DNA of 64,000 bases from Gemmatimonadota bacterium (GCA_039586365.1 JBDHKN010000032.1:9773-73772), one strand, 5' to 3'; counted from the stretch's first letter, positions 1 to 64,000 are shown. Made by a program: numbers and translations. Notes: generated by a model not told the origin, from the letters alone.

Positions 1-128
1 TGGGTCTCTCCATCTGCTACGGCATTGTCTATCAACATCGCGGGCGACTCCAGGTCGACTCGGCGCTAGGGCGCGGATCCAAGTTTCGGGTATACCTTCC
101 GCTATTCGGGGCCAGCGACGTACCGTGA
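1..128 (+). CDS. Sensor histidine kinase, C-terminal fragment (5' truncated by window edge; not in ORF track)
   Basis: Frame from nt 3 reads GLSICYGIVYQHRGRLQVDSALGRGSKFRVYLP...*, the HATPase_c G2 box and tail. Its TGA overlaps the next GTG start (GTGA). Confidence 0.85.
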   Translation, partial: GLSICYGIVYQHRGRLQVDSALGRGSKFRVYLPLFGASDVP

Positions 129-793
129 GAGTACTCGTGATTGAGGACGATCGGACTGTGGGGCAGTTCGTGAAGCGAGGACTCGAGGAGCAGCGGTTCC
201 AAGTTGACTTGGTAGAAGACGGCATGGATGCTCTGAAGCGGGCCTCAAGCTCAACCTACGACGTTCTCGTACTGGATCTACGGCTTCCCGGTCTCTCGGG
301 CATTGAGATGCTTCGCACCCTGCGGGACCGGGGTGTCAACACGCCGGTTCTGGTGCTGACGGCACAGGACGCGGTGGATTCCAAGGTCCAAGCCCTGCGA
401 ACTGGAGCGGATGACTATGTCACAAAACCGTTCGCGTTCGAAGAGCTTCTGGCCCGGGTCGAGGCGCTGGGACGGCGACCCAAGGACATCGCCCCTCCCG
501 TGCTCACAGTGGCTGACCTCAAAGTCGATACGGGTAAGCATGAGGTGTCGCGTGGCGCGAATGTGCTCGAGCTCACGCCGAAAGAGTACTCGGTTCTTGA
601 GTACCTAACCCGAAACACGGGCCGTGTCATGACTCGGACACTGATAACTGAGTACGCGTGGGGGTACAACTTCGATCCGGGAACCAACGTCGTGGACGTC
701 GTGATCAACCGGCTACGCAAGAAGGTAGATCAGGGCTTCAAAACCAAATTGATCCACACGGTCCGGGGCGTGGGGTACATACTGAAGGCCTAG
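125..793 (+). CDS. OmpR/PhoB-family response regulator (CusR/CzcR-like)
   Basis: Receiver motifs VIEDD, LDLRLP, GADDYVTKPF and winged-helix tail LTPKEY...VDVVINRLRKK...IHTVRGVGY. Confidence 0.95.
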   Translation: MRVLVIEDDRTVGQFVKRGLEEQRFQVDLVEDGMDALKRASSSTYDVLVLDLRLPGLSGIEMLRTLRDRGVNTPVLVLTAQDAVDSKVQALRTGADDYVTKPFAFEELLARVEALGRRPKDIAPPVLTVADLKVDTGKHEVSRGANVLELTPKEYSVLEYLTRNTGRVMTRTLITEYAWGYNFDPGTNVVDVVINRLRKKVDQGFKTKLIHTVRGVGYILKA

Positions 794-2350
794 ATGAAGA
801 CCATCCGCGGGCGTCTTGCGGTCAGCTATGCGGTCGCAATGGCAGCCACGCTCGGCGCGTTTGCAGCTGCCATCTACCTCGTCGAAAGCCCTTCCACGCA
901 CGAGCAGCTTGACGACGCTATGCAGGCGCGTGCCGAACTCATTGCCTCAATTGTTATCCAAGCCTACGTGTCGCGGGAATCAATCGTCGAAGTCGATTCA
1001 GTCACTGGTCAGCGACAACTGGCCACCGATGTGCAATCGCTGCTTGAGGGCGTTCCCGATTACGTGCTCGTCCTAGGCCCAGAAGGGGATCCTCTCTTCG
1101 TAACAGGCATCGCACAGGAAGTAGAACCCGTATCGGGTGACACAGCAGAAACTGTGGCGAGTGACGCGCTGGAACCAGTGGCCGACGACACTACGGAACC
1201 CGCGCCCAGCGACACTGTTCGCATCGTCGGGGCGGGCGCACAGATGGTCGAACGGTTCCTCGCGAGTGTGCGTGAGCAAGCGCCTGAGGCCGGAGTCGGC
1301 ACAGTACTCCTCGGATCGCCGTTCGGCGAAGTCAGGTACTTCATCAGACGAATTGATACTGCCGGCAGTGAAGTAGCTGCGGTTGTGTCAGGTATCTCGA
1401 CACGCGGCCTGGTTCTGCAGCCACGGCGCCTGGTGATGGCAATGTTGTTGGTCGCGCCCTTGGTCATTGCTGCATCGACGGCCATTGCCTACGTGCTAGC
1501 CGGTAGAACATTGCAGCCCGTCGACAACATCGTAGATGAGGTGGAGGCGATCACTGACGGTCGTAGCCTGCACCGACGTTTGGCTACGCCAACGACACGG
1601 TACGAGCTTTCGCGCCTCATCACAACCGTGAATGCTATGTTGGCACGCCTGGAGAGGAGCTTCGCGGCGCTGCACCGATTCACGGCGGATGCGAGTCACG
1701 AACTGAAGACTCCGCTCACCGTGCTCCGTTCCGGCATAGAAAGAGCCATCACCCATCCGAAGGCAGCCCCGGAAGTGTTGGAGGTGCTGGAAGAGACTTT
1801 GGTTGAACAGAAGCGGATGACAGAATTGGTGGATTCGCTCCTGACTCTGGCTCGAGCCGACGAGGGGCGAGCGCCACTGCACCGAGAGAGGATCGATGTG
1901 CGTGAAGTACTGAACGAGATCTCCGAGACCGCGAACATCCTGGGGGAACAGGCAGCGATAAACGTGTCTGTGAACATCCCGGACCGGCCTCAACTGCTTT
2001 ACCTCGATAGGGAACGGATCCGGCAACTGCTGATGAACCTACTAACCAATGCGATCAAGTATACGCCTGCCGGCGGTGAAGTAACCGTAGAATCGGCGCG
2101 ACATGCTGGGAAAGTCGTAATCAAGGTCAGCGATACGGGCGTTGGTATCGCACCGGGTGAGCTAACCCAGGTGTTCGATCGGTTCTGGCGGGCAGATCCC
2201 GCTCGGAGCCGCAGTGGACATCGGTCCGGAGCGGGATTGGGTCTTGCCATCAGCAAGTGGATAGCCGAGGCCCACGGTGGATCGATCCAGGCAAACAGTA
2301 GACCAGGTCGCGGGACTACCATGACCGTCACACTACCCGTCGAAGCATAA
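794..2350 (+). CDS. Membrane sensor histidine kinase (HAMP-HisKA-HATPase)
   Basis: Two TM segments, H-box DASHELKTPL, N-box NLLTNAIKY, DTGVGI, GAGLGLAI; abuts the regulator. Confidence 0.95.
   Translation: MKTIRGRLAVSYAVAMAATLGAFAAAIYLVESPSTHEQLDDAMQARAELIASIVIQAYVSRESIVEVDSVTGQRQLATDVQSLLEGVPDYVLVLGPEGDPLFVTGIAQEVEPVSGDTAETVASDALEPVADDTTEPAPSDTVRIVGAGAQMVERFLASVREQAPEAGVGTVLLGSPFGEVRYFIRRIDTAGSEVAAVVSGISTRGLVLQPRRLVMAMLLVAPLVIAASTAIAYVLAGRTLQPVDNIVDEVEAITDGRSLHRRLATPTTRYELSRLITTVNAMLARLERSFAALHRFTADASHELKTPLTVLRSGIERAITHPKAAPEVLEVLEETLVEQKRMTELVDSLLTLARADEGRAPLHRERIDVREVLNEISETANILGEQAAINVSVNIPDRPQLLYLDRERIRQLLMNLLTNAIKYTPAGGEVTVESARHAGKVVIKVSDTGVGIAPGELTQVFDRFWRADPARSRSGHRSGAGLGLAISKWIAEAHGGSIQANSRPGRGTTMTVTLPVEA
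1124..1219 (+). repeat. Degenerate 24-bp (8-aa) tandem repeat x4 in the sensor domain
   Basis: EPVSGDTA / ETVASDAL / EPVADDTT / EPAPSDTV. Confidence 0.75.
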
Positions 2351-2586
2351 TACACACTTGAGCTTGCGCGGTCTGAGTACGTCACATAGCGAAGCGAACT
2401 CGTTGAATGCGTGATATCCGCGATATCAAAGTGCTCCCAAAGTATCCCAGAATTCCCGAAGCCTTGCAGATCGTCGGTTCCGAAATCCACCCCAAATGGG
2501 GTCTAGCGCTTGCATCCTTACCGCGATAAGTTTGCGCCCGCATTTTTCCGGAGGGGTACCTTCACCTCACCGAGGCACGTGACGTA

Positions 2587-2615
2587 CGTCACAGCTTTGT
2601 CATCGTTTTGTAATG
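2587..2615 (+). promoter_or_regulatory. Putative OmpR/PhoB-type direct-repeat binding site
   Basis: GTCAC (2588), GTCAT (2599), GTAAT (2610) at exact 11-bp spacing with T-rich spacers, upstream of tonB. Confidence 0.55.
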
Positions 2616-2694
2616 CTTCGACAACGCATTTGCCAGTCATGCTAGGAGTTTGCTGGGTACTATAAGTCAGACGCATTCACTTTCGGAGGCAGTC

Positions 2695-3393
2695 GTGTTT
2701 GACAACCTCATGGAATCGAATCCAGACAAGACGGGAGTGGCCGGCCAGCGCCTTTCGGGCTCGTTCGTGTCGGCGGTAGTCCACTTCGGGCTCATTTACG
2801 GTGCGGTCATGGCGACGATGGGGACGGGAGAGGTCGCAGAGGAGATCGTCGCGGACACGACCATGGTGTTCATCCAGGAGCAACCGGAGCAGGACGAGCC
2901 ACCTCCACCGGAGGTTCTGGATCTACCTCCGCCAAAGGGGTTCCGGACTCTCGCAGCTCCCGTCAACATCCCGACCGGTATTCCGCCCATTGACCTCAGT
3001 CAGCAGTTCGACCCCCGTGACTTTTCCGGCATCGGGGTCGAGGAGGGAATCTTCGAAGGAGTCGAGGACGAAGGGCCGGTCGACTTGGCGCAGGTCTTCA
3101 ACGAGGCAGTCGTAGACGAGCCACCTGAGCGGATATCGAGTCCGCCACTGGAGTACCCCCGCATGATGCAGCAGGCAGGGGTCGAAGGGTTGGTGGTCCT
3201 GCAGGGAGTGGTTGATACGTCGGGCCGCGTGGAGCCCAACTCGATCGAGGTGGTGAGTTCCACCAACAGAGCGTTCGAAGGACCTGCCAGGCAGTTGTTG
3301 CGCAGGAGTCTGTTCCGACCTGGTCGAGTACGCGGTCAGGCTGTCCGAGTGCTGATCCAGCTCCCGATTCAGTTCAACCTGATCGGTGGCTAG
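2695..3393 (+). CDS. tonB: Energy transducer TonB
   Basis: N-terminal TM with SAVVH, Pro-rich linker, TonB_C (YPRMMQQAGVEGLVVL...FRPGRVRGQAV). Start moved to GTG 2695 after GGAGG. Confidence 0.88.
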   Translation: MFDNLMESNPDKTGVAGQRLSGSFVSAVVHFGLIYGAVMATMGTGEVAEEIVADTTMVFIQEQPEQDEPPPPEVLDLPPPKGFRTLAAPVNIPTGIPPIDLSQQFDPRDFSGIGVEEGIFEGVEDEGPVDLAQVFNEAVVDEPPERISSPPLEYPRMMQQAGVEGLVVLQGVVDTSGRVEPNSIEVVSSTNRAFEGPARQLLRRSLFRPGRVRGQAVRVLIQLPIQFNLIGG

Positions 3394-3452
3394 CCCAGCG
3401 TTCAAATAGAGTTAGCACACGTTCCCAACAATTGATGGAGGCCTACTAGGCG

Positions 3453-4193
3453 ATGGAACTATCACTACTTCAACTTTGGAACGACGCCGGTACGTTCGCG
3501 CGGTTCATCATCATTTTGCTGATGGTCATGTCAGTGTTTTCGTTGGCGGTGGCTGCGGGAAAATGGTGGAGGTTCAGAAAGAGCCGTAAGGCTACGCGGC
3601 GGTTCGCGCCTGAGTTTGCGCGGTTTCTCCAGGAAGAGCAGCTGGATGAAGCCATCGAACTGGCTGAGAAAGAGAATATCTCCCACGTCGCGCGCGTGTT
3701 GGGCCAAGCTCTGGCCGAGGTCAAGCCCTTGTTGCGTGACCGAGCGACCATTACGAGTGGGGACATCAACTCGGCTGAGCGCGCGGTAGAGCGACAGAGC
3801 CTGATTTTGCTCTCCGAGCTCAAGAAGGGAATGGGAATCCTGGCAACGGTTGGTGCTACAGCTCCGTTCGTCGGTCTTCTTGGTACGACCATGGGTGTGG
3901 TCAATTCCTTCACTGGAATGGCTTTGACAGGATCCGGCGGCTTGGCAGCGATCTCTGCGGGTATTGCTGAGGCGCTGATCACCACTGCGTTTGGACTCGC
4001 CGTGGCCATACCGGCTGTGTGGCTATTCAACTACTTCACGACGCGGATCGAGAACATCACGGTCGAGATGACCTACACCTCGAAGGAACTCATCGACTTC
4101 TTGATCAAGAGCGTCGGGAGCGAGTTCGGTCGCTCCATCTTCACCAAGGAGTTCAAGGCTCAACAGGCTGCCACGACCGAGCCGCAGACCTAG
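3453..4193 (+). CDS. exbB: MotA/TolQ/ExbB proton channel
   Basis: LATVGATAPFVGLLGT and GIAEALITTAFGLAVAIPA. Confidence 0.93.
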   Translation: MELSLLQLWNDAGTFARFIIILLMVMSVFSLAVAAGKWWRFRKSRKATRRFAPEFARFLQEEQLDEAIELAEKENISHVARVLGQALAEVKPLLRDRATITSGDINSAERAVERQSLILLSELKKGMGILATVGATAPFVGLLGTTMGVVNSFTGMALTGSGGLAAISAGIAEALITTAFGLAVAIPAVWLFNYFTTRIENITVEMTYTSKELIDFLIKSVGSEFGRSIFTKEFKAQQAATTEPQT

Positions 4194-4229
4194 GGGTCGC
4201 GTGGCCAGGCGATAAGGAGAACTGGACTC

Positions 4230-4730
4230 ATGGCCGACGATGTAAAGTTCAAAACGAGCGTCAAGAACGAGCCCAACGTCGTTCCGATGATCGACATCAT
4301 GTTGGTGCTGCTCATCATCTTCATGATCGTGACTCCGATCATATCGTCAGGCATGCAGGCTACGATGCCTTGGGCGAAAGAGATCGAGTCGCGTCCCGAA
4401 GAAGAAGGTGATGTCATACTCGGGATTGACATGAGGGGCCAGTACTATCTGGATCCGGGATCCAAGCAGATCGGAGTTGTGTGTCGGGAAGGCGATGCTT
4501 CCTGTAATCAGGAAGCGCGACTCGAGGAACTACTCCGCAGCATCTACGATGTCCGAACCAAGGACAAGATCATCTACCTGCGTGCCCACTCCGATCTAGA
4601 GTACGGCCGCATCCAGGACGCCGTGGAAGTGTGTCGCAGTTCAGGCGTTCGTGTGATGGCCGTGATCGCCGAGGAACGCAGGGTGCTTCCCGGGCAGGCC
4701 CGCGCTTCTGCTAGAGAAGGAGGGGACTAG
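4230..4730 (+). CDS. exbD: ExbD/TolR family protein
   Basis: PNVVPMIDIMLVLLIIFMI. Confidence 0.92.
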   Translation: MADDVKFKTSVKNEPNVVPMIDIMLVLLIIFMIVTPIISSGMQATMPWAKEIESRPEEEGDVILGIDMRGQYYLDPGSKQIGVVCREGDASCNQEARLEELLRSIYDVRTKDKIIYLRAHSDLEYGRIQDAVEVCRSSGVRVMAVIAEERRVLPGQARASAREGGD

Positions 4731-4733
4731 ACT

Positions 4734-5165
4734 ATGGGAATGCAGGTCGGAGGAGATGAGGGCGGACATAAGAACGAGCCCAACGTCGTCCCAATGATCG
4801 ACATTATGCTGGTACTGCTCATCATATTCATGATGCAGGTGCCCCTCCAGCGGAAGGCGATGGACACTCAGGTACCGCCGGTTGAAACGAGGGAACAGCA
4901 GGACGAAGGTGGCGAGAGCGATCAGATCGTGCTCGAGATGACGGCTGCTGGTGGTCTCGCCATCAACAACGAGCCCGTTTCGCAGGCCGGTCTCGACTCT
5001 AAGCTCCACGAGATCTTCGACAACCGTCCAGCGAAACTGATGTTCGTCAAACCGGCACGGAATCGCAAATACCAAGAACTGATTGAGATAATGGACATTG
5101 CCCGAGGTGCGGGAGTCCAGGTGATCGGGCTCACTCCGAAGGAGGCCGATCAGGTCGAGCAGTAA
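4734..5165 (+). CDS. exbD: ExbD/TolR family protein, second copy
   Basis: PNVVPMIDIMLVLLIIFMM and MDIARGAGV. Confidence 0.92.
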   Translation: MGMQVGGDEGGHKNEPNVVPMIDIMLVLLIIFMMQVPLQRKAMDTQVPPVETREQQDEGGESDQIVLEMTAAGGLAINNEPVSQAGLDSKLHEIFDNRPAKLMFVKPARNRKYQELIEIMDIARGAGVQVIGLTPKEADQVEQ

Positions 5166-5264
5166 GCCTCGGCTGCCCAGGGCCGGTGGAATACAGTAGT
5201 CTACAACGGGTGTGAGAGCCGAAACTGGATGGTTCTTGCACCCGTTGGTGTATAATAGAGTCAC

Positions 5265-6020
5265 ATGCCTCCTCCTCGCGTACCGGATCTGAGCCTGCCC
5301 AAGACGAGCAAGCCGTTCTTGGGGGGTACAGCTACGTCCATCACGGTACACGCTGCGCTGTTGATCGCGATCATATGGTCTGGTGGCCGGGCGTCTGACG
5401 AGCTATTCCGTGCTGGTGGTGGGGCCGGGCCATTGGGCGGCGGGGGCGGCGGCGGTTCCCAGTTCACCTACGTGGAGCTGCCAGCTTTTATAACCTCGCC
5501 CCGGGCCGAGCCTGAACCGCCGCGCCGGGCCAGAGACGTGCCCATTCCCAAGCCCCAACTCAGAGAGATTCCCAAAGAGACTCGGCCCCTCAATCTGCGT
5601 CCACCGACTGGGCCCATTGTAGCTACGATAAACCCTGGTCGGGGTGCCGGATCGGGCGATGGCTCGGGCATCGGGTCCGGATCCGGCAGCGGGGCGGGAA
5701 CCGGGCGAGGCACCGGCGTTGGTAGTGGTCAGGGACCTGGCACGGGTGGCTCGGGAGGCGCAGGGTTCGGACCGAGACTGCAACAGGCCCTGATTCCGCC
5801 GAGCGATTGGCCTGACGAGGTCAGAGGACAGGAATACAAGGTCCGGTTCTGGGTCGATGAGCAGGGCAGGGTGACCAGGGTGGAGGTGGAGCCTCGGATT
5901 CCGGATTCGGCCTACCGCAAGAAGTTCCTCGACAAGATGCGTGAATACGTCTTCTCACCGGCTCGCAGGAGTGACGGCACTGCGATCGCGGCGTCTGTAG
6001 AGATACAGATCTTGTTCTAG
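5265..6020 (+). CDS. TonB/TolA-like protein with Gly-rich linker
   Basis: TM with SITVH, Pro- and Gly-rich spacer, C-terminal VRFWVDEQGRV...FSPARRSDG resembling TonB_C. Confidence 0.7.
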   Translation: MPPPRVPDLSLPKTSKPFLGGTATSITVHAALLIAIIWSGGRASDELFRAGGGAGPLGGGGGGGSQFTYVELPAFITSPRAEPEPPRRARDVPIPKPQLREIPKETRPLNLRPPTGPIVATINPGRGAGSGDGSGIGSGSGSGAGTGRGTGVGSGQGPGTGGSGGAGFGPRLQQALIPPSDWPDEVRGQEYKVRFWVDEQGRVTRVEVEPRIPDSAYRKKFLDKMREYVFSPARRSDGTAIAASVEIQILF

Positions 6021-6931
6021 TGGTGACCCAGCTCCGCTGCCAGCGCGACAGCTCCACGAGCTGGATCAACCTCCCCCTCAGCACAACGCACCGCAGTAAT
6101 CCGCTCCCGGACGACGGCCAGCAGTTCGTGCCGGACCGGAGAGTCGCAACTCAGCAGTCTGCCGGAGAAGGCCAAGCCGGCAGGCCGGTGCTGCTCAGGA
6201 AATCGGTCCACCAAAGCTTCAATGTGTCGGGCCAGCTCGGCGGCCGCGGCCTGCACGAGCGCGTTGGCCACCGCGTCGCCCGCTCGTGCGGCTTCGCACA
6301 CAGTGTGTGCAATACCGGTGACAGCGGCGCGGTCGGGCGAGCGACCCGACTGGTTCAGTGCGGCGGCAGAATCCGACCCGGCGGTCAGATCGACTGAGTC
6401 GGTCAGTACCGTGCTCGGTCCGCATCCGTTTGCCGCCTGGGTGACGGCATCCAGTGCAGCCCTTCCGAGCGCGTAGCCGCTTCCCTGATCTCCGTACTGC
6501 CAGCCCAATCCTCCGACCCGCCAGATGCGACCTGCCGGATCGCGGGCATATGCGATCGAGCCGGAGCCGGCACAGATGACGATCCCAGGGCCGTGTCCGA
6601 AGCCGTCGTGAAGCGCGATCATACCGTCCGTGGTGATCTCGAGTGCCAACTCGCGTCCGAGTTCGGCCGCCAGCAGAGCGGAGAACTCGGTCCGGATATC
6701 CTGCCTTCCGGCGCCTGCAGCACCCACGACCACCGCATCGGGGAGGGTGGCCCCATGCCGTTGCAGCAACTGGTAGACAAGGTCGCCGACCAGCTTAGCC
6801 GAGGATCGAAGACTATCGGCTGCCAGGGCGGCTCCTGGTCCGGTCACACGCACGCAGGGCTGGAGCGATTCATCAGCGAGGGCGGCCTCCGTGTGCGACG
6901 CGCCGACATCGATTCCGATCAGGATGCTCAT
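6017..6931 (-). CDS. BadF/BadG/BcrA/BcrD-type N-acetylglucosamine/N-acetylmuramic acid kinase
   Basis: IGIDVGASHT, AGSGSIAY, GGLGWQYGDQGSGYALG. Start at ATG 6931 overlaps the upstream stop (ATGA). Confidence 0.85.
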   Translation of the reverse strand: MSILIGIDVGASHTEAALADESLQPCVRVTGPGAALAADSLRSSAKLVGDLVYQLLQRHGATLPDAVVVGAAGAGRQDIRTEFSALLAAELGRELALEITTDGMIALHDGFGHGPGIVICAGSGSIAYARDPAGRIWRVGGLGWQYGDQGSGYALGRAALDAVTQAANGCGPSTVLTDSVDLTAGSDSAAALNQSGRSPDRAAVTGIAHTVCEAARAGDAVANALVQAAAAELARHIEALVDRFPEQHRPAGLAFSGRLLSCDSPVRHELLAVVRERITAVRCAEGEVDPARGAVALAAELGHH

Positions 6932-8382
6932 GGTGGCCGAGGATCTTGGCGGAGCCGGCTGGAAAGAAGCCCAGTGCCGACTGCGATGGCCGTGCCGAGC
7001 GGTACGTACCAGGGCCAAGCCAGGTCTCCGAACGGACCCGGTTTGACCAGGACGACCACAAGCATGGTCACGGTAGCCACGACAACCGCAGCAATTGCGT
7101 CTGACTGCCGTACACGGTGGGACAGGCCGGCAAGGATGTATGTCCCGAGCAGGCCGCCATAGGTGATCGAGGCCACTGAGAGGGCCAGCTCCACAACTGG
7201 TTGTTCGGTAGACCTGAACGATAGTGCACCGCAGGTCAAAACCACTGCCCATCCCAAAGTGGCCCAGCGACCTACGGCAAGCAGATGGCGAGAATCTCGC
7301 CGACCGGTGAGTGGAGCATAGAAGTCGTGGGTCGCGGCAGAGGCGAGAGAATTGAGGGATGAGCTGACGGTGCTCATTGCCGCGGCGAAGATGCCGGCAA
7401 TGACCAGGCCGGAGAGGCCCGCCGGGAGTCGGTCCACTACGAAAGTCGGGAACAGTTCGTCCCCAGCGAGTGACGGATTGTCTGCACCGGCTGCCCAGAT
7501 GAACGTGCCGACCAGTAGGAACACCGCAAATTGGACTATGACCAGTATCCCGGACCCAACCAGAGCGCGCCGCGCATGACTCAGCGTCTTGGTTGCGAGT
7601 AGACGCTGAACGATGAGGTGATCTGTTCCGTGGGATGCTGCAGACAACAGAGCCCCGCCGAGCAGACCTCCTGCCAATGTGTACGTGCGCGAAAAAGAGA
7701 TCCGCCAGTCTATGGTTGTCAGCTTCCCGGCATTCGATGCTTGAGCAATAGCGTCACCGAGGCCGCCGGCCAGACCCACAGCCACAATGATCGCCGCCAA
7801 TCCCGCAACCACATATAGTCCCATCTGCATCACATCGACCCAAATCACCGCCTTGATCCCCCCCGCCCACGTGTATGCCACGGTGGCTACGGCGACAATG
7901 ATCACGCACCAGGGAATCGATAGCCCGGTGACGATGTGCAAGGGGATTGCCGTCGCGAAGACGCGTACGCTGTCTCCCAAGGCCCGTATGGACATGAACA
8001 CGCCCGAGGCGACCTTACGGGTGGGCTTCCCGAACCTCGTTTCAAGGCGAGCATAAGCCGTCTCCTGGTCGCCACTGAAGTAGCCCGGCAGCAACCATAG
8101 AGCGACGGCGATGCGGCCTATCAAGTAGCCGAAGGGGAGTTGGAGGAAACTCAGGTCGCCCCGTGCAGCGACCCCAGGTATCGAGATCACCGTGAGTGCG
8201 GAGGTCTCGGTGGCGACGATCGAGAGCATCACGGCCCACCACGGAATCCCGTGGCGACCCAGGAAATAGTCAGCCGCGTCAAGCTGCTTGCGAGTGAAAT
8301 AGAGCCCGATGGCGAAGACCACTGCGAAATAGGCCGCCATGACCCCCATGTCTACGCCGTTCACACTAGGCTCCCCGAGCAC
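6928..8382 (-). CDS. Sodium:solute symporter (SSS), probably amino-sugar uptake
   Basis: Polytopic; SIVATETSALT, GGIKAVIWVD, AAAMSTVSSSLNS. True start may be GTG 8364. Confidence 0.9.
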   Translation of the reverse strand: MLGEPSVNGVDMGVMAAYFAVVFAIGLYFTRKQLDAADYFLGRHGIPWWAVMLSIVATETSALTVISIPGVAARGDLSFLQLPFGYLIGRIAVALWLLPGYFSGDQETAYARLETRFGKPTRKVASGVFMSIRALGDSVRVFATAIPLHIVTGLSIPWCVIIVAVATVAYTWAGGIKAVIWVDVMQMGLYVVAGLAAIIVAVGLAGGLGDAIAQASNAGKLTTIDWRISFSRTYTLAGGLLGGALLSAASHGTDHLIVQRLLATKTLSHARRALVGSGILVIVQFAVFLLVGTFIWAAGADNPSLAGDELFPTFVVDRLPAGLSGLVIAGIFAAAMSTVSSSLNSLASAATHDFYAPLTGRRDSRHLLAVGRWATLGWAVVLTCGALSFRSTEQPVVELALSVASITYGGLLGTYILAGLSHRVRQSDAIAAVVVATVTMLVVVLVKPGPFGDLAWPWYVPLGTAIAVGTGLLSSRLRQDPRPP

Positions 8383-8446
8383 AACGAGAAACGGCCTGCG
8401 AGAGTCGCAGGCCGTCCGTCAGTCAGAGATGGCAGCAAGAAAAGCG

Positions 8447-8809
8447 TCAGGCGGAAAACGACTCGCCGCACCCGCACCCGCCTGTCGCGTTCGGGTTGGT
8501 GAACGTGAAACCGGAAGCCTGCATGGTAGAGACGTAATCGATCTCGGTTCCCTGCAGATATTGACCGCTGAATGCGTCTACGAATACCCGCAAGCCGTCT
8601 TGCTCCACGACAATGTCGTCGTCCAAAGCCCGCTCTTCGATGTTGAGCCCGTATTTGAATCCCGAGCAGCCACCAGGCATTACCGTTACCCTCAACCCGG
8701 CGGTCTCAGGCGGAACGTCCTCTTGCTCGATAAAGCTGCGCACTTGCTCGAGGGCCTTTTCCGTCAAAGTAATCCTGACTGTCGTCTCAGGCCGCTGTGT
8801 TGTACTCAT
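8447..8809 (-). CDS. A-type Fe-S carrier (HesB/IscA/ErpA family)
   Basis: GGCSGFKY and NPNATGGCGCGESF; ATG 8809 preceded by GGAGG. Confidence 0.95.
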   Translation of the reverse strand: MSTTQRPETTVRITLTEKALEQVRSFIEQEDVPPETAGLRVTVMPGGCSGFKYGLNIEERALDDDIVVEQDGLRVFVDAFSGQYLQGTEIDYVSTMQASGFTFTNPNATGGCGCGESFSA

Positions 8810-8920
8810 CCAGAAAACCTCCATTTTTGCTGCCGCAACATAGACGGGGGCGGAATTCGTGTCAACGCGCGACGAAGTAAGCTATTTCCAAACAACGATT
8901 TGGCCTGGATTGTTCCGGCA

Positions 8921-9038
8921 AGGGCGGTAACAGGCGGTCCAAGGCGGAAGAGGGTGGTAAGAAGGCTGTAGATGGCGCTAACGGGCTGTGACGGGGCCGA
9001 CCTTACCGCCCGTGTGGTGTGGTGCTGGGTTACCGCCC
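8921..9038. repeat. Intergenic GGCGGTAA-type ~10-nt periodic repeats with inverted copies
   Basis: agggcggtaa caggcggtcc aaggcggaag agggtggtaa, then ttaccgccc at ~9003 and ~9030. Confidence 0.65.
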
Positions 9039-9048
9039 TGGGGTGGAG

Positions 9049-10224
9049 TTATGGCGGTGGGGTAAGAGCTGCCACCACCGAATCCGCCAACATGCCTCGT
9101 ATCTGCCTAATCGCGTTGTTGTCTCGAGTCGGGTGTACTCGGTTCGTGAGGAGGATGATGAATAACTCTCGCTGCGGATCGACCCACAGACTTGTGCCTG
9201 TGAAACCTGTGTGACCGAAACTATCGGCTGACATCGTGGTGCCCGCGGAGCTTCCTTCGCGGCTTGGCGTATCCCACCCGAGAGCCCGGGTTGAACCTTC
9301 CGGGCCGGGCTGGCGGTGCACGAACTCGCGCACGATTTCGGCCGGAATATAGAGTGGGCTGTCAGGTGTTAGGCGGCCGTGGTATGCGTCCAGCATCCAT
9401 TGGGCGAATCGTGCGAGGTCCGGTGCGATGCTGAAGAGTCCAGCGTGCGCGGACACGCCTCCAAGGCGGACTGCGTTCTCGTCGTGGACCTCTCCCCTGA
9501 CTACTCGGCCTCGCCAGGGATCATCCTCTGTCGGTGCGATGCGGTCGAGCCAGTGCTGCGGCGGGAGGTAGCGCGTACGGTCCATGCCGAGTGGACCAAA
9601 AACACGCTCTTGTAGGATCACATCCAGCGACCGACCCGCTATTCGCTCCACAGCCAGGCCAAGCGTGATCGCGCCCAAATCCGAGTAGCGATATGCCTCG
9701 CCGGGTTGGTTTTCGAGCCGAGCTGCCAAGACGCTATCGACCGCCTCGTCGCGCGTAGCGGTCTCTAGGTGGAGCGGTCGCCACGCGGGCAGTCCTGAGC
9801 TGTGGGTGAGTAGATGCCTGACCAGCACGCGGTCCTTGTCGGGGCCCCTGAACCGCGGAACGTAATCGGCCACCGGCCTATTCAGGTCGATCTTTCCCTC
9901 AGCTGCCAACAGCATCACAGCGGTGGTCAGGCCAATCACCTTGGTCAGGCTGGCAAGATCGTACACTGTGCTGTCGGTGACTGGTCGGGCATCATCGTCA
10001 CCGTAGTGGCCGGCCGCCGTCGCGTAGACAACCCGTCCCTTGAATCCGACTTCGAGTACCGCACCTGGGAACGCGTGGGAGTCAACGGCGGATTGCAGTA
10101 ACCGCTGGACTCCTGCGAAACGGGTGGAGTCTGCCTGTCGCGCGGAGGCTCGCGCGACAGGGAGCGGTGAGCAGACCGTAGAGGTAGCAAGCGCCGCAAC
10201 CGAAAGTAGAACCGTGAGTCTCAC
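9049..10224 (-). CDS. Beta-lactamase-family serine hydrolase (AmiE-like), secreted
   Basis: SxxK (LASLTK), LLTHSSG, YSD, FGHTGFTG, LTNRVHP. GTG 10224 overlaps the GH3 stop. Confidence 0.9.
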   Translation of the reverse strand: MRLTVLLSVAALATSTVCSPLPVARASARQADSTRFAGVQRLLQSAVDSHAFPGAVLEVGFKGRVVYATAAGHYGDDDARPVTDSTVYDLASLTKVIGLTTAVMLLAAEGKIDLNRPVADYVPRFRGPDKDRVLVRHLLTHSSGLPAWRPLHLETATRDEAVDSVLAARLENQPGEAYRYSDLGAITLGLAVERIAGRSLDVILQERVFGPLGMDRTRYLPPQHWLDRIAPTEDDPWRGRVVRGEVHDENAVRLGGVSAHAGLFSIAPDLARFAQWMLDAYHGRLTPDSPLYIPAEIVREFVHRQPGPEGSTRALGWDTPSREGSSAGTTMSADSFGHTGFTGTSLWVDPQRELFIILLTNRVHPTRDNNAIRQIRGMLADSVVAALTPPP

Positions 10225-12011
10225 CGGCGTGGCAGGTTGAGGCCGAATCCCCGGGGATATACCTCGGACAGCGTGATCGGGAGTCGGCCCGAGATCGGCG
10301 CTCCTCCCGCAAGCGCGCGAGACACCGCCAGCTCCGTGGCCAGGAAGTCGCTCCAAGCAATGAGGTACCCACCCGTGAAGCCCGCGACTTGGTTCAGGAG
10401 GTAAGGGCTGCCCAGAGAAGCCAGGATGGTCGGCTTGGTCTTATCCGTCTCGAGTATGAGTGACGCCAGTGAGTCGGGCAGCTGTATGTGTCCCCGCCCG
10501 GCGATGAATCGCACACCCATGGCAAATACTACCCGCGGGTTCTGGTTGATCACGACGCGAGCCGAATCGTAGGAAGCCGAGCCGGATGCAGGGTAGAGCC
10601 GAAACGGGTTCACGGTGTCGCCCAAAGCGCGCAGTTCCCCGATTAGCGTGTTGCCTATCGTGAGGTTGGTTTCCTCGGCATACAGAATCACAGCGGTGCG
10701 CTGCCGTGACTGTCGCAGGTCCCGGAGTGGTCCTTCCTGGATGAGTGTCAGTGAGCGAGCTGCTATGTCATTGGCGCTCTGCTGGAACCCCATTTGGCCC
10801 ACCACAACTGGAATGCTGTCCAAGCTCACCGTTCTGCGACGGAACAGGCCTGCTTCAACCTTGAGCCGGAGGACCCGCTCAACGGACCGATCCAACCGCT
10901 CCAGGGATATGCGAGCAGAGTCCACGGCGACCACCATCGCCTCGATTGCAGCCGTGGGGTCCGCCGGGATAAGCAGCATGTCATTGCCGGCCAGGAAAGC
11001 CCGCACCACGCTCTCTGCAGCTCCGTACTTGCCGACTATGGCTCCCATGCTGAGCGCGTCGGTAAAGACCAAACCATCGAACCCGAGTGAGTCCCTGAGC
11101 ACGTCGGTCGTCACGATGCTTGAGAATGTGGCTGGAAGGGGATCTGCTCCCCCATCGATGCACGGCAAGGCCACGTGCGCTGTCATGACGGCCGTGACCC
11201 CTGCCTCAATCGCAGCTCGAAACGGGACTAACTCGAGCGTGTCCAGGCGATCCCAACACGCGGGTACAACCGGGAGGTCGATGTGCGAATCCGATCTTGT
11301 ATCACCGTGCCCGGGAAAGTGCTTGACAGTGGTAAGGAGCCCGTTGTCGCTGGCGCCGCGCACGTAGGCCGCAACTAGTCTGCTCACCGCGGCAGGGTCT
11401 TCCCCAAAAGACCTCGTGTTGATGATCGGATTCGCAGGATTGTTGTTGACATCTGCAACGGGCGAGAAGGTCATGTGTATGCCTGCAGCCCGTGCTTCTA
11501 GTGCGGTTACTCGGCCAAGTTCATATGCGTCGCTCGTGTCGCCCGTCGCGCCGATGGCCATCGCCATGGGGAACGACGTGCCTCCGACGAGGCGCATGCC
11601 CGATCCCCACTCCAGGTCGGCTGCTATGAGTAGTGGTAAGGCTGACCGCTCTTGCAGCGAGTTGAGCTTGGCCGTTGCATCGAGCGGTGAACCGATCGAG
11701 ATGATGATGCCGCCGACTCCAAGCGAGTCCACCCAGTACGCGATTCGGTCGAACTCCTCTGACTTGAGCGACGTGTAGTGTCCCATGAGCCAAGGCATGA
11801 CGAGTTGACCGACTTTTTCGCGGGTGGTGAGGGACTCGAGGATCGAGTCGATAGCCGCTGGCCGAGCACGCGGTGGAAGCGTGATCTCGGGGAGGTTGGC
11901 ACGAGGCGTCGGGGCCACCGGCGGTAGCTCTGCAGTCTCAACCGCGGCGCGACTGCAGGATCCCACCAGGGACGCCACACACAGAGATGCCATGAGTAGA
12001 CGTTGTTGCAT
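10221..12011 (-). CDS. nagZ: GH3 beta-N-acetylglucosaminidase, probable lipoprotein
   Basis: KHFPGHGDTRSDSH, RSFGED, TDALSM; signal ending LVGSC. Confidence 0.9.
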   Translation of the reverse strand: MQQRLLMASLCVASLVGSCSRAAVETAELPPVAPTPRANLPEITLPPRARPAAIDSILESLTTREKVGQLVMPWLMGHYTSLKSEEFDRIAYWVDSLGVGGIIISIGSPLDATAKLNSLQERSALPLLIAADLEWGSGMRLVGGTSFPMAMAIGATGDTSDAYELGRVTALEARAAGIHMTFSPVADVNNNPANPIINTRSFGEDPAAVSRLVAAYVRGASDNGLLTTVKHFPGHGDTRSDSHIDLPVVPACWDRLDTLELVPFRAAIEAGVTAVMTAHVALPCIDGGADPLPATFSSIVTTDVLRDSLGFDGLVFTDALSMGAIVGKYGAAESVVRAFLAGNDMLLIPADPTAAIEAMVVAVDSARISLERLDRSVERVLRLKVEAGLFRRRTVSLDSIPVVVGQMGFQQSANDIAARSLTLIQEGPLRDLRQSRQRTAVILYAEETNLTIGNTLIGELRALGDTVNPFRLYPASGSASYDSARVVINQNPRVVFAMGVRFIAGRGHIQLPDSLASLILETDKTKPTILASLGSPYLLNQVAGFTGGYLIAWSDFLATELAVSRALAGGAPISGRLPITLSEVYPRGFGLNLPRR

Positions 12012-12144
12012 CGATTCGGTTACGGGAAGCTCACTGGTTTCAGGTTGAGATGTCGAAGACCGCTGTGCAAGTTAGTGACATTGGTCGCGACAGGCACGTA
12101 TGGTGTGTGACGGAGTCCCCCCGCGTCGCTATGCCGGAGGTACC

Positions 12145-13536
12145 ATGAGCCGACTAAGAGCTGTGATACTCGGTCTTCTTTTGGGCAACGCCGTGGCCTG
12201 CAGCGAGGATCTGCAGGGTCCCACGGACCAAACCCCGATTCAGGACACCGTCCCTGCCGAGATAGTCAGTTGGCTTCAGGCTAACGCAGTGCCGTTCAAC
12301 ACTGCCCAGGCCGGCGTCGACTACACGGACCTCATGCCGCTCAAGGGTATGGTGGGAGACGCACGCGTAGTTTCTTTGGGCGAAGCCACCCACGGGACGC
12401 GGGAGTTCTTCCTGATGAAGCACCGCGTGCTCGAGTTTCTGGTCAAGGAACTGGACTTCAACGTCTTCGCCATTGAGGCAACCTGGCCCGAGGCCAACCG
12501 GGTAGACGACTACGTGTACACCGGTCAGGGTGATCCCGAAGTGCTTCTATCGGGTCTCTACTTCTGGACATGGAACACCGAAGAAGTCCTGGAGATGATC
12601 CTGTGGATGCGAGAGCACAACCAGAATCCTGGCGATTACCCCACAGTGAGCTTCCTCGGCTTTGACATGCAGTTCCCAGGGATGGCCATATACAATGTCC
12701 AGGTGTTTCTCCAAGCTGTGGACCCGACCGCAGCTTCATTTGCCTCAGACCGTTATGCCTGCATGGTGCCGTACGCGAATGGGCCTACGGGCTCGTCCGG
12801 CAGCCAGGAACGGTATGGGGCTCAGACCGCGACCTATCGGGATTCGTGCCGTGCAGATCTAGCGCAGGTGTACGATTCCTTGGTGCCGCATCAAGCCGAG
12901 TACGAAGCCGCATCGTCGCCGCAAGAGTTCTCCAAAGCCCTGCGGAGTGCCCGGGTGGTCCTTCAGTACGAGGACATGGAGTCTACGCGTACGCCCGGCG
13001 CCCGTGACCTCTATATGGCGGAGAACACGATCTGGTTGCTGGATCAGGCCGGCCCTGACTCCAAGGTCGTGCTCTGGGCTCACAACGGCCACGTGGCTGA
13101 CAATCCAACGTATGGCGCAGGAGCTTCCATGGGGCACCATCTCCGCGGCGAGTACGGTGACGACATGGTGATTGTCGGGTTCGACTTCTATCAGGGTGAG
13201 TTTCGTGCGGTCACTGCGCTGCCCGGCGGGTCCTATGGGAGTCTGGCTGTGCACTCGGTTGGTGTGCCACCTAGGCTCAGCTACGAGTACTACTTTCACA
13301 GCGCCGGACTCGAGCGCCTGATTCTGGATCTGCGCGGGGTAGACATGGCAACGACCGCTACATCGTGGCTCGCCGGTCCCCGCAAGATGCGGTCGATCGG
13401 GGCCGTGTTCGCGCCGAGTAATCCAGCGGTCTACCTGTACGACGTGAGCCTGCCGTCCCGCTATGATCTTGTCATCTACTTCGACAACACGCGGGCTGCC
13501 ATCGGCTTGCCGTATCAGCCCCCCGACGTTTGGTGA
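12145..13536 (+). CDS. Erythromycin-esterase-family lipoprotein
   Basis: LGEATHGTREF, FWTWNTEE, GFDMQ, WAHNGH; signal ending NAVAC; GGAGG before ATG 12145. Confidence 0.88.
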   Translation: MSRLRAVILGLLLGNAVACSEDLQGPTDQTPIQDTVPAEIVSWLQANAVPFNTAQAGVDYTDLMPLKGMVGDARVVSLGEATHGTREFFLMKHRVLEFLVKELDFNVFAIEATWPEANRVDDYVYTGQGDPEVLLSGLYFWTWNTEEVLEMILWMREHNQNPGDYPTVSFLGFDMQFPGMAIYNVQVFLQAVDPTAASFASDRYACMVPYANGPTGSSGSQERYGAQTATYRDSCRADLAQVYDSLVPHQAEYEAASSPQEFSKALRSARVVLQYEDMESTRTPGARDLYMAENTIWLLDQAGPDSKVVLWAHNGHVADNPTYGAGASMGHHLRGEYGDDMVIVGFDFYQGEFRAVTALPGGSYGSLAVHSVGVPPRLSYEYYFHSAGLERLILDLRGVDMATTATSWLAGPRKMRSIGAVFAPSNPAVYLYDVSLPSRYDLVIYFDNTRAAIGLPYQPPDVW

Positions 13537-13591
13537 TCAGGGTGCCCATTGCTCAGCGGATTGCGGTGTACGGTGCGAGACAAGAAGAGGT

Positions 13592-15112
13592 TCAATCCTC
13601 AATCTTCCAGATAGTATCCAGTACTGTGCCGTCCACCCATTTGACCACCGCGACGGGCTGATCTGTCAACCTCGGTGGTTCCGGTTTGCCTCCTACGATG
13701 GTCTCGACCTCCTGCTTGATCTCGGCGATTGATCGAATAGGCAGGTCCGATGTACGAACCCGATCCAGTAGGTCCTCGCGCCGGGGATTGATCGCGATCC
13801 CACGTTCAGTGACCACTACATCGATCAATTCGCTCGGCCCGCTCAACGTAGCGACTTCGTCTACTATCACAGGTATCCGGTCGCGGAACGACGGTATTGC
13901 CAGGACGGAACAGCCCGCGAACAGGCAATTCTGCCACCCACCGATCCCGTGAAGCAGCACTCCATCGGAGTGGGTGTTGACGTTGGCATTGAAGTCGAGA
14001 TCTACTTCAGTGGCACCGAGGACCGAGACGTCGACCATGGTCGCAAAGTTGCCCTTACCATGATAGTTGTAAGACGTGAACGGTGAAGTGGCAATGTGCC
14101 GCGGGTCTGAAGCGATCGAGGCTACACCAGCGAGGTCGAATGTCTGCCCGTCGAGGATGTAGTCAGTGAGTCCCTCCTTGAGCAGCTCCACGAGGTACTG
14201 AGTCGAGCCACCCCGGACAAACCTCGCCTTAACACCGGCATCCTTCATCATGCCCTTCAGGAACTGCACGAACGCGAGAGCGATTCCTCCGGCTCCTGCC
14301 TGGAATGAGAACCCCTCCCGCATTATTCCGGCCTCTCGAATGAACCGAGCGACGTACTCCGCTATCAGAAGCCTGTCCGGGCTCCGAGTAATTTGCGTCG
14401 TCCCGGACACGATCAGCGAAGGATCACCGATCGACTCGATTTCCACCACGTAGTCCACGTTGTTACCCTGGATCTGCCACGGGTCGGCGTAGATGGAATC
14501 GGCGAGAGCGAATCCGAGGGATCCACAAGCTGAAGGACCGTGTGACCCATCGGCATTGCCAAACGGATCTGCCGTCGGGGCGGCAATCACTGCGATGTCG
14601 ATGTTGACATCACCATCTTGGATTGCTTGCCACCTACCACCGTGTGACCGCAGCACTCCCAGACCTCGCATCTTCCCGTGGGACGTGTATTCACCCAGCG
14701 GGCCGTTCATACTTCCTTCTATGTGATGTACGACGCCACTGTCCATCAATTCGATCACCGGCTCGTGACAAGGAAACGAGGCGCTGGGAAACCACATCAG
14801 GTCCTTGACACCCAGCTCGGCCGCGGCCTGCAACGGTGCCAGGGCAACTCTGTCACCATTTCGCAGGTGGTGATGGGTTGAAATCACCATCCCGTCGCTC
14901 AAACCGCAGCGCTCGAGTGCAGTCTTCAAGTCGGGAACCCGCTTGTCACCGTTGTCGGCATAGTGATGACTCGACTGAATCGGTGGACCGTGTTTGGTGC
15001 CCGTTGGCTCGTGGCCTCCCACTCCCTGGAACGGGATCTGTTGCTGCCCATTCACTATCCTGGGGACTCTCCTGCCAACGGCGTTTCTCGAGAAGTCCTT
15101 AGCGCCGCTCAT
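13592..15112 (-). CDS. citF: Citrate lyase alpha subunit / CoA-transferase family (apparent short in-frame deletion)
   Basis: ISTHHHLRNGD, LRSHGGR, CGSLGFA, LGATEVD, VVVTERGIAINP, DGTVLD. Confidence 0.88.
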   Translation of the reverse strand: MSGAKDFSRNAVGRRVPRIVNGQQQIPFQGVGGHEPTGTKHGPPIQSSHHYADNGDKRVPDLKTALERCGLSDGMVISTHHHLRNGDRVALAPLQAAAELGVKDLMWFPSASFPCHEPVIELMDSGVVHHIEGSMNGPLGEYTSHGKMRGLGVLRSHGGRWQAIQDGDVNIDIAVIAAPTADPFGNADGSHGPSACGSLGFALADSIYADPWQIQGNNVDYVVEIESIGDPSLIVSGTTQITRSPDRLLIAEYVARFIREAGIMREGFSFQAGAGGIALAFVQFLKGMMKDAGVKARFVRGGSTQYLVELLKEGLTDYILDGQTFDLAGVASIASDPRHIATSPFTSYNYHGKGNFATMVDVSVLGATEVDLDFNANVNTHSDGVLLHGIGGWQNCLFAGCSVLAIPSFRDRIPVIVDEVATLSGPSELIDVVVTERGIAINPRREDLLDRVRTSDLPIRSIAEIKQEVETIVGGKPEPPRLTDQPVAVVKWVDGTVLDTIWKIED

Positions 15113-16352
15113 CGACTTCCTCCCACTGCTGTGACATCCTCGTCCTGAACCTTACCGGCGCGCCTTGCTGACTCCACGAGTCTCTGCGCCCGCAGGACCA
15201 CTGGGGAATCGATCATCTTGGTGCCGAGACTCACTACTCCTAATCCCTTCTGCTGCGCTTCGTCAAAGGCAGTAACGATCCTGCGGGCCTGTCGGATCTC
15301 TTCGTCTGAAGGTGTGAACGCTTCGTGTATCGCTGCAATCTGACGTGGGTGAATGCAGCCCATACCCTCAAACCCGAGTGCTTGGGAGCGACTTCCCCAC
15401 TCCCTGAGCCCGTCCAAATCTCCTACGTCCCCGAAGACCGAGTCGATGGCCTGTACCCCGGCTGCCTTGGCGGCATTGACCAACCGCGCGCGGGCGTAGA
15501 GGGACTCCGTACCCTCGCTAGTTTTCCGTACGCCGAGGTCAGCGGTGTAATCTTCCAGGCCGATCGTAAGGCCAACTATCGTGTTGGCCGCGGCCGCGAT
15601 GGCGAAGGCGTGCTCTATTCCAAGGGCGGATTCGATAATCGGCATCAACCAGATCGGCCCCTCGATTTCCGCCTGGTTCAGGATCTGGCTGATTCTCTCC
15701 TCGACCGCGGCACCTGATCGGGCGACTCCACCTTGGGGATCAGGATCAGATCCGGCGCCTCCGGGACCACCTGGTCCAGATCCTCGTAGCCGAGTGGTAG
15801 TTGGTTGATGCGCACCATCCGCTCGGCGCCCTTGAAGTCAACGCATCTGAGAGCGTTTCTGACGACGATCCGCGCTGCGTCCTTCTCCGTAGGATGTACA
15901 GAGTCCTCGAGGTCCAGGATGATTCCGTCGGGTCCGTGGAGTCCAGCATTGACCATGAATTTTGGTTCGTTGCCGGGTAGGTAGAGGCGGGAGCGTCGCA
16001 GCCGGTCGCGTGCAGTAGGGCCCGTACGGGTGATAGTGCACTCGGGTCGCGCGTCTCCGGACAGCCCGGCTCGGGTCAGGGCAGCTTCGATCCTGGCAGC
16101 AATCGCGAACGGAAGAGCGCCCTTGTCATCGATCTCGATACGGCCGTGCCTAAGCCCGAACGATTGCGCCAGACTCCCAGCGAGCTGCCTCAGGGAACTC
16201 CCGTAAAATGCCGCGACCTTGGAGACAATGTGGATCTCGAGCCCTCCGAATTCCTCTACCTGTACCGCGACATGAAGGTCGGAGCGAACGTCGTCGCCCT
16301 TGCGGCCCGCTGCTCCTATTGCCCTGGCCGCCATGTGTGATTTCCTGGGCAT
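15109..16352 (-). pseudogene. CitD(ACP)-CitE(lyase) fusion split by a frameshift near 15710
   Basis: N-terminal ACP-like RSD...IDDKGAL...AR, then RRSRLYLPGN, LDLEDSV, PKVES. The second frame continues AVEERISQ...MPIIESALG, GLEDYTADLG, CIHPRQI, MIDSPV. One base appears missing after GAT CAG GTG. Confidence 0.82.
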
Positions 16353-16367
16353 GCCGAAGCTCTCCCC

Positions 16368-17552
16368 TCAGCCAAGTTGCTCGATGATCGCGTCCGTCAA
16401 CTGCGTCGTCGTCGCCGCTCCCTTTGCGACCACATCTGGACCGCCGACCAGACGCATCATGTCGTATGCTCGCACCTTGCATGCGGCGACCACCGCGGCC
16501 ACGGCGTCACGGACCCGCTTCGCCTTGTCCGATTCCTCTAGGTGGTCCAACAGCATCGCTGCGCTCAGGATCATCGCGATTGGATTCACGATGGGTGGAT
16601 CCAAGTTCTCGTATTTGGGAGCCGAACCGTGGGTAGGTTCGAACACGGCAACATCGTCACCGATGTTGCCGGAGCAGGCGAATCCCAGCCCACCGACCAG
16701 CCCGGCAAACGCATCGGACACGATGTCGCCGAACATATTCCCCGCCACGATGACACCGTAGTCTTCGGGGTTCTTGGTGAGCCACATCATCTGGGCGTCG
16801 ATGTTCGTGGACCACAGCTGAATGTCCGGGTAATCCCGCTGCACCGCGCGGGCCACTTCTTCCATCATTCCTGACGTCTCGCGCAATACGTTGGGTTTCT
16901 CGCAAACCGTGACCGACCGATAGCCGTGTTTCTTGGCGTACTTGAACGCCGCCGTCAGGATTCTCCGGCAGGCATTGCGTGTGAACAAGCGCAACGAGAT
17001 CGCCACGTCCTCGTTCGGCACGGTGGCAAACGACTTGTGCTTGGGATGAGTGGCTATTGCATCGCGTACCTGCTGGGGAGGATTGGTCCACTCTATGCCG
17101 CAGTAGAGGCCTTCAGTGTTCTGACGGAAGATCACGGCATCCACCTCGGGTTCCTCGCGGCCCCCGTCGGCGGTCTGGCGGATGAAGTTGAGTGGATTGC
17201 CCTTGAATGACCGGCAGGGCCGGATGCAGATATCCAAATTGAACAGCTGCCGCATCCCCACTATTGGGCTGAAGTAGCTGTAACCCTTGTCCCGCAGTTC
17301 CGGTTTCAGTTCTGCGGCAGCCTGCTGCTTCGGTTTGGACGTGATGGCACCGAAGAGACCCAACTTGTGTTGCTTCAGCAGCGCGATAGTCCTGTCGGGC
17401 AGCGGATTGCCTTCGTTTATCCAAAAGTCCCACCCGATATCTGCATGGACATACTCAGCGCCAAAACCGACCGCCTCCAACACGCGGACCGCTTCTGGAA
17501 GTACGATCTTGCCGATGCCGTCGCCGGGCATCGAGACAATAGTGTGAGTCAT
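16368..17552 (-). CDS. Isocitrate/isopropylmalate/homoisocitrate dehydrogenase family
   Basis: PGDGIG, FGAITS, RQNTEGLY, KPNV, NMFGDIVSD, FEPTHGSAPK, NPIAMILS. Confidence 0.92.
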   Translation of the reverse strand: MTHTIVSMPGDGIGKIVLPEAVRVLEAVGFGAEYVHADIGWDFWINEGNPLPDRTIALLKQHKLGLFGAITSKPKQQAAAELKPELRDKGYSYFSPIVGMRQLFNLDICIRPCRSFKGNPLNFIRQTADGGREEPEVDAVIFRQNTEGLYCGIEWTNPPQQVRDAIATHPKHKSFATVPNEDVAISLRLFTRNACRRILTAAFKYAKKHGYRSVTVCEKPNVLRETSGMMEEVARAVQRDYPDIQLWSTNIDAQMMWLTKNPEDYGVIVAGNMFGDIVSDAFAGLVGGLGFACSGNIGDDVAVFEPTHGSAPKYENLDPPIVNPIAMILSAAMLLDHLEESDKAKRVRDAVAAVVAACKVRAYDMMRLVGGPDVVAKGAATTTQLTDAIIEQLG

Positions 17553-17599
17553 GTTGTATTGATATCCTCTTGCTCTCTCGTTACGTGGCGAGTTCCCAA

Positions 17600-17627
17600 C
17601 ACTCAATGGTCAATCGTCAATCGTCAA
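17600..17627. repeat. Short TCGTCAA heptamer array overlapping the hydratase stop codon
   Basis: cactcaa tggtcaa tcgtcaa tcgtcaa. Confidence 0.7.
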
Positions 17628-19499
17628 AAGCCAAACTCCTCACCGCGGTATGTTACGGTGCTCACCGCGAAGTCGATGTCTAGCTGATCTCCTGGGATGA
17701 TGGTCAACTGTTTCGCTGCAACCGCATCGCCAAGCTGCCGCTTCACAGCGGCAACTAGCTCGGGGCACTCGATACAGATGAAGCCATTGTTGTAGGCATT
17801 GCGCAAGTACGTTTGGGAGAAACTCCCGGCGATCACTAAAGCGATGCCTTTGGCCTGTAGTGCGGTTACCGCCTGTTCGCGGCTGGAGCCCGTGCCGAAG
17901 TTCCAAGTGCCAACCAAGATGTCACCCTTGGTAGTCCTGCCGACAAACTCTGGGTCATAGTTTTCCATGACCACCTGGGCCATCTGCTCCCATGTCACTT
18001 CGTCGCGGGTGTAGTACTTCTTGTCGTAGATCCCATCCGTGTTCAGGTTGTCCTGTGGCAGGAAGATCAAACAAGATCAAACGGCCGTGAATGCTGTCGG
18101 GGAAGCCAGGCTGGATCTCGACAGTCTCGCCGGCCGTGCGAGCTGGCGCGTGGTCGGTTATGCGGCGCTCAGGGCGGCTGCCGTCCGAAGGCCAGGGACC
18201 TGTGATGTAGCCGGCCACAGCCGACGCTGCCACGACAGCGGGACTGGCCAGGTAAACCTGCGCGTCGCGGGATCCCATCCGTCCCTTGAAGTTGCGATTG
18301 GTGGCCGAGATTCCCACTTCACCGGCCTCGAGCAGCCCGGCACCGAGACCGATGCACGGGCCGCAGCCGGCTGGAAGCGGCTGGGCTCCAGCATCGAGCA
18401 ATGCATCCCATGCTCCTGAGTGCCGTGACGCCTCCTCAACCTCTTTACTCGCGGCTGATACATAGAGCTGCACACCAGCAGCCACTTTCTTGCCCTTGAT
18501 CACGCCGGCGGCTGCCTCCAGGTCTTCCATGCGGCTGTTGACACAGGACACGATATAAGCCTTCTGGATCGCGACCTTGTCTTGCTCGATGTCGGCGAGC
18601 GACCGCATGACTTGAACGGTGTCCGGCCCGGAGACGTGCGGACTCAATTGGCCCAGGTCCAGCACGATCTCGCTGGCGTAAGTTGCGTCGGCGTCAGGCG
18701 CCGGGGGGTTCGCGAGCCAGGAAGCGATCTCCTGGTCTGTATATCGAACGGGACCCTGAGCCTGTAGTACTTTGTTACGGTGGCGGAGATAGTCCACCGT
18801 AACCTCATCCACCGGGAACCAACCGACCAGCGCACCCCACTCGGTCGTCATGTTCGAAATCGAAAACCGCGCATCCATACTGAGGCTGGCAATTCCCGGC
18901 CCCGTGAACTCCACGGCCGCGTTCAGCACTTCACCCTGGTTGTAGATACCGCAGAGGGTAATGATCACGTCCTTACCGGTCACACCCTCGCGCAGCTCTC
19001 CCTCAAGAACCACTTTCACGGACCGCGGGATCTGCCACCAGAACTCCCCAGTAGCCCAGATGGCCGCCGCGTCCGTGCGAACAACCGGTGTACCGAGTGC
19101 TCCCAGAGCCCCGTACATGTTGGAGTGGGAATCAGATGCCACCACCAATGCCCCGGGCACAACGTATCCTTGGGAGACCATGATCTGGTGTCCGATTCCG
19201 GTGCCGGCGGGGTAGAAATCGATGCCGTGCGCTCTGGCGAAATCCTCGATCTTGTTGTACTTGGCAAGATTGGTCTCTGAAGTATTCTGAATCTCGTGGT
19301 CCAGTGCGAACACGGGTTGCGACGGGTCAAGAACTCTGGTCGCACCGATCGCATTGAATTTCGTTATCACTGCGGCGGTATTGTCGTGCGTCATGACGTG
19401 CCGCGGGCGCAGTGAAACCACGTCACCGGCCCGCAGGGGCCTGCTGGGGCCTTCTGTCACATGCATGTGGGCGATCTTCTCTACTATGTTCTCACCCAT
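17624..19499 (-). pseudogene. Single-chain homoaconitase-like Fe-S hydratase (large + swivel domains), frameshifted by a 10-bp duplication
   Basis: MTHDN, DSHSNMYG, SCVNSR, GCGPCIG, TNRNFKGRMG, then DNLNTDGIY and NFGTGSSRE in another frame. AAGATCAAAC is duplicated at 18063-18082; removing one copy gives a single 621-aa ORF. Confidence 0.88.
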
Positions 19500-19518
19500 T
19501 CTAGTCTCCTAGGCCCTG

Positions 19519-20895
19519 TTACTTGTCGGCCTTGCAGAGGTCCATCAGCTCCGAGATCGAGCCGAGTTGCTCCAAGTTCCACACCGCCTGTTTGAGGCGT
19601 GCCCGAGACCGATCAGTTAGTACTGGAGCCGCCAACGCATCGAATTTCTCCTCAACCTCCTGGTCGGTCAGCGGATTGCGGGGGTCACCCTTGGGGAAGT
19701 CCAATTGCTTTGGGATCTCGCGACCGTCAGTTGTCTTGATCGTGACGATAACGCGCTGGAGCTTGGGGAACACCGCCTCGATCTCCGGATCCGCTACCAC
19801 ATGGACCTTGTTCAGCTGGGCTCGGATCAGTGGATCCATGATCTTTTCAGGCTCGAATTGCGCCGGGGTCACCTGGCGATCCGCAATCGCAGCCGCAATC
19901 ACATAGGGGAGGCTGTGGTCGGCGGTCTCTTTGGACCGCGGGTCGTACTTGGAGGGATCCGCCAAGATATCCGCGGCCCGGGCCAGCGACCGGATGTGTA
20001 CTCGCTCAATCTGTTCGGGTGCCAGGTCGTTTTCTCTCACGATGTCCAGCACGGCTGAAATCGGTGCATGTGTTAGGCCCTCGGTTGGGAATGCCTTCAT
20101 ACTGCAGCGTTCGATGCGCCAGGATTCACCCAGGTCATCGACCAGCACGTTCAGGCGCCATTCGGGTCCGAAGCAGTGAGTGAGTCCTTCTTTGCCGTCT
20201 ATCACGTGCTCTGGTCCGGTGTACCCTTTCTCGGCCAGCAGTGCTGCCATCACCCCACTTTGTGTGGCCAGGGGATCCACCGTGTTCTTCATCATGGTGA
20301 GTTTGCCGGCTGTAACAGCTCCCAGTGTCGCGTGGCGCGCAGCCGAGATTCCGATGGCGTGCTGCATCTTGTCCCACGATAGTCCCAGCATCCGACTGGC
20401 TACGATGGGCGAGACGAACGCGGTCAGCGTTGCGTGGTGCCAGCCGCGCTCTCTGATTCCTGGGAACGCGGCCTCACACAGCCGCATCTCGAATTCATGA
20501 CCCAGGACTATTCCCAGTATGAGATCCTTACCCGTTCCGCCCGCTCGCTCACCGCAGGCGATCGCCGCGGGAATGATGTCTGAGGGGTGGGAGGGATCCT
20601 GCTGCCAATAGATGTCGTTGTAGTCCATCACGCGGACCATCAGTGCGTTGGCCAGAGCGGCCGATACCGGGTCCGTCTTTCTGCCGCTGCCGAGGATGGT
20701 GGCCGGCCCCGACCCGCCGATCTCCTGCAATACCTCCAGGGCAATGCGGGCGTCTTCCTGACGGAATCCGCCCAGGGCGCAGCCCAGCGAGTCGAGCAAG
20801 TAACGGCGCGCTTCGTGGACCGCGCGCTCGCTGAGCTGTTCATAATTGAGTTGTGCGGCCCACCGGGCCATCACGGCCGTAATCGTCTCGGGCAT
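19519..20895 (-). CDS. MmgE/PrpD family dehydratase (2-methylcitrate dehydratase-like)
   Basis: RVMDYND, SHPSDII, GWHH, ETADHSLPY, PKGDPRNP. Confidence 0.92.
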   Translation of the reverse strand: MPETITAVMARWAAQLNYEQLSERAVHEARRYLLDSLGCALGGFRQEDARIALEVLQEIGGSGPATILGSGRKTDPVSAALANALMVRVMDYNDIYWQQDPSHPSDIIPAAIACGERAGGTGKDLILGIVLGHEFEMRLCEAAFPGIRERGWHHATLTAFVSPIVASRMLGLSWDKMQHAIGISAARHATLGAVTAGKLTMMKNTVDPLATQSGVMAALLAEKGYTGPEHVIDGKEGLTHCFGPEWRLNVLVDDLGESWRIERCSMKAFPTEGLTHAPISAVLDIVRENDLAPEQIERVHIRSLARAADILADPSKYDPRSKETADHSLPYVIAAAIADRQVTPAQFEPEKIMDPLIRAQLNKVHVVADPEIEAVFPKLQRVIVTIKTTDGREIPKQLDFPKGDPRNPLTDQEVEEKFDALAAPVLTDRSRARLKQAVWNLEQLGSISELMDLCKADK

Positions 20896-20937
20896 CTAGG
20901 ACTCTCCTGCGGCTTGGAGCCAGCGGCCTTGCCGCGG

Positions 20938-21480
20938 TCAAGCAGCCAAATTCTTGAATGGTAGATAGCTCATGAAATCGGCGTGGTGCACGATCGTTGC
21001 TTCAGTGCTGCGTTTCACCAGGTCGCCCTCGCCAGCATGCGCCGCGATGATGTGGCACACCTGTTCAGGAACACCACACGACATGGCGAGCGCCACACCG
21101 GTGAAGGGGTGTCTCAGGCTCTTGCCCCGCTCACTCTGCACAACTTTCCCGTCGACCTTCTCGTATTCCAACAGCTTCCCCACGTCGGCCAGTATCGCGC
21201 CGGCGATCACTACGTCTAGGTCTATCTCGAGCGACTTCCCCAAAAACTGCTGCATGGCCTGTGCTGCTGGTTTGGCAATGTGTACCACACAGCGTTTGTG
21301 CTCCATGAAGGTGGCGGGGCAATCGGGCACCAACAGGGTGAAGGGTATCTCGTCCAGATCGCCGGGATCGAGGGGGCTCGCTGCGAACGCCTTTATCCAA
21401 GTTTGAGTGACCTGTTCCCGCAGCTCGTGGTTCTCAATCCACTCCAGTTCGGGCCACAGGCGCTCCACTGCTGCACGCAT
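20938..21480 (-). CDS. HD-domain-like protein with A-D in place of the H-D motif
   Basis: EH...ILADVGKLLEY...RHP...HIIAAH...VHHAD. Confidence 0.75.
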   Translation of the reverse strand: MRAAVERLWPELEWIENHELREQVTQTWIKAFAASPLDPGDLDEIPFTLLVPDCPATFMEHKRCVVHIAKPAAQAMQQFLGKSLEIDLDVVIAGAILADVGKLLEYEKVDGKVVQSERGKSLRHPFTGVALAMSCGVPEQVCHIIAAHAGEGDLVKRSTEATIVHHADFMSYLPFKNLAA

Positions 21481-21516
21481 CGGAATCCTCCAGGAGGACT
21501 TAGCTATCAGAACGTG

Positions 21517-21544
21517 TCAAAAGAAGGCCCTTGGAGGCCTTCTT
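21517..21544 (-). terminator. Terminator-like hairpin in the leader of the tricarboxylate operon
   Basis: 9-bp perfect stem AAGAAGGCC/GGCCTTCTT (21521-21544), 6-nt loop, short U run on the minus strand. Confidence 0.4.
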
Positions 21545-21614
21545 GCTGCGATACAATTAAGCACAATCGCGGTCGTTAGTTAAGTTGTTCCATTCGGTTT
21601 GATTCTTACCGGAA

Positions 21615-22862
21615 GTGGATATGCAAGTGATGATTACACGCCAACCGTTCGCGGCTGGTTTCAGACTGCTTGTGGCGTTGATCTGTCTCGTCGCATGTAC
21701 TGATCGGATATCTCAAGGGCAGACGGTGCGACCTGGAATTGACGTGGTGTTGGCCGATTCAATCCATCTGGTCGCAGGAAGACGCGTTGGGCTGCTGACC
21801 AACCAGACTGGGGTGGATCGTTCCGGGGTGAGTGATGTGGATCGTCTGTTGCAGGCCGGTGTGGAACTCACTGCCTTGTTCAGCCCCGAGCATGGTTTCC
21901 GCGGGGTGCTTGATCAACCGATTGTCGATCACGGCACCGACCCTGCCACGGGACTACCGATTTACAGCCTCTATGGCGAGCATCAGGCGCCCACTGTGGA
22001 GATGCTGGCAATGATCGACGTGTTGGTGGTCGATCTGCAGGACATAGGTGCCCGGACGTACACGTACATCTCCACGACACTGCTTGCCCTGCGTGCCGCC
22101 GCTGTGGGGGGAGTGCCGGTCGTGGTGCTCGACCGGCCCAATCCGATCGGCGGCCAGCAAATTCAGGGGCCCGGACGCGACCAAGGTTTCTCTTCTGAGG
22201 TGGGCATGCTCCCGGTCCCGCTGCGCCACGGGATGACGATCGGCGAGCTGGTAAAGTTCGGCAACGATGTGCTGGAGATTGGAGCCGACCTCACCGTGGT
22301 TCCGGCCCACGGTTGGCGGCGGGACCTTTGGTACGACCAGACCGGTCTCCCCTGGGTGCGCCCGTCACTCAACATGCCCGACCTGGAGAGCGCCACCCAC
22401 TACCCGGGGACTGTACTGTTTGAGGGCACCAACCTCTCGGTGGGTCGCGGTACACCGATCGCATTCCAGGTTCTCGGAGCACCTTGGCTGGAGCCGAGCG
22501 ACATCTTGGCGGCAGTTGGCCAGGAGCCAGGGGTGGAGCTGTCGGATACCGTAGTTGCGCCACACGCTCCCAGTGATGGCAAGTACCCCGACATTGCGCT
22601 GCCCGCGCTGCGTTTCCGGGTGATCGACCGAGCGTCCTACGATCCGACCCGACTGGCCGTCCGGCTGCTGGGGGCGATATCACAGCTCCATCCCGACTCG
22701 TTTGAGATCAGGAACGCCCGATACTTCGACAACCGGGCCGGCTCAGCGGCGATCCGTGACTGGCTCGGCGGCGAGCCCCCACGCGCTGAGATCTGGCGGT
22801 TGTGGGACGCGGACCTCTCCGAGTTCCGGAGAGCGCGGCAACCCCACCTCATCTACAAGTGA
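21615..22862 (+). CDS. namZ: DUF1343/YbbC exo-beta-N-acetylmuramidase
   Basis: GLLTNQTG, FSPEHG, SLYG, DLQDIGARTYTY, LDRPNP, RHGMTIGEL, FEGTNLSVGRGT. Confidence 0.92.
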   Translation: MDMQVMITRQPFAAGFRLLVALICLVACTDRISQGQTVRPGIDVVLADSIHLVAGRRVGLLTNQTGVDRSGVSDVDRLLQAGVELTALFSPEHGFRGVLDQPIVDHGTDPATGLPIYSLYGEHQAPTVEMLAMIDVLVVDLQDIGARTYTYISTTLLALRAAAVGGVPVVVLDRPNPIGGQQIQGPGRDQGFSSEVGMLPVPLRHGMTIGELVKFGNDVLEIGADLTVVPAHGWRRDLWYDQTGLPWVRPSLNMPDLESATHYPGTVLFEGTNLSVGRGTPIAFQVLGAPWLEPSDILAAVGQEPGVELSDTVVAPHAPSDGKYPDIALPALRFRVIDRASYDPTRLAVRLLGAISQLHPDSFEIRNARYFDNRAGSAAIRDWLGGEPPRAEIWRLWDADLSEFRRARQPHLIYK

Positions 22863-23027
22863 CCGCAGGCGACCGGGCTGGAGTCGCCCAGTACGCGGTC
22901 CGTTGCCATATCGGGCCGTGCAGCAGGGAATGCAACAGGGCGGCCGCAGCACACGCGCTACGGGGATCGGGTCACTGGGTTCGTCGCTGCGCGCTTCAGA
23001 TCTCACCACGGTGACTGGCGCCCAGGG

Positions 23028-25703
23028 TCATTCCGTGCGGAGCGCCGCGAGGGGGTCGATCCGGACCGCCTTCAACGCTGGAAGGACGCATGCGGCGGCA
23101 GCGACGATACCCAATGTTGTGCTGACGACGATGAAGGTCGCCAAATCGGTGGCCGCAACACCGTAGAGCAACGACTGCATGAATCGGGTGAGCGCGGTGG
23201 CAACAGCAATCCCAAGTAGTAGTCCCGCCGCCACCAAGGCAAGGCCACGGCGCAGTACCAAGCCGAGTATTCTGCTGGATTCCGCTCCGAGCGCGATACG
23301 CACTCCTATTTCGTGGCTGCGATTGTTTACGAAGTGGGCCAGCACGCCGTAGAGGCCCAGAGTCGCCAGCAGCAGCGCTACGGTGGCAAACGCGCCGACG
23401 AGCAGCGCCGTTCTCCGCGGCTGAGCGATCGAGTCCGAGACCACGCGTCGCATGGTGGAGATCTTTGCCACGGGCACGTTGGCGTCGAATTCAGCCACTG
23501 CTGTTCTCAGGCTGTTGGTGAACGAAGAAGGATCTGAACTCGTCCGCACCACCACGCTCATCGTTCTCTGAGGCCACTGATCGACGGAGAAGTACACGGT
23601 TGGGTACGGATCGCTGCTCAAGCTGGATCCGTGGACTTCGCCAACCAATCCGACTATTGGAATGATCGTCTGCTGTGTGTTTCCGAGCACCAAATTCTTG
23701 CCTACGGGGTTGTCACCTGGCAGGAATCGCTCCACCCACGCCTCGTCCACAACGGCCGCGGGAGGGGCATCCGGTGTGTCCTCGGCAGTCAGAACCCGGC
23801 CCGCTAGTAAGGGAATCTGCATGGTTTGGAAGTAGCCGTTCGTGACCGTGCGAATCACGGCGGTGCGCCGCTGTGACAGGTCGGCGGGAGGATTGTCTGC
23901 GGCGTATACCGGCCAGTCGCCGCCGCCATGCGCGATCGGCAGCCTACTGATGGCTCCGGCGGCAACTGCCCCCGGCCGAGTGGCGATCTGCGCAGCCAGT
24001 CGGCCGTAGAACTGGCTCACTTCCTGTCCTGAAGAGTAGCGTCCCTGCGGCAAGGCGACCTCGGCCGTCAGCAAGCCTCCCGCTTCAAAACCAGGGTCAA
24101 CTGACTGCAGGCGCAGGAGACTGCGCATCATCAATCCAGACACAATGAGCAGTACCAGAGACAGGGTGACTTGGGCCACGACCAACGTACCCCTCAGGCG
24201 CGTACCGCTCAGGCTGTCGGATATCCTCCGGCCGAGGTTTAGCTGTCCTGGAATGTCGGAGTTGGCGCTTCTGAGTGCCGGGACTATGCCTACCAACAAC
24301 CCAGTGATGACAGACACCGTCAGCGCGATTAGCAGGGCCGTGCCGTCCACACCAAGGTCGCGCAACCCAGGCAGGTCCGCTGGAGCGAACTGCTTGAGTA
24401 GCTGGAGCAGCCAGTGGGTCACCGACAAGCCAAGGAGGCCGCCCACCGCAGCGATGAGTACACTTTCAGTAAGCAGCTGCCTAAGGAGGTGGCCGCGCGA
24501 TGCGCCGAGGGTGGACCGGATAGCCATCTCGCCTGACCGCGCGACACCACGTGCCAGCAACAGGCCCGCGACGTTGGCGCATGCCACGAGCAGTACGAAG
24601 CCAACCGCGCCCGTTAGGACCAGCAGCATGGGCCGCGCGCGTCGTACCAGACGCTCGCGAAACACCGACAGGTGCATACCGCGCCCGTGGTTGGTCTCGG
24701 GGTACTCGTCTGCGAGGCGCTGCCCGATCACGTCTACCTGCTCCTGGGCTTGGGTAATGGACACCCCCCTGTCTCTGAGACGGCCGACCGCGTACCAGTT
24801 CTGCGGCCCTCGTGAGCTACCCCAGGGTGTGTCTCTGCGCAGCGCGGTCCAGACTTCTGTTCCGCTCATGAAGTCGAATTGGCGGGGCATGACGCCGACT
24901 ATCGTGTGCGGGCGGTCATCGATTACGACGGTACTCCCCACAGCATTTCGTTCGCCGCCGAAGCGGCGTTGCCAGAATCCGAAGCTCAGTATCGCTACTC
25001 GACCGGCAGTCACGTCTTCCTCGTCTCTCGTGAAGTCGCGCCCTACGGCGGGGGCCACTCCCAGTGTGGAGAAGAGTCCAGTGGATATCTCGCGTTCGGT
25101 TACCCGTTCCGGGGTAGCGTTGCCAGTGACGGTTACTGAGAGGTCGAACCCCCTTATCGCTTCGAGTGACTCAAAAACGTCGCTCTGTTCCCGGTAGTCG
25201 AAGAAATCCCAAGCTGAGAGAAATCCGTCGTTTCCAGATCCTTTGCGCCCGGTCCCAAAAACCAGCTGGCCGGGATCCCTGTAGGGCAGAGTGTCTATGA
25301 AAGCCGAGTTGATCACACTGAACATGGCGACGGTACCACCGATGCCGACGGCGAACGTAGCGATCAGGATGGCGGTGAATCCCGGTCGCTTGAGCAGGGT
25401 CCTTACCGCGAATCTGACGTCTCGCGCGAAGGTCTCCATTGGGTATCCTCCTGAGCGTCGGCTGGTTGACTTGTTTACCGCTGCTTCGCCGGGGCTTCGT
25501 GTGGGCAGGCAGTACTGCACTGACAACAGCACGGCATTGGCCCAGTACCATGCGCTGGCGATGACGCCGGTGTGTCGCATTCTTATGCCAGCGTACTCCT
25601 CTCGTAGATCGCCTAGGATGCCGTGACCGGCGGGTCCCCGCGGAATGCACCGTCGGAGCAAGGACTCGGCCAGCCGGGGTGGCAACTGCCGTCGCGGCTT
25701 CAT
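23028..25703 (-). CDS. Duplicated MacB/FtsX-type orphan ABC permease (ADOP-like)
   Basis: DVRFAVRTLLKRPGFT, LLVACANVAGLLLAR, QLLTES, GLYGVL...EIGVRIALGA, IDPLAALRTE; no ATPase nearby. Confidence 0.92.
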   Translation of the reverse strand: MKPRRQLPPRLAESLLRRCIPRGPAGHGILGDLREEYAGIRMRHTGVIASAWYWANAVLLSVQYCLPTRSPGEAAVNKSTSRRSGGYPMETFARDVRFAVRTLLKRPGFTAILIATFAVGIGGTVAMFSVINSAFIDTLPYRDPGQLVFGTGRKGSGNDGFLSAWDFFDYREQSDVFESLEAIRGFDLSVTVTGNATPERVTEREISTGLFSTLGVAPAVGRDFTRDEEDVTAGRVAILSFGFWQRRFGGERNAVGSTVVIDDRPHTIVGVMPRQFDFMSGTEVWTALRRDTPWGSSRGPQNWYAVGRLRDRGVSITQAQEQVDVIGQRLADEYPETNHGRGMHLSVFRERLVRRARPMLLVLTGAVGFVLLVACANVAGLLLARGVARSGEMAIRSTLGASRGHLLRQLLTESVLIAAVGGLLGLSVTHWLLQLLKQFAPADLPGLRDLGVDGTALLIALTVSVITGLLVGIVPALRSANSDIPGQLNLGRRISDSLSGTRLRGTLVVAQVTLSLVLLIVSGLMMRSLLRLQSVDPGFEAGGLLTAEVALPQGRYSSGQEVSQFYGRLAAQIATRPGAVAAGAISRLPIAHGGGDWPVYAADNPPADLSQRRTAVIRTVTNGYFQTMQIPLLAGRVLTAEDTPDAPPAAVVDEAWVERFLPGDNPVGKNLVLGNTQQTIIPIVGLVGEVHGSSLSSDPYPTVYFSVDQWPQRTMSVVVRTSSDPSSFTNSLRTAVAEFDANVPVAKISTMRRVVSDSIAQPRRTALLVGAFATVALLLATLGLYGVLAHFVNNRSHEIGVRIALGAESSRILGLVLRRGLALVAAGLLLGIAVATALTRFMQSLLYGVAATDLATFIVVSTTLGIVAAAACVLPALKAVRIDPLAALRTE

Positions 25704-26032
25704 GGTCCTCGCAGCACCGTATCGAGCCCACGTGACAGCACGTGCAGGGCGGTGTGTGACGCCCTGAGCGCTGCCAAGCCTTTCTTGGTCACAGAGAAGC
25801 GTCTCCTGGAGTATCCTCCGCGCTCGGGCGTCGGCTCATCGGTCTCGACGTCGATGTAGCCCTTGGACTCCAGACGATCGAGGGTGCGGTACAGAGCCCC
25901 GCGCGTCACCTTGTGGCCGGCCTGCTCAGCCAGGTACCGCCGGATCGTGATGGCATGCGCGTGCTCACCCAGCTGCATCAAGGTTAGCATTACCATTTGC
26001 TCGAACTGCCCGAGAAAGACACTGCCAGCCAC
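25700..26032 (-). CDS. PadR-family transcriptional regulator
   Basis: LGQFEQMVML, GALYRTLDRLESKGYI, ERGG..RRRFSVTKKG; ATGA-coupled to the permease; GTG 26032 start inferred. Confidence 0.9.
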   Translation of the reverse strand: MAGSVFLGQFEQMVMLTLMQLGEHAHAITIRRYLAEQAGHKVTRGALYRTLDRLESKGYIDVETDEPTPERGGYSRRRFSVTKKGLAALRASHTALHVLSRGLDTVLRGP

Positions 26033-26161
26033 TGCTCGCCCCGACTGTATACGATGTATACGGTTACGGATGGCATTCGCATTTGGTTTCAACTTGGCAG
26101 GAGCCTCGGAACTTGGTGGGTGGAGTAGGGTGTTCGTGGCCTGTCGCTTGGCCGGTGATGC

Positions 26162-26231
26162 CCGTCAGTCGTAGGTCGTCAATCGTCAGTCGTCAATCGT
26201 CAGTCGTCAGTCGTCAGTCGTCAATCGTCGG
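26162..26231. repeat. Heptamer tandem array, 10 units of TCGTCAR
   Basis: ccgtcag tcgtagg tcgtcaa tcgtcag tcgtcaa tcgtcag tcgtcag tcgtcag tcgtcaa tcgtcgg, abutting the stop codon at 26232. Confidence 0.95.
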
Positions 26232-27344
26232 TCACCCCCCTTTTGCGTGCAGGATCTTCCGCAGCAGTTCGTGAACCCCATTCCAGTCAGACTGCCAAGT
26301 GGAGTAGTCCACCCGATGTACCACGACGAGCTGCATGTCTGTGACTACCCAGATGGTGTGCCCGGATCCGCCTGCGGCTTGCCATACCGTGTGACCGTTG
26401 AACGTGTGCGGTTTCGCGAGCCACCACATGTAACCGTAGTCCCAGTTGCCATTGGCTTCTGAGTAAGGATAGGTGCTTCGCTCGATCCACGCTGCCGGAA
26501 CGATCCGCTCGGCTCTCCAACGGCCGTCTCTCAGGTACAGGAGGCCAAACCTCGCCATGTCCCGGGCGGACATGGAGAAATGATAGGCAGGGTGCTCTGA
26601 AACGGGTTCGTATTGGTAGAACCCGTTCTCCACTGCGAACTCCTGCATCTGCAACGGATCCGCGATGCGTTGCTTGATCGCCTCGAACGTACCCACTCCG
26701 GTCAGCTGGGTGAAGATTGTGCCGAGCGCATTGAAGTCCCAGTTGTTGTAGTAGTGATAGGTTCCGGGCTCGTGACTTCCGCGTGCCGGTCGCGCGTCCT
26801 TCATTGATTGACTCTCGGCCGCCGCTTCGTGGTAGATGCCCGAACGGGCCTGTAGCAGCATCTCCACCGTGGCCTGCTTCTCGATGTCGCTGAGCGGTGG
26901 CGGGACAGAATCGTCAATGCCGAGCTGAGCCATGGTTGCGGAGAGGTCGATCAGTCCTTCGTCCTGGTAGATCCCAAACAGAGCGCTCATGAAACTCTTG
27001 CGCACTGACTGCACCACCCAATTGGCTGACGTTGCTCCCCACTGGTCAATGAGCACGCCTCGGTCAATGATCATCACCGCCCCGGAGCCCATCTTCTCCG
27101 CGTAGTCGTGGGCTTCCGCCAGCCTTGCCGACGACCATCCCAGGTCTTCGGGGAGTGACACCGCGTCCCACGAGGCTCCTGGGTAGCCGCTTCCATCTCC
27201 GATTGCGGAGATGTCTATGAGGTCGATGCCGACAGCATCTTGGCCGCATGCAGACAAGAGCAGGAAGGCCGCCGGCATCAGACCCGATGTTGCTATGGAC
27301 AGAGGCGTTCTTCGCGTTGCAGAGGTTCGATCATTCATCGGCAT
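26232..27344 (-). CDS. Beta-lactamase-family serine hydrolase lipoprotein
   Basis: SVRKS, YNNWDFNALG, SARDMARFGLLYL; lipobox LLSAC. Confidence 0.88.
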   Translation of the reverse strand: MPMNDRTSATRRTPLSIATSGLMPAAFLLLSACGQDAVGIDLIDISAIGDGSGYPGASWDAVSLPEDLGWSSARLAEAHDYAEKMGSGAVMIIDRGVLIDQWGATSANWVVQSVRKSFMSALFGIYQDEGLIDLSATMAQLGIDDSVPPPLSDIEKQATVEMLLQARSGIYHEAAAESQSMKDARPARGSHEPGTYHYYNNWDFNALGTIFTQLTGVGTFEAIKQRIADPLQMQEFAVENGFYQYEPVSEHPAYHFSMSARDMARFGLLYLRDGRWRAERIVPAAWIERSTYPYSEANGNWDYGYMWWLAKPHTFNGHTVWQAAGGSGHTIWVVTDMQLVVVHRVDYSTWQSDWNGVHELLRKILHAKGG

Positions 27345-27347
27345 GCT

Positions 27348-28448
27348 CTATCTGTTTTCGGGCAATGGATCGTCGCCCAACACGAAGGACTCCACGAACA
27401 ACCGCGCGGGCCCCGACTCCATCACGTCTCCCAGGCCCATGTTGTAGGCCCCACTCATTCTCCTCGTATTAGCCACAGCCAGGAAGGTGAGACCGCGTTG
27501 CCGGGCTCGGAGGATCAAGGCTGATTGGGCGTTCCATTCGCCGCCATGCCACTCGAGCCTCACTCCCTCGTGGGTCTGGACGTACCACCCCAGCCCGTAC
27601 GTCTTGTCAGGTCCGTCGATCTCAATGGTGGGTGACAACATCAGATCTTTAGTCACCGGACCGAGGAATTGGTCTTGGTCCAGCGCGATCGAGATCGCCG
27701 CGAGGTCCCGCACCGAAGAGACCAGTCCTGCTGAGGGGCTGAAATGGCGGGGAAAGCTCGATGGGATCACCTCTCCGTCGATCAGCTCGTATGGCATCAC
27801 CATGTTGGCGATGAAATCACGCCGGTTGAGGCGGGTCACGTAGAAATCCGCCAGCAGGTTTGGATCCGGTGCCGTGTGACGGAGATCCAGAGGCTGCAGA
27901 ATCCGCTCGGTCAACAACTGCGCAAAGGTCTCACCTGTCGCGACCAGCATCACGTTTCCCAGCTGGATGTAGCGGTTGCCGTTGTAGCGGTGAACGGTGC
28001 CCGGAGTACCCTCAGAAGTGTGGTTGAAGACGTGTCTTACCGTGATCACACCTCGAGCGTCGAGTTCCACACCGTAATCACTGATAGGATCGTCCAGGTC
28101 TACCAGCCCGGCTTCCACCAACTGCATGAGGACAATTGCGGCAACCGACTTGGTGACTGAGGCCACAGGGAAAGACGTCGTGTCAGTGGCGGGCCTACCT
28201 GTCTCTACGTCGGCTACGCCAAAACCGCGGGACCAGACAATCTCGTCTCCCTGGGCAATGGCGGCGGCCATTCCCGGGATCCGGAGTTCCACCCTGATGC
28301 TGTCGAGCTGTGCTTCGAATCCCTGTAGCCCTTCCAGTGGCGGTACCGCTACTGGTTCTACTGGAGTATCTCCGCATGCTGCCACTGCCATCACTGCCGT
28401 GGCGGCCATGGCTCTGTGCAGGGAAGGGTATCGCGTACTGGAGTCCAT
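27348..28448 (-). CDS. Beta-lactamase-family serine hydrolase lipoprotein
   Basis: ASVTKS, HTS, YNG, YGLGW, WHGG; lipobox VAAC; ATG 28448 start. Confidence 0.87.
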   Translation of the reverse strand: MDSSTRYPSLHRAMAATAVMAVAACGDTPVEPVAVPPLEGLQGFEAQLDSIRVELRIPGMAAAIAQGDEIVWSRGFGVADVETGRPATDTTSFPVASVTKSVAAIVLMQLVEAGLVDLDDPISDYGVELDARGVITVRHVFNHTSEGTPGTVHRYNGNRYIQLGNVMLVATGETFAQLLTERILQPLDLRHTAPDPNLLADFYVTRLNRRDFIANMVMPYELIDGEVIPSSFPRHFSPSAGLVSSVRDLAAISIALDQDQFLGPVTKDLMLSPTIEIDGPDKTYGLGWYVQTHEGVRLEWHGGEWNAQSALILRARQRGLTFLAVANTRRMSGAYNMGLGDVMESGPARLFVESFVLGDDPLPENR

Positions 28449-28449
28449 T

Positions 28450-29085
28450 TCACAATCCACCCAGTGAGATCTTGTATGTGGCGGAAGCAGTGACTGTGGC
28501 GAGTCGTATGTAACCCGGTGGCAATTCCTCACGGTCAATGTCAGTCAAGCTGATATTGCCCAGGAACTGGACATCGAGCTTGCTAGTGCCCAACCACCGA
28601 CCCAGTCCCAGGCCAAACCAGAGGCCGAACAGCAACTTCTCCCGATCCCAGCCCAGTCGCGGATCGCTACAACTCACACTCCCGACTTGTGGCACACCTA
28701 TTACCGAACAATTCAGCTCGCGACTCACTGACGGGCCGACCAGCAGGTGCGGGGAGGTCGTCCACGGAGCATTGATGCTGAGCAGCAGGGGTAGCTCCAG
28801 GTACGTCAACTTGCGGTCCCCACCGGTTTCGAGTTCGGCCCATCCCTTTTGGATGTACGACAACTCGAGTTGGAGTGAGAGAACAGAGTTCAGTTCGTGA
28901 CCGACGATGCCGCTGACTTGGAGACCACGTCTGTCGTCTATCCTGTTTCTCGAGTGCTCGTCTGCGAACAGTGCGGCGGAGTTGCTGATACCCAGCCTGC
29001 CGCCGATTGAAACCGCCTGAGCCAGCGCGGTATCGCTACCAAAGAGGCTCAATAGAGTGACCGCTGCTAGCCATGTTCTGCCCAT
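28450..29085 (-). CDS. Outer-membrane beta-barrel (PorT/porin-like) protein
   Basis: Signal peptide, LQLELSYIQKG, LTYLELPLL, amphipathic strands. Confidence 0.75.
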   Translation of the reverse strand: MGRTWLAAVTLLSLFGSDTALAQAVSIGGRLGISNSAALFADEHSRNRIDDRRGLQVSGIVGHELNSVLSLQLELSYIQKGWAELETGGDRKLTYLELPLLLSINAPWTTSPHLLVGPSVSRELNCSVIGVPQVGSVSCSDPRLGWDREKLLFGLWFGLGLGRWLGTSKLDVQFLGNISLTDIDREELPPGYIRLATVTASATYKISLGGL

Positions 29086-29120
29086 TCTGCCACTCCTAGT
29101 GAAACAATCTCCTAACGATA

Positions 29121-29160
29121 GATTGTATACATATACATATTGTCAATATGCATTGTCAAC
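29121..29160 (-). promoter_or_regulatory. AT-rich promoter/operator upstream of the barrel-hydrolase-PadR block
   Basis: Two TTGACA copies on the minus strand and a TGTATACATATACA quasi-palindrome in GC-rich DNA. Confidence 0.55.
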
Positions 29161-29550
29161 GTGTGGCGAGGAGTTTCGCTTATCGCAATCGCTAAGCGCT
29201 TGTGGGCCTGATGCTTAGACGCGCTTACCCTGTGGCTGGGTCGTCCCGGAATACGATGTTGCAGGTAGTGCAGGGCCCGCCGGGCAAGGCTGCCCCGTCG
29301 GGCTGCTGTAAATGGCATGGCTCCCAGCTGATGTCAGGCTGGGATGGGACCGCAGCTCATGGCGCAACACCACCCTCAGCCCCAAGACGGCGACTGGGTT
29401 CGTTAGCGGAATGCTGCGAAACTGGCTATGTGAGGTATGCATGTAGTACGGGGCTGAAACTCGGTCCGCTCTACCCCTCGATCCCGCCGCAAGATTGCCG
29501 TAGCCCCTTGCCTCGGTTATTGTTACCAGCCTGCACCCACCGATGAAAAG

Positions 29551-30249
29551 ATGTCGCTGATACCCAAGTTCGTTGAGCGGGGCTTTGAGGCCTCTCTGGT
29601 CCCGATCATACGTTGGCTGATTGCTCGCCGGGTCCACCCCAACCTGCTCACAACTGTGGGCACGGTTGTCCTCGTCGGCTCCGCGGTCACTTTTGCCATG
29701 GGGCTGGTGCGCCTGGGTGGGTTCCTCTTGTTGCTCAGCGGTGTGTTCGACATGCTGGATGGGCGGGTCGCGCGTGGGAGTGAGCTGGCCAGCAAGTTTG
29801 GGGCGTTCTACGACTCGACCCTCGATCGGTTTGGTGAGGCTGCCCTATTCGGGGGCATCGCGATCTACTTCATGCAGGGCGGTGTCCCGTCGTCACTCGC
29901 AGTACCCGCCGTGTGTGTTGCGATGGGTGCCCTCTCGTGCTCACTTCTGGTGTCGTATGCCAGGGCGCGCGCTGAAGGCCTCGGGCTGCACTGTAAAGTC
30001 GGTATCGCTCAGCGGGCTGAGCGGATCCTGGGATTGGGGGCACCAAGCTTATTCCTCGGTGCCGGACCCAACGGTTTCCTGCTGCTGGGAATCGTGACTC
30101 TACTTGCTCTGGTGGCGTTGGTTACAGTGGTGCAACGGGTGCAACACGTCTACAGAATCACGCGCAAGGTGCGGCGCACGACTCAGATTCGTCGCGCGGC
30201 GCCTGTGCTAGCCGAATTACAGGGGAAAGGAAGTAGTGGTGACAGATAG
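29551..30249 (+). CDS. CDP-alcohol phosphatidyltransferase (PIP-synthase-like)
   Basis: DMLDGRVAR...GAFYDSTLD, LVSYARARAEGLG, QRAER. Confidence 0.9.
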   Translation: MSLIPKFVERGFEASLVPIIRWLIARRVHPNLLTTVGTVVLVGSAVTFAMGLVRLGGFLLLLSGVFDMLDGRVARGSELASKFGAFYDSTLDRFGEAALFGGIAIYFMQGGVPSSLAVPAVCVAMGALSCSLLVSYARARAEGLGLHCKVGIAQRAERILGLGAPSLFLGAGPNGFLLLGIVTLLALVALVTVVQRVQHVYRITRKVRRTTQIRRAAPVLAELQGKGSSGDR

Positions 30250-31570
30250 ATTCGAAGGTACGATAGCACCCCCTGAGGGCAAACTCGGTGTGCTATTGGT
30301 GGGGTTGGGTGCTGTAGCCACGACCTATGTGGCCGGAGTTGAGAACATACGGAGGGGACGGGCAAAGCCGGTTGGGTCTCTCGTCGAGATGGGGACGATC
30401 CGACTTGGCAAGCGGACCGAGGACCGTTCGCCCAAGATAAGAGACTTGGTCCCGCTAGCCGATCCGGACAAAGTCGTCTTTGGGGCCTGGGACCCGATAC
30501 CTGATGATGGGTATGAGTCAGCCAAGAAGGCTGGCGTATTGGAGTCGGAGCATATCGAACCCATCGGCGAGTTCCTGAAATCGCTCCGGCCCATGCCCGC
30601 CGTGTTCGACCAAGCGTACGTTAAGCGGCTCTCAGGTACCAACGTGAAGAGCGGGAATACCAAGAGGGAACTGGCTGAACAGCTGCGCGAGGATATCCGC
30701 GGTTTCAAGCAGAACAACGCCTGCGATCGCCTCGTCATGATCTGGTGCGCCTCTACTGAAGTGTTCATTCGCCCCGGCCCGGTACACCAGTCGCTGAAAG
30801 CCTTTGAGAAGGCGATGGATGAGAACGACGCTGGAATTGCACCGTCGATGCTGTACGCGTGGGCCGCTATCATGGAGGGTGTGCCGTTTGCCAATGGGGC
30901 ACCCAACTTGTGTGTTGATACGCCTGCCCTGCAGCAACTTGCGGAGGGGAAGGGTGTGGCGATATCCGGTAAGGATTTCAAGACCGGACAGACGATGATG
31001 AAGACGGTGATTTCTCCGATGCTGAAAGCCCGCATGCTTGGCCTGTCTGGGTGGTACTCTACCAACATCCTCGGCAACCGCGACGGAGAGGTGTTGGACG
31101 ATCCGGAGTCATTCAAGACCAAGGAAGAGTCCAAGCTCGGAGTCCTCGAGTACATTCTGCAGCCCCACATTTATCCTGAGCTTTATGGGGACATTTACCA
31201 TAAGGTGCGGATCAACTACTACCCACCCCGCGGTGACAACAAGGAGGGGTGGGACAACATCGACTTTTTCGGCTGGCTCGAGTACCCGATGCAGATTAAG
31301 GTCGATTTTTTGTGTCGTGACTCGATTCTCGCAGCGCCTCTGGTACATGACTTGACCCTGTTCATGGACCTGGCTCAGCGCGCGCGCATATCGGGCATTC
31401 AGGAGTGGTTGTCGTTCTACTTCAAGAGTCCCATGGCCGCCCCTGGGTTGGTTCCTGAGAACGATCTCTTTATCCAACAAACGAAGCTCAAGAACACGCT
31501 CCGCTGGTTGATGGGTGAGGAACAGATAACCCATCTGGGGGTGGAGTACTACGAGTATCAGAAGGCGTGA
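30236..31570 (+). CDS. ino1: Inositol-3-phosphate synthase
   Basis: GLGAVAT, GKDFKTGQT, NILGNRDG, GDNKEGWD, CRDSILAAP, SFYFKSP. Confidence 0.95.
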   Translation: MVTDRFEGTIAPPEGKLGVLLVGLGAVATTYVAGVENIRRGRAKPVGSLVEMGTIRLGKRTEDRSPKIRDLVPLADPDKVVFGAWDPIPDDGYESAKKAGVLESEHIEPIGEFLKSLRPMPAVFDQAYVKRLSGTNVKSGNTKRELAEQLREDIRGFKQNNACDRLVMIWCASTEVFIRPGPVHQSLKAFEKAMDENDAGIAPSMLYAWAAIMEGVPFANGAPNLCVDTPALQQLAEGKGVAISGKDFKTGQTMMKTVISPMLKARMLGLSGWYSTNILGNRDGEVLDDPESFKTKEESKLGVLEYILQPHIYPELYGDIYHKVRINYYPPRGDNKEGWDNIDFFGWLEYPMQIKVDFLCRDSILAAPLVHDLTLFMDLAQRARISGIQEWLSFYFKSPMAAPGLVPENDLFIQQTKLKNTLRWLMGEEQITHLGVEYYEYQKA

Positions 31571-31995
31571 GTCTGGCCGATGTAGTCGTCGCGACGCTCG
31601 GCATCGTGCTCATCGTGGGAGAACTCTGGTTCTTCCTGGGCCCGCACAAGCCGGTGCCGTTCCGCACGCCACGCGACCACCTGCAGGAGATCAAGGTCCT
31701 CGTCAAGGGTGGCTACGATCCCGATACAATTCCGGTCGAGGCGGGCCGCCCGGTCCGCCTGCTCTTCTACCGAGACGAGACAGAGGAGTGCTCCTCCACG
31801 GTGACGTTCGAGAGTCTCGGTATCCAAAGGGAACTGCCGGCATTTAAGACCACTGCTATCGAATTCACACCAGAGCAGCCGGGCGACTACCCGTTCCACT
31901 GCGGTCTATCGGTGCTGCACGGCCGCGTGGTAGCACAGTTGGGTCGCGAGGGCGCCCGCGCCAATCTCGGTAAGGGGCACGCCAAGCATGGGTGA
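31567..31995 (+). CDS. Membrane-anchored cupredoxin-domain protein (CupA-like)
   Basis: TM then [25 protein letters not shown]; precedes the Cu ATPase. Confidence 0.85.
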
Positions 31996-34531
31996 CGCGC
32001 GTATTACGTTGCCGGTCGAAGGGATGACGTGCGGTGCCTGTGCGGTGACCGTTCAAAAGCGCTTGCTCAAAGAACCCGGCGTGAAGGAGGCGGCCGTCAA
32101 CTACGCGACCGGGAAATCGACCGTTACCCTCGATGACTCGATAACCAGTGTCGCGATGTTGGTCTCGGCGGTCCGGGATGCGGGCTACGACTGCGCCAAG
32201 ACATCGATCTCGTTCGGGGTCGAGGGGCTGCACTATGCCAGTGGCACCAGTCGTCTGGAGCACGCCCTCACGGCGCTTCCTGGCGTACTGGCTGCCAGTG
32301 CAAATCAGGCTACCGAGCAGGTTCGGGTGGAATACGTGCCCGGGCTCGTTACCTCGCGGGCACTGGAACAAGCGGTTAAGCAGGTTGGCTTCATGGTAGC
32401 CGCACCGTTGGCTGAGGAAGACCCGGTTGAACGTGAACGTGTGCGCCTACGCAGAGAGGTTCGGCAACTGACCTGGAAGTTCGTTGTGGCCGCGTTCGCA
32501 GCCATCGCAACCATGGTGGGCTCGATGCCCCTCATGATGCAGAACGGTGTCAAAGGCAGCGATCTGTTTGCCCGCTTGATGCGGCCGATGGGAGGAGTGC
32601 TACGGAATCTCCTACCCATCCTCTACGAGCTTGACACCACCGCTTTGAAACTCGTCATGCTCGCGCTGACGATTCCAGTACTGGTGTGGGGTGGTCGGCA
32701 GTTCTACGCTGCGGCTTGGAGCGGTCTCAAGCATCGGTCCGCTGACATGAACACGCTCATCGCAGTTGGAACTGGTGCAGCCTTCCTGTATTCAACGGCG
32801 GCGACCGTACTGCCCGCGGTGTTCCGGTCGGCCGGACTGTCAGCAGATGTCTACTTCGAGGGAGTGAACGCGATCATAGCACTCATCCTGCTGGGGCGGC
32901 TGTTTGAGGCGAAGGCGAAGGGTAGCACGTCGGCTGCCATCGGTCGCCTGCTGGCGATGAGGCCCAAGGCCGCAAGGGTCCAGCGTCGCGGGCAAGACTT
33001 GGATATCCCGATTGAGCGCGTCGAAGTGGGCGATCGAGTACTCGTGCGGCCAGGTGAGACGATCCCTGTAGATGGAATCGTTGTCTCGGGTGAGTCGAGC
33101 GTGTCTGAAGCGATGCTCACCGGCGAGCCGCTGCCGGTCGAAAAGAAGCCAGGCGACAAAGTTGTGGGCGGTACCACCAACGGTCGGGGCTCTTTCGTTT
33201 TCACGGCCGATGCCGTTGGAAAGGACACGATGCTGGCCCAGATCGTCCGCTTGGTGGAAGAAGCGCAGGGAACCAAAGCGCCGGTTCAGCGGTTGGCTGA
33301 TAGAGTTGCCGGTGTATTCGTGCCGATCGTCATAGCAGTTGCGATTATGGCGTTCGTAGTGTGGTTTGTGATTGGGCCGGCGCCAGAGGTCGTGTTCGCC
33401 ACGGTGGCTCTGGTGACCGTCCTCGTGATCGCCTGCCCATGCGCCCTGGGGCTCGCGACGCCAACGGCAATCATGGTTGGGACGGGCAAGGGAGCGGAGC
33501 TGGGCATCTTGATTCGAGGTGGCGAAGCGCTGGAACACGTGCAGCGCGTCGATACCATCGTATTCGACAAGACCGGCACGATCACGGCCGGGGCGCCCAG
33601 CGTGACTCATGTTCTGGGTGTGAAACGTTCCGACGGGAGTGTCGTCGGAACGACGGAGTTGCTCAAGCTCGCGGCGGCCGTCGAGGCACGCTCCGAGCAT
33701 CCGTTCGCGGCAGCGATTGCATCCGCTGCCCGAGACAAGGGCATCGACATCCCGGGAGTCGAGCGGTTTGTAGCGATGGAAGGGAGAGGCGTGCGGGGGA
33801 TAGTCGGCAAGTATCTGGTTGAGGTGATCAGCATGCGGCATGCAGAGGAACGCAGCCTCGATCTGGGTGATCTAACTGGCAAAGCTGAGCGGCATGTCTT
33901 GGCGGGTCGGTCGCCCGTCGTGCTAGTGGTGAACGACACCGTGCAGGGTCTGATCATGATCGCGGATCCAATCAAGCCGCGGGCCAAGGCCACGGTGGAG
34001 CGGCTCAAGAAGATGGGCTACGATTTGTTCATCCTGAGCGGTGACAGCAAGGTGTCGACGGGGCTGGTGGCCAAGGAAGTGGGCATCGATCGGGTGATCG
34101 CTGAGGTTGCTCCGAAGGACAAGGCCGATGAAGTGAAGCGACTGCAGCAGGATGGCAAAGTGGTGGCTATGGTGGGTGACGGGATAAACGATGCCGCCGC
34201 CCTCGCGCAAGCCGATGTCGGGTTTTCCATCGGCACTGGGGCTGATGTGGCTGTAGAGGCTTCGGACCTTACACTGATCCGCGGGGACCTATCTGCTGTG
34301 GTGACGGCAATCGAGCTTTCGCGTCGAACCGTTCGAGCGATCCGCGGCAATCTCTTTTTTGCATTCGTGTACAATACCGTAGGCATACCGTTAGCGGCCG
34401 GGGTATTGTACCCATTCACTGGACTGCTACTGAGTCCCGTCTTTGCCAGCGCTGCGATGTCTCTATCCAGTCTCAGCGTGGTAGGTAACAGCTTGCGACT
34501 CAGGAGATTCGTTCCAGCAAAGGTTTCGTGA
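31988..34531 (+). CDS. copA: Copper-translocating P1B ATPase
   Basis: [42 protein letters not shown]. Confidence 0.95.
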
Positions 34532-34534
34532 CTC

Positions 34535-34825
34535 ATGCGCTACTTTCATCGCACAGCCGCATCTCTCGACGAGGTACTCCAGGAAGCTGACCGGTACTTC
34601 CCTCCCCATGCAGCGTCGCAGGACTCGGGCGAGCATCATCGGGTGTACGGCGGGACTGTAGGTCGGATCACGCTGAACGTTCATGCCGAGGGTGGTCACT
34701 ACACGTTGGTTGCAGTTGAGACCGACCAGGTCGGCGAGAGTGAGGCCGACAAGATTGCAAAGCGTTTCCTGACCAAAGTCCACCAGCTCGCCGAGCCGTC
34801 ACACGTGGCTCGAGGAGCCTACTGA
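34535..34825 (+). CDS. Hypothetical His-containing protein in the copper operon
   Basis: 96 aa filling the gap between copA and copZ on the same strand. Confidence 0.65.
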   Translation: MRYFHRTAASLDEVLQEADRYFPPHAASQDSGEHHRVYGGTVGRITLNVHAEGGHYTLVAVETDQVGESEADKIAKRFLTKVHQLAEPSHVARGAY

Positions 34826-34842
34826 TCTCAGAGGGACATACT

Positions 34843-35058
34843 GTGGCATCCATTCAGCTGAAAGTCTCTGGCATGACTTGCGATCACTGCCGTGGGAGGG
34901 TCGAGACCGCGTTGCAACAAGTCGCCGGCGTTTACTCGGTGTTTGTTGATCTGGGCGAGGGCTCGGCCGAGGTCGATTTCGACGCTGCCGCGGTGACACC
35001 AGAAGTGTTAGTGGGTGCGGTCAAATCAGCTGGCTACGACGCGCTACCTGCCAGCTGA
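34843..35058 (+). CDS. copZ: CopZ-like metal chaperone
   Basis: GMTCDHC...AGY HMA domain. Confidence 0.9.
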   Translation: MASIQLKVSGMTCDHCRGRVETALQQVAGVYSVFVDLGEGSAEVDFDAAAVTPEVLVGAVKSAGYDALPAS

Positions 35059-35136
35059 TATCACCCTCACCGCCAGCTTCCACCGGGTCGCGGACTGCCC
35101 TCCGACTGCGGTGGATTTTTCCGTTTGGGAGCCGCA

Positions 35137-36117
35137 ATGGCTGAAGTGACTTATCTCGAGGCGCTGCGCCAGGGTCTGCGTGAGGAAATGAGACGTGACC
35201 CGAACGTTCTCTTGATCGGTGAGGACATAGGCGTCTACGGTGGTGCCTTCAAGGTCACCGCTGGTTTTCTGGATGAGTTTGGCCCCGCCCGGGTCGTAGA
35301 CACCCCCATCAGTGAGACGGCGATAATCGGTGCGGCTGCCGGAGCAGCGCACATGGGATTCCGCCCCGTGGTCGAGATGCAGTTCATCGACTTCATTGCA
35401 TCCGCCTACGACATCATCACCAACTATGTGGCAACCGCCCGATACCGTGCCGGGCTCGCAACCCCCCTCGTCGTGCGCGGTCCCTGCGGGGGTTATGTAA
35501 GGGGTGGCCCGTTCCACTCGCAAATGCCAGAGGCCGCGTTCTTCCATACTCCGGGGCTAAAACTGGTATGTCCGGCAACCGTGCGGGACGCCAAGGGGCT
35601 GATCAGAGCTGCCATCCGCGATGATGATCCCGTCATCTACTTCGAGCACAAGTACTTGTATCGCCGTCTCAAAGAGGATCTGCCCGAGCACGAAGACGTG
35701 TTTACTCCCATCGGCGAGGCGCGGATAGTACGAGGGGGGACGGACCTAACCATCGTCAGTTGGTCTGCGGCCTTGTGGCACGCGCTCGATGCGGCAGCGA
35801 AGATCAGCGAACAGGACGGGGCGTCGATCGAGGTCATCGATCTCAGGACGCTGCTGCCCATGGACCACCAAGCCATTGTCTCCTCTGTGCGAAACACCAA
35901 CAAGCTGTTGATAGTTCACGAGGATACGCGTACGGGTGGTATCGCCGGTGAAATCACGGCGCGGGTCCAAGAGGAAGCGTTTGCATGGCTCGATGCCCCC
36001 ATCATGCGAGTCACTGCTGAAGACACGCCGTTGCCGTACTCGGCGCCGCTGGAGGATTTCGTGCTACCGCAGATTACCGACATCATCAGTGCTGCTCGTC
36101 AGCTGCTAGCTTACTAG
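35137..36117 (+). CDS. 2-oxoacid dehydrogenase E1 beta subunit
   Basis: GEDIGVYGGAFKVT, DTPISE, EMQFIDF, FHSQ, EHKYLY. Confidence 0.93.
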   Translation: MAEVTYLEALRQGLREEMRRDPNVLLIGEDIGVYGGAFKVTAGFLDEFGPARVVDTPISETAIIGAAAGAAHMGFRPVVEMQFIDFIASAYDIITNYVATARYRAGLATPLVVRGPCGGYVRGGPFHSQMPEAAFFHTPGLKLVCPATVRDAKGLIRAAIRDDDPVIYFEHKYLYRRLKEDLPEHEDVFTPIGEARIVRGGTDLTIVSWSAALWHALDAAAKISEQDGASIEVIDLRTLLPMDHQAIVSSVRNTNKLLIVHEDTRTGGIAGEITARVQEEAFAWLDAPIMRVTAEDTPLPYSAPLEDFVLPQITDIISAARQLLAY

Positions 36118-36560
36118 GGCAGCGGGTGGGACCAGAGCAACGTGTCAGTGGAAAAGGGGAGCAACTTGGGGCCCTGCGATTGCTGAATGATGTGCCGCTG
36201 AACTCTGGTAACAGCTGCCGCGTTTCGCAACGCGAAGCACCACGATTTGTCACCCCAAATGGGTCGATACCAAGGGGTTGCTGACCCGGTGCTGCGGACG
36301 ACAGGGGCGGCGGCCTTTTTCACCTTGCGGATCACCTCTTGTCTGCGCAGCCGCGGAGGGGTCTTGACCAACAGCCGCACTTGAGTCGGGCTGACACACA
36401 CGGCATGTACGGACCAACCCGGAAACCTGCAGGAGTCTCTTATCGACCGCTCGCAGAATCTTGCGGTAGCTGGTATTTTCAACAACTCTCGGCGGCGGTA
36501 CGTGGTGCAGACTACATGGTACCACTTAGCGGCGGCCGACGGGTTCGCATATGGATTCAT
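36114..36560 (-). CDS. IS200/IS605 TnpA (Y1 HUH)-like protein with degenerate catalytic motifs
   Basis: YHVVCTTYRRRELL, PTQVRLLVKTPP (cf. PDHVHLLV..PP), IW, VQRHIIQQ (cf. YIxxQ); intact 148-aa ORF. Confidence 0.72.
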   Translation of the reverse strand: MNPYANPSAAAKWYHVVCTTYRRRELLKIPATARFCERSIRDSCRFPGWSVHAVCVSPTQVRLLVKTPPRLRRQEVIRKVKKAAAPVVRSTGSATPWYRPIWGDKSWCFALRNAAAVTRVQRHIIQQSQGPKLLPFSTDTLLWSHPLP

Positions 36561-36664
36561 GGCATGCAGTATGTGTGCGGTCCGCCCCGCCGGAGTACCC
36601 GAAACTGCGCAGCCGGGACCACTTCTTTTCGCTCCAGAGTTGAGCTAGCTCCGAGGAGATCTGC

Positions 36665-38008
36665 ATGGCGCGGATAGACGTCGTGATGCCGCAAATGGGA
36701 GAGTCAATCGTCGAAGGCACGGTGGCTCGATGGCTCAAGAGGGTCGGTGATGACGTCGAGCGGGATGAGGCCATCTTAGAGATTTCCACGGACAAGGTGG
36801 ATGCGGAGATTCCGTCACCGGCTGCCGGTGTCATGGCGGAAATCAAGGTGGAGGAAGGACAGACGGTAGAGGTACAGTCGGTCATCGCGGTAATTGAGAC
36901 CGACCAGAGTGGAGCGGCAGCCGCCGGCACCGCAGCCGCCGTGGCGGAACCGTCTCACAGTGCTACTCAAGCAGAGGCGCCAGTGGTGAGTGCCATGGCT
37001 GTGGGGCAGCCGGAGCCGACCCCAGCTAAGCAGCCAGAGCCCGGGATTGCTGCCGCGGGGGAGGCGTCGCACGAACGCTTGAAGCGTTTCTCTACGCCGC
37101 TGGTCCGCAAGATCGCTGCCGAACATGACGTGGACATCAGTGCTATCGCAGGGACAGGGCACGCCGGCCGAGTCACGAAGAGGGACATCCTGAATTTCAT
37201 TGAGCACAGGGGAACTGGCACGGGCTCGGCAGCTGCTGCCGTCGCCCCCCCCCGGGCCCCGGGCGGACCGATCGGTGAAGGGACTGCCCATCCTACTGTG
37301 GAACCTTGGCCTGGTGACCGCGTGGAGCCGATGACTCGCATTCGGAAGCTCACGGCGGACCACATGGTGCTATCGCGTCGTGTATCAGCGCACGTGACCA
37401 GCTTCTACGAGGTTGATTTCACCCGAATTGCTCAGATCCGTCAGGCCAAGAAGGAATACGAAGAGCACGGCGCGAAGCTCACATACTTGGTGTTTATCGC
37501 CAAAGTGATCGCCGACAGACTCCGGCAACATCCTGTGCTCAACGCTTCGGTAAGCGGTGATAGCATCATCTATCGAAGGCAGATCAACCTGGGTATTGCC
37601 GTGGCATTGGACTGGGGTCTCATCGTGCCGGTGCTCAGAGATGCTGACGAACTATCTCTGATTGGAATCGCCAAACGCATGGCTGATCTGGGTGAACGTG
37701 CTCGTACAAAACGACTGAGCCCTGATGAGGTACAGAACGGCACTTTCACTATCACGAACCCAGGTGTCTTCGGCTCGTACATGGGAGCTCCGATTATCAA
37801 CCAGCCGCAGGTCGCCATCCTGGGTGTGGGCGCAATTGGGAAACGGCCCAAAGTGGTCACCGTGGACGGCCAAGACGCACTCGTGATCCGCACCTTGGGA
37901 ATGTTGTCGCTCTCCTTCGATCACCGCATCGTGGACGGTGCAGACGCTGATCGGTTCATGGTTGACGTGACGCGGGATCTGGAAGACTTCGTGGAAGGAG
38001 TTGTTTGA
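36665..38008 (+). CDS. Dihydrolipoamide acyltransferase E2
   Basis: Lipoyl STDKVDAEIPSP, E3-binding GTGHAGRVTKRD, catalytic DHRIVDG. Confidence 0.95.
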   Translation: MARIDVVMPQMGESIVEGTVARWLKRVGDDVERDEAILEISTDKVDAEIPSPAAGVMAEIKVEEGQTVEVQSVIAVIETDQSGAAAAGTAAAVAEPSHSATQAEAPVVSAMAVGQPEPTPAKQPEPGIAAAGEASHERLKRFSTPLVRKIAAEHDVDISAIAGTGHAGRVTKRDILNFIEHRGTGTGSAAAAVAPPRAPGGPIGEGTAHPTVEPWPGDRVEPMTRIRKLTADHMVLSRRVSAHVTSFYEVDFTRIAQIRQAKKEYEEHGAKLTYLVFIAKVIADRLRQHPVLNASVSGDSIIYRRQINLGIAVALDWGLIVPVLRDADELSLIGIAKRMADLGERARTKRLSPDEVQNGTFTITNPGVFGSYMGAPIINQPQVAILGVGAIGKRPKVVTVDGQDALVIRTLGMLSLSFDHRIVDGADADRFMVDVTRDLEDFVEGVV

Positions 38009-38283
38009 TGGCGAGACGAAGCATCGAGATCGATGGCGAGCAGTGGGACGTCTATCCATCAGGACGAGTAACTGCTTACACGCTTGACGAGTTCGGACTC
38101 GTGTTCGAGAAAGGCACTGGACCGGAACGAGTCCTCAGAGTCACGCGGTTTTCGCCGCTGGGTCCTCGCCGGCGGGATGCTGCCCTAGCGGAACTGTCTG
38201 ATCGGCGGCTGGAGGAGCTCTATCGCCAATCGCAGCCACCCCGCACTAGTCCGGAGTTGGACTATCGGAGGCACACCGGCTAA
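38008..38283 (+). CDS. Hypothetical protein
   Basis: Coupled to the E2 stop (TGATG) and ends 3 nt before the PHP gene. Confidence 0.7.
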   Translation: MARRSIEIDGEQWDVYPSGRVTAYTLDEFGLVFEKGTGPERVLRVTRFSPLGPRRRDAALAELSDRRLEELYRQSQPPRTSPELDYRRHTG

Positions 38284-38286
38284 CCC

Positions 38287-39141
38287 GTGTCCGTCGTTGA
38301 TCTTCACGTACACTCCACGGCATCAGACGGCGAGAACACACCAGCCGAGGTGGTCCGCCGAGCCGCGGCTGTGCGCTTGTCGAGCATTGCGCTGACGGAT
38401 CATGATACTTTGGGTGGCATTCCGGAGGCGTTAGCTGCGGGTGCCGAGCACGGGGTCAGAATCATCACGGGGTGTGAGTTCAGTGTGCAAGTGCAGTGGG
38501 GAGAGATGCACCTGCTGGCGTATTTCCTACCCAATGACAATCCAGACTTGGCACGGTTCCTTTTGGGCGAACGGGACAAGCGTGTCGATCGGGCATACGC
38601 GATGGTCGAACGTCTGAACCGAGCAAAGGTCGCGACGGATCCCGATGCGGTGCTTGCGGAAGCTGCGGGAGGTGCGGTTGGGCGCCCGCACCTGGCCCGC
38701 GTCCTCGTAAGGGACGGTGTGGTCAAGACTACTGACGAAGCCTTCCACAGGTTCCTTGGATCGGGCAAACCTGGCTACGTGCCGAAGGATCTTCCATCTG
38801 TAGAGGACGTGACGGCATTGGTTTGTGGGTTGGGGGGGGTAACTTCAGCTGCTCATCTTCGCTCTCGGGCCAGTCGGGTGACGCTGGAACAACTGCGCAA
38901 GGTGGGAGTGGATGCAGTGGAGGTGATGCACCCGGTGCACAACCGAGCGACCAGCGACAGGATCCGCGGTCTTGCAGGCGATATTGGGCTACTGGTCACT
39001 GGCGGTTCGGACTGGCACGGCGATAGTGCTCTGGGCAATGACCGCGCGCCCCTTGGCTCACTGCGGGTTCCTGAATCTTGGCTCAGCGGAATCGAGCTAT
39101 TGCACCGGGAACGTGTGGCCAATACCGGGGCCGCAAGGTGA
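38287..39141 (+). CDS. PHP-domain phosphoesterase (TrpH/YciV-like)
   Basis: DLHVHSTASDG, LTDHDT, GRPHLA, GGSDWHG. Confidence 0.92.
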   Translation: MSVVDLHVHSTASDGENTPAEVVRRAAAVRLSSIALTDHDTLGGIPEALAAGAEHGVRIITGCEFSVQVQWGEMHLLAYFLPNDNPDLARFLLGERDKRVDRAYAMVERLNRAKVATDPDAVLAEAAGGAVGRPHLARVLVRDGVVKTTDEAFHRFLGSGKPGYVPKDLPSVEDVTALVCGLGGVTSAAHLRSRASRVTLEQLRKVGVDAVEVMHPVHNRATSDRIRGLAGDIGLLVTGGSDWHGDSALGNDRAPLGSLRVPESWLSGIELLHRERVANTGAAR

Positions 39142-39192
39142 TCACAGGTATCGATAGACAATTATCAACTACGTGCAGAATTGGGGATAACG

Positions 39193-40164
39193 GTGACAAA
39201 TGAGAATAAAGAGAAGCTCGACTATGATGTCATAATCGTGGGCGCTGGTCCCGCCGGGTTGTGCGCCGGCCTGTACGCGGGGCGCGGGATGCTCAATGCG
39301 GTGATCATCGAGCGAGGCCTGCCAGGAGGGGAGTTGCTCAACACCGAACGGATAGAGGACTTCATCGGTTTTGAGAGCATCATGGGTCGGGACCTCGCAC
39401 AGAAGATGGCGGACCATGCCAAGAAATTCGGTGCCCAGATCGTGACCGACACAGTATATACAATCGCGAAGCTGGACAGCGGTGATTTCGAGGTCACTAC
39501 AGCGCAGGGCAAGAAATATCATGCGCCAGCGGTGATCCTCACGGCTGGGGGAACTCCCGTAAAGCTCAACGTCCCGGGGGAGCAGGAACTCGCTGGCAAA
39601 GGGGTCTCCTACTGCGCCGTATGTGACGGAGCGTTCTTCAGGGACGAGACCATTGCCGTGGTCGGAGGTGGTGACGCGGCAGCTGAAGAGGCCGACTATC
39701 TGACGAAGTATGCCGCAAAGGTGTACATCGTGCACCGCCGCGACCAGCTGCGCGCCTCCCAGATTCTGCAGAATCGAGTGTTCAACAATCCCAAGATCGA
39801 GTTGATTTGGAACAAAGTGGTTGAGGAGATCGAGGGTGACGGGCGAGGAGTCAGTAGACTCAGGTTGAATGACACCGTGACCGGGGAAGTTTCCACACTA
39901 CCCGTTACCGGTGTATTCGTGTTTATCGGTTTCCGACCCAACAGCGATCTGATAAAGGGACACTTCGATCACGACGAGCAGGGTTATGTGAAGACAGACT
40001 GGCAGATGAGAACTTCGATCGAGGGTTTGTGGGCAGCGGGTGATCTGAGGGTGCAGTTGACTCGGCAGATTACAACAGCGGTGGGAGACGGCACCACCGC
40101 GGCAATCTCGGTCGAGAAGTTCCTTTCTGAGAGGAAGGACAAGGCAGGAACCAGTGCTACCTGA
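39193..40164 (+). CDS. trxB: Thioredoxin reductase
   Basis: GAGPAG, GVSYCAVCDG, GGGDAA.EEA, HRRD, AAGD. Confidence 0.95.
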   Translation: MTNENKEKLDYDVIIVGAGPAGLCAGLYAGRGMLNAVIIERGLPGGELLNTERIEDFIGFESIMGRDLAQKMADHAKKFGAQIVTDTVYTIAKLDSGDFEVTTAQGKKYHAPAVILTAGGTPVKLNVPGEQELAGKGVSYCAVCDGAFFRDETIAVVGGGDAAAEEADYLTKYAAKVYIVHRRDQLRASQILQNRVFNNPKIELIWNKVVEEIEGDGRGVSRLRLNDTVTGEVSTLPVTGVFVFIGFRPNSDLIKGHFDHDEQGYVKTDWQMRTSIEGLWAAGDLRVQLTRQITTAVGDGTTAAISVEKFLSERKDKAGTSAT

Positions 40165-40798
40165 GATCATCTGTCTCACCAATGGGATGTTTCAGGAGAA
40201 TTGCTACATTATCGCCGATCCTGAGACACAGGATGCGGTGATCGTGGATCCGGGTGAGGAAGAAGATCTCTTCCTCAACCGCATCTCCTACGAGAAGTTG
40301 ACGTTGCGTGCGATCTGGCTCACGCATGCGCACCTGGACCATGTACTCGGCGTGAAGCGGATGGCCGCTGAGACCGGCGTCCCGATCCATCTCCACCCGG
40401 CTGATCGTCCACTATACGACAGAGCCCAGCAGCAGGGGGCCAACTATGGAATTCAGCTCGAGACTCTTCCACCGCCCAGCTGTGAGCTGATCCACGGAGA
40501 CGAACTGTCGATCGGCCGTTGTAGCTTCGCAGTCCGTCACGTTCCCGGCCACAGTCCCGGTGGCGTCGCGTTCGTGGGTCACGGGGTGGTGATATGTGGT
40601 GATGCTCTGTTCGCAGGGTCCATTGGCCGAACCGATCTGCCGGGTGGGGATTACGCAACCCTGCTGACCAGCATACGAGAGCAGCTACTCACCCTGCCGG
40701 ACGAAACGATCGTCTATTCCGGGCATGGCCCCGCGACCACGATTGGAACTGAGCGGGAGACGAATCCGTTTCTCACTGCAGCGAATCGATTTGGATAG
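40154..40798 (+). CDS. MBL-fold metallo-hydrolase (glyoxalase II/YcbL-like)
   Basis: THAHLDH, PGHSPG, GDALF.GSIGRTD, GHG. Confidence 0.93.
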   Translation: MLPEIICLTNGMFQENCYIIADPETQDAVIVDPGEEEDLFLNRISYEKLTLRAIWLTHAHLDHVLGVKRMAAETGVPIHLHPADRPLYDRAQQQGANYGIQLETLPPPSCELIHGDELSIGRCSFAVRHVPGHSPGGVAFVGHGVVICGDALFAGSIGRTDLPGGDYATLLTSIREQLLTLPDETIVYSGHGPATTIGTERETNPFLTAANRFG

Positions 40799-40856
40799 GT
40801 ACCAATTGACAAGTGGCCAGGAGTGCCGTGAGCGGTCACCGGCAAACAGCAGGATT

Positions 40857-40888
40857 GGCTCCCGCTCTCCGCTCCCCGCTCCCGCCCC
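40857..40888. repeat. CCGCTCC-type short tandem repeat
   Basis: ctcccgctctccgctccccgctcccgcccc. Confidence 0.6.
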
Positions 40889-40918
40889 ACAATACACGTA
40901 CAACCTGCCGGAGATCTG

Positions 40919-41479
40919 ATGACTCATCCGCGCGTCCGTCCCCGTGACCCTGAAGAGGTAGCACCGGAAGTCCGCAGCATCTTCGAGGTGTTTCTGAAAG
41001 AGCGGGGGAACGTCCCCAACATGTTCCGTACAGTGGGGGCGCTGCCAAAGCACTTGACGACCATGATCACCCACTTCCGAACGGTCATGAACGAAGGTGA
41101 AGTGCCGCCGCTACTCAAGGAGCTGATCGCGATTCGGGTCTCATCGATCAATCACTGCAAGTACTGACTGGCCTCGCATACCGCCTTGGCAAGGCGACTC
41201 GGAGCAAGGGAAGAGTGGATAGCGGCAGTCCGTCCGGAGACTCCGGAGCGTGAGGATGCGGGGTCCGGTTCTGAGGAAGGATTGGAACCGGGTTGGAGGG
41301 CAGCGCTCAGGTATGCTGAGTTGGTGACGGATAGCGGACATGCAGTTGGAGACCGGGACTACGAGGGACTGTCGCAACATTGGGGTGATGCCCACATCCT
41401 CGAGATCACGTTGGTGGCTGGACTATTCAGCTACTTCAACCGGGTCAACGATGCGTTGCGAGTGGAGGTCACCAAATGA
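40919..41479 (+). CDS. AhpD/carboxymuconolactone-decarboxylase-family probable selenoprotein (CxxU, Sec at TGA 41165-41167)
   Basis: ORFs 40919-41167 and 41186-41479 share a frame. Read-through gives LKELIAIRVSSINHCKY-U-LASH...ALRYAELVT...ILEITLVAGLFSYFNRVNDAL, with the TGA at the second Cys of the family CxYCxxxH motif. Confidence 0.85.
41182..41196 (+). promoter_or_regulatory. Candidate bacterial SECIS hairpin
   Basis: CGCCTT-GGC-AAGGCG; the G-initiated apical loop starts after a 20-nt spacer from the UGA. Confidence 0.62.
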
Positions 41480-42876
41480 GCGGGACTCGAATAGAGCGGG
41501 ATCCTCTGGGAGATATGCCCGTTCCCACCGTGGCGCTGTATGGAATTCAGACGCTTCGCGCCATACGGAATTTCGCCGTATCGCAGCTGAAACCGCTGCC
41601 GGCTTTCGTGGATGGAATTGTGTGGGTCAAGAAGGCTGCGGCCCTCACACACAAATCGACTGGCAGACTGGACGCCCAGCGGGCCGACGCCATAGTGGCT
41701 GCGGCAGACGAGGTGCTGGGTGGACAGCACCGTGACCAATTCGTCGTGGACCCCTATCAGGCGGGGGCCGGCACTAGCCACAACATGAATGCCAACGAGG
41801 TGCTGGCGAACCGGGCGAACGAGATGCTGGGTGGGCAGCGCGGCAAGTACGAGCCGGTGCATCCGAACGACCATGTCAACATGGCCCAGAGCACCAACGA
41901 CTCGATACCGACTGCCATCCGGCTGGCATGTCTTGCGCAGCTCGTGAAGTTGCTGGCCAACATGCGAATCCTGGCTAACGCTTTCACCGACCGGGGTAAG
42001 GCTTTCGATGACATAGTGAAGGTTGGGCGTACTCACCTGCAGGACGCTACGCCGATCCGTCTGGGTCAGGAACTCGCTGCGTTCGGTGAATCGGTGGATC
42101 GCAGCATGCGGCGTCTCAAGACGGCATCCGATTGGCTGAGAGACCTCAACATCGGCGGCTCAGCCGTCGGGACGGGCCTCAACGTGGAGCCGGAATACCC
42201 GAGTTTGATGGTCGGGCATCTCGCAGAGATCACGGGACTCGAGTTACGAGAAAGTGAGAATAGAATCCAGCTCATGCAATCGATGGGTGACTTCGCTGCT
42301 TTCAGCGGCGTGGTTGCGAGCTATGCAGTCGACTTGGGTAAGATAGCCAGCGACATCAGACTGCTTTCGTCGGGTCCGCGGACTGGGCTGGCCGAGCTGC
42401 GGCTGCCACCGGTGCAGCCGGGGTCCAGTATCATGCCCGGCAAGGTGAATCCCAGTATCGCCGAGATGGTCAACATGGTCTGCTACCAGGCGATCGGGAA
42501 CGATCATGTAGTAGCAATGGCTGCGGAAGCGGGAGAACTTGAGCTGAACGTCATGATGCCGGTCATCGCTCATAACTTGTTGTTCACCATGGAGATACTC
42601 TCTGCCGCAAGCGTGACGCTGGCAGATCGCTGCGTGGCAGGAATGGAGGCGGACGCGGAGCAGTGTGCGTACTGGTTGGAGCGCAGCCCCGCAATAGTCA
42701 CAGCTCTCGCTCCCAGGATTGGATACGCACGTGCAGCGGAGTTGGCCAAGGAGGCGGTCGAGAGGGGGGTGACGGTGCGATCGTTGGTGGCTGAGAAAGG
42801 GCTGCTTCCACCGGAGGACATCGAGAAGGTGCTAGATCTAAGAGCGATGACGGAGATTGGGATCCCGGGACGATAG
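41476..42876 (+). CDS. aspA: Aspartate ammonia-lyase (class II fumarase superfamily)
   Basis: YGIQTLRA, QAGAGTSHNMNANEV, QSTND, GRTHLQDA, PGSSIMPGKVNP. Confidence 0.85.
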   Translation: MSGTRIERDPLGDMPVPTVALYGIQTLRAIRNFAVSQLKPLPAFVDGIVWVKKAAALTHKSTGRLDAQRADAIVAAADEVLGGQHRDQFVVDPYQAGAGTSHNMNANEVLANRANEMLGGQRGKYEPVHPNDHVNMAQSTNDSIPTAIRLACLAQLVKLLANMRILANAFTDRGKAFDDIVKVGRTHLQDATPIRLGQELAAFGESVDRSMRRLKTASDWLRDLNIGGSAVGTGLNVEPEYPSLMVGHLAEITGLELRESENRIQLMQSMGDFAAFSGVVASYAVDLGKIASDIRLLSSGPRTGLAELRLPPVQPGSSIMPGKVNPSIAEMVNMVCYQAIGNDHVVAMAAEAGELELNVMMPVIAHNLLFTMEILSAASVTLADRCVAGMEADAEQCAYWLERSPAIVTALAPRIGYARAAELAKEAVERGVTVRSLVAEKGLLPPEDIEKVLDLRAMTEIGIPGR

Positions 42877-42911
42877 CAGCGGCCTTGCTCCGGATAGCGG
42901 AGGAACTGCCT

Positions 42912-44072
42912 GTGTCAGAAGCTTCACGAGATCAACTAGCGGATCTCACTCATCAGGAACTCAGAAGGTACGCTCGCCACCTTTCGATCCCCAATATCGG
43001 TCCTGCTGGGCAGAGCAAATTGAAGGCGGCACGTGTGCTACTGATCGGAGTTGGAGGCCTGGGCTCTCCCACATCGCTCTATCTGGCCGCGGCAGGTATA
43101 GGGACCCTCGGGTTGGTGGACTTTGATGTCGTGGATGACACTAATCTCCAGCGGCAGATCATCCACGGCACCGGTGCAGTGGGTGTGTCCAAGTTGGAGT
43201 CAGCTGAGGTGCGCCTAAACGATCTCAATCCTCACGTCGCGATAGAGAAATTCGAGACGAGACTATCCTCGGAAAACGCACTTGAGATCTTCCGTCAGTT
43301 CGATCTGGTGGTCGACGGATCGGACAACTTCCCCACGCGCTACTTGGTCAACGACGCTTGTGTGTTGTCGCGCAGACCGAACGTATACGGTTCCGTCTTC
43401 AGGTTTGAAGGACAGGCATCGGTATTTGCATTGCCGCAGGGACCCTGCTATCGCTGTCTGTTCCAAGAGCCTCCACCGCCAGGCTTGGTCCCGTCCTGTG
43501 CTGAAGCTGGGATCCTAGGAGTCGTTCCGGGGATTATCGGGAGTATTCAAGCACTCGAAGTGATCAAGCTTGTCTTGGGCTGCGGTGACCCGCTCGTTGG
43601 TAGGCTGCTGCTGTTCGACGCGCTGGTGCCAAGTTTCCGCGAACTGCGACTACGCAAAGATCCCGACTGCCCGGTTTGCGGCGACCGGCCGACTGTTCGC
43701 GAACTCATAGACTACGAGTTGTTCTGCAGCGCCGGTGAGGAGCAGGATCGCCAACAACTCGAGATCTCCGCAGCTGATCTGTCTGCCAGGCTCGCTCAAG
43801 CTGACCCGCCACTCCTGGTCGATGTGCGAGAGCCTTATGAGGTTCAAATATGCAGTATTGCGGGGTCACTCCACATTCCTCTGGGCTCGCTGCGTGACCG
43901 GATCGACGAACCGGACAGCAGTCGCGAGATAGTCACGGTCTGCCACCTCGGCGTGCGATCATTCCTCGCTCTGGAGATCCTCAGGGCGGCTGGATTCCCG
44001 AGCGTCCGCAGCCTGAAGGGCGGAGTCGAGGCGTGGGCCGATCAGGTGGATCCGGCAATGGCCCGCTACTGA
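42912..44072 (+). CDS. moeB: MoeB/MoeZ adenylyltransferase with C-terminal rhodanese
   Basis: RYARH, GVGGLG, NLQRQ, DNFPTRY, CYRC, SCAEAG, CPVC, rhodanese CHLGVRS. Confidence 0.93.
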   Translation: MSEASRDQLADLTHQELRRYARHLSIPNIGPAGQSKLKAARVLLIGVGGLGSPTSLYLAAAGIGTLGLVDFDVVDDTNLQRQIIHGTGAVGVSKLESAEVRLNDLNPHVAIEKFETRLSSENALEIFRQFDLVVDGSDNFPTRYLVNDACVLSRRPNVYGSVFRFEGQASVFALPQGPCYRCLFQEPPPPGLVPSCAEAGILGVVPGIIGSIQALEVIKLVLGCGDPLVGRLLLFDALVPSFRELRLRKDPDCPVCGDRPTVRELIDYELFCSAGEEQDRQQLEISAADLSARLAQADPPLLVDVREPYEVQICSIAGSLHIPLGSLRDRIDEPDSSREIVTVCHLGVRSFLALEILRAAGFPSVRSLKGGVEAWADQVDPAMARY

Positions 44073-44077
44073 GGGCG

Positions 44078-44189
44078 AAAGGCGGTAAAGGCAGTACATA
44101 GTGGTGAAGTCGGCAAACGCGAAGCGGCGTACCGACCGTCGTCAGTATGCCGCTTGCCAAACCGCCTTCGACCGCCCTTTACCGCCTTT
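44078..44189. repeat. Long inverted repeat of GGCGGTAAA-type units between convergent moeB and tRNA
   Basis: Perfect 14-bp IR AAAGGCGGTAAAGG (44078-44091) / CCTTTACCGCCTTT (44176-44189), inner arms AAGCGGCGTAC / GTATGCCGCTT, ACCGCC at 10-nt period. Confidence 0.75.
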
Positions 44190-44196
44190 TCACCAG

Positions 44197-44280
44197 TGCC
44201 GAAGGGGGGATTCGAACCCCCACGGGCATATGCCCACTGCGCCCTGAACGCAGCGCGTCTACCAGTTCCACCACTTCGGC
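44197..44280 (-). tRNA. tRNA-Leu(CAG), CCA not encoded
   Basis: Acceptor GCCGAAG/CTTCGGC+A, D-loop ACTGGTAGAC, anticodon arm CTGCG-TTCAGGG-CGCAG, long variable arm, GGTTCGAATCC. Confidence 0.96.
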
Positions 44281-44382
44281 AGGAACTTACTGTACTGCCG
44301 GCGTATAATAGACGGCAGGATGAAGGCACGTCAAGGCTTAGCTTGACCGCCCGGAAGTGGTTTTCTATCTTGGACTTAGCTT

Positions 44383-44862
44383 GTGTCGCAGAGTTCTGAA
44401 ACGGAGGCTCCACTACGCCAGGTGGTAGCCTCCAATCGCAAGGCTCGTCACGACTACCACATCGAAGCGACGTGGGAAGCGGGCTTGGTGCTGACGGGGA
44501 CCGAGATCAAATCGGTTCGTGCCGGGAAGGTCAGCTTGAAAGGTGCCTACGGGGTGATACGAAAGGGAGAGCTTTGGTTGGAGGGAGTCAACATAGCCGC
44601 ATACGACTCAGCCGGGTACACCAATCACGATCCCGAGCGTCCGCGCAAGCTCCTGATGCATCGCCGCGAGATCCGACGTTTGATTGGCGCTCTGGAGCAA
44701 CGCGGTCTCACTCTCATTCCTCTCGAAATGCATCTCTCGGGGGGGTGGGCCAAGGTCACGGTGGCGCTATGTCGGGGCAAGAAGCTCCACGACAAGAGGG
44801 AAGACATCAAGCGGCGTGATGCGGACAGGGAAGCGGCACGCGCGATGGGACGCCGACGGTGA
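44383..44862 (+). CDS. smpB: SsrA-binding protein
   Basis: NRKARHDY, EAGLVLTGTEIKS, RKLLMH, GKKLHDKR. Confidence 0.97.
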   Translation: MSQSSETEAPLRQVVASNRKARHDYHIEATWEAGLVLTGTEIKSVRAGKVSLKGAYGVIRKGELWLEGVNIAAYDSAGYTNHDPERPRKLLMHRREIRRLIGALEQRGLTLIPLEMHLSGGWAKVTVALCRGKKLHDKREDIKRRDADREAARAMGRRR

Positions 44863-46082
44863 GGCTGCTCTCGTTCGGACTGGTCGTTTTGTTGGGATCA
44901 TGGAGTGGACGTCCCAGTTCACCCGTTCCTGCCTCCATTGTCGTTGCTACGACGCGGGGAGAGGCTACTGTGCCGGTGTCCGCAGAGCGCGGACACCCGG
45001 CTGTGGCGGTGCCGGTGCTGGGTCGCGTCCTGCCGGTCAACGGCGCCGTCGACGGAGATTGGGCCGTGGTGGCGTTCGCGGACCAGCCGTTTCGCTTTCT
45101 CTTGGACGGCGCCGTGTTCGTTTACCAGGGTCGTGTCGTTCCCCTTGTCGGCGGAGCATACGTGGCTCGCGACACGATTTTCGTGCCGCTCCAGTGGCTC
45201 ACCGGTGTGATCCCGCGGATTTTCCATGAAGGCTATCGTTACGACCCCTATGCGGGCCGTTTCGAAGAGGCGCGTCTGACACCGGTCCTGGCAACTCCGG
45301 TTCCCCAACCCACAGCCCGCTACTCGGCGCCTAGACCGGGCAGTGCCGCTGCTCGCAGCGGTTTCCGGATGACACACAAGGTTGTCGTGGACCCGGGTCA
45401 TGGAGGGGCGGACCCAGGCAATCCCGGGCGTTATCTGCCAAGAAACGTCAAAGAGAAGCACATCACGCTCGCAATAGCCACTCGGCTGCGGGACGCCTTG
45501 GAGCGGAAAGGAATTGAGGTCGTCCTGACGCGCACTGCAGACGCAACCGTCAAGCTGGCGAATCGGGCCCCCATGTGCACTCACGAGTGCGACCTGTTCG
45601 TGAGCGTTCACGTAAACAGCCTGAATCCGACGCCGGGGTATGAGAATGTCAGCGGTCTCCAGACGTATTTCCTGAATGAGGCCCGTACAGCAGAGGCACA
45701 GCGGGTGGCACAGATGGAGAACGACGCGCTACGCTATGAGCCGGAGGAGGCGATTTCCGACGACGATCCACTGGCTTTCATCTACAAGGACTTGCACACC
45801 AACGAGTACCTCAGGGAATCGGCGTCGTTGGCGGACCTGGTTCAGGAAGCCGGTGCCAAGGTGCATCCAGGCAGGAATCGAGGTGTCTCGCAGGCACCGT
45901 TCACTGTTCTGAACGCCGCCCGCCGCCCGGCGATCTTGGTAGAGACCGGTTTCGCCACTAACCGCAGCGACGCGGCTTTCCTTTCGTCCGCGACCGGTCA
46001 GCAGCGGCTTGCGGAAGCGCTGGCCGCTGGGATCGAATTATACCTCCACCGCTACGAGGACAAGGTACTGGCTGGAAGATGA
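44859..46082 (+). CDS. N-acetylmuramoyl-L-alanine amidase (Amidase_3)
   Basis: VDPGHGGADPG, EK, FVSVHVNS, ILVETGF. Confidence 0.92.
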   Translation: MRLLSFGLVVLLGSWSGRPSSPVPASIVVATTRGEATVPVSAERGHPAVAVPVLGRVLPVNGAVDGDWAVVAFADQPFRFLLDGAVFVYQGRVVPLVGGAYVARDTIFVPLQWLTGVIPRIFHEGYRYDPYAGRFEEARLTPVLATPVPQPTARYSAPRPGSAAARSGFRMTHKVVVDPGHGGADPGNPGRYLPRNVKEKHITLAIATRLRDALERKGIEVVLTRTADATVKLANRAPMCTHECDLFVSVHVNSLNPTPGYENVSGLQTYFLNEARTAEAQRVAQMENDALRYEPEEAISDDDPLAFIYKDLHTNEYLRESASLADLVQEAGAKVHPGRNRGVSQAPFTVLNAARRPAILVETGFATNRSDAAFLSSATGQQRLAEALAAGIELYLHRYEDKVLAGR

Positions 46083-47452
46083 GGTGCCAGAGCGTCCTGT
46101 TGCTCGGAGCCTTCGCAGCGGGGGCGTTTGGGGGCTGTGCCTATTTCAATGGTCTCTACAACGCCAACCAGCTCGTCAAAGAGGCGCACAAAGCGGAACG
46201 CGAGGGCCGCATCGGGGAGGCGCACTCGTTGTGGTCACAGGCGGCTGTGAAGGCCGAGTCGGTCGCCACCCAGTACCCCAACAGCAGATACCGGGACGAT
46301 GCACTGCTACTGCAAGGCCTGGCGCTCGCTGCCAGTGAACAGTGTGTGCGAGCGATCACACCACTGAGACAAGCCATCGAGTTCACCTCTGACTCTGTCA
46401 CATTTCTCAGCGCCACGCTGCAGCTTGGGCGCTGTCACTGTGAGACTGGTGAATATGGTTCGGCAATAGAAGCACTCACTCCACTCGTGGATTATCACGA
46501 CACATTGTGGGCACAGCCGGCGAGGCTTTGGCGGGGGCGAGCGCTGCTGGCGGTAGGAGCATATGAGCTCGCGCTGGCCGACTTCGGTGCAGTGAGCGGG
46601 GTAGCTGCTGCATTTGACAAGGCCGTTGCGTTCACTCGGTTGGCACGCCCAGAATCTGCTAGGTCAGCACTCGTGGCACGAATCGAGTCAGCTTACGGCG
46701 AGCATGCGTGGCTTCAGATCCTGGATACCCTGGGCCATTCGTACCCAGATGTGGCATCATCGTTGGTTGATCTAGTCCTGCAACGGAGCGAGCTGACGCC
46801 GAGTCAGCGCGCACGGCTCCTGCTCGGCGACGGACTGCGATGGGTTGCACGCAACAGGTGGGCAGACGCCGTCAATCGATTTGAGCAGGTGCAAGCTGCC
46901 GGCTCGGATTCAACCGCGGCGCGCATTGCCAAGGTGCAGCGGATCCTGGCACGAGCGAGGATGACAGCTGATCTCGGTGAACTCGTTTGGCTGGCAGATT
47001 CGCTGGAGCAGGCGGTACTCGAGGGTGGCACTGAGACGAGTTGGGGAGAGCGTTCAGTGCTGGCTCTGCGGAGTGGCGCGGACGCTGTCGCCATGACGCG
47101 GGACGGGCAGGTCACTCAAGGTGACACAGCGACTGATCAGCGCGATCTGGAGGTGTTCTTGGTTGCAGAAGGATTACGGGACATAGTCCTAGCACCGCGC
47201 CTCGCCGCCGTTCTGTTCCGCCGGCTCCAGGTCGTATTTCCCCAGTCGGCAATCGCGCCCAAGGCGTTGATAGCCGCGGCGGTGTTGGACCCAGCCAGGT
47301 CCGATTCACTGCTGGCGGTGGCGCAAACTGAGTATCCGACCTCACCCTACACACTGGCACTGCAGGGAATAGTGGGGGACGAGTATACGGTCTTAGAAGA
47401 CTCGCTGAGAACACTGCTCGCTCGACGGCAGAGCAAACCGAGGGAACAGTGA
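46079..47452 (+). CDS. TPR-like lipoprotein, hypothetical
   Basis: Lipobox FGGC then AYFNGLYNA; helical Ala/Leu repeats; overlapping start and stop on both sides. Confidence 0.7.
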   Translation: MRCQSVLLLGAFAAGAFGGCAYFNGLYNANQLVKEAHKAEREGRIGEAHSLWSQAAVKAESVATQYPNSRYRDDALLLQGLALAASEQCVRAITPLRQAIEFTSDSVTFLSATLQLGRCHCETGEYGSAIEALTPLVDYHDTLWAQPARLWRGRALLAVGAYELALADFGAVSGVAAAFDKAVAFTRLARPESARSALVARIESAYGEHAWLQILDTLGHSYPDVASSLVDLVLQRSELTPSQRARLLLGDGLRWVARNRWADAVNRFEQVQAAGSDSTAARIAKVQRILARARMTADLGELVWLADSLEQAVLEGGTETSWGERSVLALRSGADAVAMTRDGQVTQGDTATDQRDLEVFLVAEGLRDIVLAPRLAAVLFRRLQVVFPQSAIAPKALIAAAVLDPARSDSLLAVAQTEYPTSPYTLALQGIVGDEYTVLEDSLRTLLARRQSKPREQ

Positions 47453-48333
47453 AGCTCAGAAGCGGGCCGATATCGGTATTTGACACGACCTTCCAGAACC
47501 CAATCCTACTTGCTGCAGGAACAGCGGGATTTGGCAGGGAGGTGGCCGGCGTCATTGACCTGGATCGGCTGGGTGGAATCGTGACCAAGGCAGTCAGCGT
47601 GGAACCGCGGCCTGGTCACGCGGCTCCGCGTCTGGCCGAATTCGCCGGCGGCATGATGAACGCGGTCGGACTAGCGAATCCAGGGATAGATTTCGTGGCA
47701 GAGACTGCGCTGCCCTGGTTGGAACAGCATCTGACGATAGCTCGTGTGATTGTCAACGTGGTCGGTTTGAGTGTAGAGCGCTTTGCGCAGGTGGTGGCAC
47801 GGCTTGATGAGCGCTCAGTGGTCACTGCTTTTGAGCTCAACGTCTCGTGCCCGAACACCGAAAGGGGGAACAAAGAATTCGCGACTGACATGGGCGTATT
47901 GACTGATCTAGTCAAACGGTGTCGCGGTTGCACCAGCAAGGCACTGATAGTCAAGTTGGCGCCCAATCAGCCTGATCTGGAGGGAACGGCTGAGGTTTGT
48001 GCGGCTGCCGGAGCGGACGGGTTTGCGCTGGTCAACACCATTCCGGGTACGCTGTTTCGGCTACCCGACCATGATGACCTGCCTGCTACCAGACTCGGCT
48101 TCGGTAGAGGCGGAATAAGCGGGCCCGCGCTGTTGCCGGTGGGAGTGCTCGCGACCTGTCGCGTCCATAAGAGAACGGGACTCCCCATCGTGGGGCTTGG
48201 AGGGGTCAGGACGATCGAGGATGTAGATCAGTATTTGGTGGCCGGAGCGTCTTTGGTGGGCGTCGGCACGGCCGCCATGGCCGATCCCAGGGTACCGCAC
48301 CGGCTGGCGGCGGCCTGGAGTGCACGTGGCTGA
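47449..48333 (+). CDS. pyrD: Dihydroorotate dehydrogenase, family 1 catalytic subunit
   Basis: NPILLAAGTAG, NAVGLANPG, ELNVSCPN, VKLAP, GGISG. Confidence 0.93.
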   Translation: MKLRSGPISVFDTTFQNPILLAAGTAGFGREVAGVIDLDRLGGIVTKAVSVEPRPGHAAPRLAEFAGGMMNAVGLANPGIDFVAETALPWLEQHLTIARVIVNVVGLSVERFAQVVARLDERSVVTAFELNVSCPNTERGNKEFATDMGVLTDLVKRCRGCTSKALIVKLAPNQPDLEGTAEVCAAAGADGFALVNTIPGTLFRLPDHDDLPATRLGFGRGGISGPALLPVGVLATCRVHKRTGLPIVGLGGVRTIEDVDQYLVAGASLVGVGTAAMADPRVPHRLAAAWSARG

Positions 48334-49006
48334 GCTGATTGTCGCGCTGGATCTCGAGTCCACCACCCTGGCCTTACGGCTCGTGGATGATCTACCTGGA
48401 CTCGAGTGGGCCAAGATCGGGCCGATGCTGTTCGTCCAGGATGGAACCGGATTGGTCCGGGAGCTCAAGGCGAGGGGGATCAGCGTCTTTCTTGATCTCA
48501 AGTGGCACGATATCCCCAATTCCGTGGCCGGAGCGGTCCGGTCAGCGGCTGACCTTGGGGTGGATTTGGTTACGGTGCATGCCTTGGGTGGTCCCGACAT
48601 GGTAGCGGCTGCGCGAGCGGCAAGCGGGGGCGTTAGGATCGCTGCCGTCACGGTCTTGACAGCGCACTCTGCAACGGCGTACTGGGATATCTTGGGTCGG
48701 GTGGGGTCTCAGGGACTCGGTAGTGAGGTAACCCGTCTGGCAGGCATGGCCGTCGCTGCGGGGGCGCATGCCGTGGTATCTTCTCCCTGGGAGGTGGCGG
48801 CCCTGAGGGCAGTGCTGGGACCGGAGCCATGGATTGTGGTCCCGGGAATCAGGCCGGTCGGGGCGGCTCTTGAAGACCAACAGCGAACTGCTGATCCAGC
48901 CACTGCGGTTCGGGCCGGAGCTACGCACTTGGTGGTCGGGCGCCCGATCACTCGAGCCAAATGCCCGGCTGAGGTGTACGAGGGTATCAGGAGAGAAATG
49001 AGGTGA
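48326..49006 (+). CDS. pyrF: Orotidine-5'-phosphate decarboxylase
   Basis: VALD, FLDLKWHDIPNSV, VPGIRP, DQQR, VVGRPIT. Confidence 0.96.
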   Translation: MAELIVALDLESTTLALRLVDDLPGLEWAKIGPMLFVQDGTGLVRELKARGISVFLDLKWHDIPNSVAGAVRSAADLGVDLVTVHALGGPDMVAAARAASGGVRIAAVTVLTAHSATAYWDILGRVGSQGLGSEVTRLAGMAVAAGAHAVVSSPWEVAALRAVLGPEPWIVVPGIRPVGAALEDQQRTADPATAVRAGATHLVVGRPITRAKCPAEVYEGIRREMR

Positions 49007-49010
49007 GTAG

Positions 49011-49466
49011 GTGGCAGACACGTCCGTTCCGAGGCTAAACTGCACTGCCGCCCCCACGAGGGCGATCCTGATTGTGGGTTGGCTATTGTGGTCCCACGCA
49101 CTGTTTGCTCAGTCTGAGCTCAGTCAGGCAGTTGCAGCGGCTCAGGACGCCTGGCTTGGCCATCGAGTAGCCGACCTGCTATCGGGTAGCGACACCGTAC
49201 GGCTTCGTATTCCGGGCATCGCGCCCTCAGCCTCGCTGCGACCGAGTCAGGCAACGAAGCTTCTCGAGCAATACCTCAGAATGGCCGAGGAGCGGGACTT
49301 CTCGCTGCGCGACATCAAGGAAGTCGCCGCTGGTCACGCATATGCCGAATTACGGCGGGTTTACGTGGTTAAGGGTACCTCGGAACAGAGAGAGGAAACC
49401 GTGTTCCTGGGCTTCCGACGGATAGCTGACACGTGGCGTCTCAGGGAGGTGCGTGTCTCGCCGTAA
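49011..49466 (+). CDS. Hypothetical exported protein
   Basis: Signal-like segment ending ALFAQ; co-oriented after pyrF. Confidence 0.6.
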   Translation: MADTSVPRLNCTAAPTRAILIVGWLLWSHALFAQSELSQAVAAAQDAWLGHRVADLLSGSDTVRLRIPGIAPSASLRPSQATKLLEQYLRMAEERDFSLRDIKEVAAGHAYAELRRVYVVKGTSEQREETVFLGFRRIADTWRLREVRVSP

Positions 49467-49537
49467 ATCCTCACTTGCGCAGCATTTACGTCCCATCTAT
49501 ATTCCAAGGCTGTTGAGATTCTGACCGGGGTCTGGCC

Positions 49538-49654
49538 GTGAAAGTCCGTTCTAGTGTGAAACCGATTTGCGAGCACTGCAAGGTGGTCCGCCGGAGGGGT
49601 GTGACCAGGGTCATTTGCAAGCGCAACCCAAAGCACAAACAGAGGCAGGGATAG
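49538..49654 (+). CDS. rpmJ: 50S ribosomal protein L36 (not in ORF track)
   Basis: [38 protein letters not shown] from GTG 49538. Confidence 0.97.
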
Positions 49655-49657
49655 CCT

Positions 49658-50038
49658 ATGGCCCGCATTGCCGGCGTCGACCTTCCCCGCGATAAGCGCA
49701 TTGAGGTGGCACTCACTTACATATACGGTGTGGGTCAGCCCACATCGAAACAGATATTGGACGTAACCGCAGTCGACGGTGACATCAGAGTCCGCGACCT
49801 CTCTGATGCCGAAGTCGCGCGGTTGCGGCAGGCGATCGAGCGTAATGTCAAGGTGGAAGGTGCTCTGCGGACCGAAATCGCCATGAACGTCAAACGGCTC
49901 ATGGACATCGGGAGCTATCGCGGAACTCGCCACCGTCGCGGACTACCTGTCCGAGGTCAGCGCACTCACACCAACGCACGTACCAAGAAGGGGCCCCGAC
50001 GCCCAATTGCCGGTAAGAAGAAGGCGGTCAAGAAATAG
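49658..50038 (+). CDS. rpsM: 30S ribosomal protein S13
   Basis: [10 protein letters not shown]...[14 protein letters not shown]. Confidence 0.98.
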
Positions 50039-50041
50039 CGT

Positions 50042-50434
50042 ATGGCACAAGTAAGAGGCTCGAGCACGAGAAGAACGAGGAAGGTGGTGGAGTCCGAAGG
50101 AATCGCCCACGTTACCGCCACCTTCAACAATACGCTGGTCACTATCACCGATTCCAAGGGGAACGCCATAGTGTGGGGTTCGGCTGGCAAGTCGGGCTTC
50201 AAGGGATCGAAGAAATCAACGTCCTTCGCGGCGACAGTCGCTGCTGAGAATTGTGCGCGCGAAGCGCTGAATCTCGGAGTGCGTAGGGTGCACGTTCGGG
50301 TTCAGGGACCGGGTGCCGGTAGGGAGTCGGCGATTCAAGCTCTGGCCAGCGCGGGTCTGCAGATTGCGTCGATTAGGGACGTGACCCCGATTCCACACAA
50401 TGGCTGCAGGCCGCCAAAGAAGAGGCGGGTGTAA
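50042..50434 (+). CDS. rpsK: 30S ribosomal protein S11
   Basis: ATFNNT...[18 protein letters not shown]. Confidence 0.98.
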
Positions 50435-50435
50435 G

Positions 50436-51071
50436 ATGGCCCGCTACACAGGGCCTGCCTGCAAGTTGTGCCGCCGCGAGGGAACGAAGCTGTTTCTCAA
50501 GGGGACTCGTTGTGTGACCGAGAAATGCTCTGTCGAGCGCAGGCAATATGGGCCTGGCCAGCACGGACAGGCTGCTGCTCGCCGCCGCAAGTTCTCGGAA
50601 TATGCCAAGCAGCTTCGCGAGAAGCAGAAGGTCAAACGCATATATGGTGTCTCGGAACGGCAATTCCGGAACACGTTTGAGAACGTCCGCAAGTTGCCGG
50701 GTGTAACGGGCTCAAACTTGCTGATAGCTCTCGAGACGCGGCTCGATAACGTGGTACATCGCATGGGGTTTGCCGCGAGCCGAAAGGCGGCACGCCAACT
50801 AGTGCGGCACCGTCACGTCGAGATCAATGGGAGGACGGTGGACGTCCCGTCGTACCGAGTTCGCCCCAGCGATGAAGTGAGAGTTTCGGAGAAGAGCAGG
50901 GATTTGACGGCCGTGCGCGCATCTCTCGAGACTCTGTCTCGTGCAACGCCGGTATCGTGGATCATGGTGGACACCGACAAAGTGGTTGGCAAAGTGACGG
51001 AAATGCCGACTCGTGAGACGATCCCAATAGCCGCCCAAGAGCAACTCATCGTAGAGCTCTACTCGAAATAA
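50436..51071 (+). CDS. rpsD: 30S ribosomal protein S4 (Cys-containing form)
   Basis: MARYTGPACKLCRREG...QLREKQK...LETRLDN...IVELYSK. Confidence 0.98.
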   Translation: MARYTGPACKLCRREGTKLFLKGTRCVTEKCSVERRQYGPGQHGQAAARRRKFSEYAKQLREKQKVKRIYGVSERQFRNTFENVRKLPGVTGSNLLIALETRLDNVVHRMGFAASRKAARQLVRHRHVEINGRTVDVPSYRVRPSDEVRVSEKSRDLTAVRASLETLSRATPVSWIMVDTDKVVGKVTEMPTRETIPIAAQEQLIVELYSK

Positions 51072-51072
51072 G

Positions 51073-52128
51073 ATGACGATCGATCTAACTGGTTTGGTTC
51101 GACCCCACGTGGTCGAGATGACGAAGCGGGAGGAAGTCCCGCATGCAGCCGAGTTCCGCTTGCAGCCGCTTGAGCGCGGCTTCGGGCATACGCTGGGCAA
51201 TGCACTGAGGCGAATGCTTCTTTCCTCGTTGCGTGGTGCTGCCGTATGGGGCTTCAGGCTCGAGGGAGTAGTGCACGAACACCAAACGGTCCCCGGCGTG
51301 GTGGAGGACATCCACCAGATCATTGGACGGCTGAAATCGCTGACACTGGTCATGGCAGAAGACGTTGACGAGGCTGTACTCCATCTCAAGGTCGACAAAG
51401 CCGGCACAGTCACAGCAGAGAATCTGGAGGTGCACGGGGCCGTCAGCATCGTTCATCCCGATCACGTCCTGTTTACGCTGCAGGAGGACCGGGAGATCAC
51501 TGGCGAGTTGTACGTCAACAAGGGTCGGGGTTATGTCGAAGCTTCACAGCATCCGGATGATCGCTCTCTTCCGGTAGATCTGGTGAAGATCGACGCGATC
51601 TACAACCCCGTGCTGCGGGCCAACTTCACGGTGGCTGAAACGCGAGTCGGGCAGCGTACTGACTTCGACAGTGTAAGCCTCTCGGTCGAAACGAATGGGG
51701 CGATCGAGCCGGAGGATGCTGTTGCCTACGCAGCGGCTCTCCTGCAAGAACACTTGCGGTATTTCGTGGAGTTCGGCCGGGTGCCGTTGGCTAGCGACTC
51801 CGGTGAAGGACTAGCGGGGGACAGTGCGCAGTTGCGCGATTTGCTTGCCAAGCCAATCGATGATTGTGGCCTCTCCGTACGATCCATCAACTCACTGAAG
51901 AACTCCAATATCAGCACGCTTGGCGATCTGGTTCGCCACACCGAAGAAGACATGCTCAAGGTCAAGAACGTGGGTGAGAAAGCCCTGAGTGAGATTGCCG
52001 AGATGTTGCGTCGCGAGGGTTTGGCCTTCGGCATGCAGCTGGAGGAGGTGGAAGGGGAGCTGGTAGTGACGGGTTCGGTACTCGATGCGGTCGGGTCTGG
52101 CGAACCCGACGTTGGTACACAGGGGTAG
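51073..52128 (+). CDS. rpoA: RNA polymerase alpha subunit
   Basis: [34 protein letters not shown]. Confidence 0.98.
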
Positions 52129-52132
52129 GACC

Positions 52133-52489
52133 ATGCGGCACCGCAAGAAGGGACGACAGCTCAGTCGCACAGCCAGCCACCGCAGGGCGATGCTCCGGAA
52201 CATGGCGACCTCGCTGTTTCAGCATGATCGGGTTGTGACGACTGAGGCGAAGGCAAAGGAGCTGCGTCCCTATGCTGAGAGGCTCATCACTTGGGCCCGG
52301 CGAGGCGACCTACACGCCCGGCGCCAGGTGGAGCGGGTCATCAAGGATCGTGGAGTGGCTGGTCGGCTGTTCGGTGAAATAGGGCCACGATTCGAGAGTC
52401 GGCCCGGCGGTTACACGAGAATCGTGAAGCTCGGCCACCGTTCGGGTGACGGTGCTGAGATCGCACGGATTGAGCTACTGTCTGAGTGA
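52133..52489 (+). CDS. rplQ: 50S ribosomal protein L17
   Basis: [12 protein letters not shown]...RPGGYTRI. Confidence 0.98.
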
Positions 52490-52519
52490 GCTTGGAAGCT
52501 GCGGATTCGACCAACAGAT

Positions 52520-52542
52520 GGGGACCCGATGGTCCCCTTTTT
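52520..52542 (+). terminator. Intrinsic terminator of the rpmJ-rplQ operon
   Basis: GGGGACC-CGAT-GGTCCCC-TTTTT. Confidence 0.75.
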
Positions 52543-52763
52543 CATAGCTGCGCGTCGGTGAGGGCAGACCCTCTGGGTGCCTTCGCCACCCGGTTTGATC
52601 GCAGGCAACTAGTGCAGACGCGAATACGCCGTGGCTTCCCGTCCACCAGCACTCGTGCTCGCTGCAGATTCGGCTGCCAGCGACGCCTGGTACGGTTGTT
52701 GGCATGACTCACGTTGTTGCCGTACGTGGGTCCTTTGCCGCATATGTCGCAAACCCGTGCCAT
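52542..52763 (-). CDS. rpmB: 50S ribosomal protein L28
   Basis: [10 protein letters not shown]...[19 protein letters not shown]. Confidence 0.97.
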
Positions 52764-52840
52764 GTTGTCTCAACTTCTTTGCGAAGATTTCCTAGGAGTG
52801 CGAATGCACCATTCAGCAAGAGAAGTAACCTAGCAACTGA

Positions 52841-54799
<1,959 letters not shown>

Positions 54800-54816
<17 letters not shown>

Positions 54817-57800
54817 TCTCGAGTCGATTCTGCTCATCGGTTCGGGACCTATCGTAATCGGGCAGGCTGCCGAATTCGACTATTCCGGAACGCAGGCGGT
54901 CAAGGCCCTGAAGGAGGAGGGGTACCGTGTGGTGCTGGTCAACTCCAATCCGGCGACCATCATGACCGACCCAGAGTTGGCCGACAGAACCTATGTGGAG
55001 CCGGTCACGCCTGAGTGGGTCGGGATGGTGATCGAACAGGAGCGGCCCGATGCGCTCTTGCCGACCATGGGAGGACAGACCGCGCTCAACGTCGCGATGG
55101 CTTTGGCAGAGAACGGGACGCTCGAGCGCTTCGGCGTGGAGCTGATAGGCGCCGACCAACGTGCCATTCGCCTGGCTGAAGACCGACGTGAGTTCGGTTC
55201 CGCCATGCACCGGATCGGCCTCGCTGTTCCGAAAGGGGCCGTAGTCGGATCTCTGGCTGATGGAATGCGGGTCATTGAGGAGATCGGATACCCCGCCATA
55301 ATTCGGCCGTCGTTCACGCTCGGTGGAACTGGCGGCGGCGTTGCCTACAACCTGGAGGAATACCAAAGCCGGCTCGGCCGAGGACTCGATCTGTCGCCGG
55401 TGGGGACGGTGCTGGTCGAGCAATCTGTACTCGGTTGGAAGGAATTCGAGCTGGAGGTAATGCGCGACGGGCGGGATAATGTGGTGATCGTTTGCTCGAT
55501 CGAGAACTTTGATCCCATGGGCGTACACACCGGGGATTCCATTACGGTAGCGCCAGCTATGACGTTGACCGACCGCGAGTATCAAGTGATGCGCAACGCA
55601 GCGATCGCGATCATTCGAGAGGTGGGAGTGGCAGCAGGTGGCTGTAACATCCAGTTTGCGGTCAATCCCGATGACGGGGAGATGTTGGTAATCGAAATGA
55701 ACCCGCGCGTCTCCCGGTCCTCAGCCCTGGCCTCGAAGGCAACCGGGTTCCCCATAGCGCGGATCGGCACGAAGATCGCTGTTGGCTACGCGCTGGACGA
55801 GCTTCCTAACGACATTACCAAGTCAACACCGGCCTCCTTCGAACCGGTATTGGACTATGTCGTGGTGAAGTTTCCGCGGTTCGCATTTGAGAAGTTCCCC
55901 GACGCAGACCCTACTCTCACCACACAAATGAAATCAGTCGGCGAGTCGATGGCGATTGGCAGGACGTTCAAGGAGTCTTTCCAGAAGGGTCTGCGCGCCT
56001 TGGAGATAGACCGATCGGGTTGGGTCATTGGCCGGACCGAGCAGGACAGACTCGAGGCGGACGACATAGAGACACTTCGCGTTGCACTCCACACGCCGAC
56101 ACCGGAGCGGGTCTTCCAGATCAAACGAGCCATGCGGGCGGGTATGTCAGTTGAAGAGATCAGTGCAAGCACCCGTATTGATGCTTGGTTCATCAGTCAA
56201 CTCAGGGAGCTGCTGGATGCCGAAGACTGGTTCCAGGCGGTGCAGGAGGTTGACGCGGATCTGCTGCGGTCGATGAAGCGATTGGGCTTCTCGGACGGTC
56301 AGCTGGCGGATTTGCGCGGTATGCAGGAGTCCGCAATCCGGCAGCTGCGTTGGGATCTGGATATTCACCCGAGCTTCAAAGTCGTGGATACGTGTGCCGG
56401 GGAGTTTCCGGCAGCCACGCCCTACTACTACTCGTCGTACGACGAGGAGAACGAATCGGAGTCACTGGGCGAGAATGGCGTCGTGATTCTGGGCAGCGGC
56501 CCCAACCGAATCGGACAAGGTGTCGAGTTCGATTACTGCTGCGTCCGAGCCGGCTTGGCGCTACGCGAAATGGGATATCGGACGATCATGATCAATTCCA
56601 ATCCCGAAACCGTATCGACCGACTTTGACATATCAGACAAGCTCTATTTCGAACCACTCACGCTGGAGGACGTGCTCGAGATCGTGCGGTTGGAACAGCC
56701 CATGGGCGTGGTGGTGCAGCTCGGGGGACAAACCCCTCTCAAGCTCACCAAAGCGCTGGAGGCGGAAGGGGTGAGGATCCTCGGCACCAGCCCCGACGCG
56801 ATCGACGTTGCAGAGGACCGCTATCGTTTCGAGGCACTTACCCGTCAGCTCGGTGTAACCCAGCCTCCCAACGGCACTGCCACCGATATCGAGGGTGCAG
56901 TGGAAGTCGCCGCGCGTGTCGGATATCCCGTACTGGTGAGGCCCTCGTACGTGCTCGGTGGGCGTGCGATGGAGATCGTATACGATGAACCTTCGCTGCG
57001 GAATTATTTCCAGAGGGCGATCGACGTGTCCCCCAAACACCCGATCTTGATCGATCGGTTTCTGGAAGATGCCTTCGAAGCGGATGTCGACGCAATCAGC
57101 GACGGAAACCGCTGTGTCATTGGCGGGGTGATGCAGCACATCGAAGATGCCGGCATCCACTCAGGCGACTCAGCGTGCGTACTACCACCGTATCTCATTG
57201 GTGGTGAAGCTGTGGAAGAAATGCAGCGCCATACACGCGCTTTCGCGGATGCACTCGGTGTAGTTGGCTTGATCAATGTCCAATTTGCGCTGAAGGACGG
57301 AGTCGTATATGTGCTCGAGGTGAATCCGCGCGGTTCGCGGACGGTGCCATTCGTCAGCAAGGCGACCGGTTTCTCGATGGCCAAACTTACGGCGGCGGTG
57401 GTGGTGGGGCGGAGCCTGGACGATCTGGGGGTGACAGAACGCGAGTCGATGCCCTGGGTGGCTGTGAAGGAGGCGGTGTTCCCATTCACGAAATTGGCTG
57501 AAGTCGATACGGTGCTCGGGCCTGAAATGAGGTCGACCGGAGAAGTGATGGGTCTGTCCGACAGCTTCGGAATGGCGTTTGCCAAGGCGCAGGCCGCCGC
57601 CGACGACCCGCTGCCGTTAGAGGGCTCCATCTTCGTGACCGTCAACAATCGGGACAAGCCGACGGTGTTGCCAATTGTCCGCCGGTTTCACGAGATGGGA
57701 TTCCGAATCCTCGCAACAGCAGGAACGGCAGATTATCTGAGGACTAGAGGTGTGCCGACAGAACGGGTGTACAAGGTGTACGAAGGCAGGCCAAACGCAT

Positions 57801-58078
57801 CCGACCTCATCGTATCTGGTCAGGTGCAATTGCTGATAAACACTCCACTCGGAAAGCTCACTCAGCGAGACGACTACCAGATCAGGCGCACAGCACTGCA
57901 GCATCGCGTTCCCTATACAACCACCATGTCCGCGGCCAATGCGGCGTGCGATGCTATCCTAGCTCTTCGTAGTAGACGTGGCAGTGTGCGTTGTCTCCAG
58001 GAATGGTATGAGCAGGTCGGGAGTACCACACAGGACCTCTTGCAAGGCACGCCGAACCGGAGAGAGATGTCGGGGTGA
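54800..58078 (+). CDS. carB: Carbamoyl-phosphate synthase large subunit
   Basis: [18 protein letters not shown], duplicated ATP-grasp, [15 protein letters not shown]. Confidence 0.98.
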
Positions 58079-58114
58079 GTCCTGGTAGGCTCGAGACAGA
58101 AGGGTAGCGCTGCA

Positions 58115-59083
58115 TTGCTCGATCAACTAGCTGCGCATGTGCACGGCACTGTCAAGCTAGACGAGCCACTCGCTCGCTATACCACCTACAGGATAGGTGG
58201 CCCCGCTGCCGCTCTCGTAGTGCCGAGTGATTCCGATGATGTGGCCAGGCTGGTGCAGTTCTGTCTCGAGACAGAGATCCCGTGGCTTCCTCTCGGGCTT
58301 GGCTCAAACGTGCTGATCTCCGATCGGGGATTCCCGGGTGTGGTGATTAGGTTGGGGAAGGGAATGGATGGTATCCAGGTAGCTGCGGGTGAAGCCGGCA
58401 TGTGGTGGGTTGGCGCCGGAGTCCCGACTCCGCGGCTGGCGCGGCAAACGGCGGCGGCAGGGTTCGCCGGTGTACAGCGACTGATTGGAGTGCCGGGAAC
58501 AGTGGGTGGCGGTGTGGCGATGAATGCGGGAGCTCATGGGCAGGAATTCAGCCAGGTGGTCCAACGAGTCGACGTGGTCAACTCTGTAGGGGAACTACGC
58601 ACGCTGAGAGGGAGTGAGGTGCCGTGGCGCTACAGGGCGAGTGGGCTGGAAGACGTCGTGATCACAGCAACCACGCTGCAACTGAGTCCGGGAGATCCAG
58701 CAAAGCTGAGATGGGATGTCCAGCGGCACCTGAGGTGGCGTAGGGAAGGGACTCCCTACGACGAACCGTGTTGTGGTTCTGTGTTTCGCAATCCAGCAAC
58801 CATCGCTGGGACAAAGGGCTCTCAATGCGGTAGCTCGCGGAGCGCAGGGCAGTTGATCGACGCGGCCGGTCTCAAAGGATTCCGGATCGGGGGCGCCGCA
58901 GTCTCGCCCAAGCACGCCAACTACATAGTGAACTTGGGTGGTGCCACCGCTGGAGATGTGCTGGGCGTGATTGATGCGATCCAAGGGAGGGTACTGCAGG
59001 ATTTTGGCATCGAGTTGGAGTTGGAAGTGAAGATCATAGGACAGGGAGGCGGGAGCGGGGGGCGGGGAGCGGGCAGCGGGTAA
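58115..59083 (+). CDS. murB: UDP-N-acetylenolpyruvoylglucosamine reductase
   Basis: RIGGPA, GSNVL, PGTVGG..MNAGA, GSVFRNP, KHANY, LELEV. Confidence 0.95.
   Translation: MLDQLAAHVHGTVKLDEPLARYTTYRIGGPAAALVVPSDSDDVARLVQFCLETEIPWLPLGLGSNVLISDRGFPGVVIRLGKGMDGIQVAAGEAGMWWVGAGVPTPRLARQTAAAGFAGVQRLIGVPGTVGGGVAMNAGAHGQEFSQVVQRVDVVNSVGELRTLRGSEVPWRYRASGLEDVVITATTLQLSPGDPAKLRWDVQRHLRWRREGTPYDEPCCGSVFRNPATIAGTKGSQCGSSRSAGQLIDAAGLKGFRIGGAAVSPKHANYIVNLGGATAGDVLGVIDAIQGRVLQDFGIELELEVKIIGQGGGSGGRGAGSG
59043..59080. repeat. GGGAGCG-type G-rich repeat forming the murB 3' tail
   Basis: gggaggcgggagcggggggcggggagcgggcagcggg; reverse complement resembles the 40857-40888 repeat. Confidence 0.6.
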
Positions 59084-59163
59084 CGGTTCCCGGCCTCGGG
59101 TCGACGAGGTCAGTGATAGGACTGCTCCTCGCCGACTCATACTATGTTGAAGGAGGAACCTGG

Positions 59164-59754
59164 ATGCCGGACTACTTCGTCCATGAAAGCTCGTATGTCG
59201 ATGAAGGTGCGAAGATCGGCAAGGGGACCAAGATCTGGCACTTCTGCCACATCATGCCTGGTGCCGAGATTGGCGAACGGTGCAATCTGGGGCAGAACGT
59301 AGTGGTGATGCCCAGGGCCAAGGTTGGGAACAACGTCAAGATCCAGAACAACGTTTCGATATACGAAGGTGTCGTGCTCGAAGATGACGTCTTTTGCGGA
59401 CCGTCGTGCGTATTCACCAATGTGGGAAACCCGCGGTCGCACGTGTCGCGGCGTGAGGAGTACGAGTCGACGGTGGTGCACCGCGGTGCGTCCATAGGGG
59501 CCAACGCCACCATCATCTGTGGCACTGATTTGGGAGAATTCTGCTTCATCGGGGCGGGGGCTGTGGTGACTTCTCATGTGCCACCTTTTGCCCTGATGGT
59601 CGGCGTGCCGGCTCGCCGAGTGGGTTGGATGTGCAGCTGCGGCCAGCGACTCCACCTGGTGTCTGGCAGTGGACCGTGCACCAGATGTGGACTGGAGTAT
59701 CGAGAGGAATCGGGCCAACTCCACGCGATTGACCCCCCTCACGCACCTCTGTAA
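59164..59754 (+). CDS. Hexapeptide N-acetyltransferase, WbpD/WlbB-like
   Basis: TKIWHFCH, NLGQNV, KIQNNVSIY, FCGPSCVFTNV.NPRS. Confidence 0.9.
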   Translation: MPDYFVHESSYVDEGAKIGKGTKIWHFCHIMPGAEIGERCNLGQNVVVMPRAKVGNNVKIQNNVSIYEGVVLEDDVFCGPSCVFTNVGNPRSHVSRREEYESTVVHRGASIGANATIICGTDLGEFCFIGAGAVVTSHVPPFALMVGVPARRVGWMCSCGQRLHLVSGSGPCTRCGLEYREESGQLHAIDPPHAPL

Positions 59755-59784
59755 GTTAGTAAGTTTTCTATACTTGGACGAAAT

Positions 59785-60900
59785 GTGACGATACCACTAC
59801 TGGACCTTCGAGCCCAGTTCCAGACAATCAAGCATGAAGTCATTCCCGCCTTGCTGGAGGTGGTGGAGAGCCAGAGGTTCATCTTGGGTGAACCGGTGGC
59901 GCGGCTGGAACAGGCAGTGGCGGGGTTAGTTGGGGTCCGGTGCGCGGTGGCTTGCGCCAGCGGGACGGATGCGCTGTTGCTTTCCCTAAAGACGTTGCGG
60001 CTCCAACCAGGTGACGAGGTCATCACCACACCCTTCACCTTCTTTGCCACGGCCGGGGCCGTTCACAATGCTGGGGGGAAGCCGGTCTTCGTCGACATCG
60101 ATGCTGCAACCTTCAATATTGACGTCACCCAGCTCGAGGATGCCGTTACAGAACGAACCAAAGCCATTGTACCCGTGCACCTGTTCGGTCAGATGGCTCC
60201 GATGGACGGGGTGCTCCGGATCGCTGAGCGTTTTGGGCTCGCAGTGATCGAGGACGCGGCACAAGCTGTGGGAGCGCGACAGGAAATTGCTGGCAAATGG
60301 CACAACGCAGGCTCGCTGGGAACGACGGGTGCTTTCTCTTTCTTCCCCAGCAAGAATCTCGGTGGCTGGGGCGATGGTGGAATGATCACTACTGGCGATC
60401 CTGACCTTGCAGAGCGTCTCCGTAGGCTCCGTGCCCACGGAGGGGCAAAACAGTATCACCACGAGGAAATCGGCACTAACAGTCGTCTCGACAGCCTGCA
60501 AGCCGCGGTATTGCTCGCCAAGTTGCCGCACCTCGCCGAGTGGAATCTAGCTCGGCGTGGACACGCGGCTGCCTGCACCGAAGGATTGCGAGATCTGGAT
60601 GGTGTCACCGTTCCGGCAACCACGCCGTCAAACGAGCATGTATTCAACCAGTACACGATACGGGCCGCAAGACGCGATGGTTTGAAAACTCGCTTGACCG
60701 ACAGGGGTATCGGTTCCGCAGTTTACTATCCTAGCCCACTCCACCTGCAGCCGTGTTTCCGGCATCTGGGCCATACGCGTGGTCAGTTTCCCGAGGCGGA
60801 ACGAGCGTGCGACGAAGTAATTTCGCTGCCCGTGTATCCGGAACTGACTTCGGATCAACGAGACGAGGTAGTGGAGACGATCAGGGAGTTTTACCGATGA
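59785..60900 (+). CDS. DegT/DnrJ aminotransferase, WbpE-like
   Basis: SGTDAL, EDAAQ, SFFPSKNLG..GDGG, NSRLD. Confidence 0.92.
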   Translation: MTIPLLDLRAQFQTIKHEVIPALLEVVESQRFILGEPVARLEQAVAGLVGVRCAVACASGTDALLLSLKTLRLQPGDEVITTPFTFFATAGAVHNAGGKPVFVDIDAATFNIDVTQLEDAVTERTKAIVPVHLFGQMAPMDGVLRIAERFGLAVIEDAAQAVGARQEIAGKWHNAGSLGTTGAFSFFPSKNLGGWGDGGMITTGDPDLAERLRRLRAHGGAKQYHHEEIGTNSRLDSLQAAVLLAKLPHLAEWNLARRGHAAACTEGLRDLDGVTVPATTPSNEHVFNQYTIRAARRDGLKTRLTDRGIGSAVYYPSPLHLQPCFRHLGHTRGQFPEAERACDEVISLPVYPELTSDQRDEVVETIREFYR

Positions 60901-61901
60901 CTCCCGTTCGAGTGACGGTGTTCGGAGCCGGTGCTTGGGGCCGCAACCATGTAAGATGCGTGGCCGCTCTTCCGGAGGCCGAGCTTGTGGCTGTCTGTGA
61001 TATCAGCGAAAGCCGTCGTGCAGCCGTTAGCAGACAGTATCCTGCCGTCAGAGTGACGGGCGATGCAGATGAGGCGTTCGATCTTGCGCAGGCGGTGGTG
61101 ATTGCTACGCCGGCTTCATCTCACGGTGAATTGGCTGCTCGAGCGATTGAGCGGGGCTTGCCGCTGTTGGTTGAGAAACCATTCGCGCTATCGGTCAGGG
61201 ATGCTCAGTCGGTGGCCGAGCTCGCGGAGGCGAGAGGAGTACCGGTGGTAGTCGGTCATCTACTTCTGTTTCACCCGGTCGTCACGCAACTGAAGAGTCT
61301 GATCGATGGCGGAGAGCTCGGTTCGGTCTATTATCTGTACAGCCAACGCGTCAACTTGGGCCAGGTGCGGCCTGACGAGAACGCGCTGTGGAGTTTTGGG
61401 CCTCATGATGCCGCTGTCGCCCTCGATCTAATGGCTACGATGCCGTGCAAGGTGAGCGCGCAGGGGAGGAGCTACCTGCAGCCCGGAATCGAGGATGTGG
61501 TTTTCATGAACATGGAGTTCGCCTCGGGAGTGATGGCCCATGTTCAGATGTCGTGGCTCGATCCCCACAAGGAGCGGCGTTTGACGGTTGTGGGCTCGAA
61601 CAAGATGGCAGTGTTCGACGATATGGAGATACGTGAGAAACTGAAGATTTATGACCGCGGTGTAGATCGCCCACCGGATTACGGGTCTTACGGTGAGAGC
61701 CTCTCAATCCGTGAGGGAGACATATCCATTCCTAGAGTACCGAATGTTGAGCCGCTGTCCGCTGAGCTGCGTCACTTCCTCGCAGTGGCTCAGGGGTTGG
61801 AGCGATCCCGCGCCAATGCTGAAGACGGTGTGGCGGTGGTCCGCGTGCTTGAAGCGGCCTCGCAATCCCTGGCCAGGGGCGGCGCCTCAGTTGATCTCTA
61901 A
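60897..61901 (+). CDS. Gfo/Idh/MocA oxidoreductase, putative sugar 3-dehydrogenase
   Basis: GAGAWG, VEKP, PHD; ATGA-coupled start at 60897. Confidence 0.88.
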   Translation: MTPVRVTVFGAGAWGRNHVRCVAALPEAELVAVCDISESRRAAVSRQYPAVRVTGDADEAFDLAQAVVIATPASSHGELAARAIERGLPLLVEKPFALSVRDAQSVAELAEARGVPVVVGHLLLFHPVVTQLKSLIDGGELGSVYYLYSQRVNLGQVRPDENALWSFGPHDAAVALDLMATMPCKVSAQGRSYLQPGIEDVVFMNMEFASGVMAHVQMSWLDPHKERRLTVVGSNKMAVFDDMEIREKLKIYDRGVDRPPDYGSYGESLSIREGDISIPRVPNVEPLSAELRHFLAVAQGLERSRANAEDGVAVVRVLEAASQSLARGGASVDL

Positions 61902-61922
61902 TACCACAGCACATGCAACTCT

Positions 61923-63215
61923 ATGGATACTAAGTCAAAACTGATAGCAAAGGCAGCCGATCGGTCGGCCCTGTTTGGTGTAGTGGGTCTCGGGTACGTG
62001 GGCCTACCGCTGGTAGTGGAGCTTGCCGCAGCGCGTTATCGAGTGATCGGCTTCGACGTGAACGATAAAGTGGTTCGAAGTGTGAACGCCGGGAGGTCAC
62101 ACATACAGGACGTTCCCACGGAGCGCCTAGCTGAACTGGTGTCGTCCGGATTGGTGGAGGCCACCAGCTCGATGGAGCGGCTAGCTGAGGTGGACGTGAT
62201 CAGCATTTGTGTACCCACACCACTCTCGAAGACCAAGGACCCGGACGTGTCGTATGTTATTGCAGCGGCTGAATCGATCGGTCGAGCGATACGGGCAGGG
62301 CAAATAGTGATACTCGAGAGCACAACGTACCCGGGCACGACCCGCGAACTGCTGCTACCGATGATGGAGAAGAGGGGGCTCAAAGTAGGCAATGACGTAT
62401 TCCTCGCTTTCAGTCCGGAGCGGGTCGATCCCGGAAATCCTAGGTGGCAGACTCGAAACACACCCAAAGTTGTTGGTGGCGTCACGGAGAACTGCCGCGA
62501 CGTCGTGTTGGCGTTGTATGAACCCGCCTTCGACAAGCTGGTGCCGGTGTCATCGCCGGAGTCTGCCGAACTGGTCAAGTTGTTGGAGAACACCTTCCGC
62601 AGCATCAATATCGGATTGGTGAACGAAATGGCCATCGTGTGTGACAAATTGGGCGTTGATGTCTGGGAGGTGATCGAGGCCGCGGCGACCAAGCCGTTCG
62701 GGTTCATGCGGTTCACTCCGGGTCCCGGTCTGGGTGGTCACTGCATACCGATCGATCCCCACTACCTCGCATGGAAGATGCGCGGACTCAACTATAGAAC
62801 GCGCTTCATCGACGTCGCCAGCGAAGTCAATTCGGAGATGCCTGCTTTCTGGGTCCGGAAGGTCGCTGAACGGCTCAATGACGACGGCAAGGCAGTGAAG
62901 GGCTCCAGGGTGCTCGTGCTGGGTGTGGCGTACAAGCGTGACATTGACGACGTACGAGAGAGCCCGGCGCTGGACATCATCCGACTGTTAATACAGCAGG
63001 GGGCCGAGGTCAACTACCACGACCCGTATGTGCCCGAAGTCATCGAGGACGGTGCCAGACTACAGTCCGTACAGCTGACTGACGAAGAACTCAAGAACTC
63101 GGATTGCGTTGTGATCGTGACCGATCATGCGAGCATTGATTTCCAGCTTGTTGCCACCAATGCAAAGCAGGTGGTGGACACCAGGAATGCTCTAAAACGG
63201 GGGAGTAGAGGGTGA
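61923..63215 (+). CDS. UDP-GlcNAc 6-dehydrogenase, WbpA-like
   Basis: [43 protein letters not shown]. Confidence 0.9.
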
Positions 63216-64000
63216 ACATAGCAATCATCGGCACTGGATACGTCGGTCTCGTTGTGGGGGCCGGTTTTGCTGAAACCGGGAATGACGTCATTTGTGCAGA
63301 CGTGGACGAGGAGAAGATTGCCAAGTTGAAGGATGGCGTGATTCCCATTTAGGAGACGCGGTCCGAGAGTCGACTGTCATCTTCATCGCTGTAAGCACTC
63401 CCCAGGGTGAAGATGGTTCTGCTGACTTGCAGCACGTGTTGGAGGTTGCGCGCACTATTGGCGATAACATGAATGGCACGAAGGTAGTAGTGACAAAGAG
63501 CACCGTTCCGGTTGGTACTGCAGAGGAAGTGCGCCGGACCATCGCAGCTAGGACCTCCCTAGAGTTCCACGTTTGCTCCAATCCAGAGTTTCTGAAAGAA
63601 GGTGCGGCTGTTGACGATTTCATGAAGCCGGACCGTGTCGTTGTCGGAGTTGATTCGCAGGAGGCTGAGAATGTGTTAACCGAATTGTACTCGGCGTTTA
63701 TTCGTACCGGCAATCCTCTCATCACCATGGATATCACATCAGCGGAACTCACTAAGTATGCTGCAAATGCAATGCTCGCAACTCGGATCTCCTTCATGAA
63801 CCAGATCGCTGGGTTGTGTGAAAAAGTTGGAGCTGATGTGCATCTAGTTAGACGGGGCATAGCCAGTGACATCCGTATCGGGAAACACTTTCTGTTCCCA
63901 GGTCCCGGTTATGGCGGCTCGTGCTTTCCGAAAGACGTCAGGGCACTCATCAAGATCGCTGAGGAATACGGTGCATCGTTGGATCTCGTCAAAGCCGTTG
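63212..64000 (+). pseudogene. ugd: UDP-glucose 6-dehydrogenase interrupted at ~63350 and 3' truncated by window edge (not in ORF track)
   Basis: [14 protein letters not shown]...KDGVIPI then TAG (63350-63352). Another frame continues [16 protein letters not shown]...KSTVPVGT...SNPEFLKEG...KYAAN...[10 protein letters not shown]. Confidence 0.85.

Follow-up and report, generated by a model that had tools for sequence, protein, structure and literature searches.

A window of 64,000 nucleotides from a Gemmatimonadota bacterium, meaning the whole stretch of DNA analysed, carries on its minus strand (13592-21480) six co-oriented genes that may encode a catabolic pathway in which 2-oxoadipate takes up CO2 and is then split, by way of a predicted (S)-homocitrate, into 2-oxoglutarate and acetate; we hold this as the preferred reading at slightly short of even confidence. 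The gene content, order and conservation, the family placements, the motifs and the co-occurrence counts are direct results. A broader reading, held a little more tentatively, is that the operon represents an undescribed, widespread, O2-independent and CO2-fixing form of lysine catabolism, in which the upper fungal lysine pathway is reversed by way of (S)-homocitrate, the enantiomer of the known metabolite. The literature searched, which left most subscription journals outside its scope, yielded no description of the operon or pathway, and its matches for homocitrate lyase or (S)-homocitrate came from nitrogenase work and a database only.

A conserved six-gene operon

The genes are closely spaced, as the preliminary description had claimed, with intergenic gaps of 42, 19, 71, 15 and -4 nt from the HD gene to citF. 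The title of that description named five of the six genes and left out the sixth, which encodes an HD-fold metalloprotein (20938-21480; 180 aa). This is followed on the same strand by genes for an MmgE/PrpD-family enzyme (19519-20895; 458 aa; PF03972 and PF19305), a Lys4/LysF-type single-chain homoaconitase (17624-19499), a beta-decarboxylating dehydrogenase (16368-17552; 394 aa; PF00180), a CitD-like ACP domain fused to a CitE-type acyl-thioester lyase (15109-16352; PF06857 and PF03328) and a CitF-type acyl transferase (13592-15112; 506 aa; PF04223). Eight ORFs are read from these six genes in this assembly, which has four lesions: a 10-nt duplication that breaks the homoaconitase frame near 18063-18072, a homoaconitase C-terminus about 28 codons short of its relatives, a frame break in the CitD-CitE fusion gene near 15709, and the absence of 15 conserved residues from CitF near 14482. 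Three of the four are absent from near-identical public contigs, and the homoaconitase split is private to this assembly by the same comparison; the 3' end of the homoaconitase gene is bridged by none of the near-identical public contigs listed. A promoter and terminator scan returned chance-level results.

A gene-neighbourhood survey, as envisaged in the preliminary description, recovered all six genes in unchanged order at 53 of the 66 distinct genome loci whose flanks were long enough. The arrangement occurs in several phyla of uncultured bacteria and is not due to chance. Fusion proteins also exist, joining homoaconitase to dehydrogenase and PrpD to homoaconitase. The flanking proteins scanned comprised 71 beside full operons (drawn from 122 cluster representatives) and 22 at loci with a partial operon or a lone homoaconitase. 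Neither a transporter nor a regulator nor a seventh gene was found to be conserved next to the CitDEF-type operon; recurring neighbors were limited to close kin, and a CitMHS-family transporter adjoins the operon at one locus. Among the plasmids searched there was no Lys4-type match, and the single LeuCD-like match was 35% identical.

These genes do not constitute the TCA or methylcitrate set of the cell. Citrate synthase, AcnA and IDH were located on other contigs of this genome, which is 86% complete; of 18 carriers, 17 yielded an AcnA-size aconitase and all yielded a citrate synthase match, one as fragments only. The E. coli PrpB query had no tblastn match in the 86%-complete genome, and the PrpC query matched citrate synthase only (26%). 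The earlier proposal that the set is self-contained and handles a citrate analogue thus gains support from these canonical enzymes elsewhere, from the wide co-occurrence of the genes and from the Lys4-type hydratase described below.

Family placement and predicted reactions

The proposed route would open with the carboxylation of 2-oxoadipate to homoisocitrate by the dehydrogenase, using NADPH. The best NCBIfam model for this protein is homoisocitrate dehydrogenase AksF, below cut-off, and the HICDH equivalogs used, which are archaeal models, all score below their cut-offs (NF040626, 263.9 bits against 540; NF040619, 251.4 against 500; NF040855, 137.3 against 680); a fungal Lys12 model was absent among the matches. 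The substrate motif SPIV.MR is HICDH-like, with S-P-I-V in 74/74 sequences. At this site the genome's own IDH has S-I-N-V, so that the IDH-type Asn is Ile in all 74 operon dehydrogenases, and S-P-I is common to an HICDH-LysK fusion (P0325) and a protein named homoisocitrate dehydrogenase. Within the cofactor motif HGSAPKY, K-Y follows HGSAP in 74/74 operon copies and 80/80 sister-clade loci; the same NADP-type motif occurs in the genome's IDH, while five of five HICDH-like references and T. thermophilus HICDH carry D-I, which the operon dehydrogenase does not. From E. coli IDH/IPMDH work, we take K-Y to indicate NADP and D-I to indicate NAD. In a quick, midpoint-rooted tree that lacks a biochemically characterized HICDH, the dehydrogenases form their own 36-row clade (98% SH-aLRT) with an inserted loop, standing apart from the IDH-like rows and equally from the HICDH-like rows.

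Dehydration of homoisocitrate to cis-homoaconitate would fall to the hydratase, which by sequence is of Lys4/LysF type, as the preliminary description had judged. Its N-terminal ORF alone scores 585.1 bits against the fungal homoaconitase model TIGR00139 (cut-off 529.9), it is 53-60% identical to named fungal homoaconitases, and it bears the motifs MTHDN (residue 36), DSHSNMYG (residue 123) and SCVNSR (residue 318), the last of which supplies, together with CGPCIG, the three Fe-S cysteines. Its relatives are single chains of ~650 aa with PF00330 and a C-terminal swivel domain, PF00694. A quick 52-row tree, drawn without AcnA, AcnB or E. coli LeuC, places the hydratase and fungal Lys4 in one 44-row clade (96% SH-aLRT), apart from HacA/LeuC-like and other aconitase-family rows. 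Fungal homoaconitases interconvert only homoaconitate and homoisocitrate (PMC3556520).

The MmgE/PrpD enzyme would next hydrate cis-homoaconitate on the face closed to aconitases, and is predicted to be an (S)-homocitrate/cis-homoaconitate (de)hydratase. (S)-homocitrate has the same C3 geometry as (2S,3S)-2-methylcitrate, the PrpD substrate. PrpD is described as performing a syn-elimination on (2S,3S)-methylcitrate that lies beyond aconitases (PMC3556520). The protein possesses both Pfam domains of the MmgE/PrpD superfamily and the conserved Asp/His/His/Lys active-site set described for it (PMC6789909), and D91, H103, H154, K203 and D326-H327 correspond to E. coli PrpD residues in 78/78 aligned sequences. 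Neither IDS epimerase nor B. subtilis IRG1 shows the D-H motif at the corresponding alignment position. Orthology to 2-methylcitrate dehydratase, implied by the earlier PrpD label, is nevertheless rejected at 65-91 bits against cut-offs of 458-950 (90.6 against 950, 88.3 against 575 and 65.4 against 458 for the three PrpD equivalog models), and the best PDB match is IDS epimerase (E 1.7e-40), ahead of 2-methylcitrate dehydratases (E 1e-18 to 1e-7). The protein represents a separate MmgE/PrpD subfamily on these alignments, and we can therefore only infer its reaction. As in the 2-methylcitrate cycle (PrpC, PrpD, AcnB, PrpB), a PrpD-fold enzyme would join an S-configured citrate analogue to a cis-aconitate analogue, with an aconitase-family enzyme limited to the iso-acid step; the operon differs in having neither PrpC nor PrpB, in the subfamily of its PrpD-like protein, and in ending with a dehydrogenase rather than an isocitrate-lyase-type cleavage.

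CitF would then shift the thioester from acetyl to homocitrate, releasing acetate, and CitE would cut the (S)-homocitryl thioester into 2-oxoglutarate and an acetyl thioester. The CitD-CitE fusion matches TIGR01608 and TIGR01588, both below cut-off, and CitF scores 434.7 bits against TIGR01584 (cut-off 501.45); identity to E. coli is 36-38% for CitE and 37% for CitF. The operon has homologues of all three subunits of enterobacterial CitDEF (EC 4.1.3.6), in D-E-F order, and clostridial citramalate lyase is likewise homologous to CitDEF. Unlike the enterobacterial enzyme, the operon's subunits fall below family cut-offs and are linked to a homoaconitase and a dehydrogenase, and CitD is fused to CitE, as a single ORF of 400-449 aa in 58/74 loci. 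The ACP motif is R-S-D in 54/58 fusions, compared with S-G-D in E. coli CitD; the Arg aligns with Ser14, which we take to be the acceptor serine, and a conserved Ser follows one residue later. No PDB match was found for the CitD-like domain. The absence of prpB, citC, citG and citX from the window, pointed out previously, extends to the whole 86%-complete genome by tblastn: E. coli CitC, CitG and CitX queries found nothing there or in 97 loci, and PF01874 and PF03802 (CitG, CitX) were found in 0/5 carrier genomes. Free CoA, or an ACP primed in an unconventional way, would probably carry the thioester.

The HD protein scores 36.6 bits against TIGR00277 (cut-off 27.6), and D99, H61, H124, H148, H165, H166 and D168 are invariant in 71/71 aligned sequences. 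Position 98 is Ala in 69/71 and never His. The HD fold is present, with A-D in place of the His-Asp doublet; in the sister clade, H-D occurs in 2/14 motif matches. The structural model (pLDDT 85.6) has YhaM as its top fold match (E 5.9e-5), followed by other HD proteins, and the fold search and Atlas returned generic HD proteins only. It probably acts as a metal-dependent hydrolase, either in repair or in an accessory function. A role in ACP priming is disfavored because the HD gene is also present in a ligase variant of the operon that has no ACP.

The preliminary description held that its reading would fail if the genes did not co-occur in other genomes, or if the enzymes grouped with and behaved as ordinary aconitase, IDH and citrate lyase. 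The genes do co-occur elsewhere; by sequence the enzymes do not group in this way, and their catalytic behavior is predicted.

Variant loci, lysine markers and competing readings

In the variant operon of genome G022, a succinyl-CoA-ligase-like pair and a citryl-CoA lyase stand in for CitDEF. The lyase is above its model cut-off; the ligase pair matched SucC/SucD-type models below cut-off, and CcsA and CcsB are labels by analogy. A citryl-CoA lyase adjoins the dehydrogenase in 13/80 metagenome loci, and at others (L259, L285, L290, L292 and more) a split HacAB-like pair stands in for the Lys4-type enzyme, the hydratase being homoaconitase-type in both variants. Lyase and hydratase are thus swapped while the chemistry is kept, which we count in favor of the preferred route. 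An ATP-using ligase favors cleavage, and both lyase folds, by descriptor bookkeeping, act on S-configured thioesters. (S)-citramalyl-CoA lyase provides such an S-configured case (PMC12290011). Like CcsAB/Ccl of the reductive TCA cycle, this variant would perform reductive carboxylation, isomerization and cleavage in the same order, but one carbon higher, from 2-oxoadipate instead of 2-oxoglutarate. The preliminary description left the direction open; the evidence leans toward cleavage.

Lysine would be the likely feed, via lysine 6-aminotransferase and then P6C dehydrogenase, and the cell would obtain from it a C5 TCA intermediate as well as a sink for reducing power. Directly next to the G022 variant lie an Lrp-like regulator, a class III aminotransferase and a P6C dehydrogenase that scores above cut-off, and at L290 the gene directly after the dehydrogenase has PH1688, which we take to be lysine 6-dehydrogenase, as its best PDB match (E 2.6e-63). 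Both synteny links belong to the ligase variant; no recurring lysine-catabolic gene was found beside the CitDEF-type operon. Among 301 sampled Gemmatimonadota genomes, lysine 6-aminotransferase was found in 16/18 carriers against 9/283 non-carriers and P6C dehydrogenase in 16/18 against 52/283, an association that is overstated because the counts were drawn among kin. It is not replicated in 201 sampled Acidobacteriota, where lysine 6-aminotransferase occurs in 1/7 carriers against 72/194 others (the 72 including unpublished genome G329) and P6C dehydrogenase in 4/7 against 64/194; three of these carriers have neither marker. HglS/YdcJ of Pseudomonas putida and E. coli convert 2-oxoadipate through D-2-hydroxyglutarate to 2-oxoglutarate, HglS requiring O2 and losing CO2. 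The operon route would reach the same end product from lysine-derived 2-oxoadipate with unrelated enzymes, fixing CO2 and releasing acetate; YdcJ had no match in this genome. A canonical exit for 2-oxoadipate may nonetheless exist here, since the genome encodes SucA and a protein with what we take to be a glutaryl-CoA dehydrogenase motif.

Several observations weigh against the preferred route: NADP use would equally fit an oxidative supply of NADPH, the MmgE/PrpD protein is nearer to IDS epimerase than to PrpD, the dehydrogenase lies outside the HICDH-like references, the aminotransferase link fails in Acidobacteriota, a LysW cluster is present in this genome, and 2/66 loci keep the lyase without a PrpD gene. 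The IDS epimerase match also suits an unlikely reading, the foremost of the alternatives, in which the intermediates are not of the homocitrate series: the substrate would be another tricarboxylate (for example a longer homologue or a substituted acid), or the MmgE/PrpD protein would act as an epimerase or decarboxylase. An epimerase, an isomerase and a decarboxylase are known among MmgE/PrpD family members, the majority of which are uncharacterized (PMC12290011); the inserted loop of the separate dehydrogenase clade, an HD protein without an assigned reaction and the three Acidobacteriota carriers without either marker also fit. The 53-60% identity of the hydratase to fungal Lys4 argues against it, as does the D-H motif, which E. 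coli PrpD also has.

A slightly less probable reading runs the same chemistry forward, from acetate and 2-oxoglutarate through (S)-homocitrate to 2-oxoadipate and NADPH, replacing homocitrate synthase for LysW-type lysine synthesis. Lys4 and HICDH serve biosynthesis in fungi, and the search for lysW-pathway genes suggested earlier did find a LysW-X-Y-Z-J cluster with the lysine-type F-I-T-NS signature in this genome. The cluster contains no homocitrate synthase and dapB was not found in the genome, so a source of 2-oxoadipate is needed. Genome G116, in which LysX-Y-Z-J follows a homocitrate-synthase-like gene (311.6 bits, below the 413.55 cut-off), lacks the PrpD gene at its operon locus, as expected if its homoaconitase and dehydrogenase are biosynthetic. 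Against this, LysX is present in only 2/18 carriers and in 28/283 other genomes of the Gemmatimonadota sample, all 28 without the operon; LysA was found in 4/5 carriers tested; the HICDH-like references have D-I, not K-Y; and the ATP-ligase variant and its lysine-catabolic neighbors point the opposite way. The upper alpha-aminoadipate pathway itself (Lys20/21, Aco1/Aco2 with Lys4, and Lys12 in fungi; HCS, HacAB and HICDH in Thermus) resembles the operon in its Lys4-type homoaconitase, its S-P-I dehydrogenase and its second enzyme for the homocitrate/homoaconitate step. The operon differs in having a lyase and no homocitrate synthase, a second (de)hydratase of MmgE/PrpD rather than aconitase type, a predicted (S)- rather than (R)-homocitrate, an NADP-type motif and no LysX association (2/18).

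Less probable again is a second citrate/isocitrate module, which would combine a citrate lyase with an NADP-IDH and two non-canonical aconitases and serve citrate fermentation or the reductive conversion of 2-oxoglutarate to oxaloacetate and acetate. The CitD, CitE and CitF homologues, the above-cut-off citryl-CoA lyase of the variants, the IDH-like NADP motif and the lone CitMHS-family neighbor would suit it, as would the slow hydration of cis-aconitate described for E. coli PrpD (PMC6789909). However, carriers are already equipped with AcnA, IDH and citrate synthase, a PrpD-type enzyme would be superfluous for citrate, the hydratase is homoaconitase-type in both variants, the Asn-to-Ile change is universal (74/74), and CitD, CitE and CitF are all under citrate lyase cut-offs with no conserved transporter. 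A variant 2-methylcitrate cycle for propionate, suggested by the adjoining PrpD-family and aconitase-family genes, is very improbable given the unmatched PrpB, the sole PrpC-like match being citrate synthase, the MmgE/PrpD scores far under PrpD cut-offs, and the fact that 2-methylisocitrate, being a tertiary alcohol, cannot be oxidized by a beta-decarboxylating dehydrogenase.

Implications for lysine and 2-oxoadipate metabolism

If the catabolic route through (S)-homocitrate is correct, the operon would comprise three new activities: an NADPH-driven 2-oxoadipate carboxylase, a PrpD-fold (S)-homocitrate hydro-lyase and a homocitrate lyase free of CitC, CitG and CitX. Reversible interconversion of 2-oxoadipate with 2-oxoglutarate plus acetate would also be relevant to making adipate by bio-based routes. 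Functions would follow for a large MmgE/PrpD subfamily, for Lys4 relatives now annotated as lysine biosynthesis, and for a citrate-lyase-like complex without maturation genes; these bacterial Lys4 relatives would be assigned a suggested catabolic role. Uncultured bacteria that abound in soil and sediment would have a route for breaking down lysine or 2-oxoadipate that requires no O2, fixes CO2 and yields a TCA intermediate and not only acetyl-CoA.

Operon organization and enzyme families

The operon occupies positions 13592–21480 of the minus strand, where six genes with intergenic gaps of 42, 19, 71, 15 and −4 nt encode, in order, an HD-fold protein (20938–21480), an MmgE/PrpD-family protein (19519–20895), an aconitase-family protein carrying its swivel domain at the C terminus (17624–19499), an isocitrate/isopropylmalate-family dehydrogenase (16368–17552), an ACP domain fused to CitE (15109–16352) and CitF (13592–15112). 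The nearest named relatives are from Gemmatimonadota. On the opposite strand, the operon is flanked by genes for NamZ and an erythromycin-esterase-family lipoprotein, which look unrelated to it. Cell-wall recycling genes are found on both sides (6017–12011 and 21615–22862: BadF-type kinase, sodium:solute symporter, beta-lactamase-fold hydrolase, GH3 and NamZ), and the operon and esterase gene are positioned as if inside a cell-wall recycling region.

The homoaconitase is the only operon protein placed in its family by the family tests: it scores above the cut-off of the fungal homoaconitase model, shares 53–60% identity with named fungal Lys4/LysF proteins, and forms one clade with them in a quick tree. 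The dehydrogenase scores above no equivalog cut-off and forms a separate clade of its own. Its substrate loop reads S-P-I-V in all 74 sequences, at a site where the IDH of the window's own genome (G000) has S-I-N-V; S-P-I also occurs in an HICDH-LysK fusion protein. All 74 likewise carry K-Y after HGSAP, as does the NADP-type IDH of G000, and D-I occupies this position in Thermus thermophilus HICDH and 5/5 HICDH-like references. We take these residues to be cofactor motifs, K-Y being NADP-type. The MmgE/PrpD protein retains the polar active-site set and D-H motif of Escherichia coli PrpD in 78/78 sequences, though it is not an orthologue of PrpD itself. The ACP domain has R-S-D at the position of S-G-D in E. 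coli CitD. Neither CitG nor CitX turned up in any of five carrier genomes searched, and CitC was not found in the 86% complete G000. Features that define citrate lyase, HICDH and PrpD were looked for and found lacking, and the set was accordingly not filed under any of the three. Fold matches to the HD protein are generic; A-D replaces H-D in it, and six other His/Asp residues are invariant. In a sister clade of the dehydrogenase, six proteins (P0262, P0266, P0271, P0272, P0280 and P0323; named in Allofrancisella) carry a fused MoCF_biosynth (CinA-like) domain; the HD protein might be its counterpart, as a putative nucleotide-repair partner.

Comparison with relatives revealed four lesions in the window copy: a homoaconitase frame break near 18063, at a 10-nt duplication; the loss of approximately 28 codons from the homoaconitase C-terminus; a CitE frame break near 15709; and 15 missing residues near 14482 in CitF. 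In 2/4 public runs, near-identical contigs are without the ten extra homoaconitase bases, and in 3/4 they retain the missing CitE base; one such contig contains 45 bases spanning the CitF gap; the homoaconitase 3' end is bridged by none of the contigs listed from these runs. Since these contigs are free of three of the four lesions, and other G000 genes encountered lack internal stops, the lesions are private to the G000 assembly or strain, reflecting assembly error or decay; intact homologues are encoded at L036, L037 and L061, for example. Short imperfect 7-nt repeats (GATTGAC-like, minus strand) occur at 17590–17626, directly 3' of the early homoaconitase stop.

Distribution and variant loci

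The homoaconitase is present in 18/301 sampled Gemmatimonadota genomes and 14/201 from Acidobacteriota. No cultured carrier was identified. A GTDB scan, using the best 80 of at least 597 homoaconitase relatives, is thus biased to close relatives. The loci compared number 97, of which 92 were distinct and 66 had sufficient flank. All six genes are present in 53 of these 66, every time in the window's gene order; two lack the PrpD gene alone, seven contain only PrpD and homoaconitase, and four have other partial or variant arrangements. Among the relatives listed, the full operon occurs in Gemmatimonadota, Acidobacteriota, Latescibacterota, Rhodothermales and Eisenbacteria, and no conserved seventh gene was found in the neighborhoods of the fetched loci. 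One full operon (L089) is closely preceded on its own strand by a class I/II aminotransferase (6638–7870) and is followed on the opposite strand by a CitMHS-family transporter (16179–17672). Two-gene units of a PrpD-like gene and a Lys4-type homoaconitase (L106, L107, L108, L111, L112, L113, L115, L202 and L204) occur in other Acidobacteriota and further lineages, with no HD, dehydrogenase or lyase gene nearby. At L205:11053-14009, a lone Lys4-type homoaconitase directly precedes 2-oxoacid:ferredoxin oxidoreductase subunits.

A sister clade of the dehydrogenase carries the module with parts exchanged. In genome G022, CitDEF is replaced by a succinyl-CoA-ligase-like pair and a citryl-CoA lyase. 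The metagenome loci number 80, and many are short; in them the dehydrogenase is accompanied by PrpD (30), HD (23), a homoaconitase-like protein (21), citryl-CoA lyase (13) or CitF (5), and in many it stands alone, some with ample flank. Locus L255 encodes CitD-E-F, HD, homoaconitase, dehydrogenase and PrpD in an order unlike that of the window, a divergent CitF occurs together with citryl-CoA lyase in L228 and L235, and a split HacAB-like pair is found in L259, L285, L290 and L292. The core that recurs comprises an activating enzyme and a lyase, together with a PrpD-fold enzyme, a homoaconitase-type hydratase, the dehydrogenase and an HD protein.

Substrate and direction

The operon is not the cell's housekeeping set. 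An AcnA-size aconitase is encoded in 17/18 Gemmatimonadota carriers and citrate synthase is matched in 18/18 (fragments only in one), and G000 has an NADP-type IDH separate from the operon dehydrogenase. E. coli PrpB, AceA, AceB and YdcJ found no match in the G000 genome.

CitE-family and citrate-synthase-fold lyases use thioesters of S configuration, (3S)-citryl and (S)-citramalyl among them, and a lyase of either fold would therefore need (S)-homocitrate; homocitrate with the matching C3 arrangement receives the descriptor (S), as a matter of descriptor bookkeeping only. The product of homocitrate synthase is (R)-homocitrate. An (S)-citramalyl-CoA lyase is described in PMC12290011. PMC3556520 and PMC5690661 report that fungal homoaconitases interconvert only homoaconitate and homoisocitrate, that aconitases perform only trans-eliminations, and that PrpD exists because (2S,3S)-methylcitrate requires syn-elimination. 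The cell's AcnA should not form (S)-homocitrate from cis-homoaconitate, a step that a PrpD-fold enzyme could perform. This stereochemical constraint would explain why the PrpD-fold gene travels with the Lys4-type enzyme and lyase despite AcnA.

Co-occurrence bears on direction. In Gemmatimonadota, lysine 6-aminotransferase is found in 16/18 carriers versus 9/283 non-carriers and P6C dehydrogenase in 16/18 versus 52/283, at least one being present in 18/18 carriers; these genomes are kin, and kinship counts against this evidence for cleavage. LysX has no such link (2/18 versus 28/283). The G022 operon is adjoined by an Lrp-like regulator, P6C dehydrogenase and a class III aminotransferase, and in L290 a PH1688-like gene immediately follows the dehydrogenase. 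Taken together with the ATP-ligase variant and NADP-type motif, these associations and neighbors favor cleavage. In Acidobacteriota, contrary to the cleavage reading, the pattern fails: the aminotransferase occurs in 1/7 operon carriers versus 72/194 others (the 72 including unpublished genome G329), and P6C dehydrogenase in 4/7 versus 64/194.

Genes for lysine synthesis in G000 also speak against cleavage; the genome has a lysA match and none to dapB. It carries lysWXYZJ with the lysine-type F-I-T-NS LysX signature described in PMC12998189, arranged as lysW-lysX-lysY-glutamine amidotransferase-like-lysZ-lysJ (G000:C30:11430-16117, L161), with no homocitrate synthase found beside it. LysX exceeds the cut-off in 30/301 Gemmatimonadota genomes, and the fetched stretches around five non-carrier LysX clusters contain no adjacent homocitrate synthase, hydratase or dehydrogenase; aminoadipate in Gemmatimonadota thus appears to be sourced outside these clusters, perhaps from LeuA-like, reversed-aconitase and IPMDH-like genes. 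In G000, a LeuA-like synthase with no regulatory domain and an IPMDH-like dehydrogenase face each other; a reversed-domain aconitase (swivel first) lies elsewhere (L163, C102:26954-29596; L164, C125:89574-91607). Together these genes may form a set for 2-oxo-acid elongation that is the phylum's own, and they possibly supply LysW. In genome G116, a homocitrate-synthase-like gene lies inside the LysW cluster (C17, L216:6757-12746) and the operon locus (L030) lacks the PrpD gene, which suggests that parts of the operon may run forward in some lineages. The CitF version is close to thermodynamic equilibrium, so direction may depend on conditions.

No description of the operon or pathway was found in the literature searched, nor anything on the stereochemical or lysine aminotransferase points. 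We consider that the operon probably acts on the homocitrate series, in one direction or the other; a catabolic route through (S)-homocitrate, from 2-oxoadipate to 2-oxoglutarate and acetate, is proposed tentatively, at slightly under an even chance. The operon resembles a reversed version of the fungal upper lysine pathway; its ending is of the citrate lyase type, and it follows the stereochemical logic of the methylcitrate cycle.
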